Below, one piece after another: positions 1 to 64,000 of a DNA stretch of 64,000 nt. Both the position numbers and the translations under genes were made by a program. Under the pieces are notes generated by a model, which was not told where the DNA came from, ran no database searches, and was given only the letters and a program-made list of their open reading frames with translations. Within the stretch, counting starts at the first letter, position 1; each line of letters opens with the position of its first letter. The stretch lies in the NCBI GenBank assembly GCA_012338575.1, contig GCA_012338575.1_3616.1, one strand, 5' to 3'. The DNA comes from a phage.

Positions 1-13
1 AAAAAAAAAATTA

Positions 14-41
14 TTGACACGCTGCAAAATTAAAGTAAACT
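14..41 (+). promoter_or_regulatory. sigma70-like promoter (TTGACA, 16 bp, TAAACT)
   Basis: TTGACA 14-19, TAAACT 36-41; leader hairpin GGCGGGAA-tgtt-TCCCGCC precedes SD of CDS 90-485. Confidence 0.4.
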
Positions 42-89
42 AGACACAAAAGGCGGGAATGTTTCCCGCCAACACAAAGGAAAAAGATC

Positions 90-485
90 ATGAATAAGAA
101 CGTACGCCGCATCATGAACGAACTGGCAAACGATGAAAAAATTATTGATATGCATTTGGTCAACATTTGCCGCCGTTGTGTAACATATAACAACCGCGCC
201 GCAAAAGCGCGTGAGATGAACGCAAAAGGCACCTTAAAGCCCTTTCAGGTGGTTGTAAAATCTATAGCTAATGCAGCAGGCCAGGCGCATGACCACAACA
301 ACGAGAGCACTAATATTGATCCGTCTTACGTAATGAAACGGATCCGGACTTGCAAGAATAAAGAGCAGGTGTATAACGTCATAGATTGGCTGGACTCCAT
401 GGGCGATGTGGTTTATAATAGGTTTTCTGCAGCTATCGAGATCCAGCTTGACAGATTGGACGGGAAAGTACTGAAAACTTACTGA
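90..485 (+). CDS. hypothetical early protein (131 aa)
   Basis: ORF with SD AAGGAAAAAG 5-6 nt upstream of ATG; own promoter. Confidence 0.6.
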   Translation: MNKNVRRIMNELANDEKIIDMHLVNICRRCVTYNNRAAKAREMNAKGTLKPFQVVVKSIANAAGQAHDHNNESTNIDPSYVMKRIRTCKNKEQVYNVIDWLDSMGDVVYNRFSAAIEIQLDRLDGKVLKTY

Positions 486-486
486 G

Positions 487-530
487 TTTATTTTTAGATG
501 GCCTTGACTCCAGGGCCATCAATAAAGTAA
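487..530. repeat. conserved 44-bp intergenic element copy 1 (palindrome GATGGCCTTG-ACTC-CAGGGCCATC carrying TTGACT)
   Basis: Near-identical copies at 1106-1150 and 4861-4905, variant at 1444-1485; 10-bp stem hairpin; no U-tract after hairpin on either strand. Confidence 0.7.
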
Positions 531-564
531 CCTAACCACAGTTGAGCGGAAAGGGGGCTTAAAG

Positions 565-684
565 ATGAGTACTACACGCCAGCACACAAAGGTAACTATT
601 ATCGTTTGCATCATTGGTTACATCCTGGCGCAAATGTTGATGGGTAGCGCCAACGGTATCGCAAAATTTTTCTTAAACTTTTAA
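565..684 (+). CDS. small hydrophobic protein (39 aa, predicted single TM helix)
   Basis: ATG 565 preceded by AAAGGGGG; not in ORF track (below 60 aa); translation MSTTRQHTKVTIIVCIIGYILAQMLMGSANGIAKFFLNF. Confidence 0.4.
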   Translation: MSTTRQHTKVTIIVCIIGYILAQMLMGSANGIAKFFLNF

Positions 685-685
685 T

Positions 686-715
686 TGACAAGCTAACTTA
701 GATCAGTATACTAAC
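686..715 (+). promoter_or_regulatory. sigma70-like promoter (TTGACA ... TATACT)
   Basis: TTGACA 686-691 and TATACT about 17 bp downstream; followed by leader hairpin GGGAAAACTTCCC. Confidence 0.45.
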
Positions 716-762
716 CACATAAACGGGAAAACTTCCCAGAACACACAAAAGGAGAAAACACC

Positions 763-1104
763 ATGACTACTATGACCGCCGCAGATAAAGCTATGCAGAT
801 CGCCGCGCTGAAAAAACAGATCGCAGACCTTGAGAACAAGATCGATAACTTTGAAATCGACGAGGACAAGTACGACGAAAACTATGATGAATGGTTAGAC
901 GAGATCTACGGCGAAATTATGATCGGAAACATTTCTTTTCTTCCGTCGCGTATCCTCAAGGAGCTAGATCCTATCGCTTACCGCTGCGGATTTAGCGACT
1001 ACATCGACAGCCTGGATATTGAGGACGATGAAGAATACCAGGAATTACAGACAGAGTTGGAAGAAGCAAAAGAAGAGCTTGCGGAGCTGGAAGAAAACGA
1101 GTAA
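763..1104 (+). CDS. hypothetical acidic early protein (113 aa)
   Basis: ORF with SD AAAAGGAG; strongly acidic C-terminal half. Confidence 0.6.
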   Translation: MTTMTAADKAMQIAALKKQIADLENKIDNFEIDEDKYDENYDEWLDEIYGEIMIGNISFLPSRILKELDPIAYRCGFSDYIDSLDIEDDEEYQELQTELEEAKEELAELEENE

Positions 1105-1105
1105 G

Positions 1106-1150
1106 ATTATTTTTAGATGGCCTTGACACCAGGGCCATCAATAAAGTAAA
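1106..1150. repeat. conserved 44-bp intergenic element copy 2
   Basis: GATTATTTTTAGATGGCCTTGACACCAGGGCCATCAATAAAGTAAA. Confidence 0.7.
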
Positions 1151-1193
1151 CTTTATACTGTTAACACTGAACTAATGCATAGGAGTTAAAACC

Positions 1194-1439
1194 ATGGCCG
1201 CACTAATTACCAAATATTACGCCCCTACCAACACCAAAAGCGCCCGTATCATGGTAAAAGGCTTCGGACGTAAAAAGGTTTACACCTGGGATTATTCCCT
1301 AGACATGGAAGACAACTACACCAACGCGATGACCGATTTTATTAATGAACTAAATAAGCAGATCTTAACCAATTATAAGGTTACCGACATCGCCTATGTT
1401 GGGGAAGGTGGGATCTGTTTTGTCGGTATTGTCAAATAA
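1194..1439 (+). CDS. hypothetical early protein (81 aa)
   Basis: ORF with SD AGGAG upstream. Confidence 0.55.
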   Translation: MAALITKYYAPTNTKSARIMVKGFGRKKVYTWDYSLDMEDNYTNAMTDFINELNKQILTNYKVTDIAYVGEGGICFVGIVK

Positions 1440-1443
1440 GCTG

Positions 1444-1485
1444 TTTTTTCGGTGGCCCTGGTGGCAGGGCCATCTATAAAGATAG
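1444..1485. repeat. variant copy of intergenic palindromic element (GGCCCTG-gtgg-CAGGGCC)
   Basis: Same architecture (T-run, GC palindrome, ATAAAG) as the 44-bp element but diverged. Confidence 0.5.
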
Positions 1486-1515
1486 TTTATTAACACCATG
1501 AAAGGAGAAAGTAAC

Positions 1516-1869
1516 ATGATCAGCGGGGCTAGTTTTATTATTGGCGCTATTGCTACGGCTTTAATTGTAAACAAGATCCAATCTAAAAACGAGAAAGAGA
1601 GCAACGCGCTCACAGAATACCCATTTTGGGTATTCAACGACAATGAAGACTATATTATCAAGTACAAGGATGAGAAAGGAGACCAGGTAACACCGCGACC
1701 GATCCCGGCTTACAAGATGCAAGAAACACTATACCGCCTAAAGGCTGGAGGCGCAAAAATCGTAGACTTTTGGGGATATGATTGCAAGGATCAGGAGGTT
1801 ATAAAACGGCGTATCCGGGCGATTCAGGCAAATATTGAAGTTAGCAAGGGGGGAATATATGAAGATTAA
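1516..1869 (+). CDS. hypothetical protein with N-terminal hydrophobic segment (117 aa)
   Basis: ATG 1516 follows SD AAAGGAG at correct spacing; track ORF starts 18 nt earlier inside the SD. Confidence 0.55.
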   Translation: MISGASFIIGAIATALIVNKIQSKNEKESNALTEYPFWVFNDNEDYIIKYKDEKGDQVTPRPIPAYKMQETLYRLKAGGAKIVDFWGYDCKDQEVIKRRIRAIQANIEVSKGGIYED

Positions 1870-2056
1870 TTTTGAGAAGATTGTAAAGCGATCTCATGAT
1901 TCCGAGGAGTTGCCGGAACGCCGCCAGCGCAACAATAAACTGAATAAGCCAAAAAGATTTGGGAAGATCTGGCGGAATCATTATGATCGTAAATTGCCGG
2001 GCCTACTTTTGGAACGTGAACGACAAGCGGAACGATACCGCCACAAAGGCAAATAG
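1859..2056 (+). CDS. small basic protein (65 aa)
   Basis: ATG 1859 after GGGGGG; overlaps stop of upstream gene; Arg/Lys-rich. Confidence 0.45.
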   Translation: MKINFEKIVKRSHDSEELPERRQRNNKLNKPKRFGKIWRNHYDRKLPGLLLERERQAERYRHKGK

Positions 2057-2063
2057 CAACCAA

Positions 2064-2090
2064 CGCCCCGCCATTGTGCGGGGTTTTTTA
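2064..2090 (+). terminator. rho-independent terminator
   Basis: CCCCGC-cattgt-GCGGGG followed by TTTTTT. Confidence 0.7.
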
Positions 2091-2238
2091 TTTCTATCCT
2101 ACGAATAGCGCCCCTGGTTGGCCCCACAAACGCCACAAAAGCCCCTACCTATGCAATCCCCTTTATTAACCTGAAAACATCACCCAGGGCCGTTTTATGG
2201 TGTTAAAAAATATCATTGACAGTGATTTTATTTAAAGC

Positions 2239-2267
2239 TTGACACCTTGGAATAGTCCGGATATACT
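2239..2267 (+). promoter_or_regulatory. sigma70-like promoter (TTGACA, 17 bp, TATACT)
   Basis: TTGACA 2239-2244, TATACT 2262-2267. Confidence 0.5.
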
Positions 2268-2302
2268 AACCACATCAAAGCAAGAAGGAAGGAGTAAACG
2301 CC

Positions 2303-2563
2303 ATGCGTAAATTAAAAAATTTTGATAAAGTTGATGTTGTCCTGAATAATTTTTACTACTGCAATAACAAGGCCATTTGGTGGCGTGATAGTTCCACCGA
2401 TAAAGTCAAGGCGCGCTTTCTCCAGGGGCACTGGCAAGGCCGTCCAGTGATTAAAATCATGGGGCAATTGGTAGCGTTTAAAAATTGCCGCCGTGTTGAT
2501 GACGTTGAAGAGATTTTAAGCATTTTGCGCCACAATAATTTAAAAAATAGTGTTGACAAGTAA
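2303..2563 (+). CDS. hypothetical early protein (86 aa)
   Basis: ORF with SD GGAAGGAG. Confidence 0.55.
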   Translation: MRKLKNFDKVDVVLNNFYYCNNKAIWWRDSSTDKVKARFLQGHWQGRPVIKIMGQLVAFKNCRRVDDVEEILSILRHNNLKNSVDK

Positions 2564-2580
2564 ATCTCGATAAGTATACT
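2553..2580 (+). promoter_or_regulatory. sigma70-like promoter (TTGACA, 16 bp, TATACT)
   Basis: TTGACA 2553-2558 overlapping stop of upstream gene; leader hairpin GGCGGGAAAACTTCCCGCC follows. Confidence 0.5.
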
Positions 2581-2637
2581 TAAACACACAGGCGGGAAAA
2601 CTTCCCGCCACTAACAAAGAAAATAGGAGAAAATATC

Positions 2638-3261
2638 ATGACCACCGTTAACATTACCACAGGTTACAATTTATCTTTCGACGTGCTGACCGATGAACAA
2701 AAAGAAAAAGCTATTGAAATGGTCCGCGAAAGAGAAGAACACAGCGGGGATAACTTTTTTGCAGAAAGTGTAATTGAAGACTATAAAGAACATATCTTTC
2801 CAGAGTATGGCCTTGAAGATACCAAGGTACATTGGTCCGGATTTTGGTGCCAGGGTGACGGCGCGTCAATCAGTGCGGGAAACGTGGATTTAGAAAAATT
2901 CTTGCGTAAAGTCAAGTCTCTGACTAAATTCCGCTCAATTCGTCACTTGTTCGGCACAATGCACGATGGCGAACTATCCGCAAGTGTTGAGCGTGATCCA
3001 TATAGCCGCTATAGTCACGAAAACACTGTAAGCGGGTACATCGATACTACATGGCTAGATCTGACCGCCAAACAAGAAAACAAAGTGGAAGACCTGGAAG
3101 AACTGATCACCGAGACGGTACGGGAGCTATCCCGCAAGGTTTACGTAGACCTGGAGGAGGCCTATCTAGAACAGTTCACTACCGAAAACCTGATCGGCCT
3201 TATTGAGGCCAATGATTGGCGGTTTGATGTGGATGAATATGGAGAGATGAGTTTTTCATAA
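2638..3261 (+). CDS. hypothetical early protein (207 aa)
   Basis: ORF with SD ATAGGAGAAAA; largest early ORF, acidic. Confidence 0.6.
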   Translation: MTTVNITTGYNLSFDVLTDEQKEKAIEMVREREEHSGDNFFAESVIEDYKEHIFPEYGLEDTKVHWSGFWCQGDGASISAGNVDLEKFLRKVKSLTKFRSIRHLFGTMHDGELSASVERDPYSRYSHENTVSGYIDTTWLDLTAKQENKVEDLEELITETVRELSRKVYVDLEEAYLEQFTTENLIGLIEANDWRFDVDEYGEMSFS

Positions 3262-3269
3262 ATAAAGTG

Positions 3270-3297
3270 TTGCAATAATCTAAAAACCTGCTATATT
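3270..3297 (+). promoter_or_regulatory. sigma70-like promoter (TTGCAA ... TATATT)
   Basis: TTGCAA 3270-3275, TATATT about 16 bp downstream; leader hairpin GGGGGCAA-gacg-TTTGCCCC. Confidence 0.4.
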
Positions 3298-3351
3298 AAA
3301 ACTCAAGGGGGGCAAGACGTTTGCCCCACACAAAACAAAGAGGAAAACATT

Positions 3352-3732
3352 ATGAAAAACACTACTAAAGCTATTGACACCGTTATGTTTAACCTGGTTA
3401 CCTTTCGCGAGGATATGAAAGATCTTCCACGTGAAACAGTGTGCGATCACATTGAAAACTATCGCAAACTAATCAAAGAGTTGCCTTTAAAACGTGACCA
3501 GTATGCGGCTAACGCTATGCTCAACGCCATGATCAAAAAGATGATTCAGTGTGATTTAACCCTGGCCTATGATTATGCAGGTGGTCGTTTTGCAGTATAC
3601 AATCAGCCCGTGCCTGGTATGGGCACCACTGAAGAATTGCACGCGCTCAATCTAAAACAAGACGTGTGGGATAGTATGCCCCGCGTGGTGGTGTGGGCAG
3701 AAAGCGGAAAGATTTACGGCGATAATTTTTAA
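3352..3732 (+). CDS. hypothetical early protein (126 aa)
   Basis: ORF with SD AAGAGGAAAA. Confidence 0.55.
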   Translation: MKNTTKAIDTVMFNLVTFREDMKDLPRETVCDHIENYRKLIKELPLKRDQYAANAMLNAMIKKMIQCDLTLAYDYAGGRFAVYNQPVPGMGTTEELHALNLKQDVWDSMPRVVVWAESGKIYGDNF

Positions 3733-3742
3733 TCAGGTAACA

Positions 3743-3768
3743 GGCGGCATATTTGCCGCCTTATTGTT
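3743..3768 (+). terminator. rho-independent terminator
   Basis: GGCGGC-atattt-GCCGCC then TTATTGTT. Confidence 0.55.
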
Positions 3769-3796
3769 AAACAGAACTGCAAAAGAGGTACATAGA

Positions 3797-4168
3797 ATGG
3801 AATTTATTATTTTGGCCGTATTAGTTGCCTTGTTTAACGCCTGGATCGCTGGCAAGATGGGTAGATCCGCCTTTTTATGGTTTATTATATCTATTTTCCT
3901 GGGGGTGGTTGCAACTATTGTACTTGTTATCCTTGCAATTGTTGACAAAGGCGATAATAGAAAGGGTAAAGTATTTTCCGACCTGTATGACGCGCAAACA
4001 TTTGTCAACGCCTATTATAGTGATCTTCCAGTCTCCCTACGCTGCAGCCTTGCACAACAGGTTTTCGATGAAGCTAAAACCAGAGATCACGCCCATGAGA
4101 TTTGTTTAACTGAGGCGGATCGCCTATTTGAGAGGAATAGAAAATATGTGGGCCAGCCGTTTAAATAA
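3797..4168 (+). CDS. membrane protein (two predicted TM helices at N-terminus)
   Basis: ATG 3797 after AAAGAGG; MEFIILAVLVALFNAWIAG... hydrophobic. Confidence 0.5.
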   Translation: MEFIILAVLVALFNAWIAGKMGRSAFLWFIISIFLGVVATIVLVILAIVDKGDNRKGKVFSDLYDAQTFVNAYYSDLPVSLRCSLAQQVFDEAKTRDHAHEICLTEADRLFERNRKYVGQPFK

Positions 4169-4391
4169 TACCACGTTAATTAATCCCTTTGATGAAGATT
4201 TGAAGCCAGCCGCCTGGCGTGATGGATTCAATAACGAACGCTTTATTTTCAGGCCTGATCTTAAGGAATTTTGTAACAATGGATCGAACAACGACAGAGA
4301 TAATTTTTCTTGTGATGTGCGTGGTGATGGTACTCCTGGGGGCCATTGTAAACCACGTCACTACTACCAGGATGAAAGGGGGAGACGATGA
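4146..4391 (+). CDS. hypothetical protein (about 82 aa)
   Basis: ATG 4146 after GAGAGGAA; overlaps upstream stop. Confidence 0.4.
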   Translation: MWASRLNNTTLINPFDEDLKPAAWRDGFNNERFIFRPDLKEFCNNGSNNDRDNFSCDVRGDGTPGGHCKPRHYYQDERGRR

Positions 4392-4507
4392 CAACCAAGG
4401 ATAAGCCCCGCACCGATAAGGTGCGCCGGGTTATGGTATGGCTTGAGATCATCGCCCTTGAAATATTGTTAGGCGTAGGGATGTATTTTATCGCTGTAAG
4501 TAACTGA
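4388..4507 (+). CDS. small membrane protein (39 aa)
   Basis: ATG 4388 after GGGGGAGACG, ATGA-type overlap with upstream gene; not in ORF track. Confidence 0.4.
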   Translation: MTTKDKPRTDKVRRVMVWLEIIALEILLGVGMYFIAVSN

Positions 4508-4648
4508 TAACGGCCCCCGATCCCTGGGGTCCTAACTTTTTCAAAAAATTTTTCTTCCGGGGTGTTGCAATCCGGTCCGAAATATGGATAATAATAATCA
4601 ACGGGGAGCTAATCCCCACCAACACAAAAACCAGAAAGGAGAAACAAA

Positions 4649-4849
4649 ATGAGCAACAATATCCGCGTTATTAACTTCAAAAAAGAAGAAAAAATTGCCG
4701 TGCTGATTGACGGTCAAGAAATCTTCAAGGGCTATTATGAAGATCATCAAACTGCGATTAGTATCACTCGCGTGATCGGTTACCATAATTTCTACCCCCA
4801 AGGCGCTGAGGCAGCAGTAAAACGAATCAAAGAGATTGTAGGCCTGTAA
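4649..4849 (+). CDS. hypothetical early protein (66 aa)
   Basis: SD AGAAAGGAG; preceded by promoter-like TTGCAA..ATATGGATAATAA and leader hairpin GGGGAGCTAATCCCC. Confidence 0.55.
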   Translation: MSNNIRVINFKKEEKIAVLIDGQEIFKGYYEDHQTAISITRVIGYHNFYPQGAEAAVKRIKEIVGL

Positions 4850-4860
4850 AATTTATTTTT

Positions 4861-4905
4861 AGATGGCCTTGACTCCAGGGCCATCAATAAAGTAAATTTA
4901 AACCC
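4861..4905. repeat. conserved 44-bp intergenic element copy 4
   Basis: TTTATTTTTAGATGGCCTTGACTCCAGGGCCATCAATAAAGTAAA. Confidence 0.7.
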
Positions 4906-4942
4906 TGTTAAAATACCACGCAGTTAACAAGGAGTGATAGAC

Positions 4943-5242
4943 ATGTTTATCCAGGCTAATAATCTTTATTTCTTTGATGGTCAGATCGTAGATGGTGTGG
5001 AAGTGGAGATCACCGGGTGCCCTGGCGGTCAGGCTATGACTTTTCGGAATAATGCCTTTAATGATTCTCATATCGTTATGAGAATGGAAGTTACGAAGCT
5101 GGATGACAAGAAAACACTTATTGACTATTCTGTGAAAGATCATCCAGACTACCACATGATCTATGGTGATTTGTGCATTGTTGACCGTGACAAGGTGAGC
5201 GGCATTGTGATCGCTATTGTGAACGATGTTTTCTCAAACTAA
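4943..5242 (+). CDS. hypothetical early protein (99 aa)
   Basis: ATG 4943 after AAGGAG. Confidence 0.55.
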   Translation: MFIQANNLYFFDGQIVDGVEVEITGCPGGQAMTFRNNAFNDSHIVMRMEVTKLDDKKTLIDYSVKDHPDYHMIYGDLCIVDRDKVSGIVIAIVNDVFSN

Positions 5243-5259
5243 TTTCAACAGGTGATTTT

Positions 5260-5610
5260 ATGAAAGTTAAATTATATTACCTTAATGAGCTTAACCCCCT
5301 TGCCCAGGTCCGCGCCCTAGCTAATACCTTGATTTGTGAGAAATCTGTATATTGTGTTGAGCTTAACGCTATGCGTGAACGTCTCAAAGGTGGTTACTTT
5401 AATATCCATGCTGCAATCAACGGCCTGAATATGGAATTTATCCGTTTACGTAACAGCCGCCGGAATCTGGCAAGAATGGAACAAGATCCGGCCCACCTTC
5501 GTAAGCTGGTTATTGAAAATCATCTGATGTTTAATGCCGAGGGTGATTATTACCATTTTCACCGCAAACGCTGGTACCGTGGCGGCAATACAGGCAAGAA
5601 TGCAAAATAA
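5260..5610 (+). CDS. hypothetical early protein (116 aa)
   Basis: ORF with SD AGGTGA. Confidence 0.5.
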   Translation: MKVKLYYLNELNPLAQVRALANTLICEKSVYCVELNAMRERLKGGYFNIHAAINGLNMEFIRLRNSRRNLARMEQDPAHLRKLVIENHLMFNAEGDYYHFHRKRWYRGGNTGKNAK

Positions 5611-5646
5611 GGCCCCAGGCAGGGCCTACAGCGACCTAAACACTAG

Positions 5647-5680
5647 CAGGCTATGCAATCGCATAGCCTTTATTGTTTTG
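5647..5680 (+). terminator. rho-independent terminator
   Basis: AGGCTATGC-aatc-GCATAGCCT followed by TTTATTGTTTT. Confidence 0.7.
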
Positions 5681-5811
5681 ACGTTACAACGGCCCTAGGG
5701 CGCTTAAAAAATTTTTAAAGAAGTACTTGCATCATTCCCGACAATATGGATAATAAGAGTTGTCGAGGGGGAGGCCTCCAATCATTGACCAGATAGATAG
5801 GAGTTAAAATC

Positions 5812-6096
5812 ATGGCTATTGTTACCGCTGGCGATGTAGTAGAAATGGAAGCAAAATACTTAAAAGCGGGTATGCATATCCTACGGAATGATCAAGAGTT
5901 ATTATTAACGATGGTTGACTATAATCACGGCCAGGATTATCCAAGCATCGACTACTTTTTTGAGTATGTTGATGAAGAGTTGAAAGAGGATGAGGCCTAT
6001 TGCGGTGAGTTCTGCAACTTCTTTTGTCCTGATGAGGTTGTAAAGGTTATTTATCAACCTGGCGTAGCTTTCCCGCTGCACGCTATCAATAAATAA
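5812..6096 (+). CDS. hypothetical early protein (94 aa)
   Basis: SD ATAGGAG; upstream promoter-like TTGCAT..ATATGGATAATAA. Confidence 0.55.
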   Translation: MAIVTAGDVVEMEAKYLKAGMHILRNDQELLLTMVDYNHGQDYPSIDYFFEYVDEELKEDEAYCGEFCNFFCPDEVVKVIYQPGVAFPLHAINK

Positions 6097-6160
6097 ACCT
6101 GGCGGGGCCGAAAAGGCCCCTACAGCATAAAATTATGAAAATAAAGAGAGGTAAATCATC

Positions 6161-6394
6161 ATGATGGAACAAATTAAACGCACCGAGGCTATTAATGGCA
6201 ATGTGATCTATTTTGTTAGCAAAAACGAAAAAGGCGTACCATATGCGGCGGTAATAGTACAACCTGACGGCGATTATTGGTTTACTGTGTACGGCGCTTA
6301 TTCTTTTGGGCGTCCAGTGCATGATAAAATTTTGAAAGTAGCGAACCCTACCGGGAAGAATATCACAGCAGAAAAATTTTTTGAAAATAGTTGA
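6161..6394 (+). CDS. hypothetical early protein (77 aa)
   Basis: SD AAAGAGAGG. Confidence 0.55.
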   Translation: MMEQIKRTEAINGNVIYFVSKNEKGVPYAAVIVQPDGDYWFTVYGAYSFGRPVHDKILKVANPTGKNITAEKFFENS

Positions 6395-6469
6395 CATGAC
6401 CATATAAGACTGTAATATATAAATCAGAGGGGGCAACGAACCCCACCAACTACAAAGAGGATAAAAATC

Positions 6470-6649
6470 ATGGCTATTATTGCAAAGACTGAGATCGTAG
6501 GCTTAGATTCTATTCTCCTCGCATATGAGGAAGCTATAGAAATGTATGTGGTTTCCTATGGTGAGTATATCCGTGAATATAAATCTATTGATCTGGCTTT
6601 TGAATGTTATATCCGCCAGGTTAATAAAGCGTACGATGATTATCGTTAA
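6470..6649 (+). CDS. small protein (59 aa)
   Basis: ATG 6470 after ACAAAGAGGATAAAAATC; own promoter TTGACA..TAATAT; below track threshold. Confidence 0.45.
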   Translation: MAIIAKTEIVGLDSILLAYEEAIEMYVVSYGEYIREYKSIDLAFECYIRQVNKAYDDYR

Positions 6650-6735
6650 AATAGTTTGACAACAGCCATCTTACAAAGCATAATACATAAGGCGGTGGAA
6701 TGGTCCGCCACCTGGAACAAAGAGAGGTAAAAATC

Positions 6736-7011
6736 ATGGCTATCATCGAAAAAGTAAACGTTCCGACTACTTACAATAAAGGCTATAACGGCTATAAAAA
6801 CTATAATCAGTGGAACGTTGCACTGTGGATCAATAACGACGAAAGTTTATACTTCTTTGCCCTGGGCCTGATTAATGAGTGTGGCAATAAAGACGCGGCA
6901 GCTGATTTGATGGTTTACCGCTTGAAAGAAGATGGGATCACTCATACGCCTGATGGGGTGCCTTACAATAAAACTAACATCCGCGCCGCTATGGTTGGAA
7001 TGCCTCACTAA
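6736..7011 (+). CDS. hypothetical early protein (91 aa)
   Basis: ATG 6736 after AGAGAGG; promoter TTGACA 6655-6660 with CATAAT. Confidence 0.55.
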   Translation: MAIIEKVNVPTTYNKGYNGYKNYNQWNVALWINNDESLYFFALGLINECGNKDAAADLMVYRLKEDGITHTPDGVPYNKTNIRAAMVGMPH

Positions 7012-7081
7012 TAGCCGCCTTACCCTGGGGCTGTGGTAGCGGCCCCATGAATAAGGTTACTAACAGAAGAGAATAAACACC

Positions 7082-7186
7082 ATGAAACAGAAATTAATCG
7101 ATGCAGTGATCTTGGTTATTGCCCTGGGTATTGGCCTGATTGCAACCATGTCTAATATGATCTTGTCTTCCAACGGTATCGGGTGA
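7082..7186 (+). CDS. small membrane protein (34 aa)
   Basis: Hydrophobic mini-ORF MKQKLIDAVILVIALGIGLIATMSNMILSSNGIG; weak SD; speculative. Confidence 0.3.
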   Translation: MKQKLIDAVILVIALGIGLIATMSNMILSSNGIG

Positions 7187-7195
7187 GGTTGGCAA

Positions 7196-7411
7196 ATGAT
7201 CACTAACAAAACAGGCAAAACAGAATTTTTACGCAACTTACAGATCGGCAAGCCTGAGATCTGGTACTGCACTAAAACACCGCGTGACGAAATGAAAGAC
7301 TTCACCGCCACGCTGCAACGGGTAAAGATATCTATCACGCAGAAAAAGGCCTTACTAGTGGTGGAAGGGGAGATCCCCCAAACCGTTGTTATAGTTGAGC
7401 GTACCGCATAG
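7196..7411 (+). CDS. hypothetical protein (71 aa)
   Basis: ORF with SD GGTGAGG. Confidence 0.45.
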   Translation: MITNKTGKTEFLRNLQIGKPEIWYCTKTPRDEMKDFTATLQRVKISITQKKALLVVEGEIPQTVVIVERTA

Positions 7412-7502
7412 TTTAATTTATACCGATACCCGAAAATTAACCAACAAATCATAAACAGGCGGTTACCGCCGCCTTAAACGTAGCAGAAAGAGGATAGACA
7501 CA

Positions 7503-7793
7503 ATGAAAAAGATGATCGCAGTGGTTGCCCTGGTTGTTGGACTTAGTGCGCCTGCAATGGCTAATGAGCTGGCAAAAGAGGTTAATCTAACGGATATTCA
7601 TGCCGTCAATCGAATCGGGGTTACTTATCGCTTATGCCTTGCCACTAAAACTTTTAATGACGGTACAACAGAGTACTACGGATTCGAGGGTATCCGGTGC
7701 GGTGAACTTGCTCGCGACCTTAAGGAAGATCCAGACCTGGAAGATTTGCCGATGACGGTAAACGGTAAAGCTTACGTAAACCGCCAACAATAA
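7503..7793 (+). CDS. secreted/periplasmic protein with signal peptide (96 aa)
   Basis: N-terminus MKKMIAVVALVVGLSAPAMA is a classic signal peptide with AxA cleavage motif; SD AGAGGA. Confidence 0.6.
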   Translation: MKKMIAVVALVVGLSAPAMANELAKEVNLTDIHAVNRIGVTYRLCLATKTFNDGTTEYYGFEGIRCGELARDLKEDPDLEDLPMTVNGKAYVNRQQ

Positions 7794-7809
7794 GTAAGGG
7801 CGATGTAAA

Positions 7810-8001
7810 ATGAATACTGAACAAGTTAGAAAGGTATTGGCGGTACTGCGTTATCATAATCATAAAAAGGTGATAGACGATCCTGATTATGTAGATTCAA
7901 GCCTGGAAGAAGACACGCTACAAGCTATAGGCCATATGCAAGAATTGCTTAAACGCATGACAGAGAAAAACCGACCGGACTACATAGGGGGTAAAATATG
8001 A
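7810..8001 (+). CDS. hypothetical protein (63 aa)
   Basis: ORF with SD AAGGG. Confidence 0.45.
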   Translation: MNTEQVRKVLAVLRYHNHKKVIDDPDYVDSSLEEDTLQAIGHMQELLKRMTEKNRPDYIGGKI

Positions 8002-8309
8002 TCGCTATTACGCCAACCGTTTTAGATTGGTATCGGCAACGCATAGCGCCTCCACTGGCTATCTTCAAAGATGCGGAAGCAAAACAACGCCGGATCTCAA
8101 TACATGAGATCATCAACCTTAACGCTGGAGGCACACCATACCGCCCAGGGCCTGGCCGTGAGATGGACAATACATTGGCGATCCTGAAGATACGCCGTAA
8201 ACGGTCCTCCCTTACGCTGGATTCATTACACACAATGCAGTCTCCGTTCCAGGTGACTGGGAAACGGATCGCCAGGTCCTGGACAAAGGCCAATGACCGG
8301 ACCGTATAA
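7998..8309 (+). CDS. hypothetical protein (103 aa)
   Basis: ATGA overlap with upstream gene; SD GGGGG. Confidence 0.45.
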   Translation: MIAITPTVLDWYRQRIAPPLAIFKDAEAKQRRISIHEIINLNAGGTPYRPGPGREMDNTLAILKIRRKRSSLTLDSLHTMQSPFQVTGKRIARSWTKANDRTV

Positions 8310-8527
8310 ATAAAAAGTGTTTTGGTACTGATTTTGGGGTTGACTTGTTCGGCCCCTTTTGCTATTCTTATTAAACGGGCGGCACTTGGGAACAGGGGGA
8401 GACAATCACCAGGCCTGCCTGTCATATAAGAACTATAAAAACCGTTGACATCTGCCAGGGGGTGGGGTAACATTTATCTTGAAGGGGCAAAGGTGCCCAC
8501 ACAACAACCAGAAGAGAGGAAAACACT

Positions 8528-8800
8528 ATGTCAAGCTGGATTAATCAAGAAGTCGAATCACGTTTTAATGCTATTTGGGATCTCATCGAAAAAGAAGACG
8601 GCACATCAAGCCCCTACCTCAACAATTTGGAATTCCATTTTGTGGAAGCGATGAACGCAGAACATGATCACGAAGGTGGTGCGGACGAGTTCGCTAAAGG
8701 GTATGGCTTCAACAATGCCAACGAAATGATCGAGGCGGTTGTACTCCAGGCTGAGGAAGATTATCAATTAAAAACGCTTGAATTCTGCCGCCGTAAGTAA
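8528..8800 (+). CDS. hypothetical acidic protein (90 aa)
   Basis: SD AGAGAGGAAAA; two upstream TTGAC(T/A) promoters. Confidence 0.55.
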   Translation: MSSWINQEVESRFNAIWDLIEKEDGTSSPYLNNLEFHFVEAMNAEHDHEGGADEFAKGYGFNNANEMIEAVVLQAEEDYQLKTLEFCRRK

Positions 8801-8860
8801 TAAGATAATGACACGGGCCGGGAGGCCCACTAATCAGAACCACACAAAGAGGTAAACATC

Positions 8861-9124
8861 ATGAAACGTCTTGATCAGCTTAAACTAGTTCAGTACATGG
8901 CCTACAAAGTTCTTGAAGTCCAAAAAGGTAGCAAAAAAGAGGTTTGCGAGAAAGCATATAAGATCTTTACCCGTAAAAAAGATGATTGGATGTTACGCCA
9001 GACCAAAAAAGCCGATATCCTGGGATACCTGGAAGAAGAGATCCGACTTGAAGAACAAGAAGAGATCCGCCGTAGTGAGGCAGATTATCAGGCAGCTTGG
9101 GAAAACTGGATGAGCAACAAATAA
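8861..9124 (+). CDS. hypothetical protein (87 aa)
   Basis: SD AAAGAGGTAAA; leader hairpin GGGCCGGGAGGCCC. Confidence 0.55.
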   Translation: MKRLDQLKLVQYMAYKVLEVQKGSKKEVCEKAYKIFTRKKDDWMLRQTKKADILGYLEEEIRLEEQEEIRRSEADYQAAWENWMSNK

Positions 9125-9190
9125 TACAACAAGTTACATGGTCAGGGGCAATAAAGCCCCTTGATCGCATAAAAATTATGCTATCCTTGG

Positions 9191-9219
9191 TTGACAAGGA
9201 TCGGCAGTTTTGCTATATT
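9191..9219 (+). promoter_or_regulatory. sigma70-like promoter (TTGACA, 17 bp, TATATT)
   Basis: TTGACA 9191-9196, TATATT 9214-9219. Confidence 0.55.
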
Positions 9220-9267
9220 CTTTTTGAAGGGAAGTTGTAAGAAAATTAACTAAGAGGTAAAAACACC

Positions 9268-9687
9268 ATGAACATTAAATCTAATAATCCGGCATATAGC
9301 TTTGATAACGCTTTTTGTCACGGTCCGGCGGCGAAAGGATTCGAAATCGATGGTAAACTAATTATTGTCAATGTTGACGGGGAAGAGGTTGCAGTATATC
9401 CGGTGGCAGACGTAAAAAGCCGTTTACAATGCCGCATTGATGTTACCGCCTATCAGCTTGATCCGGTCCGCATAGTTGCCCTGGTCTTGGAAGAAGAAAT
9501 TAAAGCCATGCACCATAGCAACAGATTTATTGGTGACGCGCAGGATAATATGAAAGTATGCCGCCATAAAGTTAATGAAGTGCTTAAAGAGTACGGCTAT
9601 AAAGATCTTATGATCAAACGTGAGGAAAAATTCCGCTACCGTAACGACCTGGCAAATCGAATCTATGAAATATACGAATCATTATAA
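9268..9687 (+). CDS. hypothetical protein (139 aa)
   Basis: SD AAGAGGTAAAA. Confidence 0.55.
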   Translation: MNIKSNNPAYSFDNAFCHGPAAKGFEIDGKLIIVNVDGEEVAVYPVADVKSRLQCRIDVTAYQLDPVRIVALVLEEEIKAMHHSNRFIGDAQDNMKVCRHKVNEVLKEYGYKDLMIKREEKFRYRNDLANRIYEIYESL

Positions 9688-9705
9688 TTTCTTAACTAAA
9701 CTATC

Positions 9706-9733
9706 AGGGGCTTTAAAAGGCCCCTTTCTTTTT
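9706..9733 (+). terminator. rho-independent terminator ending the rightward early block
   Basis: AGGGGC-tttaaaag-GCCCCT followed by TTCTTTTT. Confidence 0.65.
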
Positions 9734-10329
9734 GTCTGTATTTCTCCTACCACAAACGGCCCAGCCTGGCAAGTGGAATAATTGACTAGCCATCAATCCC
9801 ACACACTGTACAAATATACATGGAAAATAACTATTGCATAATTTTTCATTGTGTGGTAGCAAGTCCATTTTTACCCGTTTTCTCTCTCAAAATTGCACGT
9901 AATGCCGCTATTGCACAAAATTTAACCTGATGCACATCTTCAATATCTTGTCAACAACTAAAAATCTTTATAAGTCATACACTTACACACTCACAAAAGC
10001 GTGTTCTACGTGAAAAATCGAGTATAACTATAGCCGCCAGATCTCAGAATTTACGTACGCTCACCATTCTATAGTCTGCTAAGTATTTATTCCAACCATG
10101 GAATAACGGAATAGTCAATACCTGCATAAAATAATTATTCGTGTAAACTGCATAACATAAATCAGCTTATGTGTCAACATTCTTGGTAAACAGTCCGAAA
10201 TTGTAACGGTAAGTTATAATAAACAGAGAAATCTTTAGTCGTCTAATGTTTACTGTACATAACTATACTGACTGGAATCATTAGATGACTAAGAGAAAGA
10301 TAAGAAATAATTAACAATACAATTATTTT

Positions 10330-10520
10330 ATCTGTAACAATAAGGCAACTATGCAAACGAATATTATGGCGCGACGGAGTCGCGACATAATATAAAAGCA
10401 GTAACCATCACCCCCGTGATAGTTTGTCTGCAATCTATTAATCAGATCATAGTTGCCTTGTATTCAGTTAATCATGACATAACAAGCAAGGCAACTATAG
10501 ATCTGCTAATAGTTGCCCTG
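10330..10520. repeat. four copies of 12-bp motif ATAGTTGCC(T/C)TG in alternating orientation
   Basis: aaggcaactatg (10334), atagttgccttg (10451), caaggcaactat (10489), atagttgccctg (10509). Confidence 0.6.
10362..10392. repeat. 31-bp near-perfect palindrome
   Basis: TATTATGGCGCGAC-gga-GTCGCGACATAATA. Confidence 0.6.
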
Positions 10521-11359
10521 CTTTTATATTATGTCATAGGAACGCCCGAAGGGGTGACCTAGTCACCTGGCATAGCCAGCGAAAGATTATTAACTTGTTA
10601 ATTGTTAACTTGCTAATTGTTTTCATGCAAACGAATGTCATGGCTTATCCTATCTGTGTAAACAGTTAAGGTGTAAACTATCCAGGCGTAAACAGTCTAT
10701 GCGGGAACAATCTATACGTGAACAGTGAAACATGAAATAATAACAGTCGTTATTGTGTCGAAAGTGTATAAGGTGTATAAGGTGTCAGACAAGTTTTTCT
10801 CCTCTTTGTCAAGTGCTGCATGAAAATTTACAAACTGGTATGGTAGCATTTTTGCGGCCCTGTTTACATTCAGCGATGTATGTATAACCCTTGTTGTGTG
10901 GGCGTTTAGACGTCTGGACGGTCAGAAGTCCGCAGGTTAATATCTAATCTATTGGCTGCTAACTATATCCCACACAAATAGTAAGAAATATAATTGTTAT
11001 GTGCGTAAACGGTAACTCATGTTATCAATCCCTGTATGTATCGCCAGTGGTGCGCATAATGGGTATTATGTTAAATTGCCCGTAATGATAACTATTCTCA
11101 CAATGATAGGTATTCTCATTCAACCACATCAGATAGCTTGCAAATGTTGTGCCACTGTGTGAACGGCCTCGCCTATTAATTTGCCTCACTACCTCGATAT
11201 TTGAGAATTGTTATAAGAATGAGAAGTATTCCCATTCCGTCCGCCTGGCAGCACTCCTGTAGGTCCTGCAAGGACTCTAGCTGAAAGCTAGACCCTTCGG
11301 GCCTCCCTGTAGGTCAGGTCAAAATCGGGGTAGAACTGGGCCTATTTAGATATTTCTGG

Positions 11360-11505
11360 CTGGCTCTTCAGACATGTGTGGGAAAAGCCGACCCCTCCGG
11401 CGGCGGGGAGGGGGTCAATTAAAAAATTTACGTGGTGTATGAAGCGCTCTTCAGGTAAGGCATGTATTATGGGATGAAACCCTCTTCAGGTAAGGATATT
11501 TGTGG
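11360..11505. repeat. repeated CTCTTCAGG(TAAGG) motif cluster with GC hairpins
   Basis: ctcttcagac (11367), ctcttcaggtaagg (11447, 11487), more copies at 11883 and 12543; hairpin GACCCCTCC-ggcggc-GGGGAGGGGGTC. Confidence 0.5.
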
Positions 11506-12254
11506 GTGTGATATTTGCTGGAAAGCCAGATATGACGGGACTCCCGGCGGGGCAGGGGTAGTACAGACAGGGAAAATATGGGGGATGTAGTTGGGTGAAT
11601 TGATCAGACAGGTAGGGTATGGAATATGTTACAAGTATGTTAAATATGGAGGTCGAATATCTGTAGGATTTGTGTGTAAAATCAAAGACTTAAGTGGTGT
11701 TGTGGTATTTTCTATAAATAATTCAAGTTTAATAGGTAATATTTGCCTCTATCCACTTTGTGTGGTAAACAGATTCAGATGAGATTGGTTTACAAGTGTA
11801 TACATAATATACAAATTAAAGATACAAGAAACCCCCCTCCCCCTTCGGCTACCATTCACCTTTTCCTCTGACTGGTACTTAAACACTTATTCAGACTCTT
11901 CAGGTTATCACCCATATATCATATGGCAGTGACTGGTGTCCTCCGGCCCCTCTTTCGTCACCCGTCCGCTTCGCCATGCTAATGCCATAGCCAATGGTTC
12001 GGTTGTTCACCCTGTTCACTCAGGTGTATCTCCATACCCCTTCAAACCGAAGAGAACAGAAAACCCGAATTACTCGGTAAAAGAAAAGAGAAGAACTTAA
12101 TTTTATCAGGATAGGCAAGAATGTCAAGGCATGACTGCTCACTAAACAAGCAAACAGTCATGTGTGGGAGGTAAGTGATTGTGGTGGTAGGAAATTTAGT
12201 TGAAAGATGTGTTATAGGTGCTTCCAGCACTTTAGCCGGGCAGCTAATTGTGTG

Positions 12255-12470
12255 TCAGTCCAGCGGTTCATCCTCTACTTCACTGAAATCAATGTTCATG
12301 GTCTCTTCCCAACCATCGATCTCAGCACAAGAGTGGAGTTCTTTAGGGTTTACTCCCAAAGCCTCAGCAACAGAGTCTATATTTAACACCTCTGGCAGGT
12401 ATGATTCATCGAATTCAAGGTAAATCAGGCCACGAGTGTTGTCAGCTCCACCAAATATTTCTATCTTCAT
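12255..12470 (-). CDS. hypothetical acidic protein (71 aa), last gene of leftward block
   Basis: ORF with SD GAGGAG before ATG. Confidence 0.5.
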   Translation of the reverse strand: MKIEIFGGADNTRGLIYLEFDESYLPEVLNIDSVAEALGVNPKELHSCAEIDGWEETMNIDFSEVEDEPLD

Positions 12471-12591
12471 GAAATCTCCTCTGGAAATGAGAGTGTGAAC
12501 TGGGTTTTATACGTTCCAATGCACAGGAATTATGCACGTTTGCCTCTTCAGGCCATGCTTTAGCATGAGGAACCTGTGTGGGCTCGGTGCT

Positions 12592-12903
12592 TCATAGTCT
12601 ACCACCTCTGAACTCTTCGTGCTCAGGCATAATAGAGAACCAGATATCTACGATGTCTTCCCACGTTAGGTCATCAGCCTCAGGATCTACCTGGAGCGGG
12701 AGCGAAGATGGAGAACCTTCAGAATCGAAGTTTTCCTCTTGCACTGGCTCAGTCAAGGGACATATAGTCACTCCTTTGGATGTCTCTTCAGATGCATGTG
12801 TGTTTATCATGTTCCACCCGTGAGTATTCCGGCAACAGCCGCTATGGACGTAATGATCATCAGGATCACCACCAAAACTTCGGACAATGTTTTCATTGTG
12901 CAC
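12592..12903 (-). CDS. hypothetical protein (103 aa)
   Basis: ORF in leftward array. Confidence 0.4.
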   Translation of the reverse strand: MHNENIVRSFGGDPDDHYVHSGCCRNTHGWNMINTHASEETSKGVTICPLTEPVQEENFDSEGSPSSLPLQVDPEADDLTWEDIVDIWFSIMPEHEEFRGGRL

Positions 12904-13057
12904 TCCATATTCTCCAGACTATGTGTGGATACTATCACTGGAGCGGCAATGTGTCAACAGAAACGCCGCGAGGGTTTGGTTAAAATCCGAGCGTATGGTG
13001 ATTTGGGTCAAAACGGACGTGCGTTCTCGCTACGCTCGAAATGAAAAATATATACAC

Positions 13058-13378
13058 TTAGAGCTTTTTGCGGTCCAGAACCTGCTTACGTTGAATAAAG
13101 TGCATAAACGTCTCAGCCCATGAGCAATTCTGATACTCTCGGTACTTATGCATTGCCTGACGGCTCACACCGTATTCTGCAGCAAATGTGGAGACACGTA
13201 GAAAATCTGGCAGATCATCATCTTCAAAATATACAGTGCTGAGAGCAATATCGTTATCGTCGTATAGAACAATTTTCATAGATGATACCTCAAGATGTTG
13301 GTGGTTTAGGAAAACAGCCAAATTCTTTCTAAAGCGCTCTATAATGAGATTATCTGTACAAGGTATGCAATCGTGCAC
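13058..13378 (-). CDS. hypothetical protein (106 aa)
   Basis: ORF in leftward array. Confidence 0.4.
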   Translation of the reverse strand: MHDCIPCTDNLIIERFRKNLAVFLNHQHLEVSSMKIVLYDDNDIALSTVYFEDDDLPDFLRVSTFAAEYGVSRQAMHKYREYQNCSWAETFMHFIQRKQVLDRKKL

Positions 13379-13434
13379 CAGATAAAGAAAAGGACGCCAC
13401 AGAGCGTCCTAGGTGTCTTAAATTTGATATTTTG

Positions 13435-13746
13435 CTATACCCATGAGGGCTTATCAAGGTTGGAGTAGCTGAAAGGTGTCAAAAGGTGACTGTCAAAATC
13501 TCTCAAACTATCCAGATCTTTTTCCTCGTCCTGACACCATCTGTGCCTACATTTATTGTTGTAGTGCATGGAATGCATAGCGTTCTGCAACTTAACAGGC
13601 ACAAGTGATTCAGGGGTAGATAGTATTGTTGGGTATGCCAGAACCACCTCAAACAGTGGAAACACATCGAAACTAAAGTCTACCTCTGCAGAGGTTGATG
13701 GCATGTAGGAGTATTTAGCCGCCTTTGTAGACATAATCCACCCCAC
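13435..13746 (-). CDS. hypothetical protein (start uncertain)
   Basis: ORF overlapping 3' end of upstream gene; start may be internal Met. Confidence 0.3.
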   Translation of the reverse strand: MGWIMSTKAAKYSYMPSTSAEVDFSFDVFPLFEVVLAYPTILSTPESLVPVKLQNAMHSMHYNNKCRHRWCQDEEKDLDSLRDFDSHLLTPFSYSNLDKPSWV

Positions 13747-14069
13747 ACAGGTTTGATAATACCTTCACCGAATAACTCTTCATATCTAATCTTATCCGGA
13801 TCCCACTCCTGGATAATTTCGAAGACAATATCCAACCCTGGGATAATCACTTCTCCAGTGTCAAGTTTGGCAAGAACAAAACCAGAAGGCTGAATGGTTT
13901 CCCAGTTTCTACGATTGGAATAGAAGACCTCGAAAATATCACCGACCTTGATCTGTTGATCAAGATGCTCAAGGTTCTCTTTCATACGGATGCAGCGGAT
14001 TTTTCGTGCAGGCCATAGACCACCTGCATCACGTTCATTCAATTCTTTTACAGTGATCGGTATACCCAT
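13680..14069 (-). CDS. hypothetical protein (129 aa)
   Basis: ORF in leftward array. Confidence 0.45.
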   Translation of the reverse strand: MGIPITVKELNERDAGGLWPARKIRCIRMKENLEHLDQQIKVGDIFEVFYSNRRNWETIQPSGFVLAKLDTGEVIIPGLDIVFEIIQEWDPDKIRYEELFGEGIIKPVWGGLCLQRRLNTPTCHQPLQR

Positions 14070-14091
14070 CTCAAATCTCCTTCATAGATAG

Positions 14092-14116
14092 TAAAAAGAG
14101 GGGCCCAAGCCCCTCT
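14092..14116 (-). terminator. hairpin terminator (leftward)
   Basis: GAGGGGC-ccaa-GCCCCTC flanked by A-run/T-run. Confidence 0.5.
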
Positions 14117-14124
14117 CTTTGTCA

Positions 14125-14430
14125 TTATTCTACAGAGCGTTTGAACAGAATGTCTGCCTCGGACATGTGCTCAACCTCTTCTTCGATTTTAGCTCGACGT
14201 TTTTCAGCCTCATATCGAATATCGAACTCGGTAGCCACCAGAGATTTGATGAATTTAGGAGAATACAGATGATCCTGCTTCTCAACAAGAATGATATCCT
14301 TGATGGCATCTTTCAGATCTTTAATCTGAAGTTGGAGTTCCACCAGTTCTTCGATTGTTTTGCGAAGGCGATCACGCTCTGCAGTGTCAGAAGGAAGAGA
14401 GGTGAACAGTTCAACTTTAGATTTAGCCAT
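14125..14430 (-). CDS. coiled-coil protein (101 aa)
   Basis: ORF; heptad-like charged sequence. Confidence 0.45.
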   Translation of the reverse strand: MAKSKVELFTSLPSDTAERDRLRKTIEELVELQLQIKDLKDAIKDIILVEKQDHLYSPKFIKSLVATEFDIRYEAEKRRAKIEEEVEHMSEADILFKRSVE

Positions 14431-14458
14431 AGTAAGAGTCTCCTTATGTTGTTTTAAA

Positions 14459-14710
14459 TTAACGTTCTACAAAAATACCGTTCAGTTCAATAACCAGGAA
14501 TTTCTGGTCTTCACTATCGTCTCGTGCCAGCACCTCACAGACGTATCGGTCATCCCCATCATCATCGCAGTCAAATACAAGACTGAGGACTTTATCATGA
14601 TAAACCTTCGCCACTACCGCCTCGTAAGTATTGCCGATTGTGAATCCAAGATAATCTCCGATGCATTTGACAACAACATGGTCGCCAGCATTCAAGTCAA
14701 TCTTCGTCAT
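14459..14710 (-). CDS. hypothetical protein (83 aa)
   Basis: Start at internal ATG preceded by AAGGAG. Confidence 0.45.
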   Translation of the reverse strand: MTKIDLNAGDHVVVKCIGDYLGFTIGNTYEAVVAKVYHDKVLSLVFDCDDDGDDRYVCEVLARDDSEDQKFLVIELNGIFVER

Positions 14711-14865
14711 TACTGCGCTCCTTGGGTAATAATACTGTATGTAAAACTTTAACCAGAGATGTGAATAACGCCCCAAAACACACCGACAGCGCTAAAACAG
14801 ACAAGGCCATCATTAAAGCTTCAGTAAAATCAGTCACTCCTCACCTCTTGTTAGTCACTATACTG

Positions 14866-15129
14866 TCATTTATCCTTGCCGTCAAGAACTTTTTTAAATC
14901 TTTCAGGTATATCGCCTGTTCTTAGATAGTTCATGACCTCACAAGGTTCCCACTTGAATTTCTTACAGAGCAGGGCGGCTGAGATTGTTTCATTGCGAAA
15001 AGAAAGGATATTAATATCCCACTCTGAGAACCCCAACTTCCGAAGGGTAGCTACAGAAATCCTCACCGCAACCCAGCAGCAAAAACATGCAACAAACGCC
15101 ACTGCTACAACCCACATCAGTATGTTCAT
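14866..15129 (-). CDS. membrane-anchored protein (87 aa)
   Basis: N-terminal hydrophobic helix MNILMWVVAVAFVACFCCWVAV. Confidence 0.45.
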   Translation of the reverse strand: MNILMWVVAVAFVACFCCWVAVRISVATLRKLGFSEWDINILSFRNETISAALLCKKFKWEPCEVMNYLRTGDIPERFKKVLDGKDK

Positions 15130-15218
15130 ACAAGCACCTCACTGAAATACAAGACACAGTGTTAAGGTTACAGACCAGCAAATAATTAACAGTGCCGTTG
15201 CAACCTTGGCAAGATTTA

Positions 15219-15506
15219 TCATAGTGCCTCTAAGATTTCATACCCTTCGGGTCGGAATACAAGCCACTCCGTGGCTCCGTTTGGTCGATACGCTTTATAC
15301 AGAACAACCTGATCTCGGCACATGCACATAGCTACATAGTTTTCATCCACACCTGCAGCCTGCATTGCAGCTTCTTCTCCGGCAACTGCTTTGCTTACAA
15401 CCTCCTTAGTTGGCAGGTGTGCGATCAGCTCGTCACCATCATTAATTCCAAAATGGCTGAGTTCTCCATTGGTATCTTTAATCTTAATCTTAACCAGATC
15501 TTTCAT
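15219..15506 (-). CDS. hypothetical protein (95 aa)
   Basis: ORF in leftward array. Confidence 0.45.
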   Translation of the reverse strand: MKDLVKIKIKDTNGELSHFGINDGDELIAHLPTKEVVSKAVAGEEAAMQAAGVDENYVAMCMCRDQVVLYKAYRPNGATEWLVFRPEGYEILEAL

Positions 15507-15835
15507 TAGTCTTCCTCCAGGTTCAAAGGCCCTAAGATTTCATATGCCAGATTAGAAGTTACCAGAGGGTCTTCTGCATCTTTAGTATTGTACCACCCAT
15601 GAATAACCAGAGTCCCACTTTGTTTCATGTCCAACTGGAACTCTTCTGCCGTTTCCTCATCCAGCTCCAAGATTTCCATAAGGTATTTGATGTTAGGAAG
15701 GTATGCAGCTGTTACAGTTCCCTCCACCAAACCTTCGGGCCAACCTACATCTGGATGACAAGTAGGAACCAGGTTGGTCAGCTTAATGGTGTACGCTTTT
15801 TCTGCACGAGCCTTCAGTAACGGGTCAATCTTCAT
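15506..15835 (-). CDS. hypothetical protein (109 aa)
   Basis: ORF, start/stop overlap with neighbours. Confidence 0.45.
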   Translation of the reverse strand: MKIDPLLKARAEKAYTIKLTNLVPTCHPDVGWPEGLVEGTVTAAYLPNIKYLMEILELDEETAEEFQLDMKQSGTLVIHGWYNTKDAEDPLVTSNLAYEILGPLNLEED

Positions 15836-16185
15836 TATTCGTTCTCCTCTGTGGTGCCTGCTTCCAGTAACAAGTTAAGAATATCTTCTGCACAAGGCTC
15901 ATAGAACTCTTGGCCTTCATTATCAATGATTCGGTAGTCATCCCCGCGAATAATCAGAGGATCACTCTCAAAATTATCGAGACCTTTAACAACGACAACA
16001 CGATCGATTGCCATCATTGTAAGAACTTTATCGACATCTTCCTCTGCTACACCGTACTGCAGCAGAATGTCTTTAGTAGGAGGAACAGCATCCACCACAA
16101 CACCGTTACCAAAACCTTCCGGAAGTTCAGCTAAAATATCTTCCGGAACCACATTAACATCAAAACCAGTAATTTCTACTTTCAT
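15835..16185 (-). CDS. small acidic protein, possible distant member of paralog family A (116 aa)
   Basis: N-terminus MKVEITG...; acidic. Confidence 0.45.
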   Translation of the reverse strand: MKVEITGFDVNVVPEDILAELPEGFGNGVVVDAVPPTKDILLQYGVAEEDVDKVLTMMAIDRVVVVKGLDNFESDPLIIRGDDYRIIDNEGQEFYEPCAEDILNLLLEAGTTEENE

Positions 16186-16446
16186 TTACAGCACCTCTTC
16201 GTCAACTACTTCATAAAAATGGCCTGGGATTGCAATAGCGTTCTCACCTTCACCTACAAACACAGTTCCGTCAAGAATCAACATCATAAGAATTTCTGGA
16301 ATATCCTCTTCCGGAACGTTGCCAAAACCTTTAATCAGCGTGTAGGTTGGAAGATTTACCTCTAAGATGTCACCATCTTTAGAGCGGAAATCAACACCAT
16401 CCTGAATCTCTGCCATTTCAAGGTTTTTCAGTTTAATCTTCATCAA
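16186..16446 (-). CDS. small acidic protein, paralog family A (86 aa)
   Basis: MMKIKLKNLE... ends FYEVVDEEVL. Confidence 0.5.
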   Translation of the reverse strand: MMKIKLKNLEMAEIQDGVDFRSKDGDILEVNLPTYTLIKGFGNVPEEDIPEILMMLILDGTVFVGEGENAIAIPGHFYEVVDEEVL

Positions 16447-16522
16447 TCAGTCTCCTGTCTTGTTAAGATGAAGGTATTATTTCACACAGGGTTGGTGTTG
16501 TCAACACCTGTGTGCAAGAAAA

Positions 16523-16918
16523 TTACTGAAACAGTGCGGATAAATTACCTTCTGGTGGGAACTTATCTGCCAAAAACGGTGTTAGCACAGTAGCCTTCTG
16601 AAGATCTGGGGTCCACTCGTTGTTCAGAACATCCCAGTAGTACGCAATGTTGCTGTGTGGGTGCCGCATTACGAACTTTTTCCCTTCGTAATCATCTGAA
16701 ACCTCTACAGAAGAAATAACAACAGAATCTTCAAGGGTTTCTTCATAGAAAGATCCGCCTTCAAATTTCCAACGAGATGCAAGAGCCCCTGCCTTGAACG
16801 CTGCAGATAAAGGACTGTCGGCAAGAACATACATTTCTTGCACTCTGTCGCTGCGATCTTTGCTTCTTACATTGTATACAGTATCTGAGCTATACTCAAC
16901 ACGGTATAGTCTTACCAT
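16523..16918 (-). CDS. hypothetical protein, paralog family B (131 aa)
   Basis: Shares KKFVMRHPHSNIAYYWDVLNNEWTP motif with 18725-19123 (VFVIVHPDSRVKHYWNARTKTWTP). Confidence 0.5.
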   Translation of the reverse strand: MVRLYRVEYSSDTVYNVRSKDRSDRVQEMYVLADSPLSAAFKAGALASRWKFEGGSFYEETLEDSVVISSVEVSDDYEGKKFVMRHPHSNIAYYWDVLNNEWTPDLQKATVLTPFLADKFPPEGNLSALFQ

Positions 16919-17250
16919 TACCGCACCTCCTCAATAACTTCCACATCTGAACCTACCACAAATGCAAAAGGACAGGTTTCATGAAAGACATCCGGATCGC
17001 CGCCAAGCTTGCTAACAATCTCTCCACCACTAATAAACACAAGCTCACCGATATTCATAAGATTGCTGAAATAGTACCCATAATGATTAAAGAATGCAGC
17101 AGGGTCAGGTAGACTAGTGGCCTCAAGCACTACATCGGTTGAGGTTACTTTCTTATCATAACCTCTCGCCTTTTGAGATGCGAGATCTGCAGAATCCTCA
17201 GGCGACCGGAGATGCACAGGAATTGTTTCACCAATAAAGCGTACTTTCAT
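16918..17250 (-). CDS. small acidic protein, paralog family A (about 110 aa)
   Basis: Starts MKVRFIGE (internal ATG after GGTGA), ends SDVEVIEEVR. Confidence 0.45.
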   Translation of the reverse strand: MKVRFIGETIPVHLRSPEDSADLASQKARGYDKKVTSTDVVLEATSLPDPAAFFNHYGYYFSNLMNIGELVFISGGEIVSKLGGDPDVFHETCPFAFVVGSDVEVIEEVR

Positions 17251-17254
17251 ATTA

Positions 17255-17518
17255 TCACCCAACAACCATAACTTCAAAAGGGGTCATGAACGAATAAACG
17301 GCATCATCATCTGCTTCAAGGAATGCTCCCAAAGACTTCATGTCTGAGCCCTTGACAAATACAAGGTTTTGATCAAAAGCTTCTTGAGGATCAATCCGAT
17401 ACATATTTCGTAGAATATCGCTTATCTCCTCATCAAGAGGTGAGTATGCTGTGCACGTTTTTCCGATCAAGCTTTGAGAATCAGGGTATCCACCTGAAGT
17501 TTTAAAATAAACAATCAT
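17255..17518 (-). CDS. small acidic protein, family A-like (87 aa)
   Basis: LVFVKGSDMKSLGAF resembles family A core. Confidence 0.45.
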   Translation of the reverse strand: MIVYFKTSGGYPDSQSLIGKTCTAYSPLDEEISDILRNMYRIDPQEAFDQNLVFVKGSDMKSLGAFLEADDDAVYSFMTPFEVMVVG

Positions 17519-17609
17519 ATAGTATCACCTCTGGTAAGAGATTGGGATTCCTTTCCCACAAATAATTACAAACCTTCCTTATCGAGGAAGTATGCTAATC
17601 CAAGCAGGA

Positions 17610-17879
17610 TTATTCCTCTACAATCTCATACACATCCGGAGTTACAATCAACTCTTCTCCGTTACCCGGTGCAACAAACACCACCATTCCTTCAGGTGTG
17701 TGCTTTTTAGCCATCTCGATAACATCTTCTCGCAGAGCTGGCTCCATCAGATCAAAACCTTCACCTAGGGCATCACGAACCACCTTCATATAGTCAACTG
17801 GTTGTGCTTCGACAATCATGCCTTCAACCAGTCCACAGTTTTTGTCTGCCAGCTCAGTTTTGAATAATTTAATTTTCAT
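17610..17879 (-). CDS. small acidic protein, paralog family A (89 aa)
   Basis: MKIKLFKTELAD... ends DVYEIVEE. Confidence 0.5.
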   Translation of the reverse strand: MKIKLFKTELADKNCGLVEGMIVEAQPVDYMKVVRDALGEGFDLMEPALREDVIEMAKKHTPEGMVVFVAPGNGEELIVTPDVYEIVEE

Positions 17880-18016
17880 TTAGAGGTCTCCTCAATTATT
17901 TGATATTAATAGCCGTAACCTAACACATTAACTACAACTGCGATTGCAAACATAATTTCAAAGCATGCAATCTCTACATTCGGGACTAATTTCTTAATCA
18001 TGCCCATTGTAGCACC

Positions 18017-18334
18017 TCATTCTCCAAAGTCAATCTTTACTTTGCCTTTCCCTTTACCTTTCTTTCCACCGCATTTAGCCAGCTGACGTGCTGCAACATC
18101 TACCATACGGTCAGTTGCCTCGTAAGCATCACTACCTTTAGCCTTGGCAATAACTTCTTTTCCAGAATTGTCAAAAATGAGCGCCATAACTTCCTGGTGA
18201 TCATTTTCAACTTTTACACTCACACGTGCATAGTTGGCAGAGGGGTGCAAACGCTCCAGCTTAGACATTTTGTGGGAAATGAAAGACACCATACCTTCAG
18301 TGATTTCTACGTTGCCAGTGATTTCAATTTGCAT
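18017..18334 (-). CDS. hpf: ribosome hibernation promoting factor / RaiA-family homolog
   Basis: MQIEITGNVEITEGMVSFISHKMSKLERL...VKVEND...DAYEATDRMVDVAARQLAK matches recalled E. coli HPF (MQLNITGNNVEITEALREFVTAKFAKLEQY...VLKVEK...DMYAAIDGLIDKLARQL) along its length. Confidence 0.7.
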   Translation of the reverse strand: MQIEITGNVEITEGMVSFISHKMSKLERLHPSANYARVSVKVENDHQEVMALIFDNSGKEVIAKAKGSDAYEATDRMVDVAARQLAKCGGKKGKGKGKVKIDFGE

Positions 18335-18416
18335 AACGTGTTCCTTTTAAAGAAGAGGGAACCAAACCCTCTTTGAAAACAATGATACTAAATCTGAAGC
18401 GTTGTGTCAACAGTTT

Positions 18417-18707
18417 TTACAGCTTGTTGTCGATAGTTTTTAAAATATCCACAGCAAGATCTGCCATTTTTCGAACATACTCTGCAAACTCAACAGGATC
18501 CTTGATCAAAGAATTCACAGGGTCGTACCCTAGAGCGTTTAAAATGGCTGCAGCATCTACAACCTTCTCATCATTTGCGAAGATCTCTCCGTCAAACTTG
18601 TAGGTCCATTTTGAGTCAACCTTAGCAGAGCAGGGTTTGTCCATGCTTGTTACACCATCGTCTTTAAACTCTCCTGCGTTATCAATATTTAGAATTAAAT
18701 CCATCAT
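18417..18707 (-). CDS. hypothetical protein (96 aa)
   Basis: ORF in leftward array. Confidence 0.45.
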   Translation of the reverse strand: MMDLILNIDNAGEFKDDGVTSMDKPCSAKVDSKWTYKFDGEIFANDEKVVDAAAILNALGYDPVNSLIKDPVEFAEYVRKMADLAVDILKTIDNKL

Positions 18708-18724
18708 GGTGACACCTCACTGTT

Positions 18725-19123
18725 TCAGTTTAGCCTTTCTTCAACAACCCCATAACTTGGGGCAGAGTCAAGAGCTTTCTGGTTTAAAAGTGGAGTAGCA
18801 GAATCTGCAAACGGTGTCCAAGTTTTTGTTCTGGCATTCCAGTAATGCTTCACTCTGGAATCTGGATGCACTATAACAAAAACTTTTTCACTTGTCAACA
18901 CATTAATTTCTTCTACACCCTTGCTGATAATTTCTCCGTCATAGCCCCCAGTCTGGTATCCTTCGTACCAGGTTCTTGCATAGGCATAGCCAGCCTGCCA
19001 GCATGCAGCCTCCTCCGAGGTGGAGACTACGTAGAAGTCTTTCTCAAATTCTGGAATACGCCCTTGCTTTACGCTCCAAGCCCCGCGAATTTTCATTGTA
19101 ACTTTAAACAGTTTATTTTTCAC
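18725..19123 (-). CDS. hypothetical protein, paralog family B (132 aa)
   Basis: See 16523-16918. Confidence 0.5.
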   Translation of the reverse strand: MKNKLFKVTMKIRGAWSVKQGRIPEFEKDFYVVSTSEEAACWQAGYAYARTWYEGYQTGGYDGEIISKGVEEINVLTSEKVFVIVHPDSRVKHYWNARTKTWTPFADSATPLLNQKALDSAPSYGVVEERLN

Positions 19124-19135
19124 AACGGTTACCCA

Positions 19136-19390
19136 TCACAGCTCTACAATATCTGCATCTGACCCTACCCCAAAGGCATAGTAGGACTCTTCCCCGAAAT
19201 AATATTCAGGTGCACCAGCGGTGATCAGGTCTGATCCCAAGATAAACACCACGTTGTGGCCTACATAACCGTGATGTTGCCGCACAGGATCATCCCACGG
19301 CAACCCTTCAAAGTATACCGCAGGAACGACCTTTCCATTCAGGAAGGATTGTCCCAAGTAGACGTTAGAATCAAGAATTTTAACCTTCAT
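19136..19390 (-). CDS. small acidic protein, paralog family A (84 aa)
   Basis: MKVKILDSNVYLGQ...GSDLITAGAPEYY...DADIVEL. Confidence 0.55.
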   Translation of the reverse strand: MKVKILDSNVYLGQSFLNGKVVPAVYFEGLPWDDPVRQHHGYVGHNVVFILGSDLITAGAPEYYFGEESYYAFGVGSDADIVEL

Positions 19391-19607
19391 GATCGTCCTC
19401 CACTACCTCTACATCCTCACCTAGGGCAAAGTTGTAGGTCCACTGACTGTCAAAGCATTCCTGAGATGCACCAGCGGCAATAAGATCTGCTCCTTTTATT
19501 TTTAAAAGGTCAGGGTAATCTTCGTTAGGGACAGCAGTAAACACTTTTCCTACTAAAGGCTCCTGACCAATATAGAAGCTTGAATCTAAAACTTTAACTT
19601 TCATCAA
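19380..19607 (-). CDS. small acidic protein, paralog family A (75 aa)
   Basis: MMKVKVLDSSFYIGQ...GADLIAAGASQE...DVEVVEDD. Confidence 0.55.
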   Translation of the reverse strand: MMKVKVLDSSFYIGQEPLVGKVFTAVPNEDYPDLLKIKGADLIAAGASQECFDSQWTYNFALGEDVEVVEDDHEG

Positions 19608-19891
19608 CGGTCTCCATCAGGTGGTTGTGGGACGTAAACACTGTTACGAATATCGTCCGCAGTATAGTAATAAGTGTCTCCAACCCTATCTCTGGCTGCA
19701 ATGTACTCTGCTATACCAATAAGTGCCATTGATTTGGTGGCGTATCTTCCCAACTCGTTAGCTCCCCAGTAGAATTTAGACCAATAGGGAATAAGACCGA
19801 ACAAATATACCTTTTGACGAACTTCCCAGTAAGTGCCTTTCCCGACAAGTTTAAACTCAACTTCACCACTGTTAATCTTTTTCATTATCAA
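19604..19891 (-). CDS. hypothetical protein (95 aa)
   Basis: ORF, overlapping stops/starts. Confidence 0.45.
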   Translation of the reverse strand: MIMKKINSGEVEFKLVGKGTYWEVRQKVYLFGLIPYWSKFYWGANELGRYATKSMALIGIAEYIAARDRVGDTYYYTADDIRNSVYVPQPPDGDR

Positions 19892-20184
19892 TCTCCCTCT
19901 ACCGTGGTCGGATTGTCAGTAAGAAATTGAGCATTAGCTGGAGGCACGCCTGACATTTTCCACACAACCATAAGTTTGTAACCAGGCACTCTATTAAGCG
20001 CAGATCGAGTAGAGTTTGTGCACGTATACTTTCGCTTTCCAAACCCGTTCTCCATCATAATCCAGTACCCAGTATCTTTGTCACCAGGTATTGGTAGACC
20101 ACCTTCATCAACCCACTGAATGGACCACGGCACGATGGCTACAGCTTTATATTTAAACTTTTTAAACCACTCAAAAAGTTTCAT
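19888..20184 (-). CDS. hypothetical protein (98 aa)
   Basis: ORF in array. Confidence 0.45.
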   Translation of the reverse strand: MKLFEWFKKFKYKAVAIVPWSIQWVDEGGLPIPGDKDTGYWIMMENGFGKRKYTCTNSTRSALNRVPGYKLMVVWKMSGVPPANAQFLTDNPTTVEGD

Positions 20185-20279
20185 AATTCAGCCTCGCATA
20201 GACATAATCACTATAAACAGGCAAACAATGAATCCGAATGCCACGCCACCCATAAACGTTAATATTGATGCAATCATAG

Positions 20280-20465
20280 TCAATCAGCCTCGCTTGGCAA
20301 CTCTTCTACCTTAACATGCCGAAAAGTGTTACCGTAATGGTTGATCCAGGACATCAGCTCACTTTCTTGCTCTTCCTCTGAGATGGACTCTCGAATGCTG
20401 ACAAGTTTTAAGAAAACCCAATCACAATCTGCACCCATTCTACCAGACAGACAATAATGCTTCAT
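20280..20465 (-). CDS. hypothetical protein (61 aa)
   Basis: ORF in array. Confidence 0.35.
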   Translation of the reverse strand: MKHYCLSGRMGADCDWVFLKLVSIRESISEEEQESELMSWINHYGNTFRHVKVEELPSEAD

Positions 20466-20484
20466 AAAAACCCTCCACCCTGGT

Positions 20485-20685
20485 TTAGAATACTGCCTCT
20501 TTTAATGATCCAAGGAGCAGCAGGTGTGAAATCTGATCCACATTCATGGTAGATTCAATCTCCTCTTTTTTGAAAGGTTCTCGGCAAAACAGAACTACAT
20601 TTGGGTTTTCGCTACGCACTATATAATACAGATCGTTCAAATCATTCTCATAGTAGGTATTAAATTTAAGAATTTTGTCACTCAT
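20485..20685 (-). CDS. hypothetical protein (66 aa)
   Basis: ORF in array. Confidence 0.4.
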   Translation of the reverse strand: MSDKILKFNTYYENDLNDLYYIVRSENPNVVLFCREPFKKEEIESTMNVDQISHLLLLGSLKEAVF

Positions 20686-20969
20686 TTTCTAATCCTCTTC
20701 TTAGATTTTTGGGGAGAAACGCTTTCTGCAATACGAGACAAACGTTCTTCTGAAGCCTTGCCTATTCCAGGTTTTTTGAGTGGATTATCTTTATGACCAC
20801 AATCCAATTGGATATTGGATACCTCTCCAACCTTGTAAGTTAATTCTAGCAAAAGGTTGTCGTCCTTGTCAAATGTTCTTACGATAAATTTTTTATCGTT
20901 CTCCTGAACTTCATATCTGGTACCTGCAGTATACAGCATGGTGCCATCAGTGTAGGATATCCAAATCAT
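20682..20969 (-). CDS. hypothetical protein (95 aa)
   Basis: ORF in array. Confidence 0.45.
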   Translation of the reverse strand: MIWISYTDGTMLYTAGTRYEVQENDKKFIVRTFDKDDNLLLELTYKVGEVSNIQLDCGHKDNPLKKPGIGKASEERLSRIAESVSPQKSKKRIRK

Positions 20970-21313
20970 TGCACCTCCTTCTGCTGCAACAGCATTAACT
21001 CTTTGTTGGAAATCTTTACTGCTGTCTTTATTGTTCCATCTTCACGGAACCACGACCAGAATTCTACAGTGTCACCACTATCAAGCAAGGCATGACCATG
21101 GTAAAAATCCTTGTCCTTAGACAGTTTCTCATCTATATCTGCATCGACACATTCGTGATCCATAGCATTTTGCCTGAATGCATCGGTTATGCCAATGCAT
21201 GCCTTGCTCTCAAGACTAGTATATCCAATATCTTTTAATTCAGTTTCCCAAGTCCAGTATCCTACAAAAGCTACAACAGCTACCCACATTAATATCGATT
21301 TAATCTTTGGCAT
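20966..21313 (-). CDS. membrane-anchored/secreted protein (115 aa)
   Basis: N-terminal hydrophobic segment ILMWVAVVAFVGYW. Confidence 0.45.
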   Translation of the reverse strand: MPKIKSILMWVAVVAFVGYWTWETELKDIGYTSLESKACIGITDAFRQNAMDHECVDADIDEKLSKDKDFYHGHALLDSGDTVEFWSWFREDGTIKTAVKISNKELMLLQQKEVQ

Positions 21314-21373
21314 TCTCTCTACCTCTTTCTTAGTTTATTTAGTTATGGCACATCCTTTGTGCCTTATTGCACA

Positions 21374-21835
21374 CTACTTAAACAACAGTTCAAGATAGTG
21401 CAAAATTAACAGAAGTTGAATTACGCCTAGCACAACGGCAAGTATGTTAATCTTAGAATCAAAAAACTTCTTAACTTTTACCCTAAAAGGCTCCTTAATG
21501 TCCTTTACGATCCTATTTATAGATGATTTCATATCCCTGATTACCATCCTGAACATTAGAGACGGATCTTCCTTCTCTGTAACAGAATCGAAAACATACT
21601 CTCTTCGGTCATAAGGACCTCCAGATCTGCGTATTAACCTCTCCACAGAGACCTCGTACGACACACCTGTAACGTAATCATCTATGACAAGGAGTGACGG
21701 GTCTTTATCGTCCAAGGGTATCAAAGTTATCTTTCCAGATTTTGTTAAAATTTCTCCTTTTTCAAGCAAGGTGTACCAATGCTCTCTACCAAGATTGTTG
21801 AGGCACGTTTTTACATATTTAACAAACATCGTCAC
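21374..21835 (-). CDS. hypothetical protein with C-terminal TM helix (153 aa)
   Basis: C-terminus INILAVVLGVIQLLLILHYL. Confidence 0.45.
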   Translation of the reverse strand: MTMFVKYVKTCLNNLGREHWYTLLEKGEILTKSGKITLIPLDDKDPSLLVIDDYVTGVSYEVSVERLIRRSGGPYDRREYVFDSVTEKEDPSLMFRMVIRDMKSSINRIVKDIKEPFRVKVKKFFDSKINILAVVLGVIQLLLILHYLELLFK

Positions 21836-22035
21836 CCCTCATCGCACGTCTGATATAACCACTCTATAAAATCTTGATACCATTCGCCCTCAGAGCGCTC
21901 CGTAGGCCAATAATCTTCACCCTCTCGTGCATTAAAATCTGAGTATTCAACTTTCCACTCCTTTACCAGCTCGTGGAGAAGGTTTTCAGCCTGCTCTAAA
22001 GATTTATTTTTTACCATTGCTGTCTCCTTTTTCAA
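21832..22035 (-). CDS. hypothetical protein (67 aa)
   Basis: ORF in array. Confidence 0.4.
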   Translation of the reverse strand: MKKETAMVKNKSLEQAENLLHELVKEWKVEYSDFNAREGEDYWPTERSEGEWYQDFIEWLYQTCDEG

Positions 22036-22236
22036 GATAGTTATACATCAGAACTACACCACCTAAGATGGCTACCAGTAACAATACCCCAGATAGCATC
22101 TCAATAAACATGGCTTGAAACACTGGAAGGTCTCCCTAAGTTAACGCACCATTTTAAATACATGCTCTTTTCCCATAAAGGTGCCTGGCTAAGATCTGCG
22201 TAGAACGCAATCTCTTTAAGAACAGTATAAACAGTT

Positions 22237-22473
22237 TTAGGTGCGGTCTCCATCCCTACTCTCCTTTTTCTCCTTACGAATATTCTTGTAGTAATCAACT
22301 AGGCACATTATTACGATGAAGATAACAATAGGCCAAAAAGGTGCAGCAGTGATGATGGTGATAAAATCATCAAACTTCACCTTTCGTCTAGACACGATGC
22401 ATATACCTGTCAAGAATACCGCTGTTATAACGGCTATTACCAGGTAACCTATTAGCACAACATTTATACTCAT
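22237..22473 (-). CDS. small membrane protein (78 aa, two predicted TM helices)
   Basis: Hydrophobic segments VVLIGYLVIAVITAVFLTGICIV and ITAAPFWPIVIFIVIMCLV. Confidence 0.45.
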   Translation of the reverse strand: MSINVVLIGYLVIAVITAVFLTGICIVSRRKVKFDDFITIITAAPFWPIVIFIVIMCLVDYYKNIRKEKKESRDGDRT

Positions 22474-22491
22474 TAGCCCTCCCTTTGTAGG

Positions 22492-23037
22492 TTAAATTGT
22501 ATACTGCAGATGGTTGCTGATGGTGTCAAGAAAATTATCCCGTTCTTTCTCAGAGTTTTCACGGGTGTATCTGAAAAACATATCGAGAATAACCTTATTG
22601 ATATATTCCAGCTCCTCTGTGTTCAGGTACTTAGCAGGGTCTACAATGACATCCCAAGTCTCATACAGACCGCACTCATGATACCCCCAACGCTGCTCAA
22701 TTGTCAAGCTGAGTGGCAAATCTTTACCGTCACAAACAACCTTCCATCTACAAATGCTGGTATCTGGGCGTATCTGTGCACGGTATACCTGTACAAAATC
22801 CAGTTTGAATTTGAGGTACTCGTCATACAATTTAAGCACAAAGCTCTCGATTTGGGGAGACACTTTTGCAGCAAACTGTGCGTATTTATACTTGCACTGG
22901 ATGATCTTTCTGCGTTTTGCAGTTAAATTTTTTGCAGCCAGTTGTTCTTCAGTATATCTCCATCTACGATCAACAAACGCAACAGGGTCTTTGTCCCCAT
23001 AGAGGTCTTCCCAGTTAATCAGAAGCATACCTGTCAC
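22492..23037 (-). CDS. hypothetical protein (181 aa)
   Basis: ORF in array. Confidence 0.5.
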   Translation of the reverse strand: MTGMLLINWEDLYGDKDPVAFVDRRWRYTEEQLAAKNLTAKRRKIIQCKYKYAQFAAKVSPQIESFVLKLYDEYLKFKLDFVQVYRAQIRPDTSICRWKVVCDGKDLPLSLTIEQRWGYHECGLYETWDVIVDPAKYLNTEELEYINKVILDMFFRYTRENSEKERDNFLDTISNHLQYTI

Positions 23038-23267
23038 TCCTCCACAACTTCAAGGCCTTTGCCGCCTCGTTCTGGTAGATTACTTAAAGACAGGTAATAC
23101 GTATAGTCAGGAGAGATCCTGCCAGACTCTGCACCTGCAGCTAATAAATCTTTTCCCTTAACCATGACAACATTCTCGTTTGCAGATAGCTGTTTTGCTT
23201 CCACAATTTTACCAACACAGTCAACCAAGGAAGGGTACCCTAAATCTGTAAGAAATTTAACTTTCAT
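23034..23267 (-). CDS. small acidic protein, paralog family A (77 aa)
   Basis: MKVKFLTDLGYP...GKDLLAAGAESG...GLEVVEE. Confidence 0.55.
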   Translation of the reverse strand: MKVKFLTDLGYPSLVDCVGKIVEAKQLSANENVVMVKGKDLLAAGAESGRISPDYTYYLSLSNLPERGGKGLEVVEE

Positions 23268-23306
23268 GCTACCTCCTACTTATACCGTCCCTGGTAAGAT
23301 AAATTA

Positions 23307-23705
23307 TTACTGAACAGAGCGCGGAGCTGGGAAGGATAACTCTTCTAAAGAGAAGATTTCATTTCCCACAATCCATGTTGCCGGATCATCTGGGTTGACT
23401 GGATAGATAATCATCACCTCGTCCGTGTTACATACCCGCTTTTTACCTGTGGAGTTATCAGCAACCAGCATACGAGGTTCTTCAGAAATACACAGGTAGC
23501 CTCCTCGGCCCACTGTTCCTTCCACAGGGTCTTGTCCTTTGATCACGATGATTATCTTCTCTCCTGAGGTGATATTACCTTGCACACTCACCGTTTGACC
23601 AACTTTAGATGTGCCGAACTTGGTGGTTTCAAACATTAAATCTCGAATTACTGTTGCATAGTCTCCAGACACTTTCTTACCTTCTTTAGTGATCTCAATC
23701 TTCAT
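23307..23705 (-). CDS. hypothetical protein (132 aa)
   Basis: ORF in array. Confidence 0.45.
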   Translation of the reverse strand: MKIEITKEGKKVSGDYATVIRDLMFETTKFGTSKVGQTVSVQGNITSGEKIIIVIKGQDPVEGTVGRGGYLCISEEPRMLVADNSTGKKRVCNTDEVMIIYPVNPDDPATWIVGNEIFSLEELSFPAPRSVQ

Positions 23706-23968
23706 ACACTGGGCTCCTTAAATGAATCTATGTAATCAATTAAATCCCAAGCATCCCTATGACCTGTCAGAGGGTATACTTCTCCAAGAGGGATCATAGC
23801 AATAAGTCTATCAAAAACCCAATCTGGGCGCAACATTTTATGGTGATACTCCCACTCACCTTCTACAGATTTTTTCTGAGTAATCAGGATCTCTGTGTAG
23901 TGTTTCGCCTGTCTTGAGTAAATTGAAAATGACTTGTACATAAATGACCCCCTTGTTGAGAACAACAA
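23702..23968 (-). CDS. hypothetical protein (88 aa)
   Basis: ORF in array. Confidence 0.45.
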   Translation of the reverse strand: MLFSTRGSFMYKSFSIYSRQAKHYTEILITQKKSVEGEWEYHHKMLRPDWVFDRLIAMIPLGEVYPLTGHRDAWDLIDYIDSFKEPSV

Positions 23969-23975
23969 TACATAA

Positions 23976-24260
23976 CTACCAGGTTACTGTCAAGTAGGCA
24001 ACCGTGTTATTTTTCTCTGGAGAGATGCCAACAACATCTACCTGCAGACCTCCTGCCCTCAAATCCCCAACAATATGCGGGAAGTAATCTGAGAGATGTG
24101 AGGGTAGATTTATCGAAAATCCGCATCCCAGAAAGCCTGCTAACGCTTTATTTTGTATCTCCCCTACAATCGCATCATAAATGGAGTTAAGCTCGTCAGG
24201 GAGCGTTACAGGACGTTTTAGCGCTAACTGGTGCAACTTGTCCTTAGCACTCATTTTCAT
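23976..24260 (-). CDS. hypothetical protein (about 94 aa)
   Basis: Internal ATG preceded by GAGG chosen as start. Confidence 0.4.
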   Translation of the reverse strand: MKMSAKDKLHQLALKRPVTLPDELNSIYDAIVGEIQNKALAGFLGCGFSINLPSHLSDYFPHIVGDLRAGGLQVDVVGISPEKNNTVAYLTVTW

Positions 24261-24790
24261 TTCAAATCTGCCTCTGGTGGTGCCAACCACATAAACGGCG
24301 GCAAGTCTAAACGGTTTTTCTTATCCCACACAAAATATGCATATGCTTGCCCGTCAGTTCTGCCGTTTGATTGAAATGATGGACGCTTAGATATTGTGAT
24401 CACAGTAGTAGGTGCATTATCAAGCCACCATTCAAATCTGGCTTTGCTTTCCAGAAAATTAAGACGCAAAAGCATAATAACTACGTCAGCATCTTTCAAC
24501 GCCTTGTCTACAAACTCACGAGCCAGGCTGTATGGTGGGTTGGTGATAATACAGTCAACATGGTTGTATTCTGTATTCAGATAGTCAACACCTTCTTGTA
24601 TTTCTCCCCATGCAGATCCTAACGGCATACGGGAGTAGAACACACCTGAGGCACTATTCCTGCAAGGCTCTAAGTAGGTCCAGTCTTCTGGGAACGGAAT
24701 AAGGTCATACAGCCCTTCTGCACACCACTCCGGTGTCACATACTCATCGTAGGCGTTACGTTGTTCATCAGGTTTTCTAGCACAAGTCAT
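24257..24790 (-). CDS. DNA N6-adenine methyltransferase-like (NPPY motif)
   Basis: IITNPPY catalytic motif and upstream acidic SAM-region; 177 aa. Confidence 0.55.
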   Translation of the reverse strand: MTCARKPDEQRNAYDEYVTPEWCAEGLYDLIPFPEDWTYLEPCRNSASGVFYSRMPLGSAWGEIQEGVDYLNTEYNHVDCIITNPPYSLAREFVDKALKDADVVIMLLRLNFLESKARFEWWLDNAPTTVITISKRPSFQSNGRTDGQAYAYFVWDKKNRLDLPPFMWLAPPEADLK

Positions 24791-24807
24791 GCAAATCTCC
24801 AGATCAT

Positions 24808-24830
24808 AAAAGCCCTCCGAAGAGGGCTTT
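24808..24830 (-). terminator. hairpin terminator (possibly bidirectional)
   Basis: AGCCCTC-cgaa-GAGGGCT flanked by AAA and TTT. Confidence 0.5.
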
Positions 24831-24841
24831 AGAATTAATGT

Positions 24842-25891
24842 TTAAGCTTCTTCGACAATTCCTGCACCCAGGATTTTTTCATTGAGCTCTTTTGCTGTTT
24901 TAATAATATTGTCCACCAGACGCTTGCGAGTCTTATCTTTCACCTTAACCTCTTCACCGCCGTTCAGAGTAGTCTTCAATTGAGACAGAATATCCTGAAG
25001 TTCGACGACAGAGAATCGCTGCAGATCTTCTGAAGTAATTTCACCCAGGGCGATCCGGACGGTCTCGCCACTTTCCATCTGCAGATTCAGGAACACAGTG
25101 TGAACATCATCTTTCATACCATTTGCTTTTGCAGACTCAACAGCATGAACTAACTCATCTAAAGATGTGCATTGGTGAACCTCTGGCAGGCCTGCTTCGC
25201 CTAGCACACCCTCTTCATCACTTTTTGCCAAAAGCTTTTTCGGTTTCTGTCCATTCTGAATGCGCTGAATGTTTTCATCGTCCAGAATGATAGCACCAGT
25301 TCTAGATGCCAGCTCTTCTCCATCTAACCACACTTCACCGCCAGCTGTGATGGATGCGATCTCATCTTCTGTCAGCACCCCACCGTAGTATTTTTCGATC
25401 AGGCGTTCAAAACGTTTTTTCCAGTAGCTGACTTGAGTATTCATGTTCACACCGTTACCATAAGTGCCACCTTGATAGTAGTGGAACATAAACTCTGTGT
25501 CCGGAGCCACAGTACGTTCTTTACAACCAAGCCATAAGATTGTTCCAGCAGAGCAGCACATCCCTTCAGCATGTGCAACAACGCTTGCCTGAGACTCTCG
25601 GAATGCCTGCAGATAAGCCATTGCAATGTGCACGCAACCCCCAGGGCTATTGATGATCACCCTAATGCTTTCTTCCGGCTGAGCCATACGGATCGTCTGC
25701 AGACGAGACATATGATCTTGTAAGTCTTCCAAATCGTCGATATAAAGAACGTGGTCAACAACAGGTGTTGGGTAGCTGTATGTTTCCATGATACCGCCCG
25801 GCATACCAAACATTTTATTACTCATAGGTTCGAAACCGTTCTGTTTTTCTTTCATGCCGTGTACCATGGTGCTGCGAGGTGTTAAATTCAT
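24842..25891 (-). CDS. ClpP-family serine protease homolog with long C-terminal extension
   Basis: INSPGGCVHIAMAYLQAF...GMCCSAG...MFHYYQGG aligns with recalled ClpP INSPGGVITAGMSIYD...GQAASMG...MIHQPLGG (Ser and His conserved); 349 aa vs about 207 for ClpP. Confidence 0.65.
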   Translation of the reverse strand: MNLTPRSTMVHGMKEKQNGFEPMSNKMFGMPGGIMETYSYPTPVVDHVLYIDDLEDLQDHMSRLQTIRMAQPEESIRVIINSPGGCVHIAMAYLQAFRESQASVVAHAEGMCCSAGTILWLGCKERTVAPDTEFMFHYYQGGTYGNGVNMNTQVSYWKKRFERLIEKYYGGVLTEDEIASITAGGEVWLDGEELASRTGAIILDDENIQRIQNGQKPKKLLAKSDEEGVLGEAGLPEVHQCTSLDELVHAVESAKANGMKDDVHTVFLNLQMESGETVRIALGEITSEDLQRFSVVELQDILSQLKTTLNGGEEVKVKDKTRKRLVDNIIKTAKELNEKILGAGIVEEA

Positions 25892-25951
25892 GAGAAATCC
25901 TTAATATTGGAAGTTGAAAGCTATTTATTTAAACCTGATTCACATTTACCT

Positions 25952-26263
25952 TTATTTAGCAATCACTATAGAGTACTTACGATTGTCAGAAGCATCACAG
26001 CTCAATGATTGCCAGTCTACCACATACCACGTATCATTGTCAACAATTACTTTATCGCCTGTTCTGTAGCAGGTGCTGCTTTCAATAATCCGAGACTCGA
26101 TAAAGAATCTGTGTCGGCGCTCACGTAGCAACGCTAAGTTGATTATATTACCACCACTGTCCTTGATCCATACATTCTTGGATCCTTTATATGCCAAAAT
26201 TGTCTCGCCGTTATAGACAAACAGGCAGTATATTTTATTCAGTCTCTCTTGTATTGTAGCCAT
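25952..26263 (-). CDS. hypothetical protein (103 aa)
   Basis: ORF. Confidence 0.45.
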   Translation of the reverse strand: MATIQERLNKIYCLFVYNGETILAYKGSKNVWIKDSGGNIINLALLRERRHRFFIESRIIESSTCYRTGDKVIVDNDTWYVVDWQSLSCDASDNRKYSIVIAK

Positions 26264-26361
26264 ACTATCTCCCTCTCTTGTCAGATAATAATATCTAAAG
26301 CTTTACCTGTTTGTCAACAACTGTTTTAGATATTTAAGGGTGGAATAACCACCCTTCTGCA

Positions 26362-27150
26362 TTACTCGGAAACAGGGGTCCAAATATGATTTGCACGATC
26401 CTCAATAAGATTGAGTGCGATCTGACGGCCCAACCCGGAACGAACGACATCGTCTGGACTATCAAAGCTGATCATTCCAACCTCAGGATCTGGATGACGA
26501 GTAAAGAAATCCGTCACCCATGCAAGGCCAGATTTACCAGGGATGTCACGTTGGCTATTATCGCCCATAATTACAAGGGTGGCCTGATCAGAGATCCTTG
26601 TGATAATTGACAACATTTCTTCAGGGTTAGTTTGCTGTGCCTCGTCAATCAGGACAAAGCACCGCTCATCGAAACTACGACCACGAATGCTTTCAACTTC
26701 ACAAATCTCGATACGGCTGTTCTGACCGTCTCCCAGCATTGCGGCAAAAGCACCTTTGCCAACACGACGACAAATCGTGTCCATCATGCTACGAAGGTAA
26801 GGCCAAAGCTTCTGCATTGACGTTCCCGGTTTGTATCCGCTTGATTTTCCGGTCTGTACATAAGGACGTGCAACAATGATCTTATCAATCTCATTCTTAC
26901 GCAGAAGATCACCTGCATATGCAGATGCCATGAATGTCTTACCGGATCCAAACACACCGTTTACAATAATAATCTTACGTGACCCTAGATAATCAAGATA
27001 CTTTTGCTGCTTTTTATTCATCGGTCGGAGAGCTGGAGCGGTGTGCTCTCGTTCGTCAGCAAATTTCTCAGCAGCTTTACGCAGGCGATCAGATTTGCGA
27101 GCCTCTTTAGCTTCATCACGCATGCGTTTTGTTTCTTTAGCTCGACCCAT
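26362..27150 (-). CDS. phoH: PhoH-like ATPase
   Basis: Walker A GVFGSGKT, RGRSFDERCFVLIDEAQ and GDNSQRD motifs typical of PhoH. Confidence 0.7.
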   Translation of the reverse strand: MGRAKETKRMRDEAKEARKSDRLRKAAEKFADEREHTAPALRPMNKKQQKYLDYLGSRKIIIVNGVFGSGKTFMASAYAGDLLRKNEIDKIIVARPYVQTGKSSGYKPGTSMQKLWPYLRSMMDTICRRVGKGAFAAMLGDGQNSRIEICEVESIRGRSFDERCFVLIDEAQQTNPEEMLSIITRISDQATLVIMGDNSQRDIPGKSGLAWVTDFFTRHPDPEVGMISFDSPDDVVRSGLGRQIALNLIEDRANHIWTPVSE

Positions 27151-27188
27151 GTTGGGACTCCTTTCAGATTGAGATGTGTCTGGAACTT

Positions 27189-27539
27189 TTACTGCAACAG
27201 TTTTTCAATAGCCGCTTCCATGCTGCTTGCAACAGCCTGAACTCGGATATTCATCTCTTCTTGGTGGATCAGCTCCTTAAGCTCTTTAATGGTAAATTCT
27301 TTAGAGAAACCCTCCACCATAATCTTGTGCAAGGCTTCTTGCGTGTCTACTTGCAAGAACTTTTCCAGTTTGTTGGCAGAGGCTTCTAAATCAGCCCGAA
27401 TACGAGGGTCATCTGTGCGATTCAGCATTAGGCGTAAACCATCAAGATTAGTGGAAATAGCGTCTGCATGTTGAGTAACTAACCGTGGCAAAATGAGATC
27501 TACAAACTTATTAGCCAAATCGATACGTTCTTGTGTCAC
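27189..27539 (-). CDS. hypothetical protein (116 aa, GTG start)
   Basis: ORF. Confidence 0.45.
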   Translation of the reverse strand: MTQERIDLANKFVDLILPRLVTQHADAISTNLDGLRLMLNRTDDPRIRADLEASANKLEKFLQVDTQEALHKIMVEGFSKEFTIKELKELIHQEEMNIRVQAVASSMEAAIEKLLQ

Positions 27540-27649
27540 TGTTGCACCCCCTCTTCATCTTCATGATGTTTCTTTTCACGCTTGTGTTTTTTCTTAAGCT
27601 CAAGCGCAATCTCTTTCTTGTACGCCTTCTTCAAGGCTTTTTTAGCCAT
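27536..27649 (-). CDS. small lysine-rich protein (37 aa)
   Basis: ATG after AGGAGG (6-nt spacer); MAKKALKKAYKKEIALELKKKHKREKKHHEDEEGVQQ; stop overlaps downstream GTG; not in ORF track. Confidence 0.45.
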   Translation of the reverse strand: MAKKALKKAYKKEIALELKKKHKREKKHHEDEEGVQQ

Positions 27650-27711
27650 TTGGCACCTCCTCTGCTTTCATTACGACAATTATAACCAACTTAACAAAGC
27701 TTTGTCAACAA

Positions 27712-28185
27712 CTAGTCTACCTGAACCCAACCGCCTGATACTTTTTTAAACATTCTTTGGTTATCACTACCTCGGAACGGTTTCTTGGTTGGTAAATCTT
27801 TTACATACTTACCGTCAATGATGATATCAGCCAGTTTAAGAACATCACTAGAGATATGGTCAAATGTGAACCCAGTATATACAAGAATAGTTTTCTTGTC
27901 ACCAAATTTTTCCTTAATTTTCTCCATCAGGCTAATAATATCTGGCTCATTATAGTATGCTAAGGGTTCTCCACCCAGCAGAGAGATACCGCACACAGAC
28001 GGGTTATCTAAATCTGACAAGATTTTTTGCAAGTCTTCTTCAGTGAACTCCCTCCCCTTATCTTTTGACCAAAATGCCTGATTAAAGCAACCAGGGCAAG
28101 CGTGTGGGCACCCAGATACCCACAAGGCAGTTCTAATACCTGGCCCTTCGGTGTAAGATATTTCTGTGTATCCGACAATGTTCAT
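27712..28185 (-). CDS. nrdG: anaerobic ribonucleotide reductase activating protein (radical SAM)
   Basis: GPGIRTALWVSGCPHACPGCFN matches recalled E. coli NrdG GPGTRCTLFVSGCVHECPGCYN (CxxxCxxC cluster). Confidence 0.8.
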   Translation of the reverse strand: MNIVGYTEISYTEGPGIRTALWVSGCPHACPGCFNQAFWSKDKGREFTEEDLQKILSDLDNPSVCGISLLGGEPLAYYNEPDIISLMEKIKEKFGDKKTILVYTGFTFDHISSDVLKLADIIIDGKYVKDLPTKKPFRGSDNQRMFKKVSGGWVQVD

Positions 28186-28298
28186 AGATACTCCGCATCA
28201 CATTTAGGGCAATGCCAGATAAAATCGTCTAGTGCCTTGCACCAACGAAGATTGCAACTACAGCCGCACTTGCAAATTTTATAAATACCTGTAGACAT
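28182..28298 (-). CDS. small Cys-rich zinc-ribbon-like protein (38 aa)
   Basis: ATG after AGGAGG; MSTGIYKICKCGCSCNLRWCKALDDFIWHCPKCDAEYL (8 Cys); stop overlaps nrdG start (ATGA); not in ORF track. Confidence 0.5.
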   Translation of the reverse strand: MSTGIYKICKCGCSCNLRWCKALDDFIWHCPKCDAEYL

Positions 28299-28350
28299 AC
28301 TGTACCTCCTTAGTTTATAGCATGTTTAAGATATGTGTATCTTTCTACGA

Positions 28351-29283
28351 TCATTTACCACAAATCTTCTTGTATACCTCTTCTACCGTGTCAAACACTT
28401 CAGGCCTGTAGTAGAAAAACTCAGTGCTACCGTCAAATTTTACAGGAAAGTTTATTTTATACTTGCTGAAGGCCTTATGCACAGATTTTTCTAAATCTAC
28501 CATGTTTTGAGTTGATCCGCTCCACGTTTTTACTACGTGAAGAGTGTGGACACCTGCGCCAGATTTACGAGCACTGTTAAGCACCTCATTTTTCCTCCTG
28601 TGCATTTTAACGCATACACCGATTTTCATAAGTGTTGGCACTTCTAAGTCATCAACCATAATGTAGAGTTTACCGTACTCATGAGATAAGAATCCATTTT
28701 GTGCGCATTTACAGCAGCCACGACCACTTTTTAGGTTATTAGGTTTAGCAGACCACTTATACCCACAAATTTTGCACCTACATTGCACTTTTGTGTTATC
28801 ATTGGTAATTTTCTCTAATATTTCTATGTCTGGGTTGGCTTTGTGGATAATTGCAGCATGCTCCTTATGGGTTAACGCTTGACTTTGCCCACGTCTTAAG
28901 TCATAGCACTCTGGGCAGCCGTTTCTTTGGTATAAGTGGTTTTCAGGGTATTGTTCAAACACACCGTGTTCAGGGCAAACAATTTTTACAGGCGTTCTCA
29001 TGTTCGCATATTTGACTAATGAGTAATCGTACTTGTCCCCATGAGCAGCCATAGCCTCTTTTATGAACTCTTCAGTGTTCTTTTTCGCTGACCCACCACA
29101 CCTTGGACAACCATGCTTCTTGAAAGCATGTGCCACAGGGGTTTGCCAGAACTCACCGTGCTCAGGACAAATTATACACACAGGTGTCTTGTTGTTTTTA
29201 TACTCCACTTTGAAGTAATCATATTTGTCACCATGTATAGTCTGAGCTTTTTCTATAAACTCTTCGGTTGTTAGTCTCCTCAT
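28351..29283 (-). CDS. free-standing homing-endonuclease-like protein (GIY-YIG/T5orf172-like C-terminal domain, duplicated N-terminal zinc-ribbon repeats)
   Basis: Two tandem repeats of HGDKYDY...CPEHG.F...GCP.C; C-terminus GKLYIMVDD..LMKIGV...GSTEFFYY resembles GIY-YIG-like T5orf172 pattern (family assignment from memory). Confidence 0.5.
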   Translation of the reverse strand: MRRLTTEEFIEKAQTIHGDKYDYFKVEYKNNKTPVCIICPEHGEFWQTPVAHAFKKHGCPRCGGSAKKNTEEFIKEAMAAHGDKYDYSLVKYANMRTPVKIVCPEHGVFEQYPENHLYQRNGCPECYDLRRGQSQALTHKEHAAIIHKANPDIEILEKITNDNTKVQCRCKICGYKWSAKPNNLKSGRGCCKCAQNGFLSHEYGKLYIMVDDLEVPTLMKIGVCVKMHRRKNEVLNSARKSGAGVHTLHVVKTWSGSTQNMVDLEKSVHKAFSKYKINFPVKFDGSTEFFYYRPEVFDTVEEVYKKICGK

Positions 29284-29323
29284 TACCAGACCAGACCCTT
29301 CCGCTATTCACTTTATATTGCAT

Positions 29324-29350
29324 ACTATAGAAAAGAGGAATAGAAGTCAA
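29324..29350 (-). promoter_or_regulatory. sigma70-like promoter for the endonuclease-like gene (TTGACT, 15 bp, TATAGT)
   Basis: On minus strand TTGACT (29350-29345) and TATAGT (29329-29324). Confidence 0.4.
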
Positions 29351-29382
29351 TAAAAACAAAAAATGAGAGCATCCTTGCTCTC
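29351..29382 (-). terminator. rho-independent terminator after nrdD
   Basis: GAGAGC-aaggat-GCTCTC followed by ATTTTTTGTTTTT on minus strand. Confidence 0.65.
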
Positions 29383-29393
29383 AATCTCTTTCC

Positions 29394-30671
29394 TTATTTA
29401 CTCAACGGACACCAGTCTACATTCCCAACATGTTTAACACGTTCGATAACCTCTGCTTGTTTACCTGTGTTATACGGTCTACTGTTCGGGCTGGAGAGAT
29501 AGCCAGACACTCTTCGGATCACTGAGATATATTGTTCATCGTGGCATCCGCACGCAGGGCAGCAGAACCCTTTAGCTGTTGCACTGAACTCACCAGAGAA
29601 ACCACACTTAAGACATTTATCCACAGGTTGGTTAATACCAAAATACATAATGTGTTTATACCCGAAGTCAACAAGAGCCTCTAAAGCATCTAAGTTGTTT
29701 TTCAGATTTGGTGTCTCTACATATCCGATGTTGCCACCAGAGGAGATCATAGCAAAACCTTCCTCATACGCCCACTTATCAAAAGGAGAGCTATTGATCC
29801 ATACTGGCTGATGGAAACTGTTGGTGAGATATTCATGCTCGTGCTTCAACACTTCAGGATATTCACGATCCAGACAGGTTGCAGCTTTATAGCATAGACT
29901 CTCAGAAGGGGTGCCGTACAAGCTAAACGCTAGTCTACTTTCCTTCTTGTATCGCTCACAAGCATCTCTCATGTGCTGAAGGATTCCAAGAGCTAAAGCC
30001 TTGTCACCCTCTCTGCCCAAAATCTGACAGGTTTCATACACACCGATATACCCAATACTGATGGAAGCGTACCCGTCATAGAAGAGTTTATCAATACTCT
30101 CTTCAGGATCCAGGCGGGCAAGAGCGCCTTCACACCACATGATGGGGTTCTGCCCTGCCTTTGTTCCTTTTAGACGGTTAACCCTTACAAGGTGAGCCTC
30201 GTATGCAAGATCCAAGTATTCGTCAAGAACCGCAAAGAAATCAACACCTTCCGTCTTAGCTTTTGCCGCAATCATTGGCAGGTTAAGGCTAACAACACCC
30301 AAGTTGAATCTGCCAAGGTATTTCTCCTCACCTGTTTCCAAGTCATTGTATTTGCTAAGAAAACTCCGGCAACCCATGCTCGTTACTTTGCCATCTGTCG
30401 AGCCTGTCACTTTTCTATTTAGTGGTACAGATACGAAGTCAGGGTAGATACGTTCTGCACAGCATTCCAGAGCTAATCGTTTCAAATCATAGTTAGGATC
30501 CCCAGGGTTCATGTTGACACCCTCTTCCAGGAAGAACAGCACTTTAGGGAACACAGGTGTAATACGTTCTTCACCAAGACCCATTTTGTGGACTTTCAAG
30601 TAGTTTTTGGTAATCATTCTACCAAAGACCGAGGTATCCAGTCCTAAACTTAATGTGATAAAAGGGGTTTG
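29394..30671 (-). CDS. nrdD: anaerobic ribonucleoside-triphosphate reductase, exon 2 (glycyl-radical domain)
   Basis: Begins QTPFITLSLGLDTS (cf. recalled E. coli QTPFVTFGFGLGTS); contains GDPNYD, C-rich zinc site and RVSGYL glycyl-radical motif. Confidence 0.8.
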   Translation of the reverse strand, partial: QTPFITLSLGLDTSVFGRMITKNYLKVHKMGLGEERITPVFPKVLFFLEEGVNMNPGDPNYDLKRLALECCAERIYPDFVSVPLNRKVTGSTDGKVTSMGCRSFLSKYNDLETGEEKYLGRFNLGVVSLNLPMIAAKAKTEGVDFFAVLDEYLDLAYEAHLVRVNRLKGTKAGQNPIMWCEGALARLDPEESIDKLFYDGYASISIGYIGVYETCQILGREGDKALALGILQHMRDACERYKKESRLAFSLYGTPSESLCYKAATCLDREYPEVLKHEHEYLTNSFHQPVWINSSPFDKWAYEEGFAMISSGGNIGYVETPNLKNNLDALEALVDFGYKHIMYFGINQPVDKCLKCGFSGEFSATAKGFCCPACGCHDEQYISVIRRVSGYLSSPNSRPYNTGKQAEVIERVKHVGNVDWCPLSK

Positions 30672-30928
30672 CGGTCCCCACCCTTATGTTTCCACAAGGC
30701 CAGACTATCTCTTGCCTGAAATCACACCGTGTGATTCTTAATCAGACCTCTGCGTTTCGGAATCTTCCATAATCCCTACACCAAAAGGTTAGTCGTTACA
30801 ACCGCCTCACTCCTTGTGAAGCTAGTCACGGGATTGGCATAGCTTTCGCCTTAGCGTTCCCCGTTAGCCAGCGATCAGCTGACCCCTCATACTGAGGTTA
30901 GCAGAGTTTTAAAACGGCCAGTTTGTTA
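30672..30928 (-). mobile_element. group I intron (ORF-less, td-like core) interrupting nrdD
   Basis: 257 nt with no ORF; exon 1 ends in T, intron ends in G; contains AACGGGGAAC, CAATCCCGTG, AACGACTA, CCGAAACG, GATAGTCTGG strings recalled from the T4 td intron core; splicing restores a 712-aa NrdD. Confidence 0.75.
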
Positions 30929-31789
30929 ACCGTTGACAGAAGTTAACGTATTGATTTGATAGAGCAAAGTCTGCATGCTGTCAAATACGTCTTTATCTGT
31001 CATTTGCATTGCAACAGTTTCGGCATCTGGCAACCAATGTTCCTGGCAAAATTTAAGGTTCTTCTCATAGGTTGCTTCAACATACTGTGCCAGATAATGA
31101 TCAATATGGCTCATAGTCTGACCACCATATTGAGCACTAGCTACCGCACTGGAGATTTGGCTAAGGATTGTTGTTGCAACCCCTATTGACTTCGGCTTAC
31201 TGACATGAGCGTTACCAATGTTGAATCCGTTTTCCAACATATCTGGATAGTTTACCAAACAACAGTTTGTTAACGGACTGATCAAGTAGTCAAGATCATG
31301 CACATGGATGAAGCCTTTATTGTGCTCTTCTGAGACACGGTCTGGCAGGATCTGTGTTGATGCAAGGTGTTTGCTAAGGATGCCTGCAAGCAGGTCACGA
31401 TGAGTGTGTACATGATTGGTAGGCTTATTTGCGTTTTCTTTTGTAAATTCATCACAAGTGCGATCCAAGAAGCCACTAATATCTGCAAGCAGTTTTCCAC
31501 CTGCCTCTCTGTTATTATCTCTTGTCTGCCTATACTGGATGTATTCTCTGGCTGCACATTTTAAACCCATATCCATAAGAGCGTCTTCAACAAGGATATG
31601 GATATTTTTTACAGAGATCGTGCACTGGTCGGTTGGTAGATTGTTAGCAACAACTTCATTAACCGCGCAGGCGATCCGGTAAGCTTCTTCTTCAGTATGT
31701 CCAGACTCAAGTAAGGCGGACTCTGCCGCCTTGATCACCTTAATTCCGTTATAGACCTCTTCTCTGCCGTCCCGTTTTACAACTTTCAC
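30929..31789 (-). CDS. nrdD: anaerobic ribonucleoside-triphosphate reductase, exon 1 (ATP-cone and N-terminal half)
   Basis: MKVVKRDGREEVYNGIKV ATP-cone; HDLDY, GFNIGNAHVSKPKSI; ends ...NTLTSVNG as in recalled E. coli ...NTLHTANG. Confidence 0.8.
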
Positions 31790-32064
31790 TTTTTCTCTCC
31801 AAAATCATTCTTAACAAAAGAGATGAAATCGTCGGCACCACCTACATGGACACTATCAAGATCGCTTTCTAAGAAGATCTGCGGTAACGTTCTTGGGACG
31901 ATTGGACTACACTTCTCAATAAGCTCTTCTTTTGTGTATCCATCTCCAAGTGTCTTATATACAAAAGGCAGACCTTTACTGACTGCAAATTCTTTTGCTC
32001 TTACACAATGTGGGCAGTCATCTTTACCGTAAATAATAAAGAAAAAAGATTTTTCACAGCTCAT
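31786..32064 (-). CDS. glutaredoxin-like protein (CPHC active site)
   Basis: YGKDDCPHCVRAKEF thioredoxin-fold motif; ATGA overlap with nrdD start. Confidence 0.65.
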   Translation of the reverse strand: MSCEKSFFFIIYGKDDCPHCVRAKEFAVSKGLPFVYKTLGDGYTKEELIEKCSPIVPRTLPQIFLESDLDSVHVGGADDFISFVKNDFGEKK

Positions 32065-32067
32065 ATA

Positions 32068-33156
32068 TTAAAACTCCCAAATTTCTTCTTCAGCGTCGTT
32101 AACAGTTGTGTTGACTCGGTAGTCGGTGTTCGACATTTCCTGGTTAGCCGTCTGTTGCAATGAAGGTTTCATCCACACCTGCATAAACGGTAGCGGGTCC
32201 TTTGTTGGCGGCACAAAATCTTTGTCGATGTCGTAGTAATCATAAATCGGTGAGCAGTTATAGTCAACCCATTCTTTAAGCAACGGTGAGTTAAGACCTA
32301 TAATCGCTCTTCCTTCGCTGAAAATATAGTCACTCCAACCGTACTCCTTGGTTCGTACTTCATCAAGAATCTCTTTTAACTCTCCCTTTATCTCAAGGAA
32401 GCTTTTCTCCCATGCTGGATCATTAAGCAGGATATCAATGATGGCAAAATCACCTTTCGAATGCAGCATTTCGTCAAGCATGATTTTTTGAACAAGCTGC
32501 GCCACCTGAACAAAAATACCCTGTTCAGCTACTGCGAAAGTGCATGCAAAACTTGCAATAAACTCAATACTTTCTAGAGCTAAAAGTGCAAAAAGCGCTC
32601 TAAGAATGCATTTCCGCACAGTATCTTCTTCAACACTAGAAGGATCCAGTCGATATTTTGCACCAATAATCTCAAGCTCTTGCATGTATTTGACAATAAC
32701 TCCAGATCTGCTCAGTACGTTCTGGTTTTCCTGAATCTCTTCTATAATCTCCCGAGCATTAGGAAGGCATTGTCTAACAATCTCTGAGTAGGTTAGTGCG
32801 TGAAGAACTTCAATCTCTGACTGTTTCATCAATAGAGTGAAAAGCTCACTATTAGTGATGAATGGTGAAAAGAGGCAGATGATCGATCTTGCCGCAACGC
32901 TATCAGCCTCCCATTGCCACATCAAGGTCTGCACCATCACGTCATAAGTTGACTTGGAGCATGTTACAAAATCTGAAATAGATTGCGACAAATCCACTTC
33001 ATCCTCTGCCCAGTCTTGTTCTTTTTGTTTTTTGTACAGTTCGAACAGTTGTGGATATTTTTTGTTAATAGAGTCGTACATACCCATTTGCTGTCCTAAA
33101 AACAGCGGATAGTCACCAGTTTTATGAGCAGTGTTCTCAGCATTAAATACAGCCAT
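32068..33156 (-). CDS. nrdB: ribonucleotide reductase class Ia beta subunit
   Basis: 362 aa; position after nrdA; di-iron/tyrosyl radical protein-like composition and C-terminal EEEIWEF tail. Confidence 0.7.
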   Translation of the reverse strand: MAVFNAENTAHKTGDYPLFLGQQMGMYDSINKKYPQLFELYKKQKEQDWAEDEVDLSQSISDFVTCSKSTYDVMVQTLMWQWEADSVAARSIICLFSPFITNSELFTLLMKQSEIEVLHALTYSEIVRQCLPNAREIIEEIQENQNVLSRSGVIVKYMQELEIIGAKYRLDPSSVEEDTVRKCILRALFALLALESIEFIASFACTFAVAEQGIFVQVAQLVQKIMLDEMLHSKGDFAIIDILLNDPAWEKSFLEIKGELKEILDEVRTKEYGWSDYIFSEGRAIIGLNSPLLKEWVDYNCSPIYDYYDIDKDFVPPTKDPLPFMQVWMKPSLQQTANQEMSNTDYRVNTTVNDAEEEIWEF

Positions 33157-33195
33157 TATTCTACCTCTAAGACAGGGGCCGAAGCCCCTTTAAAA

Positions 33196-35511
33196 TTACA
33201 GTGCACAGCTTTCGCAATACGGATCTTCAACTGAACTATCTGCAATCAAAGGATAGTTCTTTCTGGTTTCATCTTCAGCTTGTTTCTTGGCATGAAGTTC
33301 CTCTGCCAAGGAGTCACCAGCACCAACTCTGGAGTTTAAATAATACCATGTCTTCATCCCGAATTTAGTGGCACGGATAAGGTACCCTAGCTGCTCCTTC
33401 ATTGAAATTTTACCATCTTTCAACTTGGTGTAGTCTATGTATAAATCCGCGCTGATTGCCTGGCCTGTGAATTTTTGAATCACAGCGTACATATCGATCA
33501 TATCGTTAGTATCAACGTCCCAAGCCGAAGTGTAATACTCTTTCAGCTCATCGTATTCAGGAACGATAAACAGCACCTGCCCTTGTGGCGATTTTTTAAA
33601 GATAATGTGCTCACGGACAGGATAAACCCCGTTAGTGGTGTTTGTTGCCAGCGAAGAGCTTTCATTAGGCATATATGCTTCAAGAACGCTATTACGTAGC
33701 CCACCGTTTTCAATGATTTCTTTACGTAACCCTTCCCAATCCTGTTTAAGAGAAGGATCTTTCACCACGCTATCGACCTCTTTGTTATAGGTGTCGATTG
33801 GTAACCAACCTTCTGGATATTTTGTTTTATGCATCCACTCGCAGACACCACGCTCTTTTGCCAACCGTAAACTTGCCTTATGCAAGCTGTAGCTGTGAAG
33901 TTCTGCAAGATCGTGAACAAGCTGTTTACTTTCAGGAGATCCGTAAGTAATCTTGTGGCTGGCAATAAAATGTGCAACGTTGGTAAGGCCAACCCCGATG
34001 GATCTGCGTTTTTTAACAGTGCTCTCCATATTTTCATACGGATATGTCATGATTTCCATAACATTGTCAATCATAAGCACCGTGTAGTATGCAACATCCT
34101 CATACTCTTCTGGAGTAACCCTTCCAGCTACAAGGGATGACAGGAAGCACAATGCAACTTCGCCGTCATCAACATCGTGCTTGAAGATATTACGCATATC
34201 TGAATAGCCTTTTGTCGGGAGGGCTATTTCTGCACACAGGTTACTTGAATAGATCACATCTTTAAAAGGTGTATGTCTATTCATCTCGTCTGTCCAGTAT
34301 ACGTACAGCCTTCCAACCTCAGTACGCTGCGTGATCAGCTCAACAGCAAGATCTCTAGCTCGGATCCATGTTTTAGGAATACTATCATCTTTAGCTATAC
34401 GATCAACCTCTGCATCAAACTCCTCCATAGACATGGTGAAGATACCTTCATGCAGTTGAGGCGCGTGCTTATAAGAAACAAGCATCCAATCTAAATTCTT
34501 AGCCACACGGTTGATAAACGACCTATTAATACCTATAGAGTAGTCCATGGTGTTGATTCTTTTTGAAGCAACAGTCATAGGGTTTCTCAAACGGATTAGC
34601 TCATCAATCTGCGGGTCTAGTGCAAGAAATGATACTGTTGCAGAACCGCCACGTGATTGTTGTCTGTTCTCCTTAACCCCAGCATCAATACCTCGATAAT
34701 ATGGAATCTTACCCATATGTTTAATAGTGTTACCACGAACACCATCGCCTGCAGATCTTGATGATAAATAGTAGCCGATACCTGCTTGGTTAACCGTCAT
34801 TGTGTACGCAACTTCACGTGCCACACCAATAGATTTTGCTGTATCGTCAGCTTTTATTACACAACAAGATGCATACCCTGTCTTACCTGTGCGCAGCCCG
34901 TTTAAGTACGGTGTCGGGGCATTGATCTTTAAGTCGGACAGATAAGTGTATAATTTTACAACATCGTTGATACGACGTTCTTTCGGCATATTCTTCATGA
35001 CAGCCATTGCTATCCCCATAAACATCATCTGAGGAGATTCAAACAAGGTGTCTTTAAGAGTATCCTTGATCCCGTATTTGTCGCGAAACTGTTTAAGGAC
35101 TGCATAGCCATAACCGAGATCTTTACTGTGATCAATAACAGTGCCTAAAGTGTTTAACTCGGTAAAGCTATAACCCATATCCTCCCAATACCCTTTCTCA
35201 ACCATGTCGTTGTAAAATGATGGTAAGGAAGGGATCTTTGTAAACCCTCCAAAAGCCTCTTTATAAATCTGACCAATAAGAACACGACCAGCCATACGGG
35301 AATGTGCTTCGTCTTTACGGCTAACACAGGAGTCTATAATAGCTTGGTTAACTTCTTTGGTTGTACATCCATCATACAGTCGTTTGTATGCATCCAGTGC
35401 AATATGTGACCAATTGCCGTTACCGTCGTCACCGAAAATAGCTGCCTTATTTAAACGTTCTGGATCGAATGCCACTTCACATCCGTTACTTTTAATTACC
35501 TTGGTGATCAA
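33196..35511 (-). CDS. nrdA: ribonucleotide reductase class Ia alpha subunit
   Basis: 771 aa; N-terminal ATP-cone (VIKSNGCEVAFDPERL); catalytic NLCAEIALPT motif. Confidence 0.85.
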   Translation of the reverse strand: MITKVIKSNGCEVAFDPERLNKAAIFGDDGNGNWSHIALDAYKRLYDGCTTKEVNQAIIDSCVSRKDEAHSRMAGRVLIGQIYKEAFGGFTKIPSLPSFYNDMVEKGYWEDMGYSFTELNTLGTVIDHSKDLGYGYAVLKQFRDKYGIKDTLKDTLFESPQMMFMGIAMAVMKNMPKERRINDVVKLYTYLSDLKINAPTPYLNGLRTGKTGYASCCVIKADDTAKSIGVAREVAYTMTVNQAGIGYYLSSRSAGDGVRGNTIKHMGKIPYYRGIDAGVKENRQQSRGGSATVSFLALDPQIDELIRLRNPMTVASKRINTMDYSIGINRSFINRVAKNLDWMLVSYKHAPQLHEGIFTMSMEEFDAEVDRIAKDDSIPKTWIRARDLAVELITQRTEVGRLYVYWTDEMNRHTPFKDVIYSSNLCAEIALPTKGYSDMRNIFKHDVDDGEVALCFLSSLVAGRVTPEEYEDVAYYTVLMIDNVMEIMTYPYENMESTVKKRRSIGVGLTNVAHFIASHKITYGSPESKQLVHDLAELHSYSLHKASLRLAKERGVCEWMHKTKYPEGWLPIDTYNKEVDSVVKDPSLKQDWEGLRKEIIENGGLRNSVLEAYMPNESSSLATNTTNGVYPVREHIIFKKSPQGQVLFIVPEYDELKEYYTSAWDVDTNDMIDMYAVIQKFTGQAISADLYIDYTKLKDGKISMKEQLGYLIRATKFGMKTWYYLNSRVGAGDSLAEELHAKKQAEDETRKNYPLIADSSVEDPYCESCAL

Positions 35512-35738
35512 TTTGCTTCCTCCACTTCATTAACGTATTTATCAAGGCAGGTATCAGTATCTTGCTGGATAAAGGTATCCTCTTCTACAGAGATATTTAT
35601 AATTTTACCTGTATACTCGTCATAATAAACATCATCATACATTTTAATATCGTTTGTCAGACCGTTGAACCAAAGCCAACCAACATATTCTGCCCGACTT
35701 GCAAAACCAAGATCCTTCCACTTGGAGTTATGACTCAT
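35508..35738 (-). CDS. hypothetical protein (about 76 aa) coupled to nrdA
   Basis: Internal ATG after AAGGTGG; stop overlaps nrdA ATG. Confidence 0.45.
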   Translation of the reverse strand: MSHNSKWKDLGFASRAEYVGWLWFNGLTNDIKMYDDVYYDEYTGKIINISVEEDTFIQQDTDTCLDKYVNEVEEAN

Positions 35739-35748
35739 CTTCACCACC

Positions 35749-36249
35749 TTAGCTTTCAATACCGAATAATTTTTCCAGGCGATGCAGATCTTCAAAATTG
35801 AAAGGTTCATCAACAATATGAATATCTTCAGCCTTTTCAGATTGTTTTGTATACTTTCTTACATTAACACGATCCTCTACAGGGATATCATACGGAAGAT
35901 CTTGAACAAGCATTGCCTCACCGGGTGCTTTATCTACATCTAAAATATCTACACCGTTATACATTTGTGGGTATCTAAAGTCTGCACGCATGACACCAGC
36001 AAATACATCTGCCTTTCGATAATGTGTTGGCTTATTTCTGCATCGAACGTTTTTTCCACGAAGAACATCAATACTTTTTAAATCAAACCCTACGGCAAAG
36101 AGTGCAGCTCGGAGACCGTTTCGTGTGCGAACGTTAAACCCGGGAACGGTAGATAGGAAATCTAAAGTAACTGAAATAAATGTCTTTTTAGGAATCATAA
36201 CATTACTCATATCTGTCTCCATTTCTGGCTCACCAACAAAGTGAGCCAT
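35749..36249 (-). CDS. hypothetical protein (166 aa) in nucleotide-metabolism operon
   Basis: ORF; no family recognised. Confidence 0.45.
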   Translation of the reverse strand: MAHFVGEPEMETDMSNVMIPKKTFISVTLDFLSTVPGFNVRTRNGLRAALFAVGFDLKSIDVLRGKNVRCRNKPTHYRKADVFAGVMRADFRYPQMYNGVDILDVDKAPGEAMLVQDLPYDIPVEDRVNVRKYTKQSEKAEDIHIVDEPFNFEDLHRLEKLFGIES

Positions 36250-36308
36250 TATTATAGATTATCTGATAGTATTAGTCAACACAGAAGTTACCTATCGCTG
36301 TGATAGGA

Positions 36309-37292
36309 TTAACCTTTCACGAAGTGGTTATTAAGCAGTTGTCTGTGCTGAACCCACCCACAAAAGTTGGCAGACCAGAATTTACCATCACGGTCTTGAT
36401 GGGTTACACCTTCCTGCCAAACACAGCTGTCTTGTGTGATTTCACATGAAGATAGATAGTAGTTTAAACGTTCCATTGCGTTATCGTGATCCATAGGTGT
36501 TGCCTGGTGCTCGTAAGGGCTTGCATGAATACGATCCCCACCAATCAATTTTTTAGCCACACTGTCTGCCTTTTCAAACGTGCTGTCAATATTTCGATAA
36601 GATACTTGTGCACAGCAACTAGCACTGATAGACAGAGCTTCTTTAGTATCGAGGATGCAGAGCTTTCCTTCTGTGTCACGTACAGCGTAGTTAAACTCTC
36701 CGTCCAAATAAACGTGCTCTACATATGGGGTGTGCCATTGACCCGGTTTAAGGATCTCAGAGGTGCTATTCACAAGAGCTTCCCACATGCAATTAGCCAA
36801 CATCTGAATCGTAGGATCCGCATCGTGCCAGCAACGGAGGTGGAAAAAATTATTCCACTCGGTGCTTGTTACAACTGTTTTCATGCGTTGAAAAGGCTCC
36901 ACTAAGCGGTTACATACTTGCTTATGGTAACCAGCAAGGGCGAACTTCTCTGCATGCCAAGCGGCGTTTTTTGCAGCTTCTTTCCAAAATTCTTCAGGAG
37001 TTAACTCCATGTCAGTGTACTCTACACGGATCTTTTGATCGTGTTCCCCACCATCTTCCATCCCTCGCTTATTTGCACCGAAGCGAACTGGCATTGCAGG
37101 ATTCTCCACAATCTGTTGCAGCATCTTGCCGACAGGAACTGCACGGGAAGACATGGCGTTTCGGCTGAATACTCGATGCGTCATAAGCTCTGAGTGAATA
37201 ATTCGAGGATACTCTAGCTCAAAAGTGGTGATGCGCTTACCTTTCTCGGAAATGCTGTCAGCAATGATCTTTGCAGTGCACAGTTTTAGCAT
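36309..37292 (-). CDS. putative flavin-dependent thymidylate synthase (ThyX-like, divergent)
   Basis: ELMTHRVFSRNAMSSRA resembles ThyX RHRx7S signature but with T in first position; 327 aa is longer than typical ThyX. Confidence 0.4.
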   Translation of the reverse strand: MLKLCTAKIIADSISEKGKRITTFELEYPRIIHSELMTHRVFSRNAMSSRAVPVGKMLQQIVENPAMPVRFGANKRGMEDGGEHDQKIRVEYTDMELTPEEFWKEAAKNAAWHAEKFALAGYHKQVCNRLVEPFQRMKTVVTSTEWNNFFHLRCWHDADPTIQMLANCMWEALVNSTSEILKPGQWHTPYVEHVYLDGEFNYAVRDTEGKLCILDTKEALSISASCCAQVSYRNIDSTFEKADSVAKKLIGGDRIHASPYEHQATPMDHDNAMERLNYYLSSCEITQDSCVWQEGVTHQDRDGKFWSANFCGWVQHRQLLNNHFVKG

Positions 37293-37492
37293 TATTTAGC
37301 TCTCCTTGTTTTAATTTTGGAAATTTCGTCTGGGTTTATGTTGGCCTTAAATGCAAGGTATCTGTTGAACATATCGGAGCACATGTCTTGGGTGATCCTG
37401 GAGGCATACACCAGCTTACCTCCCAGATCATACACCTCTAGCCAGTCACCGTATCTGACTACAGGATCGCCACCTTTAGAACATCTGCCCAT
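37292..37492 (-). CDS. hypothetical protein (66 aa)
   Basis: ORF; stop overlaps downstream start. Confidence 0.45.
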   Translation of the reverse strand: MGRCSKGGDPVVRYGDWLEVYDLGGKLVYASRITQDMCSDMFNRYLAFKANINPDEISKIKTRRAK

Positions 37493-37493
37493 T

Positions 37494-38087
37494 TCAAATA
37501 CCTTCTAAAAACTTTCCTATTTTATACCAGCTGTTAGCGGTATAGTCAACACTGACCTTTAACTCCTCGAATTGCTCATAAGGCGTATCTTTTAGGATTT
37601 TAATAACTTCAGGTCGTGAAGCGAATTGGTTCAGGTATTCATGCCTGTCGTCAATTATAACATCTACAGCCACATTTCCTTTGAAATGTGTGGCGTAGAA
37701 GCCGTGACCCTGGGTGTGATCGTCCAGATCCATAAAATCACTGGTCCAACGCTTTAAGAACCTTGATTTAGATGCAAGGTGACCTTTCTTGCATACCGAG
37801 ATAAATGCAAGCTTGTGACCACGAGCCACCAAATCTTTCATAACCTCAATAGCCCCCTCTTCGGGCTTAAGAAAGTCGTAGAGGAACGGGTCACTCCAGA
37901 AATCAAAAGGCCCTATGATGTTTTCTTTGGGGCGATCAGGCCAATACTTTGACAGATCGTAATACATTAACCCATTAGAAGGTTTAGCGACTGTCTTACT
38001 GGCTGGACCATACAAACGCTCCAACCACTCCCACCATGCTGTTCCTGAGTCTACCAGTGTCAGATCTACATCAATTCCGATTAACAT
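37494..38087 (-). CDS. HAD-superfamily phosphatase (possible 5'(3')-deoxyribonucleotidase)
   Basis: N-terminal IGIDVDLTLVDSG matches HAD motif I (DxDxT). Confidence 0.45.
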   Translation of the reverse strand: MLIGIDVDLTLVDSGTAWWEWLERLYGPASKTVAKPSNGLMYYDLSKYWPDRPKENIIGPFDFWSDPFLYDFLKPEEGAIEVMKDLVARGHKLAFISVCKKGHLASKSRFLKRWTSDFMDLDDHTQGHGFYATHFKGNVAVDVIIDDRHEYLNQFASRPEVIKILKDTPYEQFEELKVSVDYTANSWYKIGKFLEGI

Positions 38088-38698
38088 TCTTCTTGGGCCT
38101 CTTTAGCATCAATATACTTGCACACAATCTCCGATGCACACTCCCAAGGTGCACCTTCAGGGTTTACAACATCAAACTCAACCCCTTTTATTCCGTTATT
38201 TTCCAGACTTAGATAGGTTCTGGAATCATTTCCCCAGTCATATCCGACACGGTGAATACGGAACAACAACAGATCTCCACCTGTGCTGTATGCGTACTCA
38301 CTAAGGCATGCCAGCTCCTCTTTGAATCCACCATCGGAGTAAACAACAACCCCTTTACCTTTAGGGAAATCTTTCTTCAAGGATGTGACTGCGGCCTTAC
38401 CGAAAGCATCTTCACCAAAGATAGGTTTAATCAGATTTTCACTACAATGGATCATCCATTCTCGCGGAGAAACATGCTTGCCGTCTATCATTAAGAAAGG
38501 GCAAGGATCTTCTTTGTAGTGGCGGTCATAAAGTGCATTCCAGAGTTGAGGAGTTACACCAGCTGCCTTAATTGCCACACTGAAGAGCATCTCCTTAACC
38601 TCACGGTGGTGTGAGTTAGGAATAGCTTCCAACAAGAGATCTGCAATGTGGTCCTTACCACTGCTTGGTGGGGCGTTAAGAACAATAATATCCATCAA
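38081..38698 (-). CDS. deoxynucleoside monophosphate kinase-like P-loop protein
   Basis: IIVLNAPPSSGKDHIADLL resembles recalled T4 gp1 IFLSGVKRSGKDTTADFI. Confidence 0.5.
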   Translation of the reverse strand: MMDIIVLNAPPSSGKDHIADLLLEAIPNSHHREVKEMLFSVAIKAAGVTPQLWNALYDRHYKEDPCPFLMIDGKHVSPREWMIHCSENLIKPIFGEDAFGKAAVTSLKKDFPKGKGVVVYSDGGFKEELACLSEYAYSTGGDLLLFRIHRVGYDWGNDSRTYLSLENNGIKGVEFDVVNPEGAPWECASEIVCKYIDAKEAQEEC

Positions 38699-38898
38699 AA
38701 ACCTCCGTGGTATTCTTCAACTGCATCAATAATACTTTTACACTTATCTACCAGCTCGTTAGCCACTACAGCATCGTCTTCCCAAACAGCCTCTTCAATC
38801 TGATCAAGCAATGATCGCATTTTATCCATCATTTCTGGGATAAAGTTTTCTGAAAAGCTGTCTGGAACTGTTAACTTTAGTGTCATTGCGGTCTCCAA
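38695..38898 (-). CDS. hypothetical acidic protein (67 aa)
   Basis: ORF. Confidence 0.4.
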   Translation of the reverse strand: METAMTLKLTVPDSFSENFIPEMMDKMRSLLDQIEEAVWEDDAVVANELVDKCKSIIDAVEEYHGGF

Positions 38899-38913
38899 TC
38901 ATACTATTCGTTA

Positions 38914-39372
38914 TTAGAAGTTTGTTTTTACACGTCCCTTTTCATCTACCTCATTGTTAGCTAAAAGCGTTACAAAGTCTGTGAAACGGACATGAAGAAC
39001 TCTTTTCTTGTCAAGGTATCCTAAAGCCACCCCTGAAAAATTTAGCATCAAGGGGGCTAAAGAAGCTCTAGCACTGAAATGCTGTTGTTCTACTCTTCCA
39101 ACACCTTTAGTGTAGGATGGGTTAAGATTGTAAGTTCTGAATCCCAGTTTTGTTGGAGCTTTAGAATTAAAAACAACTTTATAGCGTTTCTTACTCAACT
39201 TATGCTCCAGGATAATAATTCCCTTATCACCCTTGATAAGTTGAAAATCTGTAAAGTGCTCTTTTAAGACGAAAGGTAGTGCCAGTCCCATAGCCTGGCC
39301 TCTTTGTACCGCTGTCTCACCAAAAGCTTTTGCATCAGTAAGTTCTTTGGTCAAGTCTATGCTTTTGATCAT
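38914..39372 (-). CDS. hypothetical protein (152 aa; start uncertain)
   Basis: ORF overlapping 3' end of upstream methyltransferase gene. Confidence 0.4.
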   Translation of the reverse strand: MIKSIDLTKELTDAKAFGETAVQRGQAMGLALPFVLKEHFTDFQLIKGDKGIIILEHKLSKKRYKVVFNSKAPTKLGFRTYNLNPSYTKGVGRVEQQHFSARASLAPLMLNFSGVALGYLDKKRVLHVRFTDFVTLLANNEVDEKGRVKTNF

Positions 39373-40153
39373 ACCGGGTCTCCAAAATGTATTGTAGTTC
39401 TTTCTTGCCTATACTCTTCATTCCAGCAGTCTTACCTGCTTCTTCTTGAAAAGAAGAATAGCATTCAGCAAACACTCTGTCAACACCGTCAACTAAAGAT
39501 TTTATGAAATATGTAGATTCTTCAGATTTTGGATCATCATCACCCAATACTTTTCCAGCGTTATACCCAACACGTCTTACACAGAAGTCGTAGTCATCCG
39601 GTGTGCTAAAAGAAAATAACTTATTCTCTCCAATATCTACAGGATCCCTATTGCACTCCTTCTTCTCCCAAATTTGGAAAACACATGGCACGTCATAAGG
39701 TTTGCCATTAAGTAAAAACGAGTTCTTAGGGCACCTTTCGCTGTAGACAAGGTGCATAGACATGTCCAGTTTGTTTGAAAAAAATATTTTTTCAAATGTC
39801 CGTGGCAAGATGAAGGCTATAGCCCCGCCAAGCTCTAGCAATGATGCACAATGGTTAAAGAATTTGCAAGCTAAAGATGAATTCTTACCAAACGGTGGGT
39901 TACCTATGAAGACATCTGCCTTGGGGTGCACCTCCAAGAAGTTTGCCTGGATGCACGGTGTTGGTCCTTCAAATTCAGGATCTGGTACTAAATCGTACGA
40001 CAGTATCTCTGAAAATAGTTTTGAAAAAGAACCTCTTCCAGCAGAAGGCTCAACGTATGCACAATTCCCATACTTATCTTTTACTTTACCAACAAGATAT
40101 TCTGCATACTCAGGGTTTGTGTAATATTTGTCGTTGGACTCTTTCTTACTCAA
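39335..40153 (-). CDS. DNA adenine methyltransferase (gamma-class-like, NPPF motif)
   Basis: SAM-binding EPSAGRGSF and catalytic VFIGNPPFG motifs. Confidence 0.65.
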   Translation of the reverse strand: MSKKESNDKYYTNPEYAEYLVGKVKDKYGNCAYVEPSAGRGSFSKLFSEILSYDLVPDPEFEGPTPCIQANFLEVHPKADVFIGNPPFGKNSSLACKFFNHCASLLELGGAIAFILPRTFEKIFFSNKLDMSMHLVYSERCPKNSFLLNGKPYDVPCVFQIWEKKECNRDPVDIGENKLFSFSTPDDYDFCVRRVGYNAGKVLGDDDPKSEESTYFIKSLVDGVDRVFAECYSSFQEEAGKTAGMKSIGKKELQYILETRYDQKHRLDQRTY

Positions 40154-40162
40154 AGTGCCTCC

Positions 40163-40190
40163 AAAAGGAAAAGGGAGGCTTGCGCCTCCC
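40163..40190 (-). terminator. rho-independent terminator (leftward)
   Basis: GGGAGGC-gcaa-GCCTCCC followed by TTTTCCTTTT on minus strand. Confidence 0.65.
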
Positions 40191-40198
40191 TATACTTG

Positions 40199-41182
40199 TT
40201 AGATTATCTGAATCAGGGTGTTTTTCATCTCTTCTCTGGTACGGATGTTGTTACGATCACGAACAACAGATCCACAACCTTCACAGCGGTATGTTTTAAA
40301 TGCACTCAGCTGAGTATATGCCAAAGCTTCTTCCTCGTGAAGGTGTTCTCCACCACAGCGTGGGCAACGAACCTTTGGCTCCTCGTCCTGGTAGTACAAT
40401 GACATGTTTGGGTGCTGCTTAGCAAACGGGCGAGCCAGCAAATACAGTCCTTCCAGAGACAGGATATCACCAACATTATACTCCCGCATCTGTTTAAATG
40501 CCTCAAGATCACCATGGACACACTTGATCCACATTTCAAATGTGTGATCAATCAGTTTCTGTCGGGCCAGTTGGAAGTATTTGCATGCATACTCCAAAGT
40601 GTTTGCATTCAAACGAAATGCCTTTTTGATCATTTTAAGGGTGTCAACATCTTTGTAGGGGCTTGTTGGAGGCAACCCGTGAAATGCAAATCGTTGGTTG
40701 GCCCACCCGCAGTCAAAACCTGAATTGTGGGCTACTGCGACATCGCATTTATCCAGATAATACCACAAATCCTGAATCAATTCGAGATCATTGTGAATAT
40801 CCTCATCCCACATTTTGTAATCTGGAAGAGCGCAATCAACCACACTAGGGCTGTCTAACCACTTACCTGCGAAAGTTAGCATATAGGGCATAACTTCAAT
40901 ACCACAGGTTTGAATGTTGGTCTTATAGTGCCCAAAGAACCAGCCGTTTGTTGGGGATGTCTCTGTATCATACACCCAAACTTTAGCACCTTTGTGCTCT
41001 TCAAGGAAGCGCTCCGTTGCCTCTCCTACAATCTCTGACATATTCTCTTGTGCACGTTTAAGCTGTAGTCGGATCCAGCTCTCACGTGACTCACGGCCTA
41101 AAAATTCACGAGCAATTTGTCTATTAGTGTATCCCTGTTGCTTTAGTGTTAAAATTTGCTCAAGAGTTAACTTTGTCATCAT
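40199..41182 (-). CDS. putative DEDD-type 3'-5' exonuclease with N-terminal HTH and C-terminal zinc ribbon
   Basis: VWVYDTETSP and HNSGFD exonuclease-like motifs; N-terminal LKQQGYTNRQIAREF HTH-like; C-terminal CPRCGG...CEGCG. Confidence 0.45.
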   Translation of the reverse strand: MMTKLTLEQILTLKQQGYTNRQIAREFLGRESRESWIRLQLKRAQENMSEIVGEATERFLEEHKGAKVWVYDTETSPTNGWFFGHYKTNIQTCGIEVMPYMLTFAGKWLDSPSVVDCALPDYKMWDEDIHNDLELIQDLWYYLDKCDVAVAHNSGFDCGWANQRFAFHGLPPTSPYKDVDTLKMIKKAFRLNANTLEYACKYFQLARQKLIDHTFEMWIKCVHGDLEAFKQMREYNVGDILSLEGLYLLARPFAKQHPNMSLYYQDEEPKVRCPRCGGEHLHEEEALAYTQLSAFKTYRCEGCGSVVRDRNNIRTREEMKNTLIQII

Positions 41183-41194
41183 CGTTAAGATTCC

Positions 41195-41416
41195 TTAGTA
41201 AAACTGAAGAATGTCTTTTAAAGCGAAGTCACGATATTCGCCCTTGTCTACATCGAAGGCACGCATCAACCACTGCTCTTCTTTATGATACTCTGTAGAG
41301 CCAAACCATAAATTAGGCTCAGTAACGCAGCGATCTGCAACAACACCTTTCCAGTTACGGTATTTCATCCTGATCAGGACTGAGTCGCAAGGATTGAATA
41401 CCTTTTTCATCCCCAT
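41195..41416 (-). CDS. hypothetical protein (73 aa)
   Basis: ORF. Confidence 0.4.
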   Translation of the reverse strand: MGMKKVFNPCDSVLIRMKYRNWKGVVADRCVTEPNLWFGSTEYHKEEQWLMRAFDVDKGEYRDFALKDILQFY

Positions 41417-41960
41417 AGAAATCTCTCTCCTCAGTTTTCTTTATAAACTCTTGCATGTAGAACTCAATAGCCTCATGCTTGGTGCACTCCGGATCAATGA
41501 CAAGATTGAGATCTGATTCTGCTCGTGCAATAATCGTAGCTTTAGAGCATCTCCTCAAGAACTTTGTCATATCATCTCTGTAGTTTTTGTGGAGCGGGAA
41601 GTCGCTGTAGTCTTTCTCCAAATAGTCAGCCATCCGGCGCAACGCCTCTGATAAACTGCAATCTGTATACTCGTTACAGTATTTCATCCAGTATTTAAGC
41701 ACATACCCCTCAAAGGTATTAGTGCATTGAGACAAAACACCCCTGCAACGACCAGTCAGATGATCATGATCTAAACAAGGCTTACGAAGTGGCTCGCACA
41801 AGATCGGATCAAGACCATCCTGCTCCTCTGACAATTCTTTTCGAAAGTTGGCTATGTCCTTAGAATCTTTTAACCACCCGTTATGAACTGGAGCTTTGAC
41901 AGCTTTCTTTCTTATTTTACGCTTTGCGATAATCCCTCCAGATGAGCCCTGCCTATCCAA
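41355..41960 (-). CDS. endonuclease VII-like (HNH-related) nuclease
   Basis: CLDHDHLTGRCRGVLSQCTN matches Endonuclease-7 signature (DHDH.TG..RG.LC..CN). Confidence 0.6.
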   Translation of the reverse strand: MDRQGSSGGIIAKRKIRKKAVKAPVHNGWLKDSKDIANFRKELSEEQDGLDPILCEPLRKPCLDHDHLTGRCRGVLSQCTNTFEGYVLKYWMKYCNEYTDCSLSEALRRMADYLEKDYSDFPLHKNYRDDMTKFLRRCSKATIIARAESDLNLVIDPECTKHEAIEFYMQEFIKKTEERDFYGDEKGIQSLRLSPDQDEIP

Positions 41961-42541
41961 TAAGCATCTGCGAGATCGGCCTTACCTTGTACCAAATTGA
42001 TCCCGTCTAGGAACCCAGGTTCAGATACTTCGCAGGCCTTAACCATCAACTTTTTATCCATTGTAACAGGTTTCTTCACAGTATGCTCTTTACCTGTCTT
42101 TTTGTCAAGCTTTTTCTTCTCCTCAAAAGCAAGTTCTTCAGGAAGATGACTACGAGCAAACTTTTTGGCAGTTGTTGGTGTCACTGTGTGGACCTTAAAC
42201 AGGCCGTCATTTTCACAATCAGCTAAGGCATCCCAAAGCATAATTTCAAGACCGTAAAACAACCCAGCCAGTTCACGTGTGGCATCCCCGCGTGATCCAA
42301 AGGAAAGCCCTTCCATAACCACGGTGTCAACGTGATGCGTGTGGATATAATATCTGACCTGTTTGCAGATCCAGTCAATACGCTCAGCAGCTGTTGCAAA
42401 AGAAACCGTCCCTGGTTTCTTCTCTTTTGCAGATGAGCTTTGAGTTCGTAACACAACCTTATGAACAGGCTTTCCATCGTCCCATACAACGCAAGCTGTG
42501 TGTGTCAACGACTGGTCTATGGATAATAGACGCTCTCTCAT
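41912..42541 (-). CDS. putative RuvC-like Holliday junction resolvase
   Basis: N-terminal LSIDQSLTHTACVVWD and internal EGLSFGS, C-terminal DAYWIG resemble RuvC catalytic acidic motifs (weak). Confidence 0.4.
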   Translation of the reverse strand: MRERLLSIDQSLTHTACVVWDDGKPVHKVVLRTQSSSAKEKKPGTVSFATAAERIDWICKQVRYYIHTHHVDTVVMEGLSFGSRGDATRELAGLFYGLEIMLWDALADCENDGLFKVHTVTPTTAKKFARSHLPEELAFEEKKKLDKKTGKEHTVKKPVTMDKKLMVKACEVSEPGFLDGINLVQGKADLADAYWIGRAHLEGLSQSVK

Positions 42542-42873
42542 GCTTCCTCATCCTCCTCTCCTTCATCAGGAGCATAAGCCTTATCTTTGAACAAGACGAG
42601 AGAGCAAAGCTTAACATCTGTTTCCACACTGGTGAACATGCATAACCGCTCGCCCTCAATCAGTTCACAATCCTCTTTTAAAACAGCAGACCATACACGG
42701 TCATCTGCGTAATCATCAGTGTACAGGATGTATGAAATGGTGTCATCTTCATACAACCGCCACATACCTGTGGCAACAACGAATGTATTTTTTGTTTTAA
42801 GTGTCCCTGTTGTATGATCATCCTCAAAAACAGCTTCCATAATTGCACTATCTACAGAATTTTTAGTCATCAA
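42538..42873 (-). CDS. hypothetical acidic protein (111 aa)
   Basis: ORF. Confidence 0.45.
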   Translation of the reverse strand: MMTKNSVDSAIMEAVFEDDHTTGTLKTKNTFVVATGMWRLYEDDTISYILYTDDYADDRVWSAVLKEDCELIEGERLCMFTSVETDVKLCSLVLFKDKAYAPDEGEEDEEA

Positions 42874-44009
42874 ATTGCTCCAACATTTCTAAGAACGTTA
42901 ACAAGTTTTGTTTGATCATTGAATGTTCGCTTCATATACAAACAGTCAAAAATTATACTCATCCATTGACCTACGGAAATTCTACGATCAACACCATTGA
43001 AGTCAGTATACTTAACAACACCTTTCGGGAACCACTTCTTGTACTGATCAATAATAGCCACCCACATCTCCTTTGGAGTGCTGCACTGAGACAGCAGGTA
43101 GAATGCTGAGGCATCCCCGAACTTACCCTTACCGATAAGTCCTTGATACGGCTTAATATTGTCGGCAGAGTCACCACACAGCATTTGGTATCCGAAGAAC
43201 AGCATTCCGTAACCACCAACCTCTCCATTAGGCTTCATGAAGATGTTCCCCATACCGTTATCGATCAGCATAGGGGTTTCCCTTACAAAATCTCCCTTAT
43301 CGTTTCGCATGGGATCGAACACAAGCCCCGGTAGTGTTCTTTGGTCCTTATCAATAGAGATAATAAACTTGTTGAACTTACCTGTTTTTTGGTAGTGGTT
43401 CCAACCTTCAAATTGCTGGATAGCTAACCAGTCGTCAGCCTCGATACCGTTGATCACTTGAGCATTGTACTGCTTTTGGAGATACTGTCTTGCATCTCCA
43501 AGCAGCAGTGGTCGAAGAGTATTGTTACGGTTGGCTTTATATCTTTCCGGCATTGGGAGATCTAGTCTGAAGTTACCTGTGCCTCCCAGCACCCCAACGC
43601 ACCGATCTTCCGGAATACCGAGATAATTAAGGACTGCATTAGCTTTACACTTAATTGTGTGCAAGCAGTTCTCTACAGGATCTGGGGTTTGGATATCCAA
43701 GACATCGAAATCTTCTCGTGTCCACGGAATAAACTCCTTGCCAGCCTTTTTACATGCAGCTTCACGGTTGGTATTCTCAGCTTTTAACCAACCACCAACG
43801 GTGTTCTTCTGCCGCCCCCAGAACTCTGTTCGTGTTTTAAACATCTTCTTACGTCCGGAGGCTTTGTGTGTTACCTCAATTGTCCTTTTTTCACAACTTG
43901 CTGCAGCTTGATATGCAACCTGATCGAAGTCATAATAAACTATAGCGTCAGGTTCAAGAAGATCAGTCAGACAATCTATGGACTCAATAAGTGGATATTC
44001 TCTACTCAA
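42870..44009 (-). CDS. 5'-3' exonuclease / flap endonuclease (FEN-like)
   Basis: GIEADDWLA, IISIDKDQRTL and GDSADNIKPYQGLIGKG motifs typical of the 5' nuclease family. Confidence 0.6.
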   Translation of the reverse strand: MSREYPLIESIDCLTDLLEPDAIVYYDFDQVAYQAAASCEKRTIEVTHKASGRKKMFKTRTEFWGRQKNTVGGWLKAENTNREAACKKAGKEFIPWTREDFDVLDIQTPDPVENCLHTIKCKANAVLNYLGIPEDRCVGVLGGTGNFRLDLPMPERYKANRNNTLRPLLLGDARQYLQKQYNAQVINGIEADDWLAIQQFEGWNHYQKTGKFNKFIISIDKDQRTLPGLVFDPMRNDKGDFVRETPMLIDNGMGNIFMKPNGEVGGYGMLFFGYQMLCGDSADNIKPYQGLIGKGKFGDASAFYLLSQCSTPKEMWVAIIDQYKKWFPKGVVKYTDFNGVDRRISVGQWMSIIFDCLYMKRTFNDQTKLVNVLRNVGAI

Positions 44010-44310
44010 AGACCCTCCTGTTAGTTATTCTGCAAGATGGTTGGATGCTGTAATGGAATGCATCATCACTCTCTGCAATAAGTGACTCAACATCCCAATA
44101 CTTTTCAAAAAGGAACGGATTAGACCCCCAGTGGTAGGTTATTTTCATCAAGGAGTCTGGTATCATATAACCACAGATCTTAATTACATCGCCCGGTTGA
44201 ATTGTGTTTTCATGAAGGTTTTTTGCCTTCTTCAGAATCATACCTTTGTGATTCTCATTTGCATACAACTGGACGATATCTTTATCTTCAACAATGAAAA
44301 TTTTAAGCAT
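44002..44310 (-). CDS. hypothetical protein (102 aa)
   Basis: ORF. Confidence 0.45.
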   Translation of the reverse strand: MLKIFIVEDKDIVQLYANENHKGMILKKAKNLHENTIQPGDVIKICGYMIPDSLMKITYHWGSNPFLFEKYWDVESLIAESDDAFHYSIQPSCRITNRRVFE

Positions 44311-44369
44311 ACCTAGTTCTCCTAGTTAATAAATAGTTAACTGATAATATCAGATCAGAGACTCATTTG

Positions 44370-44663
44370 TCAAGACTTTTTAGTCTTTCTCGGAGAGCTT
44401 TTTGTTGATCTTTTTCTTTTGTGGTAAATTCCAAGTGCAGCATTTTCTTGGGCACACGTTTTAACGGTTTTTAGATCAGATCTTTCAGCTTTAGGTAGAT
44501 TAAGCTCCCACCAACCCAACCAGTAAAGCTCTGATTCTGACAGCTGCTCAGATTCAGCCTTCCGATACAAGGCTTGCATACCTCTGATGATATCGTCCAA
44601 AGGTGTATCGAATACAAAAGCTGTCTTATCAAATTTCTCTTTTACAGGTTTCTTAGCCATCAA
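44370..44663 (-). CDS. hypothetical protein with basic C-terminal tail (97 aa)
   Basis: ORF. Confidence 0.45.
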   Translation of the reverse strand: MMAKKPVKEKFDKTAFVFDTPLDDIIRGMQALYRKAESEQLSESELYWLGWWELNLPKAERSDLKTVKTCAQENAALGIYHKRKRSTKSSPRKTKKS

Positions 44664-45117
44664 GGTAACCCTCTATCCACGAAAAGTCAGTCTTCCATTC
44701 TGGAACTTTACTAAGCTCACGCCACTCTGCAAAGCAGTCTCGGTAATAGGCCTCTGCCATACCCTTGGTGATCTTATTCACCTTAGCTAACTGACTAACT
44801 GCCTGAGCATACTTCCCACGGATATTTGCTAACCCAGGATGCACCGATGTGTGACAATCCGGGCACAACGCTATCAGTCCGACAAGCCGGATCACTCCCT
44901 CTTCGAAAGTGTAAAGTTCATGACACTCCACTGGGTGTTTGCTTCCTTTACCGCCGCACACCTCACAGGTGTAGTTGGCTTCTCTATAGCACTTCTTGCG
45001 GATCTTATCCCACTCACTCTTCTTCACAGCGTTTCGGAGGTTATTATACCAAGCTGTTTCTGGGATCAGTTGCACAATAAGCCTGCGTTCAGACTTCATT
45101 AAACGTCCGTCTTCCAC
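44653..45117 (-). CDS. zinc-binding protein (HNH-like Cys/His cluster)
   Basis: CEVCGG...HPVECHE...CPDCH arrangement. Confidence 0.35.
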   Translation of the reverse strand: MEDGRLMKSERRLIVQLIPETAWYNNLRNAVKKSEWDKIRKKCYREANYTCEVCGGKGSKHPVECHELYTFEEGVIRLVGLIALCPDCHTSVHPGLANIRGKYAQAVSQLAKVNKITKGMAEAYYRDCFAEWRELSKVPEWKTDFSWIEGYLDG

Positions 45118-45126
45118 GTATTCTCC

Positions 45127-45333
45127 TCACTCAAAGAAATGGGTGCGAGGACAAGATCCAGCCTCGCCTTGTTTCACAAGCTCGTAGAGCTCACCTTGAC
45201 TTGTCTCATAAAGGCAAATACGTTTACCATTGTCCCGATATACATCGACAAGATACGCTGTTTCACCTGCAAACACGACACCACAGGCCAGACATGCTGC
45301 CATGAACAAAATTGCCAACAGAAAGTCTTTCAT
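45127..45333 (-). CDS. small secreted protein (68 aa, signal peptide)
   Basis: MKDFLLAILFMAACLACGVVFA hydrophobic leader. Confidence 0.45.
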   Translation of the reverse strand: MKDFLLAILFMAACLACGVVFAGETAYLVDVYRDNGKRICLYETSQGELYELVKQGEAGSCPRTHFFE

Positions 45334-45396
45334 GGTTAAACCCTCCTAAACATTTTATGAGGTAACAATACCACGTCCGTGTGGTTATGTCAATGA

Positions 45397-45867
45397 TCAA
45401 TCAAGGACAACACCGCCTGACTTTTTAAACACCTCGATCAACTTCTCAATCTTCTGTTCATGCTGACCATATCCAGCACCAGGCAACGAAGCCCAGCGGG
45501 AACGGCATTTATGGATAGCCTCGTGGATACGCCCTTCGTCAATGTCGGCGAGAGCCTTGCACTCACGGATCAGTTGCAACGCAATCTTGTCCTGACTGGC
45601 AGGGCCAAAATCTGGCAATCCTAACTGTTCCATGTAGTGTTTAGCAAACTTCTCCAAAACCTGGTAACGCCCAGCAGCGGAGGAGGTAAGTTTAGCATTT
45701 AGCTTAACGTAAACACCGGGATGCTTGCTGTAATCGCTGAACAGCTTGCCTCCGACTATGACATCGTATCCCCGATCCTTGGTAGGTTGTCTACCATTAT
45801 CTGTGCCTTCCGAATATGCGATCATATCCAAGAAAGCCTTTCGTTGAACATTTTTATCAAGTTTCAT
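45397..45867 (-). CDS. endolysin, lambda R-like lytic transglycosylase
   Basis: QRKAFLDMIAYSEGTDNGRQ...YDVIVGG...AGRYQ...WASLPGAGYGQHE is near-collinear with recalled lambda R (QRKAFLDMLAWSEGTDNGRQ...YDVIVGG...AGRYQ...WASLPGAGYGQFE). Confidence 0.85.
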   Translation of the reverse strand: MKLDKNVQRKAFLDMIAYSEGTDNGRQPTKDRGYDVIVGGKLFSDYSKHPGVYVKLNAKLTSSAAGRYQVLEKFAKHYMEQLGLPDFGPASQDKIALQLIRECKALADIDEGRIHEAIHKCRSRWASLPGAGYGQHEQKIEKLIEVFKKSGGVVLD

Positions 45868-46009
45868 TTTTCATACTCTCCAGTTCACTCATAACGAGCC
45901 CCGATCAGCACCACTGTGTGGTGTGGCTAGGTTGCACAGTTCATACATCAGGGCATATGTAGGTGCAAATTGAAAACACTTATTCAATTGGCTACTAAAC
46001 ATACCTAAA

Positions 46010-47293
46010 TTATTCCAGCACCTCCCAAGTGTCTGGGTTAACATTTCGGACGCAGATACCGACAGGGAATTGGTAGTTGTTGTCTTCTGTCCTTGCTTGA
46101 TATTTGAAGGTGACAAACTTGCCGATCATTTCCTGCATTCTGTCATAGCTACGCTCCTCGTGCGTACCTTTCATCTTCATTTTAACAACAATACCTTCCT
46201 TGTCAACACAGATAAGAACACCTTCATCATTCTTATCTTTCTCAACGTCAATAACTTTCACCTCTGCGTCGTTGAACTTTTTCCATTTCAATGCTTCAGA
46301 TGTTCGCTGACCGTACTCGTATTTACCGCAGAAATTACGCATGATAGTACCTTCATATCCTTCGGACATGAATATACCAACAGATTCTTCGCAATGATCA
46401 ACTGTGTACGCAAGCTCTGCGTCAACAACCTTGATATGGTCAAGCATCAGAGTGGTAACGGTATCCTCTGCATCCATAAGATCCTTGCAGCGTCCAGACT
46501 CTGTTTCTGGATCCCACCACACCTTGTCGCTAGGAATATCAAAAATGTGATACTCAAGATCGTAGCTACAGTACCCACCGTAACGCAAATCATCACGAAC
46601 AGGCTCAACATCGACAGGAATATCTACCTTGTTGAAGTTTTTGTATGTTGATAAGCCTGCCTTAATTGCGGCATGACGGCGTTTTTTATCTGCCTCATAG
46701 TCTTTATCGATCTCGGCCTGAATCTCTTCCTGTGTGCGCCACCGTTTAGCAAGAGACACTATTTTCTGCAAAGGAAGACCATGAATGTATAGTTCCCCAT
46801 CAAGTTGTTTAATCCCAGTGGTAGAATGGAAAGAACGAAGTTGCTCTAAAAGCTTTCCTTGAATAGGGTAGGACTTATTACCACGGGAAATAAATTTAGG
46901 CTCACCATTTTGGAAAACAACAAGCAGACGAAGGCCATCTAACTTACGCAAGATCCAGCAAGGTAGTTTAAGTGCCTTGCCACGCTTCAGGTAGTCATGC
47001 ACCAGCATGGGTAAAAGATCAACACCCTGCTCGCAATCTTCCATGTTTTCAACATACCCCAGACGGACTTGTTTTTCCCACTTGCTGATAGCCTCAAGCT
47101 CGGCCTGTTGCTCAGCGGTAGTCTCATTGGCACGACCTACGTTCTTAGGTGTGCATACCGTCTCTTTGTACTGCAATTTACCGTCAAGCTTGCCAAACTC
47201 TACGATAACCTTTTCGCCATCAGTGAATACTTTCCACTGTTGGTAGCTGCCATCTTTGTTCAGTGCGTACAGTGTTGTTTTGATTTGATGCAT
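46010..47293 (-). CDS. ATP-dependent DNA ligase-like nucleotidyltransferase
   Basis: Motif I RKLDGLR (KxDGxR), motif IV EGTIMR, motif V LKWKKF. Confidence 0.6.
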   Translation of the reverse strand: MHQIKTTLYALNKDGSYQQWKVFTDGEKVIVEFGKLDGKLQYKETVCTPKNVGRANETTAEQQAELEAISKWEKQVRLGYVENMEDCEQGVDLLPMLVHDYLKRGKALKLPCWILRKLDGLRLLVVFQNGEPKFISRGNKSYPIQGKLLEQLRSFHSTTGIKQLDGELYIHGLPLQKIVSLAKRWRTQEEIQAEIDKDYEADKKRRHAAIKAGLSTYKNFNKVDIPVDVEPVRDDLRYGGYCSYDLEYHIFDIPSDKVWWDPETESGRCKDLMDAEDTVTTLMLDHIKVVDAELAYTVDHCEESVGIFMSEGYEGTIMRNFCGKYEYGQRTSEALKWKKFNDAEVKVIDVEKDKNDEGVLICVDKEGIVVKMKMKGTHEERSYDRMQEMIGKFVTFKYQARTEDNNYQFPVGICVRNVNPDTWEVLE

Positions 47294-47562
47294 TACTCGG
47301 CCTCTTCCTTAAAAATTTTAAACATCTCTTCTTTACTCATTACCAACCAGTCTCCCATAAAGTCAACTAGCCAATCTCCCTGGTACAAGACAAGGTTACC
47401 AAAAGGCTCGACAAGCTCACACATGCGACGAAGATCTCTGGTCCGAACAGGTGACGATGTAAACACACCTGTATCAATCCACCGTTGCAGATCAGATACT
47501 GATGAAGAGCTTCCGTCAAACTGGTGGGCTTCTACAGGTTTAGCAAGATTAAATAACGGCAT
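47293..47562 (-). CDS. hypothetical protein (89 aa)
   Basis: ORF. Confidence 0.45.
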   Translation of the reverse strand: MPLFNLAKPVEAHQFDGSSSSVSDLQRWIDTGVFTSSPVRTRDLRRMCELVEPFGNLVLYQGDWLVDFMGDWLVMSKEEMFKIFKEEAE

Positions 47563-47857
47563 TGCAGTCCTCCTTCTGTAGTAGGTCTTTTATAGGATAA
47601 ACAAGTAAGTGTGGATCGGAATAACGTATAGTCTTATTCTGCCACACTATGAACTTTATTACAACCAAATTTACAATATCTTTATCACCATGTAGCCCAA
47701 CACACACATTTGTCCATATTTTGTGGTTGAAGATCTTGCTATCGATGTAGATTTTAGTGTCAAACTTATCTTCCATTCTACCTATAAGTTTGATCAGCTC
47801 CTTCATCTGGTCGCCAAACACAGCATCTTTTTCAAGATCTCTGGAATGCTTGTACAT
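47549..47857 (-). CDS. hypothetical protein (102 aa)
   Basis: ORF. Confidence 0.45.
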   Translation of the reverse strand: MYKHSRDLEKDAVFGDQMKELIKLIGRMEDKFDTKIYIDSKIFNHKIWTNVCVGLHGDKDIVNLVVIKFIVWQNKTIRYSDPHLLVYPIKDLLQKEDCNAVI

Positions 47858-47887
47858 AACTAACTACCTCGCTGCATACTTTCCATA

Positions 47888-47912
47888 ATAAGTAAAGCCG
47901 GGATCACCCGGC
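47888..47912 (-). terminator. hairpin terminator (leftward)
   Basis: GCCGGG-tgat-CCCGGC followed by TTTACTTATT on minus strand. Confidence 0.5.
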
Positions 47913-47919
47913 TATGTTG

Positions 47920-48633
47920 TCAAATATACTCTGTTACATCCTTGAAGCTCGAAGGCTTCATAATCTTACCTTTGCTGTCAAGGAATATAATAACTTTATT
48001 GCCGTTGTAGAACTCCTCTTTAGCAACGAAACCTTCGTAGCGACCACCAAAACGACGCTCAAGATCTTTAATCTCCAACTCGATGAGTTGTTCAGCAGGC
48101 ATATCTGCACTGGCACCGTGTGAATGCCGTAGATGGTTGATCCGCGCAAACTTACTGTCATTAGATTTGAGAACCTTCCGCATCATCCCACACACATCCC
48201 CGCTAAGCTGGAACAGCAAAGCTGTTGATAACTCCGCTAGTCGGTAAGCAGACGCTTTTTGCTTTGGTGTGTTTTTAGCAGCGATCAGTGTATCATAGAA
48301 CTCCCCAATCTTAAACTTAATATCTCGCGAATTATCAAACAGACTTGTCCACTTTTCGTAGTTATCGTTGACAAGATAAGCGGCATAACTTGTAACAACG
48401 TGCAGATCACAGGCCTCTTTTAGCAGGTGATCTCCACCATCACCTTTCTCCAACTCTTCAAGAACCTCATTAAACTCTTCTTCAATAAAACTGAGCTGGA
48501 GTTCGAATGGTGTGTATGATTTTTTCACTTTAGCTGCTACACGGTTCCAATTTTCCACCCAACTGGCAGACCAAAGGTAGTTTTCTGGCTGAGACAGTTT
48601 TTCCAGGTTGTCGATCAGTTTAGTATTTAGCAT
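47920..48633 (-). CDS. possible MazG-like nucleotide pyrophosphohydrolase
   Basis: FIEEEFNEVLEELEKGD...LKEACDL acidic helix pattern reminiscent of MazG EExxE motifs; weak. Confidence 0.35.
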   Translation of the reverse strand: MLNTKLIDNLEKLSQPENYLWSASWVENWNRVAAKVKKSYTPFELQLSFIEEEFNEVLEELEKGDGGDHLLKEACDLHVVTSYAAYLVNDNYEKWTSLFDNSRDIKFKIGEFYDTLIAAKNTPKQKASAYRLAELSTALLFQLSGDVCGMMRKVLKSNDSKFARINHLRHSHGASADMPAEQLIELEIKDLERRFGGRYEGFVAKEEFYNGNKVIIFLDSKGKIMKPSSFKDVTEYI

Positions 48634-48647
48634 TAAAAGGTCACCTC

Positions 48648-49409
48648 TTACAGTTCCATAAAGTTTTCTACAGTTTCAATAAATGCTTTATCAGAGAAAG
48701 CGTCAACAGCACCGTTAAACCATACAGGGATCCCGCGATCCTCATATTGATAAAGGTCGCTACGTGAAATGCCACTTCCATCTGCACTCTGCGAATCATA
48801 CTTGTTTACAATCAGCAGTTTTGTGCCTTTACAAGTAGCAGGAAACAATTCCCAGTTAAAATTAATAACTGTGTTAGAACAACCTACCAGGATCACCATA
48901 TCATTGCTGGTAAGAGATGTCAACAGGTCATACATGTCTGTATACTTAGGAGCAACCTCACCGAAGAACACTACATTGGGCTTAACCCAGGTATACTTGC
49001 CTGTATCTACCTCCGTGTACCCTATATTTTTAATTACATCATTACCTTCAGCATCTTCATAGGTGATTTCAGGCAAATACCCGTGGACATGTAAAATATC
49101 TTCATGTTTTACACCAGCACGCTCCAGCAAATCATCTACATTGGTGGTCAGGTTGATCACACGACCAGACCAGCGGGAATACCACTCAGCGATCCGGAGA
49201 TGTGCAAGGTTAGGATCAACACTGCCCAGAGCTACACGACGTGCATTGTAAAAGTCATGCACCTTATAGTAGTTCTTGGCGAAGGTGTGGATGTTGCACA
49301 CCTCATCTATGCTGAAATTCTCCCACATTGCAGTACTACCAGATCGGAAAGTGGGAATACCAGATTCAGCGCTCAAACCAGCACCGGAGATAATAATCAG
49401 TCGTCGCAT
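48648..49409 (-). CDS. Sir2-family NAD-dependent deacylase-like protein
   Basis: ISGAGLSAESGIPTFR (GAGxS..GIPxFR), TTNVDDL (cf. TQNxDxL) and HVHG motifs. Confidence 0.7.
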   Translation of the reverse strand: MRRLIIISGAGLSAESGIPTFRSGSTAMWENFSIDEVCNIHTFAKNYYKVHDFYNARRVALGSVDPNLAHLRIAEWYSRWSGRVINLTTNVDDLLERAGVKHEDILHVHGYLPEITYEDAEGNDVIKNIGYTEVDTGKYTWVKPNVVFFGEVAPKYTDMYDLLTSLTSNDMVILVGCSNTVINFNWELFPATCKGTKLLIVNKYDSQSADGSGISRSDLYQYEDRGIPVWFNGAVDAFSDKAFIETVENFMEL

Positions 49410-49417
49410 AAGTGCCC

Positions 49418-49768
49418 TCAGTAGATGTTTTGTTTAATCTCTATTCCAAACTTTTTAAACGAGTCAGCTGCAAGCATGAATTTACGAGCCGCTGATGGAT
49501 TAGAAGTATGTACGAAAATCTTCACGTTGTCAACCACGGGAGGCTTACCGAATACAAATTTTTCCTCCAACATGGATAGGCAATCGTATCCTTCGAATAC
49601 TTCTCCTAGGTCGTTGTCCATATGCCACTCAGAAACGCGTCTGTAGAGCTTTCCCTTATCGTTAATAAAATCCATAAACTCGGAGGAATTCTTCAGCCAA
49701 ACAGCGTCTGGGAGCCCGTAATTTGACGGATCTCTTAAGTCATCTAGCCACACAATCAACTTCTTCAT
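49418..49768 (-). CDS. hypothetical protein (116 aa) between Sir2-like and ligase-like genes
   Basis: ORF; no family recognised. Confidence 0.45.
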   Translation of the reverse strand: MKKLIVWLDDLRDPSNYGLPDAVWLKNSSEFMDFINDKGKLYRRVSEWHMDNDLGEVFEGYDCLSMLEEKFVFGKPPVVDNVKIFVHTSNPSAARKFMLAADSFKKFGIEIKQNIY

Positions 49769-50700
49769 TGCATATAGTTCTCGTTGTGGAAATAGTAATC
49801 AAGTATCTCACGGCGTTCCTGCTCCAGGAGGCAGTTCCACACATCCTCTGTGTAATTGCTACGAATGAAGTTTACCATGCCGTAAAACTCTTCGTCAACA
49901 CGTTTAAAGATATCATCATCCCAAATCTTCCAAGCTTTACCCCTCATTACGGCCTTCCGTGCCAGATAGTATGGAGACTTGATCTTCAGCTGCAGATCAT
50001 AAGGGTAGTAAGGCTTACGAATCATATACCCTTCACCTCTTGTTTCTGCAGCTAATTCTTTTGCATAGCTGAACGGAATTTCACGCACAGTGTGAGGACG
50101 TTTTGCACCAAGGTATTTGGCAATCCCATCTAAAGCTGCTTCTGGTAGCATTATTCCAGAATCATTATATCTGCAACCTATCAAATATGCGCCATGATCT
50201 TCCTGAACAATATGCGGATCTGAAGGGTGACAAATTTCAAACATGAATGTCATGTTTTCATTGCCCATAACCTTCTTGATAAGATCTAAATTACCACATT
50301 GCTCTTGGATGGTTTCCTTTGCAAGGTTACAATATGGAGAATCAAGAGACCCGGTTGTTGAGAACAATAGTTCACCTTTATGAGATGATACCACACCGAG
50401 GAATCCGTTCTTTTTCTCTACCGCAGTAACAAGTTTACTGTCCGGTAGGTTGGTGGAGTTTTCTCCTAAGTTGAATACTTTTGTGAAAGGCCATGCCACA
50501 ACATTCCCCTCATTGCCAACAACAATACCTCGGCACTCCAGTAAACGCGGAGACAAATGCCACAGATTGTTGTAGAATACTTTTCTGGCATATTTATAGA
50601 TCTTTAATCCAAGATCTGGATAATACCGACTGGTTACAAGACCTTTGTCTACTAGGTCATCTGCATTAAAATACTTCATCATACGTTCCTCATTTGTCAT
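49765..50700 (-). CDS. RNA-ligase-like nucleotidyltransferase (Rnl2-like motifs)
   Basis: Motif I EKKNGFLG (KxNG), motif IV GEGYMIRKPYYPYD (cf. recalled T4 Rnl2 EGYVLKPCYP), motif V LKIKSPYY. Confidence 0.5.
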   Translation of the reverse strand: MTNEERMMKYFNADDLVDKGLVTSRYYPDLGLKIYKYARKVFYNNLWHLSPRLLECRGIVVGNEGNVVAWPFTKVFNLGENSTNLPDSKLVTAVEKKNGFLGVVSSHKGELLFSTTGSLDSPYCNLAKETIQEQCGNLDLIKKVMGNENMTFMFEICHPSDPHIVQEDHGAYLIGCRYNDSGIMLPEAALDGIAKYLGAKRPHTVREIPFSYAKELAAETRGEGYMIRKPYYPYDLQLKIKSPYYLARKAVMRGKAWKIWDDDIFKRVDEEFYGMVNFIRSNYTEDVWNCLLEQERREILDYYFHNENYMQ

Positions 50701-50800
50701 TTTGTCAGTCTATCCTGCCACACAAATAACCTAGTGTCAACACTTGAAATTAACAAAACAGTTAGGTATACTATCATTAAAATTAAAACGGAGGATTGCT

Positions 50801-51211
50801 ATGTCTAAAATGCTATATATCGTGCGTGGTCTGCCAGGGTCTGGCAAATCAACACTGGCAAATGCGCTATCTTTAGAAGGTCTGTATCCACATTTTGAGA
50901 ACGACATGTTCTGGTATGACGATGACGGCAATTACAACTGGGATGCAAGTAAAGTAACACTCGCAGCAAAATGGTGCAAAGATAACGTAGAAGATATGAT
51001 GCGTATGGGATACGACCGTATCGTGGTAAGTAATACGTTTACAAAAGAAAAACATGTGCAGGAATATGTTGACATGGCAATCAGTCACGGGTATAGTTAT
51101 ACCGTGATCGTGGTTGAAAACCGCCACGGTAATAAAAGCATTCATGATGTTCCAGACAAGGTTGTGGATCGTATGGAACGCCAGCTTAAAAACTGCATTA
51201 AACTTAAATGA
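50801..51211 (+). CDS. P-loop polynucleotide-kinase-like kinase
   Basis: ATG 50801 after GGAGG; LYIVRGLPGSGKSTLAN resembles recalled T4 Pnk kinase IILTIGCPGSGKSTWA. Confidence 0.5.
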   Translation: MSKMLYIVRGLPGSGKSTLANALSLEGLYPHFENDMFWYDDDGNYNWDASKVTLAAKWCKDNVEDMMRMGYDRIVVSNTFTKEKHVQEYVDMAISHGYSYTVIVVENRHGNKSIHDVPDKVVDRMERQLKNCIKLK

Positions 51212-51218
51212 GGAATGT

Positions 51219-51773
51219 ATGAAATACTTTGTAACAAGCGACACACACTTTCTCCACCAGCGGGTCATGGAGTTTGATTCATGTCAAAAACACAGATCTC
51301 AGTATGATCACAATCTTGACAGTATGAATGCGGGAATCATCGCCGAGTGGAACTCTGTTGTGTCACCTGCAGACACTGTGTTTCACTTGGGAGATATTGC
51401 GTGCACTAATGATAAGAATATCAACAAATTGCTCCCAGATGTTCTAAATATGTTGAACGGACATATTATTCTTGTTCGTGGTAACCATGACACAAGGACG
51501 ACTGTCAGAATTATGAAAGAGTTCGGTCATGATGTTGTAGATTATTACGAGCTTCGCCACAACAAGAATTTGATCTGTATGAGCCATTACCAGTTTGCAA
51601 AGTGGAACAGAAAGCCTCACGGATCAGTCCAACTGTTCGGTCATGCTCACGGAACCACACAGCAGTTGTTTGGCAGGCAGTTTGATGTCGGTTGGGATGT
51701 GTGGGGGAGACTCTTACCATTAGAAGAGGCATACCGTATTGCAATGAGTCTTGCTATTGACAGCGGGGAGTAA
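51219..51773 (+). CDS. calcineurin-like metallophosphoesterase
   Basis: ATG 51219 after GAGGAA; motifs SDTHF, HLGDI, LVRGNHD, GHAHGT. Confidence 0.6.
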   Translation: MKYFVTSDTHFLHQRVMEFDSCQKHRSQYDHNLDSMNAGIIAEWNSVVSPADTVFHLGDIACTNDKNINKLLPDVLNMLNGHIILVRGNHDTRTTVRIMKEFGHDVVDYYELRHNKNLICMSHYQFAKWNRKPHGSVQLFGHAHGTTQQLFGRQFDVGWDVWGRLLPLEEAYRIAMSLAIDSGE

Positions 51774-51820
51774 TCCCTGCTATTTTAAAGAAAATTGCCA
51801 CACAAGGAGAATCAGGAGAT

Positions 51821-52171
51821 ATGAAAGATGGGGATAAGCTGCTATATCTTAAAGTCCCCCTTGAAATACTGTCTATGTCAAAAGTTTTGAATGACACAAC
51901 TGGGGAGGCTGTTGTTCTTGACTTATATGACAAGATCGTATACTGCTACCTGCACAACTGGTATAAGCTTGGAGGAAATTCACGCTTCACACCAAGCACA
52001 AGGAAAATTGCAGCAGATGTTGGGATAAAGAAAACAAAAGCAGCAGCGTGCGTTAAAACTTTAGAATGTGCAGGAGTGGTTGAAATATCCACACAAGGGA
52101 GAGGTAAAAGATGTACATTTTCCAAAGTTTTGCCACCAGAAGAGGTTATTCGAATGTCAACAACTGGTTAG
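51821..52171 (+). CDS. putative DNA-binding protein (HTH-like)
   Basis: TRKIAADVGIKKTKAAACVKTLECAGVV helix-turn-helix-like segment; adjacent to tandem palindromic repeats. Confidence 0.4.
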   Translation: MKDGDKLLYLKVPLEILSMSKVLNDTTGEAVVLDLYDKIVYCYLHNWYKLGGNSRFTPSTRKIAADVGIKKTKAAACVKTLECAGVVEISTQGRGKRCTFSKVLPPEEVIRMSTTG

Positions 52172-52242
52172 ACCAGTAAAAACTTAAATATCTGTACTAT
52201 AAGGATTCGTATGTTTTATGTTCGCTCTGGAACAGAGGTCAG

Positions 52243-52286
52243 TAACTGTCCGTGATACGGACACTAACTGTCCGTGATACGGACAC
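52243..52286. repeat. perfect tandem duplication of 22-bp unit TAACTGTCCGTGATACGGACAC (each with palindrome GTCCGT-gat-ACGGAC)
   Basis: Two identical adjacent copies; followed by AT-rich GTAC-repeat region 52320-52410. Confidence 0.8.
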
Positions 52287-52429
52287 ATAAAGAATATAAC
52301 TAAAATAACTAAATAATAAAAAATAAAAGATCTAGTACTTATGGTACTAAGTACATATACTTAACTTATGTAGAATATACTAGATCCTAAGTACCATGTT
52401 TTAAAATTATTACTTACTATAGGTAGTGT

Positions 52430-52700
52430 CGGCCCTTCATTGGCACTCGCCTACGAGGGGCGAGATGCCGGGCCTCCTTGGTGCACACAATAACAGAAGT
52501 GCATACATGCAGGTCTGTTAACATGTGTGGGAGCGAAGCGATAGCGCAGGCCAAAGGCCGAGCACTGATGTGGACCACCGACGAAAGCTTGCCAGCTCCG
52601 TAAGGAGTCGGTTGAGAGTCTCCCGCGCGAGCTTGGATGAAGTTTATGTGTGGAAACTGACAAGAAGGCCCCTAAATCGCTCCACAGCTATATGAACTAT
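52430..52700. other. GC-rich hairpin-dense non-coding region (candidate structured RNA)
   Basis: No plausible ORF; long hairpin GGCCC..GGCA-CTCGCC-tacgagg-GGCGAG-a-TGCC-GGGCC and several palindromes in otherwise AT-rich DNA. Confidence 0.35.
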
Positions 52701-52789
52701 ACCAGGTAATGCAATCGCACCAGTTTGATAGAAAAGCTCGTTACAAAGTGATACAGTGAGTTTTTCTATAACTTGAAGAGGAGGCAGCT

Positions 52790-53368
52790 ATGGGTTCACG
52801 CAAAGATGACCGTGAAAAGATTGCAAAACGTTATCAGAATGAAGAACAGATGGAGAAAACTTTCAAGTGGAAGCCTGGTTTCCAGCGTAATCATTCTAAC
52901 GCTCGTGATCGTAAGCATCCGGATAAGTGGCTAACACCGCCAAATGATGGCATGCAGGTTGGTGATGAGAAGGAGATGTCACCTGGAAAAGATGGCAACT
53001 ACATTCGCACTAAGGAAGCTGGTCCAAAGGATGACAGCTATCTTGTAGATAAGGTTCTTAATGGTATTGATGTAGATGTTGACACTGCACGAAACCTTTT
53101 TCTTGGTTGGTATCGTACAGGGTTTTTCGACATCAAGGCTATTCGTCGTGTTTGCGATATTAAAAAGTCTGCCTATGATGATGACTCCCTACATCGCACT
53201 CTGAGACAATACTCAGAGAGATACGGTCATCCAGTTATCACTCTTGACGATATTAACGAAGTGATGTATCATGCAGAGGTTGTTGCAGGTAGATTCGGTG
53301 ATGCATATCTAGATATCCTTTCTGCAAAGGATGAGGTAATGTTAAATAAGATTTACTATGAACGCTGA
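52790..53368 (+). CDS. hypothetical protein (192 aa)
   Basis: Strong SD GAAGAGGAGG. Confidence 0.6.
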   Translation: MGSRKDDREKIAKRYQNEEQMEKTFKWKPGFQRNHSNARDRKHPDKWLTPPNDGMQVGDEKEMSPGKDGNYIRTKEAGPKDDSYLVDKVLNGIDVDVDTARNLFLGWYRTGFFDIKAIRRVCDIKKSAYDDDSLHRTLRQYSERYGHPVITLDDINEVMYHAEVVAGRFGDAYLDILSAKDEVMLNKIYYER

Positions 53369-53567
53369 GGGGTGCTTAATGAACAATCCGGTAGCAAAGA
53401 ACTGTACTAAGTTTAATAAGTCTGCGATTCACACTGACAGGAAAAAGGGCTGGTCTCCTGACATTGACGAGGAGCTTGAGAGTTACTTTGAAGACCTGGT
53501 CACTAATGCAGATGAGGTTGCGATTAAAGAATACGCAGACAGGAAGGATAAGGCCGGAATCTGTTGA
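53358..53567 (+). CDS. hypothetical protein (69 aa)
   Basis: ORF overlapping upstream stop. Confidence 0.4.
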   Translation: MNAEGCLMNNPVAKNCTKFNKSAIHTDRKKGWSPDIDEELESYFEDLVTNADEVAIKEYADRKDKAGIC

Positions 53568-53643
53568 CAAAAATAGTGTTACCTGATAAGATCTGCAATA
53601 TGATGTGATGCAATTTTAACTTACGAGGTCTACAGGTAATGCT

Positions 53644-53886
53644 ATGTTTAAGGTTAAGCTCGTTTTTCGTTCCATGAATGAGGATTATTTAGAAGATGAA
53701 GGTGAATTTCGTGCACTGGATGATGCAATAGATTTTGCCAACGACTTAGCTTGTATGAATACAGGTTATGGGCTATGTTGTTGGGATGGTGGTGTTCAGA
53801 TCGGTGATAGCAAGATCTTCTACTTCTACCCTGAGCCTGATAACAAACAAATTAAGTATGTTTTATTTATTTGTGCTTTACAATGA
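53644..53886 (+). CDS. hypothetical protein (80 aa)
   Basis: ORF. Confidence 0.45.
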   Translation: MFKVKLVFRSMNEDYLEDEGEFRALDDAIDFANDLACMNTGYGLCCWDGGVQIGDSKIFYFYPEPDNKQIKYVLFICALQ

Positions 53887-54176
53887 GGTTGTTTTCGTGT
53901 ATCATGATGAATATCCAATTTAAAGATGAATTTGATGGCTTTATCTCCGGATGCTTTGAAACAGGGTTCGGAGAAGACTGAGTTCCCTTAGAGGGCTTGA
54001 TAGTGCACCACACTTAAAATGGTAGGGGCAGCCAGCACATGACGATGTGACCCCAGCCAACCTGTAATAAGGTCGAGCCTGAGCGCGGTAATGGGTATAG
54101 CTGGAAAACCCACTTGTTGGGTCTTGCTGGTCCAGGACGCTGGACAAGTCGCAGGGAATACCACCCTGCGGCGAAC

Positions 54177-54205
54177 TTGACAATCAGTATTTGCTATGAT
54201 AAAAT
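54177..54205 (+). promoter_or_regulatory. sigma70-like promoter (TTGACA, 17 bp, TAAAAT)
   Basis: TTGACA 54177-54182, TAAAAT 54200-54205. Confidence 0.5.
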
Positions 54206-54233
54206 CCACCTATCACGTGATAATGGAGGAAAC

Positions 54234-54572
54234 ATGGCGGATACAACTAAAAAGCGTCGCCGTAGAGGCAGACCTCTGAAAGAGGAGTCCAACGCCATTC
54301 AGCTAGAGAAGAACATCCTTGATATGAAGGAATCTTTTATAGCGATGGTTCCAGAAGCTCACAAAGTTTTAAGAGAGCTGATGTTGGACCCGAAAACCAA
54401 ACAAAATATTCGTCAAAGCATTGCAGAGTATGTTCTTGATAAGGCAGACCGAATGCAGGAAGAATATGATGAGATGTTTGGTGAAGAGGAAGAGGTGGTA
54501 GTAGAAGAGGCTGAAAAACCAGCACCTTTTATGCCATTTACCACAGAAATACAGCCTGTTGGCAATAGTTAA
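54234..54572 (+). CDS. hypothetical protein with basic N-terminus and acidic C-terminus (112 aa); possible DNA-binding/small terminase-like
   Basis: ATG 54234 after GGAGG; KKRRRRGRPLKEE N-terminus. Confidence 0.45.
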   Translation: MADTTKKRRRRGRPLKEESNAIQLEKNILDMKESFIAMVPEAHKVLRELMLDPKTKQNIRQSIAEYVLDKADRMQEEYDEMFGEEEEVVVEEAEKPAPFMPFTTEIQPVGNS

Positions 54573-54581
54573 AATATTTTC

Positions 54582-54610
54582 TTGACAAACTTTGCTTAAC
54601 AGTGTAATAT
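54582..54610 (+). promoter_or_regulatory. sigma70 consensus-like promoter upstream of tRNA cluster
   Basis: TTGACA 54582-54587, 17-bp spacer, TAATAT 54605-54610. Confidence 0.6.
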
Positions 54611-54668
54611 TGTAAACATGGTCTCCCACCTTTTCTGGCGGCTAAGGTGTAAAAGAAAGCCACCCAGT

Positions 54669-54743
54669 GCCCTGTTAGCTTAGTGGATAAAGCAGCGGCC
54701 TTCTAAGCCGTTGACACTGGTTCGAGTCCAGTACGGGGTGCCA
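54669..54743 (+). tRNA. tRNA-Arg (anticodon TCT)
   Basis: Manually folded cloverleaf: acceptor GCCCTGT/ACGGGGT, D-arm GCTT-AGTGGATA-AAGC, anticodon loop CTTCTAA, T-arm ACTGG-TTCGAGT-CCAGT, CCA encoded. Confidence 0.8.
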
Positions 54744-54873
54744 AGTTCTTTTTAATGTAGCTTACTTTAGCAGAGTAAATCTTCGGCAAGTGGCGGTAAC
54801 CACTTTACCGATACCTCATAGTTAGTGGTGAGAACACTAGCTATTTTAAAAAGAATTTAAATATTAGTATTTA

Positions 54874-54961
54874 GGTGAGTTAATTCCGTAGGGGTAGCGG
54901 GGCAGACTGTAAATCTGTTATCATTGCGATTCGGGTGGTTCGACTCCATCACTCACCACCA
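54874..54961 (+). tRNA. tRNA-Tyr (anticodon GTA), long variable arm
   Basis: Acceptor GGTGAGT/ACTCACC, anticodon loop CTGTAAA, T-loop GGTTCGACTCC, CCA encoded; 85 nt plus CCA. Confidence 0.8.
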
Positions 54962-55075
54962 AATTTATATTTTTAAATGCATAAATCATACAGGTAATGG
55001 CATTGATATTTATCGTCGTTTATACTAGTCACTAACTGCTCGAAAATCAGTGTCATTATCAGTATTGTTTATAAA

Positions 55076-55166
55076 AGAGGGTAGGGAGCAATGGTGCTCA
55101 AGCGGTCTTGAAAACCGTCCCGTTGAGGATGACTCGATGATGGTTCGATTCCATTATCCTCTGCCA
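55076..55166 (+). tRNA. tRNA-Ser (anticodon TGA), long variable arm
   Basis: Acceptor AGAGGGT/ATCCTCT, anticodon loop CTTGAAA, T-arm GATGG-TTCGATT-CCATT, CCA encoded. Confidence 0.75.
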
Positions 55167-55264
55167 TATTGTTGACCTTGTAATTAAGCGAAAGCCGGAA
55201 GCAGAACCGGATTATCAAATGTTACAGTCGTCATCGCCGACTAGCAACATGGTCAACATACTGA

Positions 55265-55361
55265 GCTAGGTAAGCCCTTTGGCAAGGGCGAGGATTTTTA
55301 ATCCTGAAAATAGACGAGGTAGTCGTTGAATACATAGGTGGTTCGATTCCATCACCTAGCA
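55265..55361 (+). other. aberrant tRNA-like element (canonical acceptor, D- and T-arms; anticodon region replaced/expanded)
   Basis: Acceptor GCTAGGT/ACCTAGC, D-arm GCCC-TTTGGCAA-GGGC, T-arm GGTGG-TTCGATT-CCATC, but middle is AGGATT-TTT-AATCCT hairpin plus about 30 extra nt; no encoded CCA. Confidence 0.4.
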
Positions 55362-55368
55362 CCTTTTT

Positions 55369-55444
55369 GCTGATGTAGCACAATTGGTAGTGCAATTGAT
55401 TTGTAATCAATAGGTTGCAGGTTCAAGTCCTGCCATCAGCACCA
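55369..55444 (+). tRNA. tRNA-Thr (anticodon TGT)
   Basis: Acceptor GCTGATG/CATCAGC, D-arm GCAC-AATTGGTA-GTGC, anticodon stem ATTGA/TCAAT loop TTTGTAA, T-arm GCAGG-TTCAAGT-CCTGC, CCA. Confidence 0.85.
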
Positions 55445-55445
55445 T

Positions 55446-55520
55446 GGCCCTGTAGCTGGAAGGTTCAAGCAAGCGACTCATAATCGCCAGACGGTGGTTC
55501 AATTCCACCCAGGGCCACCA
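55446..55520 (+). tRNA. tRNA-Met (anticodon CAT; elongator or Ile2-type)
   Basis: Acceptor GGCCCTG/CAGGGCC, anticodon loop CTCATAA, T-arm GGTGG-TTCAATT-CCACC, CCA; paired 1:72 argues against initiator. Confidence 0.75.
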
Positions 55521-55531
55521 AATAGTAAATA

Positions 55532-55608
55532 CTCCGCGTAGCTCAGCTTGGTAGAGCGCCTGATTTGGGATCAGGAGGTCGAGTGTTCGAATCACTCCGT
55601 GGAGACCA
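55532..55608 (+). tRNA. tRNA-Pro (anticodon TGG)
   Basis: Acceptor CTCCGCG/CGTGGAG, D-arm GCTC-AGCTTGGTA-GAGC, anticodon stem CCTGA/TCAGG loop TTTGGGA, T-arm GAGTG-TTCGAAT-CACTC, CCA. Confidence 0.85.
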
Positions 55609-55654
55609 CTTTCAGTTATACTTTAAACATATACAAACAAAAGGAACCTTTAAA

Positions 55655-55924
55655 ATGTATACACTTAAAATTGTAGAGCGTGTAAATCCAACCCATACCG
55701 TAGATTTTCGTGACGATTTCAATCCTCTGGCTGTAAATCTTCGAGAGTCATATCATGAACTCAGCTGCGATGCAGTGGTGGTCTTTTTTGAAGACAACTC
55801 TGAAGGGGCAGTAGCTTGTGTTGTTGATAGTGAGCAGAAGTTTTATATTTACAGAGATGTAGATGCATACTTGATGAATGAAAATGCAGTTACTGTTAGA
55901 ATCATCCACCGAGTGCCTCGATAA
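55655..55924 (+). CDS. hypothetical protein (89 aa)
   Basis: ATG 55655 after AAAGGAA; track ORF start lies inside tRNA-Pro. Confidence 0.5.
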   Translation: MYTLKIVERVNPTHTVDFRDDFNPLAVNLRESYHELSCDAVVVFFEDNSEGAVACVVDSEQKFYIYRDVDAYLMNENAVTVRIIHRVPR

Positions 55925-55977
55925 GTATTAGTCTCCTTTTAGTTAGTTTCGATCTATTTAGGTTACTCAATTTTAAC

Positions 55978-56011
55978 CCGCCCCGTTAGCTGTATAGCTG
56001 CGGGGTTTTTT
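55978..56011 (+). terminator. rho-independent terminator
   Basis: CCCCG..AGCTGTATAGCT..CGGGG followed by TTTTTT. Confidence 0.65.
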
Positions 56012-56029
56012 CGTTTCTGGAGCCTTAAA

Positions 56030-56428
56030 ATGATTTCAGGTTTAACATGGCTGAGTAGGTATAGAGGGATCATAAAAGGTTTAGTTTTTGCAGCGGCTAT
56101 AGGTACAGCTTATCTTGGGGCCGTGTATTGGTTTAACTCTAAGCTTAATGATGCCTACCAAGAGGGTGTGTCAGCAACAGAGTTAAAGTGGGAACGGATC
56201 CTTGATCAGCAACAAAAGCAGGCCGACAAAATTAAAATGGGCCACGCAGAGGAGGTTAAAAACCTTGAAAAATCTCTTTCTGACCTACAGGATAAATTAA
56301 ACATGGCTGAGAAGGCAGGTAAAGAAAAGCAGATTATCTACCTCCAATCACCTGAAGGTAAGAAGTCAACACTCCCTGATCAGCTTATAGATATTTATAA
56401 TGAGAGTATCAATCAGGAGGATCGATGA
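56030..56428 (+). CDS. i-spanin (Rz-like inner-membrane spanin)
   Basis: N-terminal TM helix LVFAAAIGTAYLGAVYWF then periplasmic coiled-coil; immediately precedes lipoprotein gene. Confidence 0.55.
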   Translation: MISGLTWLSRYRGIIKGLVFAAAIGTAYLGAVYWFNSKLNDAYQEGVSATELKWERILDQQQKQADKIKMGHAEEVKNLEKSLSDLQDKLNMAEKAGKEKQIIYLQSPEGKKSTLPDQLIDIYNESINQEDR

Positions 56429-56712
56429 GAGTTGCTACACTGTTTATTGCGTGCTTGTTATTATGTGGGTGTGCAACCAGTGTTGAGAAAGAATACAAGA
56501 TTGACCCTCCAGATGTAGGAAGGTTGATTGTTAAACCCCCGGAAGGTGCCATGAAACCACCTGCTAAAGCTATACCTTTAAAGAAAGGTGCGCCAGATGC
56601 GGTGAATTCTGGCATTATGAGGGATAATAATCTGTCTTGTAGCAATGATAGAGCTAAATTGATCATTTTGCAAGACTATATTAGAACACTGTTTCCAAAG
56701 GAGAGAGGTTAA
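56425..56712 (+). CDS. o-spanin (Rz1-like outer-membrane lipoprotein)
   Basis: Signal peptide MRVATLFIACLLLCGC with lipobox Cys; Pro-rich mature part; ATGA overlap with i-spanin. Confidence 0.55.
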   Translation: MRVATLFIACLLLCGCATSVEKEYKIDPPDVGRLIVKPPEGAMKPPAKAIPLKKGAPDAVNSGIMRDNNLSCSNDRAKLIILQDYIRTLFPKERG

Positions 56713-57137
56713 TGTCTAAGATTTACGGACCGTGTTCTGAAAAGCAGAAGATGATCCTCGAAAACGATGCAGATATTTTGGTAATCGGCGGTGCCGCAGG
56801 GTCTGGCAAGTCGTTCCTTTTGCAGTTGATGCCGCTTAAAATTATTGATGACCCCCACAGCTCTGTGGTTATGTTCCGAAGAACAACTCCACAGTTGGAG
56901 GGTGAGGGTGGACTATGGCCTAAAGCAGTAGCTATTTATAGTGATCTGCCTGAAAACATTAAGCCAAAGTTCAGAGAGAAGGATCATAAGTTCATTTTTC
57001 CACGGTTTGATCCTAACACTGGTAAGTGGGATAGAAGCAAAAAGGGAGCTGTTGTAAAATACTGCCACATGGAGTATGTACAAGATAAGCTTAACCATCA
57101 AGGGCTTGAGTACACCATGGTTTGCTTCGATGAGGGT
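56712..57137 (+). CDS. terminase large subunit, exon 1 (ATPase Walker A/B)
   Basis: Walker A GGAAGSGKS, Walker B MVCFDEG; reading frame hits stop at 57138-57140 inside intron. Confidence 0.75.
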
Positions 57138-57456
57138 TAATTTGTAGCTCTCGTAAAACCTCCCTAATTGCGGGGAAATCTTTATTATTGACACCACCAA
57201 CCTGTTATGGTAACATGATAGAGGCTTCGAAGAGAGATCGAAGGTATGGTAACAGTGTGTTAATTTAGATAATCCGCAGCGAAGCATCCGAGGGGATGAA
57301 CGTTCAACGACTAGTCGAAAGACGTAGAATCAAGCGATTCGAAACGGGAGGGTAAGCGGTTGTTGTCGCTTATAAGATATAGTCTGGTCTGCATGGAGAC
57401 ATGCAGCTGCCTGAAAATGGCGGGGCAAGACTAGCGACCTTGCCCGAACATAAACG
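57138..57456 (+). mobile_element. group I intron (ORF-less, td-like) interrupting terminase large subunit gene
   Basis: 319 nt without ORF; begins TAATTTG after exon T, ends ...GAACATAAACG; contains AGTCTGGTCTGCATGGAGACATGCAGCTG, AACGACTA, CGAAACG strings recalled from T4 td intron; splicing 57137/57457 is in frame. Confidence 0.75.
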
Positions 57457-58578
57457 ACACAATTCGAATGGGAGCAGATAGACTACCTGATGTCTCGTCT
57501 GCGATCTCAGTCAAAGTATCCATCAAGGATGGTTATCAGCTGTAACCCCGATTCAGAACACATGCTTGCCAAACTGGTTAGATGGTGGTTGGACGATGAA
57601 GGGTATCCAGATCCGGAGAAATGCGGTAAGAAAAGATATTTTATCCGACGCGACGGTGAATTTATTTGGGGAGACTCTAAGGAAGAGTTGATAGAGAAAT
57701 ACACCACGGTTAACGGACTGGGTGTAGAGATCAAGCCAAGACCGTTGTCATTCTCGTTCATAGGCGCAACAATATTCGATAATCCTGTCTGTTTGAGAGA
57801 CAACCCAGAATACCTTGCTTTCCTTGAAGGCCTGCCAGAACTTGAAAAAGCCCAGCTTCTTCATGGCAACTGGTTTGCAAAGCCTGAGGGTGCAAACTAT
57901 TTTCAAAGATCTTTCCTTCGTGATGCCGATAGAGTACCCCTTGGATCAGTATCTTGCAGGGCATGGGATAAGGCAGGAACCGAGAGAACTTCCGGTAATA
58001 AATTTCCTGACTTTACCGCCAGTGTTAAGGTAAGTAAAGATAGCGACGGCTTTTATTACCTGTCCGGTGATTATTGTCCTGAGAACGTGGATGACGGGAG
58101 GTATTCCACAGGTCTGGAAGGTAAGTTCTGTAAAAAGGCTGGTGAACGAGATGTGATCATCAGGAAACAGGCGCAGTTTGATGGTGATGATTGTATAATC
58201 GTATTCTCTGTGGACCCCGGTCAGGCAGGTAAGAGTGAGTTCTTAACATCCTCCAGATCCTTGCTTGCCGAAGGGTTTAGGGTTGAAGAAGACCCAATGC
58301 CTTCCAACAAATCTAAACTGACAAGGTTCTCACCTTTTGCCAATCTTGCCCAACAAGGAATGGTTAGGATTGTAAAATCCAGTTTCCATCCTGATACTCT
58401 GGAAGCATTTCTGACTGAACTTGAAAAATTCAACGGGGAAAGATCAACATTTAACAGGAAAGACGACTGGGCCGACTGTGTAGCTTCTGCGATTAATTTC
58501 CTGGAGAAAGAGGAGGTAGCACTTCCTTGTGTGATTCCATCAATCTCATCACCTTCTATGTTCAAGCGTTTTATCTAA
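57457..58578 (+). CDS. terminase large subunit, exon 2 (nuclease domain)
   Basis: Frame open from 57457 (TQFEWEQIDYLMSRL...); 373 aa C-terminal part; followed by terminator. Confidence 0.7.
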   Translation, partial: TQFEWEQIDYLMSRLRSQSKYPSRMVISCNPDSEHMLAKLVRWWLDDEGYPDPEKCGKKRYFIRRDGEFIWGDSKEELIEKYTTVNGLGVEIKPRPLSFSFIGATIFDNPVCLRDNPEYLAFLEGLPELEKAQLLHGNWFAKPEGANYFQRSFLRDADRVPLGSVSCRAWDKAGTERTSGNKFPDFTASVKVSKDSDGFYYLSGDYCPENVDDGRYSTGLEGKFCKKAGERDVIIRKQAQFDGDDCIIVFSVDPGQAGKSEFLTSSRSLLAEGFRVEEDPMPSNKSKLTRFSPFANLAQQGMVRIVKSSFHPDTLEAFLTELEKFNGERSTFNRKDDWADCVASAINFLEKEEVALPCVIPSISSPSMFKRFI

Positions 58579-58628
58579 GTGTTGCCAATCTTAATTAGAT
58601 GTGGTAGAATAGAGTAATCGGAGATACT

Positions 58629-58656
58629 AGCCCTCTAACACGAGGGCTATTTTGTT
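58629..58656 (+). terminator. rho-independent terminator
   Basis: AGCCCTC-taacac-GAGGGCT followed by ATTTTGTT. Confidence 0.6.
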
Positions 58657-58680
58657 ATACTGTTTTGAGGGGTAAAGCTT

Positions 58681-60237
58681 GTGTCCAAAAAGAACCGCAG
58701 GAAACACAACGCCACAGCCAAAACTGTGAATAAATCTGGGAACGCAGGCGCACCAACTCATAATGTTCGTATGAGTGAGATCGGTTCTGGCGCACTTTCC
58801 CAAATTATGGCAGAATCGCAATCTATGATGGTTGAGGAATTGCGTTGGCCTCAGCTGATTGCCACAGTGGAGACTATGAAATGTGATTCCACAGTTGCTA
58901 CTGCCTTAGATACAAAATATGTTTTCATCACGAAAGCATTCAATGATTTTAAGATCCTTTATAATGTTAAAAGTGAAGACTCTAAGAAAGCTGCCGAGCT
59001 TATAGAGTATTCTTTGCGTAATTTGGCAAACCAACAAACTCTTCGAGATATTGCAAGAAGCGCAGCTACCTTTAACGAGTATGGTTTTTCACTGTTTGAG
59101 AAAGTATACCGCAGAGAGAAAGAAGGTAAATATGCCGGGATGCTTCTTATTGATAAAATTGCATTCCGACCTCAGGCCAGTTTGTCCAGATCAGAGCCGT
59201 TTGTCTTTGACAAGAATAGTAGAACACTGACAGGTATTTATCAGTCACCTAATGCATTTCTAAACACTCAGAATGCACGCTGGGCTGGACCTCTTGCTGC
59301 AATGCCTTCAAAAGGCTTTAATGAGCCTGAAATTTTCATCCCTGCTAAAAAGCTTATGCTCATGACCCTGTCAGGAACAGAATCTAACCCTGCAGGTGTG
59401 TCACCTATGATAGGTTGCTACAGATCTTTCCGTGAGAAAGTTCTGATTGAAAACCTTGAGGTTGTTGGCTGTTCCAAAGACCTTGGTGGTGTGCTTGAGC
59501 TGAAAATTCCTTCCAATATTTTGAACAAGGCCAGCATTGACCCGAATTCAATGGAAGGGAGAATGGTTGCAGATCTTATGCTTGACGCAGCAAATGCCCA
59601 TAGTGGGGAGCAAAGTTTCTTTATACTTCCGTCTGATAGAGATAAGTCTGGTAAAGAGCTTTACTCCATGACCCTGAAGGGGGTTGATGGTATGGGTAAG
59701 CAGTATTCGACTAAAGATTTGATTGATGCCCGTAAGAAGGCGATTCTTGACCGTTTCGGTGCTGGCTTTATTAACCTCGGTAACGATAACGTTGGATCCT
59801 TCTCTCTGTCTGAGTCAAAACAGTCTATCCATGGTCATTTTGTTCAGCGTGATATAGATATTATCACTGAAGCCTTCAATAAGGATCTTATTCCACAGCT
59901 TCTGGCATTGAATGGTATCATCCTTGAAGATGATGATATGCCTAAACTGAAACCTGGTCTGATTGAAGAGGTGGACATGGAGAGCTTCTCCAAGTTTGTC
60001 CAGAGGATCGGTGCTGTAGGTTACTTGCCAAAAACTCCTGCAGTAATTAATAAGATTCTTGAAGTAGGCGGGTTTGATGAAAGATTTGACGAGGACATGG
60101 ATCAGGAAGAGCTGATGAAGCTCTTGGGCCAGGACATCAGTAGGGCTGGTGATGGAATGGCTGCAGGATCCACTGGTAACGGCACTTCTAAGATGTCATC
60201 AACCAGAGATAATTCCATATCCAACATGGAAAATTAA
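58681..60237 (+). CDS. portal protein (GTG start)
   Basis: 518-aa ORF immediately after terminase with SD GAGGGG; size and position typical of portal. Confidence 0.6.
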   Translation: MSKKNRRKHNATAKTVNKSGNAGAPTHNVRMSEIGSGALSQIMAESQSMMVEELRWPQLIATVETMKCDSTVATALDTKYVFITKAFNDFKILYNVKSEDSKKAAELIEYSLRNLANQQTLRDIARSAATFNEYGFSLFEKVYRREKEGKYAGMLLIDKIAFRPQASLSRSEPFVFDKNSRTLTGIYQSPNAFLNTQNARWAGPLAAMPSKGFNEPEIFIPAKKLMLMTLSGTESNPAGVSPMIGCYRSFREKVLIENLEVVGCSKDLGGVLELKIPSNILNKASIDPNSMEGRMVADLMLDAANAHSGEQSFFILPSDRDKSGKELYSMTLKGVDGMGKQYSTKDLIDARKKAILDRFGAGFINLGNDNVGSFSLSESKQSIHGHFVQRDIDIITEAFNKDLIPQLLALNGIILEDDDMPKLKPGLIEEVDMESFSKFVQRIGAVGYLPKTPAVINKILEVGGFDERFDEDMDQEELMKLLGQDISRAGDGMAAGSTGNGTSKMSSTRDNSISNMEN

Positions 60238-60304
60238 AAATTATCAACACAGGGGGTTGCAAAACCTCCTTTGGCGTGATAAAATAATCCACATGGGGAA
60301 TAAG

Positions 60305-60724
60305 ATGCCACAGGAAGAAATGATTTCCTACGAAATCATCTACGAACCTGACACTAAAGATGCTCACGGTGAGTGGATGAGTAAAGACACCATCAAAAAG
60401 GCTAAAGATAATTGGGACGCAGCATACGCCGCAGGCCTAGTTTCTGAAAACCTTTTTCACTTGACCTCTACAGATGCTTTCACTATTGAAAAGACGTGGA
60501 TTCAAGAAGAGTTTGATGTTGTAGTAATTGGCACTGAGCAGGTCATCAAGGCTGGCTCTTGGGTTGCTAAAGTTAAATACAATAATCCTGAACTATGGGA
60601 AGCTAAGAAGGCTGGCATTGTTGGTGGCCTAAGCATTCAGGCAACAGGTAATGTTGATGAAGAAACTGGTGAAATTACCAACGTAAACTTCGGGATCAGT
60701 GTTGTAGAAGAGGGCAATGAATAA
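60305..60724 (+). CDS. head morphogenesis protein (function unclear)
   Basis: ATG 60305 after GGGGAA; between portal and scaffold genes. Confidence 0.45.
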   Translation: MPQEEMISYEIIYEPDTKDAHGEWMSKDTIKKAKDNWDAAYAAGLVSENLFHLTSTDAFTIEKTWIQEEFDVVVIGTEQVIKAGSWVAKVKYNNPELWEAKKAGIVGGLSIQATGNVDEETGEITNVNFGISVVEEGNE

Positions 60725-61701
60725 TGTCTGAAAAAACGATTACTATTAAAGAGAAGGGGATTGCCCTGTGCCACAAGGCGCAAGGCTATAGCGCTAACAA
60801 TAGACCTGTATCTCTTTTGATGAAGAGTGATCTTAAGCCTGAGCAGTTAACAGACGATATTGTTAAGGCACTTCGCCAAGTTACTGTGGAGCTTAGTTTT
60901 GAAGAATACCTGCGTCGTTTCTTCGATATGTGGTATGATGATGCTAAAGCACTTGCACACATGCTTGGTTTTGAGATTGAAGAGGAGGCTTGGGCTAAAG
61001 AGCATCCTGATTGGGAATGGGCGCAAGCTGACGCAGAGTCTTGTATTGCATGGCTGGAAGAGCGTTGTGATAACGTGACCATTCATAAGGCTGCAAAAGA
61101 AGGCAAGCAGCTTAGTGTGGTAGATCAGTACAGCCTGTTAAAAACACAACAGATTTTTGAACAAGTAACCGCTGATCTCTTCGATAAAGAAGGGAACCTG
61201 ATCAAGGCGGTACAGGAACCTGCTGAGGTGGATAAAACTACCGAGGTGGATGATGTTGCAAAATCCGCAAATACCGAGGAGAATCCGGTGGACGTAACCA
61301 AAACTAAAGAGTATCTGGATCTGCTGAAGCAAGTAGAAGAGCTGAAAGCAACCCAGAGTAAAGCTGAAGAAATCATCAAGGCCCAGGTTGAAGTTGAAAA
61401 AGCTAAAATGCTGACTAAGGCTCAAGCTTTAAGCTTTGTTGGTGAAGAAGATCACGCAACCCTGGTTGACTTCATGCTGGAAAAAGCTAACGAACCTATC
61501 GTAGCTATGCTGGAGAAAGCTCAAGCAAAAATTGAAGAGCTGGAAGCAGAGGTGCATAAAACTAAAGAAGAGTTTGCCACCACTGAACATGGTAATGATG
61601 GCGAACCTGTTGTGGATGATATTGCAAAATCCGCAGAAGAAATTCTTGCTGAAAACGTTGCAAAAGCACTTGCTCGTGCACGTGCAGAATCTAACAAATA
61701 A
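60724..61701 (+). CDS. putative scaffolding protein (acidic coiled-coil, internal VDD(V/I)AKSA repeat)
   Basis: Ala/Glu/Lys-rich helical sequence; located directly upstream of decoration and capsid genes. Confidence 0.5.
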   Translation: MSEKTITIKEKGIALCHKAQGYSANNRPVSLLMKSDLKPEQLTDDIVKALRQVTVELSFEEYLRRFFDMWYDDAKALAHMLGFEIEEEAWAKEHPDWEWAQADAESCIAWLEERCDNVTIHKAAKEGKQLSVVDQYSLLKTQQIFEQVTADLFDKEGNLIKAVQEPAEVDKTTEVDDVAKSANTEENPVDVTKTKEYLDLLKQVEELKATQSKAEEIIKAQVEVEKAKMLTKAQALSFVGEEDHATLVDFMLEKANEPIVAMLEKAQAKIEELEAEVHKTKEEFATTEHGNDGEPVVDDIAKSAEEILAENVAKALARARAESNK

Positions 61702-61721
61702 GACATTAACGGGGGAAATAA

Positions 61722-62111
61722 ATGATTACCGCTCAATATTCTGATATCGTGCTCGGCAAAGTTGATTCTAGCGATGCTGGCTACAATTTTAAAGAGATGG
61801 AAATTACACTGACAGAGCACCATCATGCTGGTACTGTTGTAACAAAAACTGGCACTATCGCTAACGATGATGGCTCAGACGTTTATGGCGTTCTCGTAGA
61901 CCGAGCTCTGGTAAAAGATGCAGGAAAAGTTCATCTCGCTGAGCCTCTGCAAACAGGTCAGAAATATAAACTGGTTGTTGCAGTTCATGGTGTTACCTTT
62001 GCAAAAGATAAGCTGCTGGGGTCTAACGGTGAAGCAGCTAAGCAGGCTGTTCTTGAAAAGCTGGAAGCTCTGGGTAACAAAGTTCACGTCCAGACTCTTG
62101 GTGAAGAGTAA
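61722..62111 (+). CDS. putative head decoration protein
   Basis: 129-aa ORF between scaffold and major capsid genes (lambda D-like position); highly expressed codon usage. Confidence 0.4.
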   Translation: MITAQYSDIVLGKVDSSDAGYNFKEMEITLTEHHHAGTVVTKTGTIANDDGSDVYGVLVDRALVKDAGKVHLAEPLQTGQKYKLVVAVHGVTFAKDKLLGSNGEAAKQAVLEKLEALGNKVHVQTLGEE

Positions 62112-62159
62112 GTCCTAAATTGTTCGGGAAAATATTTAAGTTTTACTTTGGAGAAATAA

Positions 62160-63167
62160 ATGATTACTCGTAAAGATGAATTTGGCATTGTTGATTTAGG
62201 TGCTACTCTGGACCTTGTTCCGCGTCAATTCCGCCTGATTACTGGTATGGATCTGTTCGAAACTCGTCTCGGCACCTCAACAATTGCTCAGATCGAGCGT
62301 GTTGATGAAGTTGTAACAGACATTCCGGCACGCCGTCGTGGTGGTGAGCGTAACTACGTTGGTAATGAACGTGCTCAGGTTAAAAACCTGAACATCCCGT
62401 TCTTCCCTCTGGATAAAGGCATCACTGCTGCAGATGTTCAGAACTTCCGTCGTTACTTCACTCCTGATGCTCCGAAAACTGTTCAGGACGTAGTAACCCG
62501 CGTTGTTCGCCGTATCCGTGTTTCCCATGAAGCACTGCGTGAGAAAGCGCTGTTCCAGGCTATTCTGGGTAAATCCTATGCACCTGGTGACGCTACCTGC
62601 CAGTATGACTACTACACTCTGTGGGGTGTGGATCAGAAGTCTGTTGAGATTGACCCTGCAAAAGCAGATCAGGACCCTATGGAGGTTCTGGAAGAAGCTC
62701 GTCTGCACATCGCACTGCAAGCTGGTGATAACGCAGCTGGCTATCGCATCGTAGCCCTGTGCTCACCGGAGTTCTTCAGTGCTGTTACCCATCACCCGCT
62801 GGTAGAACTGGCATACACCTATTACGGCTCTGCTCAGGAACCTCTGCGTCGCCGTCTGGGTGCGGGTGGTCAAGACAGCGTATACCGTGTGTTTGAGCAT
62901 AAAGGTATCACCTTTATCGAAGATATCTCTGGCAATATTCCTAAGAAAGAAGCTCGCATTCTGCCGATGGGTATTGATCAGATGTTCCAGCTGCACTTTG
63001 CTCCGGCAGACGATGTTAACGAAGCAAACACTCCAGCACAGGAACTGTACATGTGGTATAAACACTCTGCATACCTGCGTGAAGAGAAGATTGAATCTGA
63101 AACTTCCATGCTGGCAGTTAACACCCGCCCAGAGCTGGTTGTTAAAGCAACTCTGAAAGGTGACTAA
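62160..63167 (+). CDS. major capsid protein (lambda E-like family likely)
   Basis: 335 aa (lambda E about 341); strongly biased high-expression codons (CTG, CGT, GGT); followed by the strongest terminator in the window. Confidence 0.6.
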   Translation: MITRKDEFGIVDLGATLDLVPRQFRLITGMDLFETRLGTSTIAQIERVDEVVTDIPARRRGGERNYVGNERAQVKNLNIPFFPLDKGITAADVQNFRRYFTPDAPKTVQDVVTRVVRRIRVSHEALREKALFQAILGKSYAPGDATCQYDYYTLWGVDQKSVEIDPAKADQDPMEVLEEARLHIALQAGDNAAGYRIVALCSPEFFSAVTHHPLVELAYTYYGSAQEPLRRRLGAGGQDSVYRVFEHKGITFIEDISGNIPKKEARILPMGIDQMFQLHFAPADDVNEANTPAQELYMWYKHSAYLREEKIESETSMLAVNTRPELVVKATLKGD

Positions 63168-63189
63168 TCACTAATGTGATTCATCCCAT

Positions 63190-63225
63190 ATGGGGAGGGG
63201 GTTCTCCCCCTCCCCTTTTTATTTA
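63190..63225 (+). terminator. strong rho-independent terminator
   Basis: GGGGAGGGGG-ttct-CCCCCTCCCC followed by TTTTTATTT. Confidence 0.85.
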
Positions 63226-63248
63226 TTAGGGTTTAACAGGAGTGTCCC

Positions 63249-64000
63249 GTGAAGAGAGCCGTATATCCAGTTGAGTATGATCCTCTATTAAGAGTTTTCA
63301 ACAATCAGTTAAGTTTTTATCAATTTTTAGCACAATATAACCCAGAAATCAATGTTGGTTTATCAGCCCTGCTGCCACCAACAGAATTCGTTATCGGCAG
63401 TGTTCACTATCCATGTAGAACGATTGTAGACTTCTTCGAGAAGATTGCAAAACACACAGGTCTGCCAATTGATACTGGTATTTCAACTATCCGTATGGGT
63501 GTTATTCTTCTGTTCTTCACAGAGAACCTTGATGAAAGCACTTTAACACTACAAAGCGGGGATGTCAATATCACACTCACCCCGTCGGTGTTTAAAGAGG
63601 TAGATGCTGCTTTCCAAGTTTCCGTGGCAGAGGGCCATTTATGGGACCCTGTAGGGATGCCTAAAAAAGTGACCATAAACGATGAGCAATGCAACATTGT
63701 TTATGAAGAAGATACCCAAACTTTCACCATTGAGTGGCCTAAGAAACGTTCTCAGGTTGTAAATCTTGGGCTGGTCTCTACGATAGCTCCACCGCCTGAA
63801 CCAGAGCCGGAGCCGCCTGTAGGTCCTACTGAACCTGGTGGTGACGGTGAAGTTACTGTAGCAGATCCTCAAGATGTGACTGTATCCTCTTCCTCATTTG
63901 TAGCCATTGAGAATAAGGATGAAATCCTTAAACAGGCTGCAGCTCTTAACAACGAAGATGACAAAAGTGGTTCAAAAGATGCACTCCAAACCTTCGCTAA
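63249..64000 (+). CDS. structural-module protein, 3'-truncated by window end (GTG start)
   Basis: Open frame from GTG 63249 after AGGAG to window end (over 250 codons), absent from ORF track because it has no stop; Pro/Glu-rich linker PPPEPEPEPPVGPTEPGG. Confidence 0.55.
   Translation, partial: MKRAVYPVEYDPLLRVFNNQLSFYQFLAQYNPEINVGLSALLPPTEFVIGSVHYPCRTIVDFFEKIAKHTGLPIDTGISTIRMGVILLFFTENLDESTLTLQSGDVNITLTPSVFKEVDAAFQVSVAEGHLWDPVGMPKKVTINDEQCNIVYEEDTQTFTIEWPKKRSQVVNLGLVSTIAPPPEPEPEPPVGPTEPGGDGEVTVADPQDVTVSSSSFVAIENKDEILKQAAALNNEDDKSGSKDALQTFA

Follow-up and report, generated by a model that had tools for sequence, protein, structure and literature searches.

The closest known relatives of the gene considered here are, of course, its orthologues in the vequintaviruses, the rV5-like phages of E. 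coli. One of these, rV5 gp122, has carried the annotation of a ClpP subunit since 2013 (rV5 Table S3), and the database label of the group (PHROG 5410) reads "ClpP ATP-dependent protease subunit." PHROG 5410 is the long form of PHROG 1827, whose short forms occur in KVP40, ICP1, Otagovirus, Pakpunavirus, and the Rheinheimera Barba phages. Among curated families, the closest by score is that of the head-maturation proteases (NF045542; PHROGs 1684, 94, 2976, 133), which have a ClpP-like core with its Ser and His. Cellular ClpP itself (MEROPS S14; TIGR00493; E. coli ClpP, PDB 1TYF and 6PPE) shares with the phage protein the fold and the catalytic Ser and His. The ClpP-fold peptidase is widespread, being present in many large lytic phages; 952 phage records match the family, and a literature search for experiments on auxiliary phage ClpP found genome annotations only.

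The window analyzed here, a stretch of 64,000 nucleotides, is that of a Vequintavirus (~97% identical). It carries the orthologue of rV5 gp122, a reading frame for 349 amino acids with a ribosome-binding site (AAGGA) 6 nt ahead of its ATG (Table 1). The gene is already annotated, and it is non-structural. Vequintavirus orthologues, gp122 included, are 97-99% identical to the window protein, have the same length of 349 amino acids, and lie between the same neighbors (phoH, a 103-aa ORF, a methyltransferase) behind the same promoter, P121. Nothing of substance sets gp122 apart; it is this gene as carried by a sister genome. The reading that we favor, with a probability of about 0.7, is that the product is a serine peptidase of ClpP fold, specific to phages and non-structural, and separate from the XkdF-type protease of capsid maturation. 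It is most likely a cytoplasmic enzyme that is not part of the virion.

Table 1. Features of the ClpP-like locus and of the head module in the window.
Feature	Position	Strand	Basis
Putative adenine DNA methyltransferase, directly downstream of ClpP-like gene	24257..24790	(-)	Weak Pfam; annotation in relatives
ClpP-fold serine peptidase gene, stop codon included	24842..25891	(-)	ORF, Pfam CLP_protease, PHROG 5410, Foldseek, rV5 Table S3
C-terminal extension, residues 214-349	24845..25252	(-)	Orphan domain
ClpP-fold core, residues 46-213	25253..25756	(-)	pLDDT ~90, invariant S114 and H137
Glu186 at ClpP Asp171 position	25334-25336	(-)	Within ClpP-fold core
Catalytic His137	25481-25483	(-)	Within ClpP-fold core
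Catalytic Ser114	25550-25552	(-)	Within ClpP-fold core
N-terminal tail, residues 1-45	25757..25891	(-)	Predicted disordered; no alignment to ClpP N-terminus
103-aa ORF between phoH and ClpP-like gene	25952..26263	(-)	ORF list; hypothetical in relatives
Sigma-70-type promoter TTGACA-N18-TATTAT	26288..26317	(-)	11/12 consensus
PhoH-like P-loop ATPase gene	26362..27150	(-)	Pfam PhoH E=6e-47; synteny survey
Portal protein	58681..60237	(+)	Pfam Portal_Mu, PHROG 113
XkdF-type (Peptidase_S78_2) putative prohead protease, 139 aa	60305..60724	(+)	PF14550, PHROG 3017
Acidic 325-aa protein, orthologue of rV5 gp62	60724..61701	(+)	Position; PHROG 2970
Head decoration protein	61722-62111	(+)	Just upstream of MCP; PHROG 29 and 2680 (with MCP)
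Major capsid protein (MCP), lambda gpE-type, without delta domain	62160..63167	(+)	Pfam Phage_cap_E E=4e-40

That the protein is a homolog of ClpP, as the initial annotation had proposed, is borne out by Pfam, by the ClpP chains in the PDB, and by superposition of an AlphaFold model. Pfam PF00574 (CLP_protease) matches residues 59-168 at E=2e-12, with 47.8 bits against a gathering threshold of 20.2. A search of PDB sequences finds ClpP chains at E~1e-7, and PHROG 5410 matches over the full length at E=4e-155. The AF2 model of the core, which has a pLDDT of ~90, retrieves more than 1000 ClpP chains in Foldseek (best E=1.9e-10) and superposes on ClpP with a target-normalized TM of ~0.70 over ~165-172 aligned columns. 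The monomer model also has a long handle-like helix at residues 147-169.

The active-site Ser and His, likewise said to be retained, are indeed there. Ser114 and His137 align with Ser97 and His122 of ClpP, and all 40 of the 40 family members compared have both. The motifs that surround them, GxCSAGT and MFHxYQGG, are absolutely invariant in the family as well. In the column of the triad acid, located by secondary-structure register together with alignment, the window protein has Glu186, 35 of 40 relatives have Gln, and the KVP40 and ICP1 homologues have Asp. Asp190, conserved in 39 of 40, was considered for the role of triad acid; the register, however, puts it at a Ser/Thr helix N-cap, in the position after the D171-R-F-L strand of ClpP rather than at D171. 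With the Ser-His pair kept and Glu standing at the Asp position, the protein would, judged from its sequence, probably be an active peptidase. Because the acid is Gln in most relatives, this activity may be weak or may depend on a partner.

The two ends of the protein fall outside the ClpP-like core. Residues 1-42 have a pLDDT of ~30 and are predicted to be disordered. This tail carries a clade-conserved FGMPG motif; F28 and G29 are conserved at 90% or above, and Y40 and P41 are invariant. At the other end, the C-terminal extension, earlier put at 140 amino acids, exists and comprises ~136 after the core ends near residue 213. Here, an acidic variable linker is followed by a beta-hairpin and two conserved helices, with F293, E297, and R322 invariant. 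A profile of the extension, searched against 1.84 billion representatives, found its own family, fragments, one marginal match, and nothing else. By this measure, it is an orphan domain, and it may contain a nucleic-acid-binding motif of the helix-extended-helix kind.

The Gln found at the triad acid in 35 of the 40 relatives, together with the conserved FG motif of the disordered tail, invites the view that the protein acts mainly through binding, with catalysis secondary. It might, for example, plug the pockets of host ClpP with its N-terminal FGMPG or poison host ClpP rings, and so stabilize phage proteins. The FG motif loosely resembles the IGF loops of ClpX, and phages are known to inhibit a host protease, as T4 PinA and T7 gp4.5 do with Lon. 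A motif as short as FG carries, of course, very little information, and FGMPG is absent from the short-form homologues. Further, the absolute invariance of Ser114, His137, and the motifs around them argues for selection on catalysis. A non-catalytic modulator is therefore regarded as very improbable, and an active peptidase is still preferred.

If the protein cuts, it might do so as a genuine ClpP subunit, as the database name "ATP-dependent Clp protease proteolytic subunit" suggests. Its ClpP-type rings, either alone or mixed with host ClpP, would then dock the ClpX or ClpA of the host and redirect ATP-dependent proteolysis. The ClpP fold with its long handle helix would allow this, as would the Ser-His-acid arrangement, which is kept here and which, in KVP40 and ICP1, includes the canonical Asp. 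Heteromeric ClpP1P2 rings provide a precedent, some with a degenerate triad (Listeria ClpP1).

The surface on which the unfoldases dock tells a different story. In cellular ClpP, the pocket that receives the IGF/IGL loops of ClpX and ClpA consists of L23, L48, F49, A52, Y60, Y62, F82, I90, M92, F112, L114, and L189 (bioRxiv 10.1101/820209). Seven of these positions can be mapped by sequence alignment, and hydrophobicity is gone at six of them (Y60 to R77, F82 to E99, I90 to H107, M92 to E109, F112 to T127, L114 to A129), the seventh being Y62I. Five of the six replacements are polar or charged residues that are invariant in the phage family (R77, E99, H107, E109, T127). The region of L48, F49, and A52 corresponds to a five-residue deletion, helix B being shorter by five residues, and where ClpP has L189 and R192, in its C-terminal strand, the phage protein has the extension. 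The N-terminal axial gate and helix A are also missing, the first modeled element being the strand at residues 46-51. The curated models agree. Against TIGR00493 (clpP), the protein scores 33.2 bits, far under the cut-off of 308.6; other curated ClpP models give 21-39 bits against cut-offs of 228-361.

With the docking pocket and the N-terminal gate lost, the protein most likely works without host Clp unfoldases, to the extent that this can be read from an alignment. A genuine ClpP subunit is thus an unlikely account of it. The label "ATP-dependent Clp protease subunit" is probably misleading, given the loss of the surface on which unfoldases dock, and the doubt over "ATP-dependent" should be useful to those who annotate ClpP-like proteins of phages.

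A different role was suggested by the position of the gene, which lies, as the initial annotation stated, far from the head module (~31 kb away, on the opposite strand). No prohead protease had been recognized near the portal, and two readings were offered: the ClpP-like protein might be the maturation protease, displaced from its usual slot, or it might act on host proteins. Under the first of these, the protein would mature the capsid, with its C-terminal extension targeting the procapsid. ClpP-related proteases are, of course, a common family of prohead proteases, and some head proteases have C-terminal targeting or scaffold-like extensions, lambda gpC and HK97 gp4 among them. Displacement of a prohead protease was reportedly described by Liu and Mushegian in 2004. 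Further, the best NCBIfam match and several PHROG matches of the window protein are to head-maturation families. Its bit score is higher for the head-maturation model NF045542 (60.3) than for the cellular ClpP model PRK12553 (39), and the match to PHROG 1684, "head maturation protease" (E=5e-23), reaches residue 261, past the ClpP core. The NF045542 score is, however, half of that model's cut-off of 120.

The slot between portal and scaffold is, moreover, already taken. The protein encoded at 60305-60724 matches Pfam PF14550 at E=8.7e-18, with 65 bits against a gathering threshold of 24, over positions 10-123 of the 126 in the model; Pfam names this family "putative phage serine protease XkdF," its protease activity being "putative." PHROG 3017, a family of "head maturation protease," also recognizes the protein (E=7e-14), and its gene lies between those for the portal and for the scaffold-like protein. 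The view that no recognizable prohead protease sits near the portal was therefore wrong. A sequence search of this protein against the PDB found no match. The rV5 record describes its orthologue, gp063, as similar to a Bacillus PBSX protein, while RefSeq names the rV5 orthologue "DNA methyltransferase." The RefSeq label looks like an error, and this too is worth the attention of annotators.

Mass spectrometry of rV5 points in the same direction. The sample, which consisted of virions and not of proheads, yielded 19 proteins, and gp122 is not among them, which still leaves slight room for a passing role in the prohead. The portal, gp64, was detected in virions. So was gp62, whose orthologue in the window would be the scaffold, with 2 spectra against 2030 for the MCP. 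Peptides of the rV5 MCP begin at residue 5, just past a tryptic site; its N-terminus is therefore intact, without processing.

Transcription would place the gene elsewhere as well. The promoter in the window, which is equal to P121 of rV5 (rV5 Table S4), drives the ClpP-like gene and, ahead of it, the 103-aa ORF. In rV5, the late genes (27-66) form a separate unit with a T4-late-like motif; the ClpP-like gene belongs to the unit 82-163, and genes of nucleotide metabolism and replication surround it. From the promoters, its expression would fall in early to middle infection. Among its immediate neighbors, the 103-aa ORF has no match in Pfam, and the putative methyltransferase has weak, sub-threshold matches to the EcoRI_methylase and Dam families. 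Homologues of the ClpP-like gene lie in replication clusters in other phages also, including Barba18A and P26059A, each of which has a ClpP-like gene plus a separate protease in its head module.

The displaced maturation protease is contradicted by the XkdF-type protein in the slot, by the intact N-terminus of the rV5 MCP, and by the failure to detect gp122 in virions; a sigma-70-type promoter in a non-late unit does not favor it either. These are largely the grounds for rejection that the initial annotation itself had set. It must be considered scarcely credible that the ClpP-like protein matures the capsid. The second reading fared better, as action on host proteins fits both the non-late promoter and the neighborhood. 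The head module is conventional, and capsid maturation therefore needs no rethinking.

A survey of other phages shows what kind of neighborhood this is. Across diverse phages, phoH lies within 2.6 kb upstream of the ClpP-like gene, on the same strand, at 42 of 72 loci, and it lies downstream at none of 63. The upstream linkage is present in 12 of 17 sequence clusters. In ICP1 and Otagovirus, the ClpP-like gene follows phoH, and in Otagovirus the two genes overlap. Rheinheimera phage Barba18A has the same methylase-Clp-phoH trio (PMC6715854). About 40% of the loci have no adjacent phoH; KVP40 is one of these, and its ClpP-like gene lies between frd and uvsX. In 14 lineages, the neighbors include PhoH, RNR, gp32, gp59, RNase H, ligase, and nucleases, with PhoH the top neighbor family in 7. 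The 25 most frequent of the 59 neighbor families matched in these lineages include no portal, capsid, terminase, or Clp-unfoldase family; only generic P-loop ATPase models come near the last, and their member counts track PhoH. The rV5 "ATPase" gp004, examined as a Clp unfoldase, gave generic P-loop matches only, all sub-threshold. A literature search for an earlier mention of the phoH-ClpP linkage found genome annotations only. The recurrent order of phoH and ClpP-like gene offers a concrete handle on what viral phoH might do in infection.

One might go further, and suppose that the upstream PhoH-like ATPase is the partner of the ClpP-like peptidase in an unrecognized ATP-dependent module for degradation or remodeling. 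The directional synteny just described, the overlap in Otagovirus, and the rank of PhoH among neighbors would all suit such a partnership, and the loss of the canonical unfoldase pocket leaves room for another partner. PhoH/YbeZ proteins have, further, been reported as hexamers. Synteny may, however, reflect the shared ancestry of a block of early genes rather than physical interaction, and such a partnership is hard to square with the ~40% of loci that have no phoH beside the ClpP-like gene. Further, PhoH-family proteins are tied to RNA metabolism, not to protein unfolding. The partnership is doubtful for these reasons. Its fullest form, in which PhoH and the ClpP-like protein make up an ATPase-coupled protease or ribonucleoprotein-degrading machine, independent of ClpX and ClpA and targeted by the C-terminal domain of the Vequintavirinae, is likewise no better than a long shot. 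If true, a PhoH-ClpP module would supply a first testable function for viral phoH, which is in wide use as a marker.

The reading that we prefer remains a non-structural peptidase apart from the head. Host RNA polymerase would transcribe the gene from the sigma-70-type promoter, within a non-late block, as part of a cassette of phoH, the small ORF, the ClpP-like gene, and the methyltransferase; the order from phoH to ClpP recurs in many distant phages. The peptidase would act in the cytoplasm, in early to middle infection, on other proteins, be they of the host or of the phage. Its clade-specific C-terminal domain may supply recognition of a substrate or partner, or assembly. Capsid maturation would be left to the XkdF-type protease between portal and scaffold.

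In a separate context, the Vequintavirinae are reported to be detected by a CBASS system that a protease triggers (bioRxiv 10.64898/2026.03.04.709575). Two proteases are encoded by these phages, and either may be the trigger.

How, then, does the window protein compare with the systems described at the outset? With cellular ClpP it has in common, besides fold and catalytic pair, the INSPGG motif of the oxyanion loop, the Gly-rich substrate strand, and the long handle helix. The two are only ~20% identical, the Asp171 of ClpP is Glu or Gln in the phage family, and cellular ClpP lacks the domain of ~136 amino acids that the phage protein has added at its C-terminus. The head-maturation proteases are closer to it by bit score, and some of them have C-terminal additions of their own, such as scaffold or capsid fusions. 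Unlike them, the window gene lies outside the head module, is not under late control, and has a product undetected in rV5 virions. Phage P26059A shows the same pairing of an XkdF protease with an auxiliary ClpP. The short forms of PHROG 1827 have a core 25-40% identical to that of the window protein, with Ser and His retained, and they too lie in clusters for replication and nucleotide metabolism, often right after phoH and, in the loci examined, not beside head genes. They differ in being mostly 200-260 amino acids long, without the conserved C-terminal module and without FGMPG. Those of KVP40 and ICP1 have the canonical triad Asp, unlike the window protein, and the ICP1 protein has a long C-terminal region of its own, which the profile of the extension does not detect.

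The initial annotation saw no recognisable prohead protease next to the portal, took the slot between portal and scaffold to hold a 140-aa protein of unknown fold, and offered the ClpP-like gene as a possible displaced maturation protease. The protein in the slot can, however, be recognised. Its Pfam match is PF14550 (Peptidase_S78_2, "putative phage serine protease XkdF"), with E=8.7e-18 and 65 bits where the gathering score is 24; the match covers positions 10-123 of the 126-position model. A second match is to PHROG 3017, "head maturation protease". Thus, the canonical slot is filled by a protease family that is typical of it. The rV5 record likens the orthologue, gp063, to a Bacillus PBSX protein. 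The major capsid protein (MCP) belongs to the lambda-gpE-type family (Pfam Phage_cap_E).

Positions of the features discussed, in window coordinates
Feature	Coordinates	Strand	Remark
phoH-to-ClpP-like gene order	24257-27150	-	
ClpP-like gene	24842..25891	-	ORF, 349 aa
N-x-FG-MPG motif	25808-25822	-	residues 24-28 onward of ClpP-like protein
Sigma-70 promoter	26317-26288	-	TTGACA-N18-TATTAT, near-consensus
PhoH	26362-27150	-	Pfam E=6e-47
tRNA cluster	54669-55605	+	six genes, Rfam RF00005
Head module, terminase and portal through MCP	56.7-63.2 kb	+	
Large terminase, first exon	about 56712-57140	+	
Group I intron	57128-57406	+	Rfam RF00028, 83.6 bits, E=9e-20
Large terminase, second exon	about 57490-58578	+	
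Portal	58681-60237	+	
XkdF-type putative protease	60305-60724	+	PF14550; between portal and scaffold-like gene
Scaffold-like gene	60724-61701	+	

Two observations belong beside these. The RefSeq product name of rV5 gp063 (NC_011041 55883-56455; 5884-6456 in the compared rV5 locus, L003) is "DNA methyltransferase", which is also the label of PHROG 1530. The XkdF-type protein matches that profile (E=1.7e-51) only over the C-terminal third of its 379 positions, and the name looks like a propagated misannotation. Further, a group I intron splits the large terminase gene; the ORF listing shows no homing-endonuclease ORF of at least 90 aa within it. The rV5 gene is annotated as a join of three pieces and contains an HNH endonuclease.

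Mass spectrometry of rV5 virions bears on the same question. The analysis, which was of low sensitivity and used virions rather than proheads, identified 19 proteins: gp61, 60, 64, 53, 52, 133, 79, 152, 82, 34, 237, 41, 62, 235, 106, 37, 1, 27 and 228 (Table S5, PMC3606486). Neither gp122, the orthologue of the ClpP-like protein, nor gp63 is among these 19, and the mass of gp122, 38541, appears nowhere in Table S5. The scaffold-like gp62 is present as a trace, with 2 spectra against 2030 for the MCP. Capsid processing was part of the test that the initial annotation had itself named, and in rV5 virions the MCP is not trimmed at its N-terminus, because its peptides start at residue 5, right behind the tryptic site R4 (coverage 83%). 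For gp133, which the rV5 paper counts as "one of the predominant" proteins of the virion, the basis is two spectra, and one of these is from a non-tryptic peptide of 5 residues. Quality is similarly low for several of the 19 identifications, and the list is therefore to be taken cautiously. With a putative PF14550 protease in the head slot, an untrimmed MCP, and gp122 missing from the virion list, the ClpP-like gene is not supported as a displaced maturation protease. Its product may instead act on other proteins.

What the initial annotation said of the gene itself held. It lies ~31 kb from the head module on the opposite strand, with a ribosome-binding site (AAGGA) 6 nt before its ATG. Its product is a ClpP homologue by Pfam CLP_protease (47.8 bits; cut-off 20.2), by PHROG 5410 "ATP-dependent protease" over its full length (E=4e-155), and by PDB ClpP chains (E~1e-7). 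An AlphaFold2 model made from 28 family members, with pLDDT ~90 over the core (residues 45-215), superposes on ClpP structures with a target-normalised TM of ~0.70. The INSPGG motif anchors an alignment block free of gaps, in which Ser97 and His122 of E. coli ClpP pair with Ser114 and His137; all 40 homologues (40 of 40) keep both residues.

Beyond the ClpP core, which stops at about residue 213, come ~136 more residues. These form a variable acidic linker, then a beta-hairpin and two helices, modelled with moderate confidence (pLDDT 65), in which F293, E297 and R322 are invariant. A Pfam search of the extension gave nothing significant, and its profile, run against 1.84 billion representative proteins, returned only its own family, fragments, and one marginal match. 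The extension is an orphan, clade-specific module that may recognise substrates or partners, or take part in assembly or in nucleic-acid tethering.

The gene was already known and annotated. The region around it is 97-97.5% identical in DNA to more than 100 genomes of Vequintavirus (rV5-like) E. coli myophages, where it carries the label "ATP-dependent Clp protease proteolytic subunit" or "ClpP ATP-dependent protease subunit"; some records have it as a hypothetical protein instead. In the type phage, rV5, gp122 (349 aa, 38.5 kDa) is listed as "ClpP (ATP-dependent) protease subunit" (Table S3; Kropinski et al., 2013, PMC3606486). Nineteen GenBank records (MG0656xx) titled "Campylobacter phage", with C. 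jejuni or Campylobacter as host, are ~97% identical to this region, which suggests mislabelled or contaminated isolates. The window's tRNA cluster, upstream of the lysis and terminase genes, corresponds to the rV5 tRNA block.

The "ATP-dependent" label is another matter. The curated NCBIfam model for clpP, TIGR00493, gives 33 bits against a cut-off of 308.6; the best NCBIfam model, "head maturation protease, ClpP-related", gives 60, below its cut-off of 120. When the residues of the ClpA/ClpX loop-docking pocket, as given with the ClpAP structure (bioRxiv 10.1101/820209), are aligned, the changes from ClpP are Y60R, Y62I, F82E, I90H, M92E, F112T and L114A, and R77, E99, H107, E109 and T127 of the ClpP-like protein are invariant across the family. 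Compared with ClpP, helix B is 5 residues shorter and the L48/F49/A52 region is gone. So are the N-terminal gate and helix A, with a disordered tail of ~45 residues carrying a clade-specific FGMPG in their place. At the aligned position of the triad acid, KVP40 and ICP1 have Asp and the window protein has Glu; of 40 relatives of the long form, the one with the extension, 35 have Gln. The rejection by the curated models, the replaced pocket, and the loss in helix B and gate leave the label unsupported. The protein is a ClpP at the level of the superfamily, not of the functional family. The most economical reading is an active Ser-His peptidase that would work without ClpX or ClpA from the host. 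Within the otherwise variable, disordered long-form tail, F28 and G29 of the N-x-FG-MPG motif are at least 90% conserved; short-form homologues lack the motif.

A 103-aa ORF lies directly upstream of the gene and is preceded by the sigma-70 promoter, which the rV5 authors predicted as P121 (PMC3606486); no terminator separates this ORF from the ClpP-like gene. The same authors placed rV5 genes 82-163 in a transcription unit apart from the late genes, 27-66, where there is a T4-late-like motif (PMC3606486). Besides PhoH, the neighbours are a putative adenine methyltransferase, NrdG and NrdD. In a relative, phage Mangalyan (L001 11940-14860, corresponding to the window upstream of 28185), the anaerobic ribonucleotide reductase NrdD is annotated as a pair of CDS that flank an HNH endonuclease gene, which suggests another intron or intein-type insertion.

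Homologues were found by tblastn in 952 phage records. The long form is limited to Vequintavirinae and close kin; a short form of 200-260 aa occurs in KVP40, Pakpunavirus, Otagovirus, T5-like phages, Rheinheimera phages and others. The ICP1 protein matches over the same core but has 326 aa and a C-terminal region of its own. The KVP40 gene is flanked by frd and uvsX. KVP40 is T4-like, and T4-type phages have a gp21-type head protease.

The gene comes directly behind phoH in ICP1 and in Otagovirus UNO-G1W1. Among these two, KVP40 and 80 IMG/VR loci, 72 have enough upstream sequence, and in 42 of them a PhoH-like gene on the same strand stands at most 2.6 kb upstream; downstream it stands in 0 of 63. 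The linkage holds in 12 of 17 ClpP-like sequence clusters. The recurrent order, seen in the window and in loci L005-L086, is phoH followed by 0-2 small ORFs and the ClpP-like gene, in many cases with a methylase next, and it spans Vibrio, Pseudomonas, Rheinheimera, enterobacterial and uncultured marine phages. When 135 neighbouring genes at most 3 kb away, drawn from 14 dereplicated lineages, were scanned with Pfam, PhoH was commonest (7/14 lineages), then RNR, gp32, gp59, RNase H, ligase and nucleases; portal, capsid, terminase and Clp-unfoldase families were not among the 25 most frequent of the 59 families matched.

Three points were not found in the literature searched: that the unfoldase-docking surface is lost, that the extension is an orphan, and that phoH-to-ClpP-like synteny is strict and directional. 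The last of these motivates the hypothesis of a PhoH-coupled protease module, the more interesting reading, though one of low probability. According to a preprint (bioRxiv 10.64898/2026.03.04.709575), EcCdnG is a protease-sensing CBASS that restricts Vequintavirinae Bas48-59, with a loop specificity for these phages that differs from that for T4 gp21. The XkdF-type and ClpP-like proteases are two candidate triggers in these phages.

The same division of labour as in the window is found in two other phages. In Rheinheimera phage Barba18A, methylase, CLP_protease and phoH lie side by side, while portal and MCP have a separate peptidase between them (PMC6715854); phage P26059A carries XkdF, ClpP and phoH (PMC5964084).

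Follow-up and report, generated by a model that had tools for sequence, protein, structure and literature searches.

A putative T5orf172-type homing endonuclease gene and a recoded nrdD tail form a cassette in the nrdD-nrdG gap of an rV5-like Vequintavirus

The gene at 28351..29283 of the window, the 64,000-nucleotide stretch of phage DNA analysed here, very probably encodes a homing endonuclease of the free-standing, intron-less kind that belongs to the T5orf172 branch of the GIY-YIG superfamily. Three features of the locus are predicted by homing with co-conversion: breakpoints against related phages with an empty site, a gradient of synonymous change in the flanking nrdD, and conservation of the cassette above that of its flanks. 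This free-standing homing endonuclease gene (HEG) and the other parts of the locus described below lie on the minus strand.

The window derives from an rV5-like Vequintavirus of E. coli, and the region is 97-98% identical to members of this genus, with Shigella phage CM1 and Escherichia phage navn as the best matches. The minus-strand order is nrdB, glutaredoxin, nrdD, HEG, a 38-aa ORF, nrdG and phoH. nrdD (29394..31789) comprises exon 1 (30930-31789), a group I intron (30673-30929) and exon 2 (29394-30672), with the intron limits set from the intronless nrdD of phiWec189. The intron is ORF-less and matches Rfam RF00028 over the full model length (30682-30938; 29.2 bits, E 1.5e-5), below the gathering score of 50; at gathering thresholds, Rfam returned no intron in 26000-34000, and the permissive search alone revealed one. 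The ORF directly downstream of the HEG (28182-28298; PHROG 20137, 2.6e-30) encodes a Cys-rich product of 38 aa, is annotated in all relatives and lies outside the cassette; its stop codon overlaps the start of nrdG (ATGA). nrdG (27712..28185) encodes the radical-SAM activase (Pfam Fer4_12, 9e-43, and Radical_SAM). The first-pass annotation had placed the gene between nrdD and nrdG, which is right for the gap, although the direct downstream neighbour is the 38-aa ORF and not nrdG. Its description of an otherwise coupled nrd operon is not established, and the empty gap contains a predicted promoter according to another annotator.

The HEG, as given by the ORF list, starts with ATG and encodes 310 aa plus a stop codon. 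A protein of identical sequence is present at NCBI as 'DUF723 domain-containing protein' and homologues number thousands, which rules out a chance ORF at 28351..29283. Among GenBank records, the 11 with an annotation for this allele call the product 'hypothetical protein', and the names given to proteins of relatives are 'putative homing endonuclease' or 'GIY-YIG nuclease family protein'. PHROG 681 'endonuclease' matches the protein at 2e-65; NCBIfam gave no match. Four opposite-strand ORFs of 51-54 aa within the gene belong to no PHROG family, and the 64-kb window holds no second copy of the gene. GC content is 0.38-0.41 for the HEG, 0.38 for nrdG and 0.43-0.47 for nrdD, and base composition carries no clear foreign signal relative to these neighbours.

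The protein is built from three N-terminal zinc-finger modules and a C-terminal nuclease domain. Zinc-ribbon DNA-binding modules 1 (aa 1-66, 29086..29283; ligands C39, H42, C59 and C62) and 2 (aa 67-132, 28888..29085; ligands C103, H106, C123 and C126) are tandem repeats with ~30/57 identities (BLOSUM62 score 195), and HGDKYDY, CPEHG and GCPxC are present in each; the ORF list and the repeat alignment agree exactly with the reading frame and the two repeats that had been reported from the sequence. Module 3 (aa 133-198, 28690..28887; CxxC ... CxC) is a Cys-rich zinc finger of the CapR/DUF4379 treble-clef type and has diverged further than modules 1 and 2. Pfam DUF723 matches two stretches (52.2 bits against a cut-off of 20.9), the best stretch in module 2 being aa 86-126, and both CapR (40.6 bits against 24.2, E 2.9e-10) and DUF4379 (38.8 bits against 24.5, E 1.1e-9) match aa 151-195 of module 3. 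Among 22 homologues C39, C59, C62, C103, C126, C190 and C193 are invariant, and C123 and C170 are nearly so. The remaining 112 residues, aa 199-310 (28354..28689), form a T5orf172 (GIY-YIG superfamily) nuclease domain. This assignment had initially been made from motifs and was borne out by Pfam PF10544, which scores 32.9 bits against a cut-off of 20 (E 9.3e-8) over aa 207-307 and profile positions 4-100 of 101. The related profile MUG113 scores 21.1, slightly below its own cut-off of 22.3.

Residues characteristic of the nuclease family are retained. The key T5orf172 residues are Y207, K220, G222, R230, E265, H269 and E288; Y207, K220, G222, E265, G285, E288 and F290 are invariant in the 22 homologues, and R230 and H269 are nearly so. 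The C-terminal domain has the alpha/beta fold of GIY-YIG proteins, with a Tyr in the first strand, an Arg in helix 1 and a Glu equivalent to I-TevI E75 and Odn E180 at the catalytic positions. Odn (gp88 of ICP1) is the one T5orf172 protein known to cut DNA, and its E180A mutant showed no cutting in vitro (PMC8263062). The two proteins have similar T5orf172 Pfam scores (33.3 bits for Odn, 32.9 bits here), and Y, K-x-G, R, E, H and E-x-F line up: Odn Y125, E180, H184 and E202 fall on Y207, E265, H269 and E288 in the multiple alignment. Pairwise BLASTP against Odn gives an identical register in a weak match (E 0.26, 19% over 95 aa). Unlike the protein described here, Odn binds DNA through a RepA_N-like (DUF6945) domain and targets the replication origin of a satellite, a function other than homing (PMC8263062). 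An AF2 model based on 22 full-length homologues has a mean pLDDT of 88.8, and ~94 for the C-terminal domain. Comparison of the model with known structures gave values of 7.3 and 7.1 for Slx1, 6.7 for At-HIGLE, 4.9 for the I-TevI catalytic domain, 4.4 for the AtGRXS16 N-domain, 4.1 for PD-T4-3, 3.9 for Eco29kI, 3.6 for T4 EndoII and 3.4 for UvrC. Foldseek against the PDB found no match at E <= 0.001, the top domain-level match being Slx1 (E 0.2-0.4), and a PDB sequence search found none even at E <= 10. On these comparisons, the 310-aa protein is a predicted nuclease.

The gene is variably present among close relatives. A 501-bp probe over the empty junction of RudolfGeigy matches 120 phage records, and the nrdD-nrdG gap is uninterrupted in 91/120 of these Vequintavirus records. 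This allele occurs at >=95% aa identity in 19 records, 11 of which come from one batch under the label 'Campylobacter phage', which means fewer than 19 independent isolates. About eight further Vequintaviruses encode homologues at 44-53% aa identity in the identical gap, and carriers of these diverged alleles include phiWec189, nom, WalterGehring, SophiaRose, JEP1, ECML-10 and Mangalyan; every diverged allele tested has both zinc-finger modules and T5orf172. The polymorphism extends to within a species, with the gene in nomine and an empty site in APECc02. Presence/absence polymorphism of the kind associated with free-standing HEGs is thus found at this locus. Judged from these insert-free relatives, the nrd region does not include the gene among its conserved parts, and profile searches place the protein in a nuclease family, with T5orf172 above its cut-off; both results support the homing-endonuclease reading put forward in the first-pass annotation.

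The limits of the element were taken from blastn and codon-level comparison. Pairwise blastn breakpoints against empty-site phages fall at 28310 and 29431, the latter inside nrdD, and the segment between them (28311..29430) has no BLAST-detectable homology to empty sites; its 1120 bp stand in place of 73 bp of RudolfGeigy (L001 1214-1286). The insertion suspected from the sequence is therefore real, and it is larger than the ORF to which it had been attributed, spanning 28311-29430 with a difference that reaches up to ~29502. Past 29431, the window differs from RudolfGeigy at 19 positions in the first 100 bp and at ~2 per 100 bp thereafter. These differences reflect a recoding of 105 nt at the nrdD 3' end, nearly all of it synonymous; the recoded end of the gene with its new C-terminus occupies 29394..29502 and starts at the glycyl-radical Gly codon of RVSGYL. 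Between that Gly and the His of ERVKH, 15/17 changed codons are synonymous, including AGT/TCC (Ser) and AGA/CGT (Arg); after the His codon, NrdD ends in KHVGNVDWCPLSK in the window versus KHYGSCGC in empty-site phages, each followed by the stop codon. The tail of empty-site phages has 20 differences in 87 nt, against 2-3% for the remaining nrdD. The recoded tract codes for the NrdD glycyl-radical segment, which is conserved at the protein level in >2000 phage records.

The recoded tail travels with the gene. It is present in every carrier fetched (CM1, navn, nomine and WM), and the standard tail is found in empty-site phages and in carriers of other alleles except JEP1, in which the nrdD tail is chimeric, with a recoded first half, a standard second half and a different allele downstream. 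A 'distant' blastn search of the phage collection with the tail plus intergenic sequence returned 19 records exactly, matching the count of carriers, and tract and gene are linked in 19 of 19 carrier records; empty-site phages match only the first 100 nt of the tail query, at 80-81%. As a search for a donor, it located the recoded tail in the 19 carriers and, in part, in JEP1, and nowhere else. Sharp breakpoints and a flanking co-conversion tract, as associated with free-standing HEGs, are thus both found here.

Two other forms of homing were considered and rejected. An intron-encoded homing endonuclease is contradicted by the position of the gene between the nrdD stop codon and the next ORF, with the sole group I signal elsewhere; Rfam found no RNA family in 28100-29550 at E <= 0.1. 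Collaborative homing, of which F-CphI and psbA are an example, would have the HEG serve the ORF-less nrdD intron. RudolfGeigy has the intron without the HEG, a related allele lies beside the intronless nrdD of phiWec189, and divergence rises towards the 3' end of nrdD, at a distance of 1.2 kb from the intron.

The cassette also includes expression signals. An intrinsic terminator (29354..29383; 8-bp stem, 4-nt loop and T-run) follows nrdD, with the hairpin at 29364-29383 and then TTTTTTGTTT. It is present in all carriers with a T-run of varying length; empty-site phages have another hairpin, GCCACAAGGATGTGGC, without a T-run. A promoter-like site (29322..29350) consists of TTGACT (29345-29350) followed by N17-TAGTAT or N15-TATAGT. 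With TATAGT (29324-29329) the spacer is just 15, and the promoter scan favours TAGTAT (29322-29327; spacer 17, score 9/12). Across the region, 11 promoter-like sites were observed versus 8.8 expected by chance. The promoter-like site is identical in the four other carriers aligned, and L011 and L012 (~75% identical) have TTGACT-N17-TATGCT at the promoter position. L011, a 141-kb metagenomic contig, also keeps the hairpin and T-run, with compensating changes in the stem, and this conservation supports the terminator and promoter as probable functional parts of the cassette. By itself the promoter-like site is weak, and its role as the HEG promoter is plausible. The first-pass annotation had described the gene as bracketed by its own promoter and terminator, which misread the arrangement: the two signals precede the gene, and the terminator serves to end transcription of nrdD. 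The promoter proposal stands in part, the TTGACT/-10 combination being conserved in L011, against a match count at chance level and a spacer of 15 for TATAGT. No terminator-like structure with a good T-run was found downstream of the HEG, so the transcript should continue into the 38-aa ORF and nrdG, and the cassette promoter would serve these genes as well.

The cassette and its genomic background have different histories. In the five carriers compared in detail, the cassette is 98.8-99.6% identical, whereas nrdG of WM and nomine is only ~90% identical to that of the window; RudolfGeigy, which lacks the HEG, has an nrdG 99.2% identical to that of the window. A conserved HEG beside differing nrdG genes places the cassette in different backgrounds, as expected of an element moved by recombination, and an element better conserved than its background is indicative of horizontal spread. 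The gene itself is mosaic: the finger-coding 70% is nearest to L011 (76-85% nucleotide identity), and the nuclease-coding 30% is nearer to phiWec189, JEP1 and nom (up to 83%) than to L011 (63-72%).

The locus also has an older history, which bears on an alternative that we consider improbable, namely that the gene is an old resident of the gap and that its patchiness reflects repeated loss or ordinary phage recombination rather than homing. L011 is ~75% identical to the window over nrdD and encodes an orthologue (75% aa identity) in the same position, accompanied by the terminator, the promoter-like site and an extended NrdD tail of the same type, ending in KHVGNVDCCPLSR before the stop codon. 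The gene is thus old at this locus in the wider group, and some of the polymorphism could represent loss. Long residence would also fit the divergence of the L011 gene, which resembles that of the flanking nrdD, and the conserved part of the nrdD tail, where L011 is no nearer to the window than to the standard tail. L011 was rejected as donor of the recoded tail, with 57/87 identities versus 67/87 to the standard tail and 6 versus 5 informative sites. However, the empty sites are not simple deletions of the cassette, given that 20/87 nt of the tail differ compared with 2-3% elsewhere in nrdD; the cassette retains its near-identity where the adjoining nrdG differs by 10%; and several diverged alleles occupy one gap. 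The differing empty-site tails, the discordance between cassette and background and the several alleles together require horizontal exchange focused on this site.

In T4-like phages, free-standing GIY-YIG/HNH endonucleases such as the Seg proteins and MobE (between nrdA and nrdB) are encoded amid conserved genes, frequently those of the nrd group; each cleaves the adjacent gene in relatives without the HEG, and its spread brings co-conversion of markers at the flanks. The breakpoints, gradient and recoding at the flank of the window match this co-conversion pattern. Under the homing reading, the three ~66-aa zinc-ribbon modules (two of DUF723 type and one of CapR/DUF4379 type) would bind a long DNA site, and the C-terminal T5orf172 domain would cut close to it. 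During mixed infection, the HEG-less allele of a related phage would be cut, most likely in or beside the nrdD 3' end, in a region coding for the conserved glycyl-radical segment RVSGYL...ERVKH. Judged solely from where the recoded tract lies, this conserved 3' end is probably the target. Repair of the break from the HEG-carrying genome would copy in the whole cassette, that is, the recoded nrdD tail with its new C-terminus, the terminator, the promoter-like site and the HEG. The recoded tail would be the co-conversion tract and may also confer immunity, in that it would leave carriers uncuttable; it could also be no more than co-converted donor sequence with no role in immunity. In its new location, the cassette terminator would end nrdD transcription, and the promoter would drive the HEG and then, by read-through, the 38-aa ORF and nrdG. 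The cassette is presumably still mobile in present-day phages.

T5orf172 HEGs with repeated CapR/DUF723/DUF4379 fingers have already been described (Barth, Dunham & Seed 2023, PMC10448857), with RNR genes in 33% of their neighbourhoods, variable presence among isolates and shuffling of modules; for most T5orf172 genes of ICP1, homing was not shown (PMC10448857). The gene described here shares with them the N-terminal finger repeats and C-terminal T5orf172 nuclease domain, and it too is free-standing, variably present, located beside RNR genes and composed of modules shuffled between alleles. It differs from them in its host lineage, Vequintavirus, which is absent from that study (PMC10448857), in the base-level signature at the flank (recoded nrdD tail and new C-terminus) and in the series of alleles in one gap.

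Proteins of this family have been domesticated, and the gene could accordingly encode an nrd regulator like CapR or a nuclease directed at satellites or competitors like Odn instead of a homing element, a reading that we regard as quite unlikely. Both precedents are documented (CapR, PMC8096241; Odn, PMC8263062), Barth et al. caution that homing cannot be inferred from sequence alone (PMC10448857), and the cassette probably provides a promoter with read-through into nrdG. Module 3 matches the CapR homology zinc finger, a domain whose Cys residues are needed for DNA binding (PMC8096241). However, CapR of PLE is a stand-alone DNA-binding repressor of a phage satellite, whereas the protein here, unlike a pure repressor, keeps a complete nuclease domain with its conserved residues. 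The N-terminal modules are zinc fingers typical of HEGs and not a captured RepA_N-type domain, the absence of the gene from three quarters of close relatives marks it as dispensable, and neither a regulator nor an anti-satellite nuclease would be expected to have a linked recoded nrdD tract.

Some copies of the gene may be decaying. The CM1 copy is frameshifted after E265, the PMBT16 match starts at aa 15, and non-synonymous changes equal or outnumber synonymous changes among close copies (3:1 to 6:3); nonetheless, it is very improbable that the window copy is an inactive relic of a formerly mobile element, since its ORF is unbroken and retains every zinc ligand and catalytic-position residue, and copies are 4-9 substitutions apart, too few to show relaxed selection.

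The class of HEG and its preference for RNR genes are already published, and the general picture is unchanged; a literature search returned no paper on the gene described here. The present analysis adds the boundaries of the cassette at base level, the recoding of the glycyl-radical tail together with the altered NrdD C-terminus, and the series of alleles that share one gap. The gene can be labelled a putative T5orf172-type homing endonuclease, and the odd NrdD C-terminus of carriers is explicable as a piece of a mobile cassette. The nrd region of rV5-like phages is a mosaic, with up to two nrdD introns, HNH genes and this cassette, and should therefore be avoided as a phylogenetic marker. The T5orf172 class has been little studied, and the locus lends itself to a clean test: closely related phages with and without the HEG can be grown on E. 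coli K-12, the candidate target measures ~100 bp, and alleles with different finger arrays form a series for experiment. More speculatively, and with considerable doubt, the nrdD-nrdG gap of Vequintaviruses may be a site of endonuclease succession, with alleles displacing one another, in line with the chimeric nrdD tail of JEP1 and the mosaic make-up of the window gene. On this tentative reading, the alleles, which share related nuclease domains and differ in finger arrays and left junctions, might each recognize a variant of the nrdD tail or intergenic sequence of an empty site or of a rival. If succession does occur, the series would offer natural data on the DNA specificity of the 66-aa finger modules.

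Within the nrd region, the 3' end of nrdD, its introns and the nrdG flank all vary. Phages with the window's allele of the putative free-standing homing endonuclease gene (HEG) share a recoded nrdD tail, and the new NrdD C-terminus that it encodes is polymorphic among them (window 29397-29420): VDWCPLSK in the window and navn, and VDCCPLSK in CM1, nomine and WM. The window's NrdD tail is therefore one cysteine short. The NrdD of L011, a metagenomic relative about 75% identical, ends in VDCCPLSR. The nrdD tail of JEP1 is chimeric, with a recoded first half, as in carriers of the window's allele, and a standard second half, and is followed downstream by a different HEG allele (46% amino acid identity), which suggests that one cassette overwrote another.

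Further upstream, nrdD is split in the window by an ORF-less group I intron (30673-30929, minus strand; Rfam RF00028), which covers the full model at 29.2 bits, under the Rfam gathering score of 50. The corresponding intron carries an HNH gene in slur16 and nomine; navn, WM and JEP1 have a second, HNH-containing intron in nrdD exon 2, and nrdD of phiWec189 is intronless.

Some HEG copies may be damaged or partial. In Shigella phage CM1, an A-run at HEG nucleotide 793 contains one additional A, producing a frameshift right after E265 that truncates the nuclease domain; either the copy is decaying or the extra base is a sequencing error. Only residues 15-310 were matched in the PMBT16 copy. Among the 19 records with the window's allele, 11 are labelled 'Campylobacter phage' with Campylobacter jejuni as host (GenBank MG065644-MG065690). 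These records are unannotated, yet about 97% identical to Escherichia coli rV5-like phages, and their stated host seems questionable.

Between the HEG and nrdG, the window encodes a conserved 38-aa ORF with seven cysteines (MSTGIYKICKCGCSCNLRWCKALDDFIWHCPKCDAEYL; 28182-28298, minus strand), whose stop codon overlaps the nrdG start codon (ATGA). This Cys-rich ORF was found at every Vequintavirus locus examined and matches PHROG 20137, 'ribonucleotide reductase' (2.6e-30); no Pfam family was found for the window's copy. Its product could act with NrdD/NrdG as a small partner protein that binds zinc. The same gap in L011 (3983-4141; Logan SRR25011148 contig, 141 kb) holds a 52-aa ORF with Pfam DUF8272, whereas the window's ORF, with which it is paired by position, is 38 aa and lacks a Pfam match. 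In nomine, an additional 78-aa ORF (L006, its locus, 883-1119) separates the small Cys-rich ORF from nrdG. It is annotated as 'putative minor capsid protein' and adds a further variable insert to the nrd region. The first 92 bases (nrdG 5' end) of a 501-bp probe spanning the HEG-less nrdD-nrdG junction of phage RudolfGeigy are unmatched in rV5 (NC_011041) and about 10 others, including APECc02 and DrSchubert, and thus the nrdG side of the locus is also variable among Vequintaviruses.

Follow-up and report, generated by a model that had tools for sequence, protein, structure and literature searches.

The extra pairings P7.1 and P7.2 are features of IA2 group I introns (PMC4227781), and in a 2025 study the IA2 introns of phages were noted to be heterogeneous and the Rfam model RF00028 to be incomplete (PMC11878797). 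The IA2 prototype is the td intron of phage T4, which contains a P2 helix, follows the order P2-P3-UAAA-P4, ends in a P9.1/P9.2 tail and carries I-TevI in P6a. The T4 nrdD gene also contains an intron (sunY), which is 1033 nt long, encodes I-TevII and, like the intron described here, has no P2. For the rV5-like phages, the rV5 genome paper of Kropinski et al. (2013) describes terminase introns only (PMC3606486), and the BASEL paper used comparative genomics for intron boundaries (PMC8594841).

Here we analyse a 64,000-nt stretch of phage DNA (the window), in which the nrdD gene is interrupted on the minus strand at positions 30672-30928. We are confident that this interruption is a phage IA2 (T4 td-like) self-splicing group I intron, placed between Gly287 and Gln288 of the protein. 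It is an ordinary kind of element, unpublished and already annotated. The same intron is present at the same site, with 99.2-99.6% identity over 257 nt, in the BASEL phages RudolfGeigy (MZ501102), HeinrichReichert and AlexBoehm and in CM1, navn, nom and others, and in the GenBank records of the BASEL phages, among them RudolfGeigy, nrdD is annotated as a two-piece join. Splicing the RudolfGeigy gene at the boundaries used here gives the identical product of NCBI entries QXV84261.1, QXV79969.1 and QXV75731.1, so that public gene models already contain this junction. No paper describing the nrdD ribozyme was found in the searchable literature.

The nrdD gene and its insertion site

The source of the window is a Vequintavirus, i.e. 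an rV5-like coliphage; in the nrdD region it shares 97% identity with Shigella phage CM1 and with Escherichia phages navn and RudolfGeigy (among 121 matching records). On the minus strand, nrdA (33196-35511), nrdB (32068-33156) and a glutaredoxin gene (31786-32064) are followed by nrdD. The first nrdD ORF (30926-31789, minus strand) terminates in ...NTLTSVNG and then TAA, and the frame resumes at 30671 with QTPFITLSLGLDTS (QTPFITLSLG...). The gap between them (30672-30928, minus strand) is exactly 257 nt long, and the ORF listing contains no coding-strand ORF of 40 aa or more within it. The joined parts amount to 2139 nt, i.e. 712 codons plus a stop. The initial annotation had read these two minus-strand ORFs as a single gene interrupted by 257 noncoding nucleotides and yielding a spliced protein of 712 aa, and both the ORFs and the alignment with phage PMBT16 given below bear this out. 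The parts of the gene are as follows.

30929-31789, minus strand: nrdD exon 1, with a GTG start, the ATP-cone and the N-terminal part of the NRDD domain; its 3' end is ...AAC GGT
30672-30928, minus strand: group I intron of 257 nt without an ORF, with UAA (an in-frame stop) at its 5' end and ...ACCG at its 3' end
29394-30671, minus strand: nrdD exon 2, with 5' end CAA ACC CCT (QTP...), holding the glycyl-radical domain

The Pfam NRDD model is divided over the two ORFs: exon 1 contains an ATP-cone at residues 1-91 (E 1.7e-14) followed by NRDD model positions 1-154, and exon 2 contains NRDD model positions 156-562 and Gly_radical. As references for collinearity we used T4 NrdD, the structure of which has been solved, and the intron-less allele. 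Residues 103-701 of the spliced product align with T4 NrdD (PDB 1h78) with an E value of 3.5e-168 and without a gap at ...TSVNG/QTPF... (here and below a slash marks a junction or insertion point). Once 30672-30928 has been removed, the gene aligns without gaps to the uninterrupted 2139-nt nrdD of PMBT16, matching it at 2091/2139 nt and 709/713 aa, so that precise excision restores an uninterrupted conserved frame. Only four of the 48 exon differences from PMBT16 change an amino acid and the other 44 are synonymous; nrdD is therefore under purifying selection. The BASEL gene models begin at an internal ATG (MDMGLK...) and so lack the ATP-cone, which the GTG start at 31789 keeps (window 31576-31789, minus strand, compared with L002 position 1714).

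We determined the occupancy of the site by BLAST of a 160-nt probe, spanning the empty junction, against phage records. The site was empty in 76 of 115 records, and in the interrupted genomes the match was broken at probe position 79/80, i.e. at the junction. The 257-nt intron was present in 14 records with at least 99% identity, and about 29 records contained a 798-nt relative (the FFH2/FV3 type) at the identical site. Between 16 and 19 GenBank records labelled 'Campylobacter phage' (A147, A135, C2 and others, with Campylobacter jejuni as host) are 90-97% identical to the E. coli vequintavirus nrdD, which suggests a mis-assigned host or contamination.

The DNA comparison alone leaves a one-base ambiguity in the position of the insertion, which can be read either as GG(T...CCG)CAA or as GG(TTAAC...ACC)GCAA, with the inserted bases in brackets. 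Group I introns are preceded by a U at the 5' splice site and end in a G, and the first register was chosen because it is the only one of the two that satisfies both rules. The flanks of the junction are GGG/CAAACTCCATTC in the empty allele and GGT...CAAACCCCTTTT in the intron-bearing allele; the exon ends in GGT in both types of intron-bearing allele and in GGG in the empty one. At its 3' end the intron reads ...GGGGACCG/CAA, with G as its last nucleotide, and the FFH2 type reads ...GAGACAG/CAG. The first intron codon is an in-frame UAA, as in T4 td. The earlier proposal of a td-like group I intron with the boundaries 30672-30928 is supported by the intron-less allele, the collinearity, the splice-site rules and the covariation described below.

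A 310-aa ORF just downstream of nrdD (28351-29283, minus strand) combines a pair of DUF723 repeats and a CapR/DUF4379 zinc finger with a T5orf172 (GIY-YIG-like) domain at its C terminus, and it looks like a free-standing homing endonuclease. It was found in navn, JEP1 and PMBT16 (shorter there) and is absent from RudolfGeigy and FFH2; its presence or absence does not strictly track that of the nrdD intron. The final ~37 nt of nrdD differ between phages with and without this ORF, as expected for insertion of the ORF with flanking conversion.

Secondary structure and the two-hairpin insert

The elements assigned within the intron and at its borders are listed in the order of the transcript.

30927-30934, minus strand: P1 5' strand, exon AACGGU plus intron UA, with the 5' splice site after U30929 and a U30929.G30918 wobble
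30913-30920, minus strand: P1 3' strand, the internal guide sequence UGGCCGUU
30901-30906, minus strand: P3 5' strand CUCUGC, directly after P1 with no P2; the FFH2 pair is CUCUCC/GGAGAG
30885-30897, minus strand: hairpin A (CCUCA-GUA-UGAGG), between P3 and P4; recognisable in 34/39 distinct family sequences
30867-30883, minus strand: hairpin B (GUCAGC-UGAUC-GCUGGC), between P3 and P4, followed by UAA (J3/4)
30859-30864, minus strand: P4 5' strand ACGGGG, identical in T4 td
30837-30855, minus strand: P5/P5a hairpin with a GAAA tetraloop
30828-30833, minus strand: P4 3' strand UCCCGU, inside CAAUCCCGUG, identical in T4 td
30804-30822, minus strand: P6 hairpin GCUUCAC/GUGAGGC
30790-30794, minus strand: P7 5' strand GACUA, inside AACGACUA; guanosine-binding helix, pseudoknotted with P3
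30780-30789, minus strand: P7.1 hairpin ACC-UUUU-GGU; in L128 an A>G change gives a G.U pair
30759-30776, minus strand: P7.2 hairpin GGGAUU/GAUUCC, with a conserved GUAG 5' of it; an analogous hairpin is present in the FFH2, L053 and T4 introns
30748-30753, minus strand: P3 3' strand GCAGAG, with the conserved CGAAAC directly 5' of it; the same order of CGAAAC and P3 3' strand is found in T4 td and sunY
30714-30747, minus strand: P8, a two-part stem (GUCUGA/UCAGGC and AAUCACA/UGUGAUU); the homologous loop of the FFH2 type holds an HNH ORF
30703-30707, minus strand: P7 3' strand UAGUC, inside AAGAGAUAGUCUGG
30682-30699, minus strand: P9 hairpin CCUUGUG-GAAA-CAUAAGG, with a GAAA loop
30664-30679, minus strand: 4-bp helix that bridges the 3' splice site and pairs GGGG of the intron (30676-30679) with CCCC of exon 2 (30664-30667)
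30672, minus strand: terminal G (omega-G), with the 3' splice site directly after it

The MFE fold has an energy of -100.7 kcal/mol, compared with -79.9 +/- 4.8 for shuffled sequences (z = -4.3), and independently recovers every assigned helix apart from P7, the partner of P3 in the pseudoknot. The intron does not follow the conventional IA2 order of P1-(P2)-P3-short J3/4-P4: the 5' strand of P3 abuts P1, P2 is absent, and two hairpins (30867-30897) part P3 from the UAA and P4. The IA2 extra pairings P7.1 and P7.2 are present between P7 and the 3' strand of P3, with GUAG and CGAAAC flanks as in T4. After P9 there is a tail of 10 nt only, which ends in G, and the extended P9 domain (P9.0, P9.1 and P9.2) is absent. 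The helix over the 3' splice site is GGAG/CUCC in the FFH2 type, a compensatory change. Exon 2 (CAAACC) showed no complementarity to the guide region (UAACAAACUG) from which a P10 pairing could form. The motif CUAAC flanks the two-hairpin insert on both sides (CUCUGCUAAC... and ...GCUGGCUAACGGGG; 30867-30906, minus strand), which could be a trace of the origin of the insert or a coincidence.

Covariation was counted only in the helices that MAFFT had aligned correctly; P7.1-P8 and the 3' strand of P3 were kept out of the formal pair count because alignment A2 misregisters them between the intron types. Over six variants, which are few and related and include the one from which the structure was derived, 95.4% of the paired cells were paired, compared with 30-48% when the partners were slid. 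Changes on both sides were seen in 10 pairs in these six variants; the shuffle mean was 4.2 and none of the 500 shuffles reached ten. Two compensatory pairs each were found in P1 (helix 1, 97.9% paired), hairpin B (helix 3, 100% paired) and P5/P5a (helices 5 and 6, 100% paired), and one each in P6 (helix 7, 89% paired, with one-sided variation in three further pairs) and P9 (helix 9, 92.7% paired). P4 and P7 are uninformative for covariation because they are invariant. Among near-identical copies of the intron, all substitutions either fall in loops or turn a Watson-Crick pair into a wobble.

In alignment A3 the sub-families are out of register by 3-4 columns at P3, and the strands of this helix were therefore defined by position instead: the 5' strand as the 6 nt whose last base lies 3 nt before hairpin A, and the 3' strand as the 6 nt that follow CGAAAY. 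Over 10 distinct haplotypes, comprising the nrdD intron and unrelated metagenomic relatives, 51 of the 60 P3 pairs were canonical, whereas the permutation mean was 31.6 (0/20000 permutations reached 51) and slid registers gave 21-34. The variants of P3 include CUCUGC/GCAGAG, CUCUCC/GGAGAG, AUAUCU/GGAUAU, CAUCUC/GGGAUG, ACACU/GGUGU and AUGUU/GGCAU. In the stem of hairpin B, pairs 4 and 5 were canonical in 39/39 and 38/38 sequences, with five and four pair types respectively.

A local search of 501 nt with permissive filters matched the nrdD intron to RF00028 over its full length (model positions 1-253) with 29.2 bits and an E value of 1.4e-5, which is below the curated gathering score of 50; the scan of this region that the initial annotation had named as a check thus stayed under the threshold. 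Likewise, in an Rfam scan of the whole 64 kb at the gathering threshold the nrdD intron was absent, the matches being the terL intron and tRNAs only. The tRNA genes form a cluster of six (54669-55605, plus strand; RF00005), two of which are weak matches (39 and 35.5 bits). The RF00028 score of the nrdD intron is low because the two-hairpin insert makes the model mis-assign P3. Of nine two-hairpin introns scored (the nrdD intron and eight others) none reached the threshold, and a conventional intron in the same set scored 70.5 bits. Automated phage and virome surveys are therefore likely to undercount such introns.

The td-like P4-P5-P4' signature, used as a search pattern against IMG/VR, gave at least 120 matches, and about 50 of the 120 uncultured-phage matches listed have the two-hairpin architecture; the insert between P3 and P4 is missing from T4 td, sunY and nrdB. 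The largest two-hairpin group in IMG/VR (L008-L010, L020, L028, L030, L066, L122, L124 and others) interrupts a gene at ...DITAPLYW/..., and the protein encoded upstream of this point (...HRKFMRMITVYVDITAPLYW) is a putative flavin-dependent thymidylate synthase ThyX, which it resembles. Three further searches returned little: a motif-anchored set (A[AC]GACTA) contained only eight sequences because P7 differs among the sub-families, an exact-pattern scan of IMG/VR with the P4-P5 segment added one further vequintavirus contig only, and BLAST of cultured phages with two-hairpin representatives gave partial matches only, to Enterococcus phages and Lak megaphages. A description of the insert was not found in the searchable literature, a scope that leaves out subscription journals and does not by itself prove novelty. 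A tentative reading, which we put forward as possible but rather doubtful, is that the two hairpins together with the lack of P2 define an undescribed subclass, abundant in uncultured phages, the ORF-less form of which spreads by trans or collaborative homing. If this were true, the vequintavirus nrdD intron would be the most tractable representative of the subclass in a cultured coliphage.

Splicing, rival explanations and persistence

The established chemistry of group I introns provides the steps by which this intron would be removed. The exon end AACGGU would pair with the guide UGGCCGUU to form P1, in which the U.G wobble would mark the cleavage site, and a free guanosine bound in P7 would attack after U30929. 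The terminal G30672 would then take the place of the guanosine in the binding site, and the 3'-OH of exon 1 would attack after G30672, joining GGU to CAA and giving an mRNA for the 712-aa NrdD. The UAA at the start of the intron would halt ribosomes on unspliced RNA. The sequences show the boundaries, the helices, their covariation and the polymorphism among phages, whereas catalysis, splicing in vivo and the manner of spread are inferred; the intron is almost certainly splicing-competent. RNA evidence for this nrdD intron (RT-PCR, RNA-seq or in vitro splicing) was not found for any phage in the searchable literature.

Many GenBank records do contain separate nrdD CDSs, and the insert might accordingly be dead and non-splicing, with NrdD produced as two polypeptides that assemble after translation. 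We consider this very unlikely. It has a precedent in the NrdA of Aeromonas phage Aeh1, which, as cited in PMC7344957, is split by mobE without splicing and assembles from two polypeptides, and an ATG is available in the exon-2 frame at 30617. However, this ATG lies 18 codons into exon 2, and a product started there would therefore lose QTPFITLSLGLDTSVFGR, a conserved block that can be aligned with T4 NrdD. A split gene would also leave unexplained the complete ribozyme fold, which is supported by covariation and in which the few substitutions all preserve pairing, and the conservation, in the two intron types, of a U at -1 and of a G as the last intron base. Most vequintavirus records give two or three 'NrdD' CDSs with 'HNH' or hypothetical genes between them, where one spliced 712-aa protein would be correct.

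It is similarly hard to credit that the intron has decayed and no longer splices, in which case nrdD would be a pseudogene wherever the element is present. The sub-threshold Rfam score, the lack of an endonuclease ORF and the failure to detect P10 would fit decay, but the exons are under strong purifying selection (four amino-acid changes among 48 nucleotide differences), the intron is conserved at 99% or more over 14 independent isolates, and the two-hairpin insert accounts for the low Rfam score, with 9/9 of the introns tested that have this architecture falling below the threshold. Another kind of recoding or processing, i.e. an intein or translational bypassing like that of T4 gene 60, has a negligible probability and no specific evidence in its favour: bypassing-type devices are known in T4-like phages, but a gap of 257 nt is far longer than bypassing is known to span, the insert adopts the fold of a group I ribozyme, and it opens with a stop codon and contains in-frame stops and is therefore no intein.

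The self-splicing group I intron of the window has a close relative in the FFH2/FV3 type, which occupies the identical insertion site, after the same GGT exon end, in about 29 Vequintavirus records. The two match at 86.7% of the first 141 nt and resemble each other in the last ~45 nt, and the FFH2 type is the same as the window intron in P1, P3, the two hairpins, P4-P7 and P9, with compensatory changes. The FFH2 type is, however, 798 nt long, its P7.1, P7.2 and P8 are unrelated in sequence to those of the window intron, and its P8 loop (stem CUCUAU/GUAGAG) contains a 177-aa ORF of the HNH_3 / I-HmuI-like kind. Since the sequences of P7.1, P7.2 and P8 differ, the window intron is a sister form and no simple deletion derivative of the FFH2 type.

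The window intron carries no endonuclease ORF and is therefore incapable of self-driven homing. Vertical inheritance, together with recombination during mixed infections, is the most likely reason for its persistence, and it may also be mobilised in trans by the HNH enzyme of the same-site sister intron. The helper could be this enzyme or the free-standing T5orf172/DUF723 gene downstream of nrdD. Precedents for trans-mobilisation are given in reviews (PMC2988022, PMC3984707). Four of the substitutions relative to the empty allele (positions 861, 867, 870 and 873 of the spliced gene) lie within +/-15 nt of the junction, compared with 0.67 expected (P~0.005). This clustering fits co-conversion, immunity of the endonuclease site, or selection that favours a U at -1 and the small helix spanning the 3' splice site.

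Comparison with the terminase and T4 introns

The window contains an intron in terL as well (57138-57456, plus strand), which scores 83.6 bits against RF00028. It is ORF-less and of IA2 type without P2, has a conventional architecture and, like td, ends in a P9.1/P9.2 tail, with GAACAUAAACG at its 3' terminus. It matches the published rV5 terminase introns, although the window has a single intron there and no endonuclease ORF. A MAFFT alignment of the two window introns (A1) was uninformative, and we therefore compared eight introns by pairwise global alignment scored against shuffles. The nrdD and terL introns proved to be the least similar pair among the eight (60% identity, z 3-4). For the nrdD intron, z was 20-26 with the FFH2 type, 10 with L053 (metagenomic) and 6-8 with the T4 introns. 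The initial annotation had regarded the two window introns as related and as a sign of intron spread, which this result does not support. It had also quoted five core strings as common to both; all five do lie in the nrdD gap (intron positions 64, 93, 132, 169 and 220), but only AACGACTA is found in the terL intron. Three of the five are unique in the 64-kb window on both strands, and three are also present in T4 td.

Some vequintaviruses have a second nrdD intron at ...TSMG/CRSF..., in the active-site block of exon 2, which is absent from the window. It exists in an ORF-less form (L128, ~2246-2500) and in an HNH-bearing form (L004 JEP1, ~3468-4217; L005 navn, ~2928-3677), and it scores 70.5 bits against RF00028. 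Its core shares 82% identity with T4 sunY and 76% with T4 td. This second-site intron is the genuine relative of sunY in vequintaviruses. The nrdD gene of the rV5-like phages thus has two independent intron sites, each with ORF-less and HNH forms, beside empty alleles. As these are well-studied, culturable E. coli phages, they offer a convenient natural system for homing, for ORF-less trans-mobilisation and for the gain and loss of endonucleases. The understanding of how group I introns function is unchanged by these results.

The core of the window intron is identical to that of T4 td in the P4 strands (AACGGGGAAC and CAAUCCCGUG) and in AACGACUA, and T4 td likewise has P7.1, P7.2, CGAAAC before the 3' strand of P3 and a UAA right after the 5' splice site. 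The P4, P7 and J8/7 strings of the nrdD intron are common to td and sunY. The nrdD intron nevertheless differs from td in the P2 helix, the order P2-P3-UAAA-P4, the P9.1/P9.2 tail and the I-TevI gene in P6a, all of which td has, and in residing in another gene, and overall the two are 59% identical (z 6-7).

The T4 nrdD intron, which the initial annotation had mentioned, does exist in the same gene and in the same conserved block (...NTL.S.NG QTPF...), but its insertion site is different. It follows nt 538, inside the Tyr codon of AYE-Y-EVNTLFSSNG/QTPF, 32 nt upstream of the position homologous to the window site (the slash), and T4 nrdD thereby adds a third intron site to the two of the vequintaviruses. 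sunY has no hairpins between P3 and P4 and is 58% identical to the window intron (z 6-8). With a different site and similarity at the level of the core only, the nrdD intron of the window is not an ortholog of the T4 sunY intron.
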